Source of the DNA: Marine Group I thaumarchaeote
GTDB lineage: Archaea; Thermoproteota; Nitrososphaeria; Nitrososphaerales; Nitrosopumilaceae
Reading direction: 5' to 3'
DNA: 5,452 nucleotides
NCBI GenBank assembly: GCA_044358425.1
Contig: CP054849.1
Span: 722,099 to 727,550, forward strand
In this document: positions 1 to 5,452 of the stretch, in pieces
Position numbering within the stretch: the first letter of the stretch is position 1
Layout of the letters: each line of letters begins with the position of its first letter
The notes under the pieces: model-generated
The model's database searches: none
What the model saw: the letters and a program-made list of their open reading frames with translations, nothing else
Told to the model about the DNA's origin: nothing
Translations under genes and position numbers: made by a program

Positions 1-1
1 G

Positions 2-316
2 TGTACTCAATTAGACAACATAGATCTAATACATGATCGGGCAATAACAATATGCAGGAAGTTTACATTGGTTAGAACTAGAAGAGCCAATAGATATTGT
101 GTGGATTGTGGTGCAAGACTGGTATATTATCCCAGATTATCCAATCCAAAAGCACCAAATGAACACAGAGTGTTAGTTTATGCATGTCCAGATTGTACAG
201 ATGACTTTGAAAAACCAAAAATGTTTTCAATAAAAAGAAATCAAGTAGAAGATCCACTAGAAACTGTAGAAATTGAAATTACACAGTTACAGAAAAAAGT
301 AGCTTTAACAAAATAA
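2..316 (+). CDS. Small zinc-ribbon protein (CVDC...CPDC), probably 5'-partial at the window edge
   Basis: The listed ORF starts at TTG 68, but the same frame has no stop back to base 2 (translation CTQLDNIDLIHDRAITICRKFT...). That upstream stretch has coding-like composition (~34% G+C, D/H/R/T-rich rather than K/N/I/F-rich). There is no in-frame ATG before residue 52 of the listed ORF. Two CxxC pairs about 24 aa apart indicate a Zn-ribbon. Stop is TAA at 314-316. Confidence 0.55.
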   Translation, partial: CTQLDNIDLIHDRAITICRKFTLVRTRRANRYCVDCGARLVYYPRLSNPKAPNEHRVLVYACPDCTDDFEKPKMFSIKRNQVEDPLETVEIEITQLQKKVALTK

Positions 317-320
317 TTTT

Positions 321-548
321 ATGACTTATTCAGAAAAACCAAGAAGTAATGCATGGTATTTGCTTCCAATATTCATAGGAATGATTGGAGGAATTATTGG
401 CTATTTGATTATTAGAAAAGATGATCCGCGTAAAGCAAAAAATTGCATATACATAGGAATTGTGATGATGGTAATTGGAATTATTTTCAATATCATGTTA
501 TTAGGAGTCGACGTTGTGGGGAATCCAGGCTTTAATGTTAACGTCTAA
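321..548 (+). CDS. Small integral membrane protein with two predicted TM helices
   Basis: ATG start lies 4 nt after the upstream stop, so the two genes look like an operon. Two hydrophobic segments (WYLLPIFIGMIGGIIGYLII and CIYIGIVMMVIGIIFNIMLLGV) are separated by a basic loop (RKDDPRKAKN). From memory (unverified), the SNAWYLLPIF..GG motif resembles a 2-TM module common in archaeal proteins. Confidence 0.7.
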   Translation: MTYSEKPRSNAWYLLPIFIGMIGGIIGYLIIRKDDPRKAKNCIYIGIVMMVIGIIFNIMLLGVDVVGNPGFNVNV

Positions 549-580
549 AGAACACGGTAATTTTCCATCCTAAATTTAAC

Positions 581-608
581 ATATTTCTAAATTCGAATTT
601 AGAAATAT
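581..608. repeat. Perfect 28-bp palindrome ATATTTCTAAATTC|GAATTTAGAAATAT; copy 1 of a shared intergenic element
   Basis: Checked base by base: 14-bp arms centred between 594 and 595. Bases 581-605 are identical to 2795-2819. It lies between the stop at 548 and the ATG at 674. Confidence 0.9.
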
Positions 609-644
609 ATCTAATTGATACTAGTGATTTATCAAATTTAGAAT

Positions 645-652
645 CATATAGA
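645..652 (+). promoter_or_regulatory. TATA-like box (CATATAGA) for the 674 gene
   Basis: Sits at -29 to -22 relative to ATG 674, the spacing expected for an archaeal TATA box on a leaderless or short-leader mRNA. Weak call because the context is AT-rich. Confidence 0.3.
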
Positions 653-673
653 AGTTAATTCAAAAATTCAACA

Positions 674-1123
674 ATGAGTGCATCAAGAATGAGAGATAAT
701 GTAGAAAGATGGTTAATTCATGAAAGTTTACCATTTGATCAAGTCAAAAGTGAAGAAAACACATTCCAAATTCGAGTAAAACATGCAGGCCAATACGGGA
801 TACCAGTAGATATTTTTGAACCAAAAGCACAATTAGGAATTCTAGTAATAGGGGCAAAAATAGAAATGAAGAATAATCAAATTATCAGGTACAGGGGATT
901 TAATGAAGAAGAAAGGACAAAATTTGCCAATAAAGTTTCAGATTTTTGTAATTCAATTGAAGCAATTAGTAAAATAATCAACGAAGATGGAAAACAAAAA
1001 ATTGCAGTGTATGTTGTATTAGATGACAAAGATAACATCAACCAACAAACAATGTTTGAAGCAATAGACAGTGTTTCAGATAAACATGAAAAAACAGCCA
1101 GGTTTCTATTAAAAACATTTTAA
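674..1123 (+). CDS. Conserved hypothetical cytoplasmic protein (possibly the archaeal DUF2299/YbjN-like family; family recalled from memory, unverified)
   Basis: 149-aa ATG ORF with balanced, non-low-complexity composition and no TM segment or signal peptide. No competing ORF overlaps it. Confidence 0.8.
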   Translation: MSASRMRDNVERWLIHESLPFDQVKSEENTFQIRVKHAGQYGIPVDIFEPKAQLGILVIGAKIEMKNNQIIRYRGFNEEERTKFANKVSDFCNSIEAISKIINEDGKQKIAVYVVLDDKDNINQQTMFEAIDSVSDKHEKTARFLLKTF

Positions 1124-1165
1124 AAAATTATAGTTGAAAAATGGACAAACTATGTCTTCCCTTAA

Positions 1166-1177
1166 GGGGGGTAAAAC
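1166..1177 (-). repeat. G6/C6 motif copy A (reads GTTTTACCCCCC on the - strand)
   Basis: + strand reads GGGGGGTAAAAC. It overlaps a perfect 10-bp palindrome CCCTTAAGGG at 1159-1168. AGGGGGGTA (1165-1173) is the inverted repeat of TACCCCCCT (1658-1666). Confidence 0.8.
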
Positions 1178-1336
1178 AACAAAATATTATCAAAAAACAA
1201 ATCATGTGATAATGTGATGAAATTTTTGTAAATGATATTATTTAAAAAATGAACAAAAATATCCATAAAAAAATATTTTTGAAAGTGAATGAACAAAATA
1301 GCAAATAATGATAAAAATACAAGATCATGCCTACGC

Positions 1337-1348
1337 GTTAAACCCCCC
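1337..1348 (+). repeat. G6/C6 motif copy B (GTTAAACCCCCC); left arm of a perfect 12-bp inverted repeat
   Basis: Exact reverse complement of 1405-1416, with a 56-nt spacer. Confidence 0.9.
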
Positions 1349-1404
1349 TATGAAAAAAGGAGTTTCAGGCATATGATGAAATTTTGGAAAACAGGTATTT
1401 TGAT

Positions 1405-1416
1405 GGGGGGTTTAAC
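1405..1416 (-). repeat. G6/C6 motif copy C (GGGGGGTTTAAC on +); right arm of the 12-bp inverted repeat
   Basis: Exact reverse complement of 1337-1348. Extended to 1406-1427, it is also an 18/22 Watson-Crick inverted match to 1492-1513. Confidence 0.9.
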
Positions 1417-1502
1417 ACTTATGCCTAGATGCAAAAAGCAAGTGTAATTCCACCAAGGTATCCCAACAAAGGATGGGCAATCTTTCTAAAGTAGGCGTAA
1501 AA

Positions 1503-1513
1503 GCTAAACCCCC
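1503..1513 (+). repeat. G6/C6 motif copy D (GCTAAACCCCC, degenerate)
   Basis: Matches copy B at 10 of 11 positions. With its upstream TAGGCGTAAAA it forms an imperfect 22-nt inverted repeat with 1406-1427. Confidence 0.75.
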
Positions 1514-1657
1514 ACAAATTAAGTGAATTTGTAGAAAAAATCCACAGAAATTGAGCAAATATTTCCCAAAAATGAATTTGAAAAGAAGTACAATCCAGGT
1601 AAAAAATAATTCAAAATAATGAAATTTATGAAAAAATAGTCAATTAATCGTTCCAAA

Positions 1658-1665
1658 TACCCCCC
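1658..1665 (+). repeat. G6/C6 motif copy E (TACCCCCC)
   Basis: CCCCCCTAT (1660-1668) directly repeats 1343-1351. TACCCCCCT is the inverted partner of 1165-1173. The following TATTTTGA (1666-1673) repeats 1396-1403. Confidence 0.75.
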
Positions 1666-1736
1666 TATTTTGACATAATTTTTCCCCTCCAATGTAAAAA
1701 ACTTCAAAATACCAAAACGAAAATTTACGTTGCAAC

Positions 1737-1743
1737 TATATAT
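1737..1743 (+). promoter_or_regulatory. TATA box (TATATAT) for the 1764 gene
   Basis: Sits at -27 to -21 relative to ATG 1764, consistent with an archaeal promoter driving a leaderless transcript. Confidence 0.4.
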
Positions 1744-1763
1744 CAAAAAGTGAGTGACAAATT

Positions 1764-2249
1764 ATGGCACGAATGGGCTTAGTAATTGTAATTGGAGCAA
1801 TAATTGGTTCAATGATACTAGCAAATTACATGTACATGCAATATCAAACTAATTTCATCGAAGTTAGTGAAGGGGAAACAGTAGTCGTAGGGCCAGTAGA
1901 ATACATAGTAACTTTTGAGGGCACCCATGAGGGGGATAAAGATACAGAGCCAGAAAATACATTTGTAAAAATTGGGATTATTGCAAAAAATATCAGTGAT
2001 GAAAATACAGTTGTGTCCGGAGGACAATTTTTCCTGATAGATGAAAAGGATCAAAAACATAAGGCAGTTTTTGGTGAATTTTCATCAAAAGACCTATGGT
2101 TGGTAGGATTAGAACCAAACAAACCAATTGAAGTTACAACACAATTTGACATTCCATTTGATGAGGATGAAAATTATAAAATTGTCATAAGACCACAAAA
2201 GGATCAAGCAACAGTAGATACGGCATCAATTTGTCTAACAAATTGTTGA
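1764..2249 (+). CDS. Membrane-anchored beta-rich protein, DUF4352-like (Ig-like fold) ectodomain
   Basis: 161-aa ATG ORF with an N-terminal TM anchor (GLVIVIGAIIGSMILANYMYM). The rest shows the pattern I associate with DUF4352: a short V..V.Y.V strand, then F.K..I...N.S, then a ...FFLID...Q.H segment. The family assignment is from memory and was not searched. Confidence 0.8.
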   Translation: MARMGLVIVIGAIIGSMILANYMYMQYQTNFIEVSEGETVVVGPVEYIVTFEGTHEGDKDTEPENTFVKIGIIAKNISDENTVVSGGQFFLIDEKDQKHKAVFGEFSSKDLWLVGLEPNKPIEVTTQFDIPFDEDENYKIVIRPQKDQATVDTASICLTNC

Positions 2250-2351
2250 TCGATAAATAATAAAAAATAAAAAAAGTGTCAAATTTTATTATAGTAAGCG
2301 TAGTATTGTGTGACTTTTACTACATAACAGATACTATTTTTGAAAAAAGTC

Positions 2352-2750
2352 ATGGCAATATCTAAAGCCAAAAGAGCTGAAGCAGCTAAGAAAGCAGCAA
2401 GAACTCGAAAGAGGAATGCAGCTAAGAAAGCAGCAGAAGCACTAAAGGCAGCAGCAGCTCGTAAGAGAAAGGCAGCAGCAACTCGAAGGAAGAATGCAGC
2501 TAAGAAAGCAGCACCAAAGAGAAAAACTGCAGCTAAGAAAAAGGCCGCTCCAAAACGTAAGGCAGCTAAAAAGAAAGCAGCACCAAAACGCAAAGCTGCA
2601 AAGAGAAAGGCCGCTCCAAAACGAAAAACTGCAGCTAAGAAAGCAGCTCCAAAGAGAAAGGCAGCTAAAAAGAAAGCAGCACCAAAACGTAAAGCTGCTC
2701 CAAAACGCAAAGCCGCTCCAAAGAGAAAGGCAGCTAAACGAAAACGTTAA
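2352..2750 (+). CDS. Extremely basic Lys/Ala/Arg/Pro-rich repeat protein (8 x AAPKRK), resembling a histone H1 tail; putative nucleic-acid-binding or chromatin protein
   Basis: The tracked ORF starts at TTG 2340; I prefer the in-frame ATG at 2352 (MAISKAKR...). The protein is about 132 aa with only 2 acidic residues (both E), no aromatics, and AAPKRK(T)AAKK(K) units. An oligo-T run follows the stop. The other two open frames over this repeat give implausible FGAA- or LQ-rich low-complexity products. Confidence 0.7.
   Translation: MAISKAKRAEAAKKAARTRKRNAAKKAAEALKAAAARKRKAAATRRKNAAKKAAPKRKTAAKKKAAPKRKAAKKKAAPKRKAAKRKAAPKRKTAAKKAAPKRKAAKKKAAPKRKAAPKRKAAPKRKAAKRKR
2508..2747 (+). repeat. In-frame imperfect tandem repeats (18-36 nt units) with a higher-order ~99-102-nt duplication
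   Basis: An exact 32-nt repeat AAGGCAGCTAAAAAGAAAGCAGCACCAAAACG occurs at 2559-2590 and 2658-2689, a 99-nt period. GAAAAACTGCAGCTAAGAAA occurs at 2521-2540 and 2623-2642. Confidence 0.9.
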
Positions 2751-2764
2751 GCTGTCAAATCACC

Positions 2765-2770
2765 TTTTTT
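2765..2770 (+). terminator. Oligo-T (T6) archaeal-type terminator for the Lys/Ala-rich gene
   Basis: The T6 run begins 15 nt after the stop at 2748-2750. Archaeal RNA polymerase terminates at oligo-T tracts. Confidence 0.4.
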
Positions 2771-2794
2771 AAAAATTAACGTATTAGATATACT

Positions 2795-2819
2795 ATATTT
2801 CTAAATTCGAATTTAGAAA
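2795..2819. repeat. Copy 2 of the shared palindromic element (25 nt identical to 581-605; perfect palindrome over 2798-2819)
   Basis: ATATTTCTAAATTCGAATTTAGAAA was verified base by base against 581-605. It lies between the convergent 3' ends at 2750 (+) and 2843 (-). Confidence 0.9.
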
Positions 2820-2831
2820 CATTATAAATCC

Positions 2832-2858
2832 ACAGATGTAAATCAATCAGACATCTGT
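2832..2858. repeat. Hairpin-capable inverted repeat ACAGATGT / ACATCTGT (8-bp stem, 11-nt loop)
   Basis: All 8 pairs are Watson-Crick. The loop and 3' arm overlap the stop codon and last codons of the - strand gene 2843-3274. Confidence 0.6.
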
Positions 2859-3274
2859 AACTCAGGCAAAACAAAAATGTTTTCAGGCTTAATTTTCAAA
2901 ATGATTCGTTTCTCATTTTCTTGTTTAAAGGGATAACTAGGACGTCCCATATACTGTTGAGTTAATTTATCTGCATGAGAGTAATCAGCATCAGAAATTA
3001 TTTCAATTACTTTACCTCGAATTGTTGTCATATCAAGAGGATTATCATTGGAGGTAACGGACACTGCAACACGAGGGTCACGTAGGATATTTTTGTGTTT
3101 TATCCTACCTTTTGCAGTATTTACTAAGATAAATCCATCTTCATAATTTGCCCAAACAGGAGAAACCTGGGGGGAACCATCTTTCATTATAGTTGCAATG
3201 AAAACAAGATTTTTTTCTGAAAATAATTTTACAACTTTTTCATCAGTCATTTTTCTACAATTTGTAACATCCAT
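2843..3274 (-). CDS. Pyridoxamine 5'-phosphate oxidase family / F420-dependent-type flavin-binding split-barrel protein
   Basis: 143 aa. The pattern LVFIATIMKDGSPQVSPVWANYEDGFILVNTAKGRIKHKNILRDPRVAVSV matches the PPOX-family N-terminal signature (A.L.T...dG.P.v.PvW...dg....t....K..N...nPrv..sv). An alternative start is M9 at 3250. A TAAATTTT box lies at about -29 to -22 from ATG 3274. Confidence 0.85.
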   Translation of the reverse strand: MDVTNCRKMTDEKVVKLFSEKNLVFIATIMKDGSPQVSPVWANYEDGFILVNTAKGRIKHKNILRDPRVAVSVTSNDNPLDMTTIRGKVIEIISDADYSHADKLTQQYMGRPSYPFKQENEKRIILKIKPENIFVLPELQMSD

Positions 3275-3362
3275 AAAATAAAGTTTGGATATACAAAATT
3301 TATCATATTTTTATCAAAATTTGAGGTATTTTGATTTTAGAATGAAAGAATGAATAGATCGC

Positions 3363-3373
3363 AAAATAAAAAA
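3363..3373 (-). terminator. Oligo-T tract (TTTTTTATTTT on the - strand) after the ArsR-like gene
   Basis: Begins 10 nt downstream of the stop at 3383-3385 on the - strand. Confidence 0.4.
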
Positions 3374-3382
3374 CAATACAAA

Positions 3383-3886
3383 TTATTTTTTATTGGATTT
3401 TTCAAGCACGTTAGTCATTGCCCTATTCATGATTTCCATTACCAAATATTGCGAATATTCATTAGATTTCTTACCCTTAGATTTACCAGTTTTAGGTCCA
3501 AGAGATTTGAGAATCTTTTCAATTTTCTCAGATGTATTATCAATGATTTTTGAATATGTTGAATCAAAGTTTTCAGGTGTTTGAAAATCTAAGAGTTTTG
3601 TAGAAGTGCTGTAAAATTTAGTGATAGCACCTCTAGATTCTTCAATTCTTGCAATTTCAATTAGTCCAGAATTTTTTAAAATTTCTAAATGATGTCTTAC
3701 TGTAGTAAGTGCTTTTTTGAATCCGTGTTTTTTTAATGCAGTGGAAATTTGATCAGCAGACATTGTCTGTCGATATAGAATTTCTACTATTTTTGCTCGT
3801 GCAGGGTCTTCAATTGCGCGTGCATCATCTGTGCTCGTAGTAACAATACGATTTACTTTAATCTCTTTTTCTAATAATGTAGACAT
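3383..3886 (-). CDS. ArsR/SmtB-like winged helix-turn-helix transcriptional regulator with a ~70-aa C-terminal extension
   Basis: 167 aa with an ATG start. The segment DPARAKIVEILYRQTMSADQISTALKK....LTTVRHHLEILKNSGLIEIARIEESRGAITKFY fits the ArsR-type HTH plus wing pattern (D..R..Il..L......s...ia..l.....tvs.HL..L...GLv......G....Y). Confidence 0.85.
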   Translation of the reverse strand: MSTLLEKEIKVNRIVTTSTDDARAIEDPARAKIVEILYRQTMSADQISTALKKHGFKKALTTVRHHLEILKNSGLIEIARIEESRGAITKFYSTSTKLLDFQTPENFDSTYSKIIDNTSEKIEKILKSLGPKTGKSKGKKSNEYSQYLVMEIMNRAMTNVLEKSNKK

Positions 3887-4242
3887 ACAAGAATTGATTT
3901 TAATCTGATCTAAAAGATCCTTGTATCATATTTTTTTGTCTAATCGCATCAATTTTTGTTTACTTTAATAAACTTAGTACCGATTTTAAAAAAATACCTT
4001 ATGCTACAAAAACTATTGTAATGCATCTAAATAATATAGTAGCACTATAATAATTATAATAGCGTTTGATAATAATTAGTACCACGTTAAATAATATTGT
4101 AGTAGTTAAAAAAATATGAAAAAAGTGAAATTTCAAAACATATGTCGTCAAATAGGCCATATAGGGATATGATCAAGATAATATGAGAATCAATATTCGA
4201 GTTGAAAGTTAGCTAACAGTCAACATTACGTATAGAAGTTAG

Positions 4243-5076
4243 CTAAAGAGTTAATCCAGTTAATTTCTCATATGCAATGACATATCTTTGAGTAATTGTT
4301 TGAATTATTTCTGATGGGATTTCTGGTGCGACTGGTTCCTTTCCATTGTTTCGGTCAACTTCAAATTGTTTTTGGTAACCATTAGCAGTTAACCAATCAC
4401 GCAAAATTTGTTTATCGTATGATTCTTGAATTTTTCCAACGTCATACGAGTCTTTTGGCCACAATCTATATTCATCAGGGCCAATTGAATCCCCTAAAAC
4501 AATTTCACCGTCTAAAATTCCAAATTCCAATTTTAAATCTGCCAAAATAAAACCAGCATTATCAGCAACAGTAGCCATTTGATTATAGATATCAATAGAT
4601 GTTTTTTCTAACCAAGAGTACTGTTCTTCAGAAACTAGATTCATTTCTAATGCTTTTGTTTTATCAACAGGGATATCATGTTCAGACTTTGTTGTTGGAT
4701 CAAAAAAAGGCTCAGTTAGTTTTGCAGCCATTTTAGTATCAGTATCTTTAGGTAATTTGACATCCCCATTTTTCCATCGACCAATCAAACTACCATAAAA
4801 ATAGCCTCGAACTACACATTCCATTGGAATCATTTTCATTTTTTTTACAGAAATTTCTGTTTCAGAGTCTCGTTTTACAAAGTGATTCTTAACATCTAAT
4901 TTGTCAAACCAAAACTCTGCAAATCGACACAAAACTTCTCCCTTTTTTGGGATATCCTGTTTGAATTTTACATCATATGCGGAAACACGGTTGGAGAATT
5001 TGAAAAGTAGTGTATTTTCATCTACGTCATATAGATCCTTCACTTTACCAGAAGTTAAAAAATTCAAACAATTCAA
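4243..5076 (-). CDS. purC: Phosphoribosylaminoimidazole-succinocarboxamide (SAICAR) synthase
   Basis: 277 aa carrying the hallmark SAICAR synthetase motifs: GKVKDLY near the N-terminus, SNRVSAYD, LADLKLEFG, the DSIGPDEYRLW region and YDKQILRDWL. The start is TTG (5074-5076). There is no in-frame ATG or GTG between it and the upstream in-frame stop at 5101-5103. Confidence 0.95.
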   Translation of the reverse strand: MNCLNFLTSGKVKDLYDVDENTLLFKFSNRVSAYDVKFKQDIPKKGEVLCRFAEFWFDKLDVKNHFVKRDSETEISVKKMKMIPMECVVRGYFYGSLIGRWKNGDVKLPKDTDTKMAAKLTEPFFDPTTKSEHDIPVDKTKALEMNLVSEEQYSWLEKTSIDIYNQMATVADNAGFILADLKLEFGILDGEIVLGDSIGPDEYRLWPKDSYDVGKIQESYDKQILRDWLTANGYQKQFEVDRNNGKEPVAPEIPSEIIQTITQRYVIAYEKLTGLTL

Positions 5077-5109
5077 ATTTTGATTAATAGGATTTAACTG
5101 CTATGATGA

Positions 5110-5445
5110 CTAGGAACCCATCATACCAACCATCTTAGGCATTTCACGATAAGCTTTGTTTACAAATACTTCATTATCAGCACTGATCATTACAAATTGC
5201 ATTGAATTATCAGGTGGGGGAGAAACAATGATCTTTTTACCAGGTTCTAATGACGAAATATCAAGAATATCACCATCACCAAAATTTATGTGAATATTTG
5301 TAATAGTTTCTGATCCTGTATTTTGTAAAGTAACCCTACCCATAACAAATAGACTTTGCTTGTCAAGAAGTGGGTCAACATATAGAGAATATTTTTCAGT
5401 AGAAATGGATAATTTTGCAATATCATTTCCAAATATTATAGCCAT
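5110..5445 (-). CDS. Small hypothetical beta-rich protein, co-directional with and 33 nt upstream of purC
   Basis: 111-aa ATG ORF with non-low-complexity sequence. The segment VTLQNTGSETITNIHINF resembles strands of Ig/CARDB-like domains (a weak impression only). No TM segment or signal peptide. Confidence 0.7.
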   Translation of the reverse strand: MAIIFGNDIAKLSISTEKYSLYVDPLLDKQSLFVMGRVTLQNTGSETITNIHINFGDGDILDISSLEPGKKIIVSPPPDNSMQFVMISADNEVFVNKAYREMPKMVGMMGS

Positions 5446-5452
5446 AACTCCA

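Follow-up and report, generated by a model that had tools for sequence, protein, structure and literature searches.

A conserved non-coding element with G/C-run boxes beside the DUF2299 gene of marine ammonia-oxidising archaea

Related systems and the setting of the locus

The described systems closest to the element reported here are the archaeal replication origins, the Xer/dif and plasmid cer/psi systems, and the GC-rich non-coding RNA (ncRNA) genes of AT-rich archaea. In Sulfolobus oriC1, with its ORB2-DUE(ucm)-ORB3 arrangement, and in the G-string ORBs of haloarchaea (PMC12141716, PMC4010727), boxes of 20-25 bp end in a G/C homopolymer, an inverted pair of boxes surrounds a short spacer that is AT-rich and has a conserved motif at its center, and a single locus is conserved throughout the family, and the element resembles them on each of these points. 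It differs from such origins in having no initiator gene nearby, in boxes that are unrelated to the dyad repeats at the lineage's own cdc6, in a G/C string that abuts GYTMAA rather than following a TCCAnnGGAAAC dyad, and in a gene orientation that is convergent at the element. For Nitrosopumilus maritimus, a single origin has been reported, located at ORB repeats and a cdc gene (PMC5333045, PMC5797428).

With Xer/dif and cer/psi, the element shares strong conservation as intergenic DNA, single-copy status in the DNA examined, and a putative location at the meeting point of replication forks, and its size would suit a core plus accessory protein-binding sequences, as in cer/psi with accessory sequences of about 180 bp. 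A search of the intergenic gap for the dif pattern (two 11-nt imperfect inverted arms with a 6-nt spacer) found none; the best candidate, TTTAGGCATAA-TGTGAA-ATTTTCAAAAT in blocks B-C, differs from dif in its weak dyad symmetry and in a 'spacer' that is no more variable than other columns. The likeness to GC-rich ncRNA genes lies in the GC island, the autonomy of the unit and family-level conservation at about 78% identity, and the difference lies in the absence of covariation, of generally stable folding, of a canonical BRE/TATA and of an Rfam family. No description of the element was found in the papers examined on the N. maritimus origin, thaumarchaeal ncRNAs, Xer/dif or the literal box sequences.

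The window analysed here, a stretch of 5452 nucleotides, is AT-rich DNA from a marine Nitrosopumilus-like archaeon. Genes for a Zn-ribbon protein, a small membrane protein and DUF2299 (674-1123) lie upstream of the gap of interest, followed downstream by genes for DUF4352 (1764-2249), a Lys/Ala-rich protein, PNPOx, an ArsR-type HTH protein and purC. The ArsR-type HTH gene is 1.6 kb from the element, and an HTH regulator is conserved within the syntenic block. Gene orientation is convergent, as about 16 upstream genes, from the r-protein operon and tRNA-Asn up to DUF2299, are all on the plus strand and run towards the element, while 13 of the 19 genes on its downstream side are minus-strand genes that point back at it. 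The promoter of the tRNA-Asn gene, which lies 0.8 kb upstream, is sharply conserved (GCAAAGATTAAATCAC). Searches of PDB and NCBIfam with DUF2299 gave nothing informative, and its structure prediction (pLDDT 43) was too poor for use.

An earlier note had singled out the 640-bp gap between DUF2299 and DUF4352 for its long G and C runs. We confirmed the positions of G6 at 1166-1171 and 1405-1410, C6 at 1343-1348 and 1660-1665, and C5 at 1509-1513, as well as the context of each run, which from left to right is GTTTTACCCCCC (-), GTTAAACCCCCC (+), GTTAAACCCCCC (-), GCTAAACCCCC (+) and AATACCCCCC (+), and the palindrome CCCTTAAGGG at 1159-1168. The enrichment that the note had described is genuine, since CCCCC/GGGGG occurs 13 times in the window against an expectation of 1.72, a count of at least 13 was reached in none of 200 shuffles, and nine of the 13 matches fall inside the gap. 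Its statements that the gap holds no credible open-reading frame and is not a tRNA, rRNA or known riboswitch also stood, with no conserved reading frame in the gap and neither a tRNA or tmRNA nor a relevant Rfam match in the window. Contigs that encode an identical DUF2299 protein retain the gap of about 640 bp, with positions 1124-1515 nearly invariant and 1516-1660 variable. An AT-rich stretch at 1178-1299 (GC 0.17-0.28) is conserved in close relatives only and includes a T5 tract at 1273-1277 on the plus strand, upstream of the conserved unit.

Architecture and conservation of the three-box core

The G/C runs are part of a non-coding module of about 190-250 bp that is shared by 59 or more species of marine ammonia-oxidising archaea. 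In the window, a core of about 190 bp lies at about 1326-1513 and forms, together with its flanks, a unit of about 250 bp at about 1300-1540, which stands out as a GC island (0.34-0.42) inside the AT-rich spacer. The five runs had been taken for one nested family; this was mistaken, as the three inner runs belong to the conserved core and the two outer runs to a different motif. The inner runs (1343, 1405 and 1509) terminate three boxes of 22-23 bp with the pattern TAGGC-N6-GYTMAA-C5-7, arranged in the order forward, reverse, forward, and TAGGC/GCCTA half-sites occur six times in the element.

The unit begins with a conserved flank at 1300-1325 (GCAAATAATGATAAAAATACAAGAT in the window), for which an ungapped profile of 57 species gave the consensus CTAAAAT-N5-AATTTTACAAAAT. 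Box A (1326-1348, plus strand, CATGCCTACGCGTTAAACCCCCC) has the consensus TATGCCTAGGCGTTAAAC6-7 in the alignment of 59 species, includes the palindrome GCCTAGGC, and ends in a C-run that is invariant by per-column counts. Between boxes A and D lie block B (1363-1371, TTTCAGGCA; consensus TTTAGGCA), with a further TAGGC half-site, and block C (1376-1395, ATGAAATTTTGGAAAACAGG; consensus GTGAAATTTTCAAAATCAGG) in the AT-rich spacer, in which A-N2-TTTT-C-AAAA is conserved and is accompanied by an additional TTTT at 1398-1401. Direct-repeat copies of block C are found in the window lineage at 1212-1232 and 1614-1634. Box D (1405-1428, minus strand, GGGGGGTTTAACACTTATGCCTAG) carries the 23-bp motif of box G in the opposite orientation, matching it at 19 of 23 positions in the window, and its G-run is invariant. 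Two more conserved blocks, block E (1438-1457, GCAAGTGTAATTCCACCAAG; consensus GCAACCnTAATTCCACCAAG) and block F (1462-1470, CCCAACAAA; consensus CCCAGCTAAA), fill the interval up to box G (1492-1513, plus strand, TAGGCGTAAAAGCTAAACCCCC), in which TAGGC is replaced by GTGCG in most species; box D retains GCCTA. The downstream conserved flank at 1532-1540 (TAGAAAAAA; family consensus AAAAAATAAAGAAAAAA) forms an oligo-T tract on the minus strand, facing the core.

Spacing within the core is nearly constant, with 61-63 bp from the C-run of box A to the G-run of box D in nearly all species and 104-105 bp from there to the C-run of box G, and in 59 species an AT-rich spacer of 56 bp, with a conserved motif of its own, separates the inverted boxes A(+) and D(-). 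When one genome per species was scanned (80 loci), the resulting signature of C6-7, G6-8 and C5 at these distances was present 3′ of DUF2299 in nearly all of them. Alignment of the 59 distinct species placed 211 nt in 213 columns at a mean identity of 78%, and the only indels were single-base differences in C-run length in three sequences, so that the spacers are free in sequence yet fixed in length. Outside the core, the sequence stays conserved for about 45 bp on the upstream side (CTAAAAT..AATTTTACAAAAT) and for about 30 bp on the downstream side (AAAGAAAAAA), and no further. The synteny comparison that the earlier note had proposed showed the core to be kept in 59 Nitrosopumilaceae species between the same two flanking genes. 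A protein-coding role for the core was rejected, since stop codons occur in all six frames of every species and 3-nt periodicity is absent.

The motif count likewise proposed in that note, carried out over 488 kb of loci, found the copies clustered in the core and not dispersed: of 158 matches to G[CT]TNA[AC]CCCC, 155 were within the core. Runs of at least six G or C were found at 8.6 per kb in the core versus 0.037 per kb more than 1 kb away, a comparison made across 58 related loci. With an nhmmer profile, 82 of 93 loci each gave exactly one core; those lacking a core are truncated or rearranged, and in several genomes with rearranged DUF2299 loci no core was found within 5 kb. The single-copy status covers about 0.5-1 Mb of locus DNA. 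The suggestion that the runs are nested miniature inverted-repeat elements does not survive this result, with one copy per locus at a syntenic site.

In two lineages (L032/L042 and L060), the whole unit with its flanks lies inverted between DUF2299 and DUF4352 genes of unchanged orientation, and the upstream flank was seen to co-invert with the core in L060 and L032. Inversion in place between the same two genes indicates that the unit is an autonomous cassette. Between the unit and its neighbors there are about 70 to 2000 bp on the DUF2299 side and about 200 to 3200 bp on the DUF4352 side, with additional small genes inserted. DUF4352 has a TATA-type promoter of its own (AACTATATATC at 1735-1745, plus strand, in the window), and this promoter type, AACTATATA, adjoins the gene and goes with it rather than with the element in loci where the two lie apart or the element has been inverted. 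Given these variable distances and the separate promoter of DUF4352, the unit is not a leader, operator or promoter of either neighbor.

Origin, RNA and other readings of the core

The location of cdc6 was compared with that of the element. The called genes over 6.5 kb on the left of the element and 14 kb on its right encode no Cdc6 domain, and a Walker-A scan of all loci returned one Cdc6-like gene, in L041; there, IS200/IS605, an IS3 fragment and a truncated cdc6-PGI copy come after DUF2299. A search with this Cdc6-like protein as the query distinguished two Cdc6 clades in Nitrosopumilaceae. In clade II (ThiSF-cdc6-PGI; L214-L217), the 120-180 bp upstream contain neither repeats nor boxes. 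In clade I (L219, L220), cdc6 is flanked by the divergent DNA primase genes and by a gene for an S8 peptidase, with an 810-bp spacer on one side and on the other a 1-kb spacer that carries three to four 25-bp dyad repeats, TTTACAnTTnnTAnGAAATGTAAA. These repeats, of the form TTTACAnTT...GAAATGTAAA, lie where primase and cdc6 diverge, and in L219 they are at 11477-11892. Genes at the L219 cdc6/ORB locus are divergent, all 10 to its left being minus-strand genes and all 5 to its right plus-strand genes. Neither the window nor the element loci contained the clade I ORB repeats, and none of the cdc6 loci examined contained the element boxes. Since cdc6 lies elsewhere with its own ORB repeats and divergent genes, and the genes at the element converge, the element is very probably not the (main) origin. 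On the one long contig that holds both, DUF2299 and a clade II cdc6 are 788 kb apart, in a MAG that has been rearranged by IS elements.

Tests for an RNA gave no support to a conserved fold. Nothing relevant came out of a scan of the whole window against Rfam 15, and when 1280-1560 was scanned with lax filters the only matches were sub-threshold C/D snoRNA noise. With RNAalifold, the sole pairing recovered on either strand was that of the invariant A and D arms; this helix is 92.5% paired, and its covariation score of 0.070 equals the shuffled mean and was reached by 246 of 500 shuffles. Columns 24/97 form A-T in 29 species and A-G in 28, a substitution that is uncompensated, and variable positions shared by boxes D and G change independently (column 97 versus 190: GA22, TA19, TC10, GC6). 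A helix scan for stacks of at least four pairs with covariation gave nothing credible, and local hairpins present in some clades are lost without compensation in whole other clades. Across 22 species, the folding z of the core averaged -0.98 (plus strand) and -1.25 (minus strand), and several values were positive, so that the minus-strand z of the window copy, -3.07 to -3.4, is not general. TTAAAT, TATATA, TTTAAA and TTATAT were not found at a fixed position on either side of the unit; most loci have T5+ upstream on the plus strand and A5+ downstream, equal to T5+ on the minus strand, so that oligo-T tracts face inward. A C/D box sRNA was considered and rejected, with AUGAUGA confined to the window lineage (GUGAAA, ACCAUU or GCCAUA elsewhere), no CUGA on the 3′ side, and Rfam matches far under the family thresholds.

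These results bear on the suggestion, made in the earlier note, of a structured RNA locus, which gained no support, given no Rfam match, covariation at the level of shuffled controls and folding stability that is not general across species. A different form of this reading is an independent ncRNA gene, likelier on the minus strand, that would start near the G-run of box G, end at T4 tracts to the left of box A, and work through conserved primary sequence, as a protein scaffold, antisense RNA or guide RNA, rather than through a conserved fold. Such a gene would account for the autonomous cassette with flanks that are kept on inversion, for a GC island in an AT-rich spacer like those of ncRNA genes in AT-rich genomes, for the well-folding minus strand of the window copy, and for conserved T-rich blocks at places that fit a minus-strand promoter and terminator. 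We consider it unlikely, however, as no Rfam match appeared even at lax filters, the pairing is invariant with no covarying helix, candidate hairpins are lost uncompensated in whole clades, the mean z values are near -1, a TATA hexamer of the type found at tRNA-Asn and the neighboring genes is missing, and the variable regions are constant in length, which is unusual in RNA loops. Should the element prove to be transcribed, it would represent a new RNA specific to the family and under unusually strict constraints on its sequence.

The remaining readings treat the core as DNA. A secondary or dormant origin, or an array for the second Orc1/Cdc6 paralogue, in which the boxes would serve as ORBs and the A-D spacer as an unwinding element, draws on the likeness to oriC1 and to haloarchaeal ORBs described above, on the existence of a clade II cdc6 with no adjoining repeats, and on the one MAG in which a cdc6 copy landed beside DUF2299. 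It has little probability in view of the 6.5 kb and 14 kb free of cdc6 on either side, the clade I repeats that are absent here while the boxes are absent there, the converging genes, and the single origin reported for N. maritimus. Of slightly higher but still low probability is a transcription-factor hub for DUF2299, DUF4352 or the ArsR-type HTH gene 1.6 kb away; an intergenic site with six TAGGC/GCCTA half-sites and a conserved HTH regulator in the syntenic block would fit a hub, but orientation flips, distances vary with genes inserted between, DUF4352 retains its own adjacent TATA promoter, and a length-invariant 190 bp far exceeds the needs of known archaeal operators. Least probable of all, to the point of being nearly negligible, is a mobile or selfish repeat (MITE, REP or PATE) or the decaying relic of an integrated element. 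This would explain the inverted repeats, the variable DNA on both sides, the concentration of contig ends in the A-D spacer (17/120 versus 2/120) and the IS200/IS605 inserted at the element site in L041, but a single copy occupies one syntenic site in 59 or more species, 488 kb contain no other copies, strong purifying selection shows no decay, and no match turned up in a phage collection.

The contig-end counts come from a scan of metagenome contigs of at least 1 kb, in which 17 of 120 ends lay no more than 110 nt from box D on the side of the A-D spacer, compared with 2 of 120 on its other side. This excess probably reflects how the inverted repeat affects assembly or coverage. One viral contig contained a single 21-nt match to the element, which is probably fortuitous.

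A putative protein-bound element and the outer runs

We regard the core as a putative cis-acting double-stranded DNA element at which sequence-specific proteins assemble, a reading to which we give about an even chance. The occurrence of the box in both orientations, the private flanks, the length-fixed spacers and the uncompensated substitutions together favor protein recognition of duplex DNA, and the presence of box D as a reverse copy of box G likewise suits such recognition. The protein-binding array that the earlier note had listed among its possibilities therefore fits best, with boxes in both orientations, fixed spacing and no compensated substitutions; its version of this array as an origin does not, given the different ORB repeats at the cdc6-linked origin, the lack of a nearby cdc6 and the converging genes. 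From sequence comparison, the element appears to be an array of G-string boxes for putative protein binding that is located outside an origin.

A double-stranded DNA-binding protein would read each box, and the C/G run would mark polarity, by analogy with the G-string of archaeal ORB elements. The inverted A/D pair would then bend, wrap or open the AT-rich spacer between its arms. More speculatively, the element may act in the zone where replication forks converge (the terminus), in segregation, dimer resolution or domain organisation. Such a terminus-zone role is possible because genes converge on the element in a mirror image of the cdc6/ORB locus; a link to the terminus is put forward tentatively, its basis being local gene orientation and one IS-rearranged MAG. 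In its fullest form, the reading would be an undescribed chromosome-maintenance locus of Nitrosopumilaceae, a single-copy putative nucleoprotein site of three G-string boxes at the terminus opposite the cdc6/ORB origin, serving segregation, dimer resolution, fork arrest or SMC-type domain organisation and possibly read by the second Cdc6 paralogue or by some other factor, and this too is a doubtful proposal, held with the same caution as the link to the terminus.

Nitrosopumilaceae rank among the most abundant archaea of the ocean. To our knowledge, little is known of their chromosome organisation beyond the single mapped origin, and we know of barely any documented chromosome-level cis-elements outside the origin in archaea. 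Exact length throughout the family, uniqueness in the DNA examined, independence of orientation and gene convergence make the element a candidate for one. It also offers a family marker that is compact and highly conserved, it lies at a place where metagenome assemblies often break and the DNA is variable, and its short, defined boxes are ready bait for a putative binding protein.

The two outer runs lie outside the conserved core. The left one (1159-1177, minus strand, CCCTTAAGGGGGGTAAAAC) is found in the close relatives of the window only, and its G-run varies in length from 5 to 8 among near-identical contigs. The right one (1654-1672, plus strand, CAAATACCCCCCTATTTTG) is a copy of a second motif, AWACCCCCCTNTTT (or GTTTTACCCCCC in close relatives), the position and presence of which differ by lineage, with AWACCCCCCTNTTT at +273 to +318 in the window lineage and at -264 or -127 in others.

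Contig ends and sequence variation around the element

The ends of the metagenome contigs (L094-L213) that carry the conserved non-coding three-box element cluster inside or next to the spacer between boxes A and D, with ends at ≤110 nt on the spacer side in 17/120 contigs as compared to 2/120 on the other side. This pile-up of ends at the spacer points to the inverted repeat as a cause of broken assemblies or of reduced coverage. The outer poly-G tract at window 1166-1171, together with the same site in loci L002-L007, varies from 5 to 8 bases in contigs that are otherwise near-identical, a difference that reflects either strand slippage or errors in sequencing the homopolymer. A conserved small ORF of about 40 aa (MNAFNIMLRHATKKYE...), located between the DUF2299 gene and the element, was found in several lineages (L046 5650-5800; L060 5680-5800) and is absent from the window.

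A box-like sequence, TTTCCTAGGGGGTAAACACTTA, was also present twice in the IMG/VR viral contig IMGVR_UViG_3300024581_004043 (L218), at 480-520 and 745-785, with both copies lying within a non-coding, repeat-rich region. The first of them matches box D over a longer stretch, continuing with TGCCTA. The ORFs of this viral contig are without annotation, and the two copies may be chance matches to an 18-base pattern.

cdc6 loci and replacement of the element

In one Nitrosopumilus MAG, the site of the element after DUF2299 is occupied by other DNA (L041 5778-9231), consisting of an IS200/IS605 element with TnpB and TnpA, a fragment of IS3, and a second copy of cdc6-PGI that is truncated. The nearest relatives of this truncated copy belong to the clade of Cdc6 that is found beside the ORB repeats in L219 and L220. 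The same contig also carries, at a distance of 788 kb, a cdc6 gene of the ThiSF-cdc6-PGI type. The clade I cdc6 gene is flanked by divergent DNA primase genes and an S8 peptidase, and is followed by a 1-kb spacer containing three or four copies of the 25-bp dyad repeat TTTACAnTTnnTAnGAAATGTAAA (L219 11477-11892; also L220 3390-3810). This repeat locus is likely the ORB-type chromosomal origin of Nitrosopumilaceae.

tRNA-Asn, probable terminator-like hairpins and a Lys/Ala-rich protein

A gene for tRNA-Asn(GTT) (L011 4133-4207, with the equivalent site in about 35 loci) lies shortly before the start of the window, with an r-protein operon on one side and a Zn-ribbon gene on the other. Conservation of its promoter block, GTCGCAAAGATTAAATCACTTTTGCCAAGG, is very strong, making it a useful reference for stable-RNA promoters of Nitrosopumilaceae. 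The tRNA-Asn in related loci is then followed by a hairpin, TTTCTAAACTCGAGTTTTGAAA, similar to TTTCTAAATTCGAATTTAGAAA.

The perfect 22-bp palindrome TTTCTAAATTCGAATTTAGAAA occurs in two identical copies in the window, with 0 expected by chance, and both are a short way past gene ends: one at 584-605, beyond the gene for a 75-aa membrane protein, and one at 2798-2819, where the Lys/Ala-rich and PNPOx genes converge. The TTTCTAAATTCGAATTTAGAAA and TTTCTAAACTCGAGTTTTGAAA hairpins probably represent a family of terminator-like hairpins.

The Lys/Ala-rich gene (2340-2750, + strand) encodes a 136-aa protein in which nearly the whole sequence is made up of AKKAAPKRK-type repeats. The protein is similar to a histone H1 tail and returned no matches in Pfam or NCBIfam. 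The gene was not called in contig L004, and across related contigs the protein is variable in size, at 121 or 132 aa.

Follow-up and report, generated by a model that had tools for sequence, protein, structure and literature searches.

A previously undescribed 187-nt non-coding element with potentially competing pairings, conserved at a single locus across the Nitrosopumilales

A cluster of interlocking inverted and direct repeats in an A/T-rich thaumarchaeal sequence raises the question of whether the repeats belong to a functional RNA, to a group of sites acting at the level of DNA or to a mobile relic. The repeats sit in the 640-nt spacer (1124–1763) between the DUF2299 and DUF4352 genes of the window, by which the whole analysed stretch of 5,452 nucleotides is meant, and the closest relatives of its genes are found in Nitrosopumilus MAGs. 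In longer relatives a large ribosomal-protein operon (L3 through L6, including RNase P p29) ends with p82, p75 and DUF2299, and the pur genes on the opposite side point toward the spacer (Table 1). The initial annotation of the window interpreted the repeats as two mutually exclusive foldings within a G+C-rich island, with a regulatory leader as its main idea.

The repeats themselves were as that annotation described them. The 12-bp inverted repeat is perfect, 1337–1348 (GTTAAACCCCCC) complementing 1405–1416 (GGGGGGTTTAAC) along its whole length, and together with a closing helix of 1327–1334 (ATGCCTAC) and 1491–1498 (GTAGGCGT), comprising 7 Watson-Crick pairs and one G-T, it forms scheme I. 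Scheme II pairs 1406–1427 with 1492–1513, two arms of 22 nt that are 82% complementary. ATGCCTA is directly repeated at 1327–1333 and 1421–1427, lying 3 and 4 nt outside the 12-bp arms, and AGGCAT at 1367–1372 is complementary to both ATGCCT copies. The G+C fraction of the island is 0.34–0.42 compared to 0.17–0.25 in its flanks, and the T5 tract on the minus strand derives from an A5 at 1313–1317. By itself the 12-bp inverted repeat is only modestly unusual: among 1000 dinucleotide shuffles of the spacer 20 produced a perfect inverted repeat of at least 12 bp within 140 nt, as did 36 of 200 when the whole window was shuffled. One shuffle in 1000 attained the five G5+/C5+ runs that the spacer contains. 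The folding energy of the window element was unremarkable, with z values of -1.68 on the plus strand and -3.50 on the minus strand. The strong evidence that the feature is real is its conservation, with edges at approximately 1327 and 1513.

Conservation was examined by comparing 80 loci around DUF2299 homologues, one genome per species. BLAST revealed that beyond the closest relatives the spacer is conserved at approximately 1318–1527 only, with 67–94% identity, apart from a 30-nt promoter block of DUF4352 (1720–1749) which is the only other conserved piece of the spacer. An nhmmer search against the window delimited the element to 1326–1513 (E = 7e-51), and the nhmmer profile detected it in 70 of the 80 loci; five of the ten misses lack the flank, giving 70 of 75 informative Nitrosopumilaceae loci. 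The 65 full-length genome copies, found without a length constraint, measure 186–187 nt and were aligned over 190 columns with a single gapped column (alignment A1). Metagenomes were scanned with a pattern of three invariant motifs separated by two gaps, each allowed to vary by ±3 nt, which gave at least 120 contigs; the full element was present in 120 of the 120 matches listed, with scores of 198–43 bits and lengths of 186–188 nt. A second, almost gap-free alignment contained 149 sequences with a mean identity of 74% (A2). The element matched once per locus in the genome loci and metagenome contigs listed, and no homologue was found in the viral contigs, phages and plasmids searched. The island is therefore a real, selected non-coding unit with sharp edges, under purifying selection across lineages in which DUF2299 is 42–52% identical, and it is a single-locus, vertically inherited unit co-distributed with p82. 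Neither Rfam 15 nor the searchable literature (thaumarchaeal non-coding RNAs, origin and ORB data, motif strings) contained a description of the element, and the literature searched describes no non-coding RNA at this locus. The element is a previously undescribed, order-wide non-coding element of the Nitrosopumilales.

The element did not correspond to a small open reading frame, as stop codons fall in all six frames across the homologues with no shared open frame, and 3-base periodicity was absent (column entropy by phase 0.69/0.76/0.72). Rfam searches of the whole window with E values up to 10 gave nothing overlapping the element, and a permissive search of 1310–1530 gave chance-level snoRNA and miRNA matches only, with E values of at least 0.7 and bit scores far under the gathering thresholds. 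ARAGORN found 0 tRNA or tmRNA genes in the window and T-arm and D-arm motifs were not visible; archaeal tRNAs with unusual introns may evade this program. A C/D box sRNA was rejected, as the UGAUGA at 1374–1379 is specific to the group of the window and reads AUGUGA, ACCAUU or otherwise in relatives, the UGCC strand is not preceded by a CUGA, and the element, in contrast to C/D box sRNAs, has no conserved C and D boxes and is three times longer. Readings as an H/ACA RNA, a tRNA-like RNA or an RNase P RNA (CR-I/CR-V motifs) were dropped on inspection by eye, and a CRISPR mini-array was discarded because the sequence separating the 22-nt end repeats, 143 nt long, is itself conserved.

The element is framed by two end modules (AAAAGCUAAACCCCC-like) in direct orientation, has one inverted module (G6-8 UUKAAC) at its centre and carries short 'a' motifs oriented both ways. 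Of the direct repeats at the ends, the 5' copy reads ATGCCTAGGCGTTAAACCCCCC and the 3' copy GTGCGTAAAAGCTAAACCCCC. In three loci (L022, L032 and L055) 22 nt of the 3' module are exactly those of the 5' module, in other lineages the 5' module is TTCGTAAAAGCTAAACCCCC, identical to the 3' module, and in divergent lineages both end modules read ...AAAAGCTAAACCCCC. The a* motif (TTAGGCA) is positioned between the 5' C-run and the G-run, and the middle of the element contains the inverted GGGGGG(G)TTKAAC followed by the second direct 'a' copy (TGCCTAG), while the 5' 100 nt form a quasi-palindrome matching its own reverse complement. Four conserved blocks, AUUUUUUCAAAA, GCAA, CAAACCACC and UCCCAGCUAAA, have no conserved partner. 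For the U-rich block no such partner was present in A1 or A2, and we can only infer that it may be a protein site (Sm-like). Within the 3' half C115, A116 and A123 are invariant and CACC and CCCAG nearly so, and neither covariation nor averaged base-pair probabilities gave a consistent helix over 1438–1470. The 3' C-run is directly followed by a T-run in most lineages; the window contains no T-run after 1513.

Table 1. Coordinates of the genes and sequence features of the window.
Feature	Position	Strand	Remark
p82, Zn-ribbon ORF	68–316	+	
p75, 75-aa membrane ORF	321–548	+	
DUF2299 gene	674–1123	+	
G-run CCCTTAAGGGGGG, ~160 nt upstream	1160–1171	+	G6-8 shared at this offset by the closest relatives alone (L001, L004, L005)
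A/T box, possible archaeal TATA	1298–1309	+	~20–28 nt upstream of the element
Entire element (187 nt)	1327–1513	+	sole widely conserved unit of the spacer besides the DUF4352 promoter block
5' module: 'a' ATGCCTAC (1327–1335), then 'b' GTTAAACCCCCC (1337–1348)	1327–1348	+	TAAACCCC invariant in A1 and A2
Motif a* TTTCAGGCATA	1364–1374	+	complements both 'a' copies; helices X and Y
U-rich block GAAATTTTGGAAAA, family consensus AUUUUUUCAAAA	1378–1391	+	columns nearly invariant in A1 and A2
Central inverted module b* GGGGGGTTTAAC	1405–1416	+	G82–G86 invariant; complements both C-run modules
Second direct copy a' TTATGCCTAG	1419–1428	+	3' strand of helix X
C/A-rich blocks of the 3' half (GCAA, AATTCCACCAAG, TCCCAACAAA)	1438–1470	+	apparently unpaired
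3' module GTAGGCGT, then b'' AAAAGCTAAACCCCC	1491–1513	+	G179, T181, A183 and C185–187 invariant
Candidate extra motif 'A-rich + CCCCCC + TATTTTGAC'	1655–1675	+	same strand; membership of the element uncertain
DUF4352 gene	1764–2249	+	
Alanine/lysine-rich basic ORF	2340–2750	+	
PNPOx-like gene	2843–3274	-	
ArsR-type regulator gene	3383–3886	-	
purC	4243–5076	-	

Three further features lie near the element. The extra motif downstream, in the form 'A-rich CCCCCC T(T)ATTTTGAC', occurs in approximately 35 loci, where its distance from the element is +333, about -115 or about -248; it is possibly a terminator-like signal or a remnant. The upstream G-run has no wider conservation and probably lies outside the element. 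When the flanks were aligned, (A)AAAnTTTCTAAAATRA appeared at the distance of the A/T box in many Nitrosopumilus loci; in group-B loci the box overlaps the stop codon of a small upstream ORF and in the high-GC loci L078 and L079 it is absent. It may be regarded as a weak candidate for a promoter TATA.

The genomic context of the element is dominated by p82, an order-specific Zn-ribbon gene closing the ribosomal-protein operon, whose 3' end the element adjoins. Homologues of p82 fall into 266 unnamed clusters restricted to the Nitrosopumilales (Nitrosopumilus, Nitrosotenuis, Nitrosotalea and Cenarchaeum). No family was assigned to p82 by Pfam or NCBIfam, comparison with the PDB gave a weak Zn-ribbon similarity to RNA polymerase subunits only, and the AlphaFold model, with a pLDDT of 52, was too poor for a fold search. 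Among the matches listed, the 117 pattern-found loci had p82 upstream on the same strand in 67 cases and convergent in 10, with the flank missing in 39; this gives p82 linkage in 77 of 78 informative metagenome loci, a single flanked locus lacking p82, and co-orientation of the element with the upstream genes in 67 of 77. In Nitrosopumilus the element comes after DUF2299 and before DUF4352, with spacings of approximately 50–2000 nt on the upstream side and 140–1300 nt on the downstream side and with frequently inserted genes. The element is inverted in L022, L032, L049 and 10 metagenome loci among the matches listed. In divergent metagenome lineages, where DUF2299 is 42–52% identical and p82 80–92% identical, the element begins approximately 18–20 nt after DUF2299 or about 50 nt after p82, and the next gene is usually a convergent PNPOx gene. 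Two of these loci (L138 and L157) have the stop codon of p82 inside the 5' block of the element, implying co-transcription.

Conservation at a single locus with variable distances on both sides and with inversions identifies the element as an independent unit, neither a leader nor a MITE. The initial annotation had favoured a cis-acting leader, in which a terminator and antiterminator would control DUF4352 as a riboswitch or attenuator. The element resembles bacterial platforms of this kind in having one strand, the G-run with a', that could pair with either of two exclusive partners, the 3' alternative being a C-run followed by a U-tract in most lineages, and in Nitrosopumilus DUF4352 is indeed the next gene on the plus strand. 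However, DUF4352 begins approximately 140 to 1300 nt away with other genes inserted and is preceded by a strongly conserved promoter block of its own, several genomes have the element in inverted orientation, and the deep lineages have no DUF4352, the next gene there being the convergent PNPOx gene. In contrast to the bacterial platforms the element does not stand upstream of a regulated gene, and it has neither a recognisable aptamer nor a match to an Rfam riboswitch; moreover, archaeal termination relies on U-tracts and aCPSF1 and not on hairpins. The leader reading is largely refuted by this context and we consider it very improbable.

The second suggestion, a MITE or other mobile relic with ATGCCTA as a quasi target-site duplication, is refuted by the present data, and a mobile origin is hardly conceivable. 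The element has the small size, the non-coding character and the terminal-like direct repeats with an internal inverted repeat of a MITE, and its hypervariable flanks acquire genes. Unlike a MITE it is found at one syntenic locus, with one copy per locus in the genome loci and metagenome contigs listed, linked to p82 with the frequency given above and absent from the viral, phage and plasmid collections, and it is inherited vertically under selection. The ATGCCTA copies are conserved internal parts of the element that covary with an internal partner, with no target-site duplication abutting the element.

The proximity to the operon could also indicate an elaborate 3'-UTR or terminator of p82, p75 and DUF2299, which would stabilise or end the mRNA with no separate RNA function. 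In deep lineages the element follows the final gene of the operon at a distance of approximately 18–50 nt; this position, the p82 stop codon inside the element in L138 and L157 and the pairing of G-run and C-run followed by a T-run are all consistent with such a role, and neighbouring genes are trailed by short G4-6/C4-6 hairpins with T-runs. We nevertheless find this explanation unlikely: in at least 10 loci the element runs inverted toward p82, a convergent arrangement that precludes a role as the 3' UTR of that gene, in Nitrosopumilus up to 2 kb and other genes lie between it and the operon, and the sequence conservation over 187 nt goes far beyond the needs of a terminator.

The pairings were evaluated on both alignments. 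RNAalifold on the 65 and the 149 sequences returned only an invariant C6:G6 helix with a covariation term of -0.08, the pairs of which are present in 149 of the 149 sequences of A2 and never vary. Scheme I was 84% paired overall on A1 (90.8% for the 12-bp helix and 74% for the closing helix), which was not above shuffles; one pair of the closing helix formed in 14 of 65 sequences, and within the 12-bp helix the UUAAA part varies on its 3' strand with no compensation from an invariant 5' strand. Scheme II was 76% paired on A1, with pair 101:170 in 17 of 65 sequences only, and outside its G/C pairs the covariation was no better than in shuffles. The initial annotation had suggested covariation as the means of deciding between the two schemes, but neither of them rose above shuffles, and the only pairing with significant covariation was that of AGGCAU with either AUGCCU copy, which it had given as a side remark.

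This pairing exists in two forms. Helix X (a*:a', 1366–1374 with 1419–1427) was 85.2% paired in A2 compared to 79.2 in shuffles, with 66 double-changed cells compared to 25.5 ± 4.0 and slid controls giving at most 43%. Helix Y (a:a*, 1327–1335 with 1364–1372) was 76.5% paired in A2 compared to 72.0 in shuffles, with 70 double-changed cells compared to 37.4. For each helix 0 of 500 shuffles matched the observed percentage paired, double-changed cells or covariation score, and slid controls were far lower; the shuffles ignore phylogeny, and the key changes may reflect few events. The covarying change is from GCCUA:UAGGC to UCGUA:UACGA or UCAUA:UAUGA, and the compensatory pairs of X are 45:103 (GC 89, CG 28, UG 7) and 47:101 (CG 108, AU 25). 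Where a and a' differ between lineages a* agrees with a', by 34 to 5 at the key column and 47 to 15 at the next; X is better supported than Y because a* follows a' rather than a. Both helices thus show compensatory substitutions, the pattern expected of a structured non-coding RNA, and the same pattern fits concerted DNA repeats.

In A2 the covariation of the whole of scheme II, of the sub-helix between a' and the 3' module and of the helix between the 5' C-run and the G-run was not above shuffles because their pairs hardly vary. The G-run is 90% paired with the 5' C-run and can also pair with the 3' C-run, both sets of pairs being invariant. Of the competing foldings originally proposed, the competition for the central strand (G-run and ATGCCT copy) is conserved throughout the family. 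Conservation does not extend to the closing helix or to the outer pairs of scheme II. Averaged base-pair probabilities consistently predicted only the helix of 5' C-run and G-run (p ~0.5–0.6), while the minimum-energy fold of deep marine lineages combines helix Y, a local a' hairpin and the pairing of G-run with 3' C-run. Both alternatives of the initial annotation are thus realised in predicted folds, in separate lineages. Helix X together with either C-run helix would constitute a pseudoknot. A mid hairpin that a' forms with the UACGAA after it stands out in deep marine lineages but was rejected as a family feature, being 39.6% paired family-wide, and a three-pair A:U to U:A covariation of 1380–1382 with 1447–1449 could not be extended into a helix.

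Taken together, the conservation with its sharp boundaries, the lack of a coding frame, the synteny and the covariation of X and Y suggest that 1327–1513 probably specifies a small RNA of the plus strand, independent or derived from a 3' end, or an RNP scaffold with competing pairings. The choice of strand is consistent with several observations. G-U wobbles exceed A-C mismatches by 151:57 in X and by 59:3 in the helix of G-run and 3' C-run. In two divergent homologues the z values were approximately -2.6 on the element strand compared to -0.6 and -0.9 on the complement, and folding was better than in shuffles only on the former strand, while over 46 homologues the plus strand had slightly lower z (Wilcoxon p = 0.036, the samples not being independent). 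The orientation bias with the operon, the T-runs after the 3' C-run and the stop overlap in L138 and L157 point in the same direction.

Other results argue against an RNA. Over the 46 homologues the mean z was -1.35, weakly below shuffles, and the minus strand of the window folds better than the plus strand. The promoter evidence is weak and, as noted, the T-run is missing from the window. Most variable columns have no complementarity, yet no base has been gained or lost, and such unpaired variable columns at fixed length are more typical of spaced DNA protein sites than of RNA helices. The direct and inverted 'a' copies change in concert, as co-evolving DNA-binding sites would likewise.

These results are accommodated by a DNA-level explanation, in which the element would be a cluster of sites with fixed geometry for a sequence-specific protein, possibly p82, with an architectural, segregation, replication-associated or transcription-regulatory role. 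The composite site would consist of the dyad-like 'a', approximately 8 bp and a C/G string, direct at the ends and inverted in the middle. The invariant length and spacing with variable, non-complementary spacers, the joint shift of all 'a' copies between lineages (GCCTA to TCGTA), the palindromes GCCTAGGC and, in deep lineages, TTCGTAGATATACGAA, the quasi-palindromic 5' 100 bp and the weak RNA folding signal are all in agreement with it. However, conservation is continuous over 187 bp and extends beyond the repeats, a* tracks a' and not a, plus-strand G-U exceeds A-C, some hairpins of soil lineages need plus-strand wobbles, and the orientation follows the upstream operon in 67 loci versus 10 among the matches listed. 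We regard the DNA-level explanation as a genuine possibility, though not a likely one.

The layout of a dyad and a G/C string is reminiscent of the origin recognition boxes (ORB) at archaeal oriC. The ORB consensus is TTCCA-N-TGGAAAC followed by a G-string. The element shares with ORB sites a dyad-like motif, a spacer of approximately 8 bp, the G/C string (the ORB G-string is mentioned in PMC4010727) and direct and inverted copies around an A/T-rich segment. It differs from them in a sequence unrelated to the consensus and in conserved inter-repeat segments; an orc1/cdc6 gene is absent from the surrounding 10 kb, and the genes on both sides, including the ribosomal-protein operon, converge. 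A replication origin was accordingly judged unlikely and dropped, as no Cdc6/Orc1 Pfam family was found in 20 kb and the ribosomal-protein operon and pur genes converge on the element.

Among known RNAs, parallels to the proposed plus-strand RNA include trans-acting small RNAs. Staphylococcus RsaE and RNAIII act in trans and contain repeated C-rich UCCC seed motifs. The element is similar to this group in being lineage-restricted and independently placed, in belonging to the class of approximately 100–200 nt and in having several identical C-rich motifs and a U-rich tract; it is dissimilar in that its C-motifs have an internal complementary G-run and in its far stricter conservation of length and sequence. 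Archaeal sRNAs have been reviewed (PMC4152357). Like 3'-end-associated archaeal sRNAs, among them C/D box sRNA genes that overlap the 3' ends of ORFs and sRNAs derived from 3' UTRs, the element lies right after an upstream stop codon, which it overlaps in two loci, in the same orientation.

The element may be pictured as a gene-like unit for a small non-coding RNA of approximately 187 nt, specific to the Nitrosopumilales and read on the plus strand, or alternatively as the source of an RNA derived from the 3' end of the transcript of the upstream operon. In such an RNA the central G-rich strand (GGGGGG-UUKAAC followed by the 'a' copy) would have two mutually exclusive partners, one in two parts (the 5' C-run and the a* segment inside the element), the other the 3' module as one contiguous stretch, the end modules being identical and C-rich (AAAAGCUAAACCCCC). 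The a*:a' helix (1366–1374:1419–1427) would be the part kept by compensatory evolution. On this sequence evidence we infer that the RNA could act as a conformational toggle or as a multi-site RNP scaffold, with the C/A-rich and U-rich single strands as contact sites. The Zn-ribbon protein p82, tightly linked and equally lineage-restricted, would be a plausible partner. The most specific form of this proposal is a new class of archaeal riboregulator or RNP RNA, a two-state molecule with a G-tract toggling between identical C-tract modules and acting with p82 at the end of the ribosomal-protein operon, which we put forward as speculative and rather doubtful.

To our knowledge almost nothing is known of the non-coding RNAs of the Nitrosopumilales, which are among the most abundant microbes of the ocean and major nitrifiers. 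The feature has been overlooked by annotation pipelines and offers a natural case of conserved competing pairings for structural study. Its retention as a single copy of fixed length, the link to an orphan Zn-ribbon protein and its absence from Rfam make it a candidate, open to testing, for an RNA or RNP of essential function or else for a novel cis element of the chromosome. If a two-state RNA acting with p82 were true, the most abundant archaea of the sea would have in the element a link to ribosome biogenesis or translation.

Two copies of the palindrome TTTCTAAATTCGAATTTAGAAA are present in the window, against an expectation of zero, and the same palindrome was found in 139 of 212 loci. 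Almost every lineage, with deep, soil and high-GC lineages among them, carries unaltered copies at two to three intergenic locations in each 6 kb, usually placed just 3' of stop codons or approximately 70–95 nt ahead of starts. The invariance of the palindrome at the sequence level suggests that it either binds a protein or forms a conserved hairpin acting as a terminator. The coordinates of this and the other features of the window are collected in the table.

Features of the window outside the element (the conserved 187-nt noncoding unit)
Feature	Window position	Strand	Description
Palindrome TTTCTAAATTCGAATTTAGAAA	585–604 and 2799–2818		perfect, 20–22 bp
Additional C6/G6 runs	1655–1675 and 1160–1171		outside the element
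Conserved block AAATTTACGTTGCAACTATATATCAAAAAG	1720–1749		30 nt, upstream of DUF4352
p82	68–316	+	82-aa CxxC...CxxC Zn-ribbon protein
A/K/R/P ORF	2340–2750	+	132–136 aa, nearly all A/K/R/P repeats (AAPKRKAAKKKA...)

The block AAATTTACGTTGCAACTATATATCAAAAAG is 96–100% identical in distant relatives, in which the rest of the spacer between DUF2299 and DUF4352 is unalignable. The block presumably comprises the promoter of DUF4352, with CTATATAT as the TATA box, together with a regulator site.

The p82 protein retains 80–92% identity across lineages in which the adjoining DUF2299 is only 42–52% identical, and the element always lies within about 40–1900 nt of the p82 3' end. A homologue search showed p82 to be confined to the Nitrosopumilales; no family was matched in Pfam or NCBIfam, and the AlphaFold model was unreliable, with a pLDDT of 52. 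The A/K/R/P ORF, for which a family search gave no match, forms a local island of 44–50% G+C with A strongly exceeding T; some relatives retain this ORF and others have lost it. A conserved small ORF of approximately 52 aa (MMKERFLQIDESAINESF...) is located directly 5' of the element in many Nitrosopumilus genomes; it is absent from the window, occurs approximately 250 nt upstream of the element in loci L011, L016, L018, L020 and others, is preceded by the motif AAAAACCCCCCTTATTT some 50–60 nt ahead of its start, and also had no match in a family search.

Within the element, two adjacent column pairs of the alignment, at window positions 1380–1382 and 1447–1449, co-switch between A:U and U:A from clade to clade, the two versions being GAAAUUUU/UAAUUCC and CAUUUUUU/CAAAACC. 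An attempted extension of this pairing gave no helix, and the co-switch could mark a short tertiary contact, or common descent alone could account for it.

Of the C6/G6 runs, CCAAATACCCCCCTATTTTGAC keeps fixed offsets where it recurs in relatives, and CCCTTAAGGGGGG is positioned 40 nt 3' of the DUF2299 stop codon. In other loci, short hairpins of the form G4-6-loop-C4-6, with a T-run on their 3' side, lie downstream of neighbouring genes. Together these runs and hairpins hint that these archaea may use an unusual terminator signal of the hairpin type.
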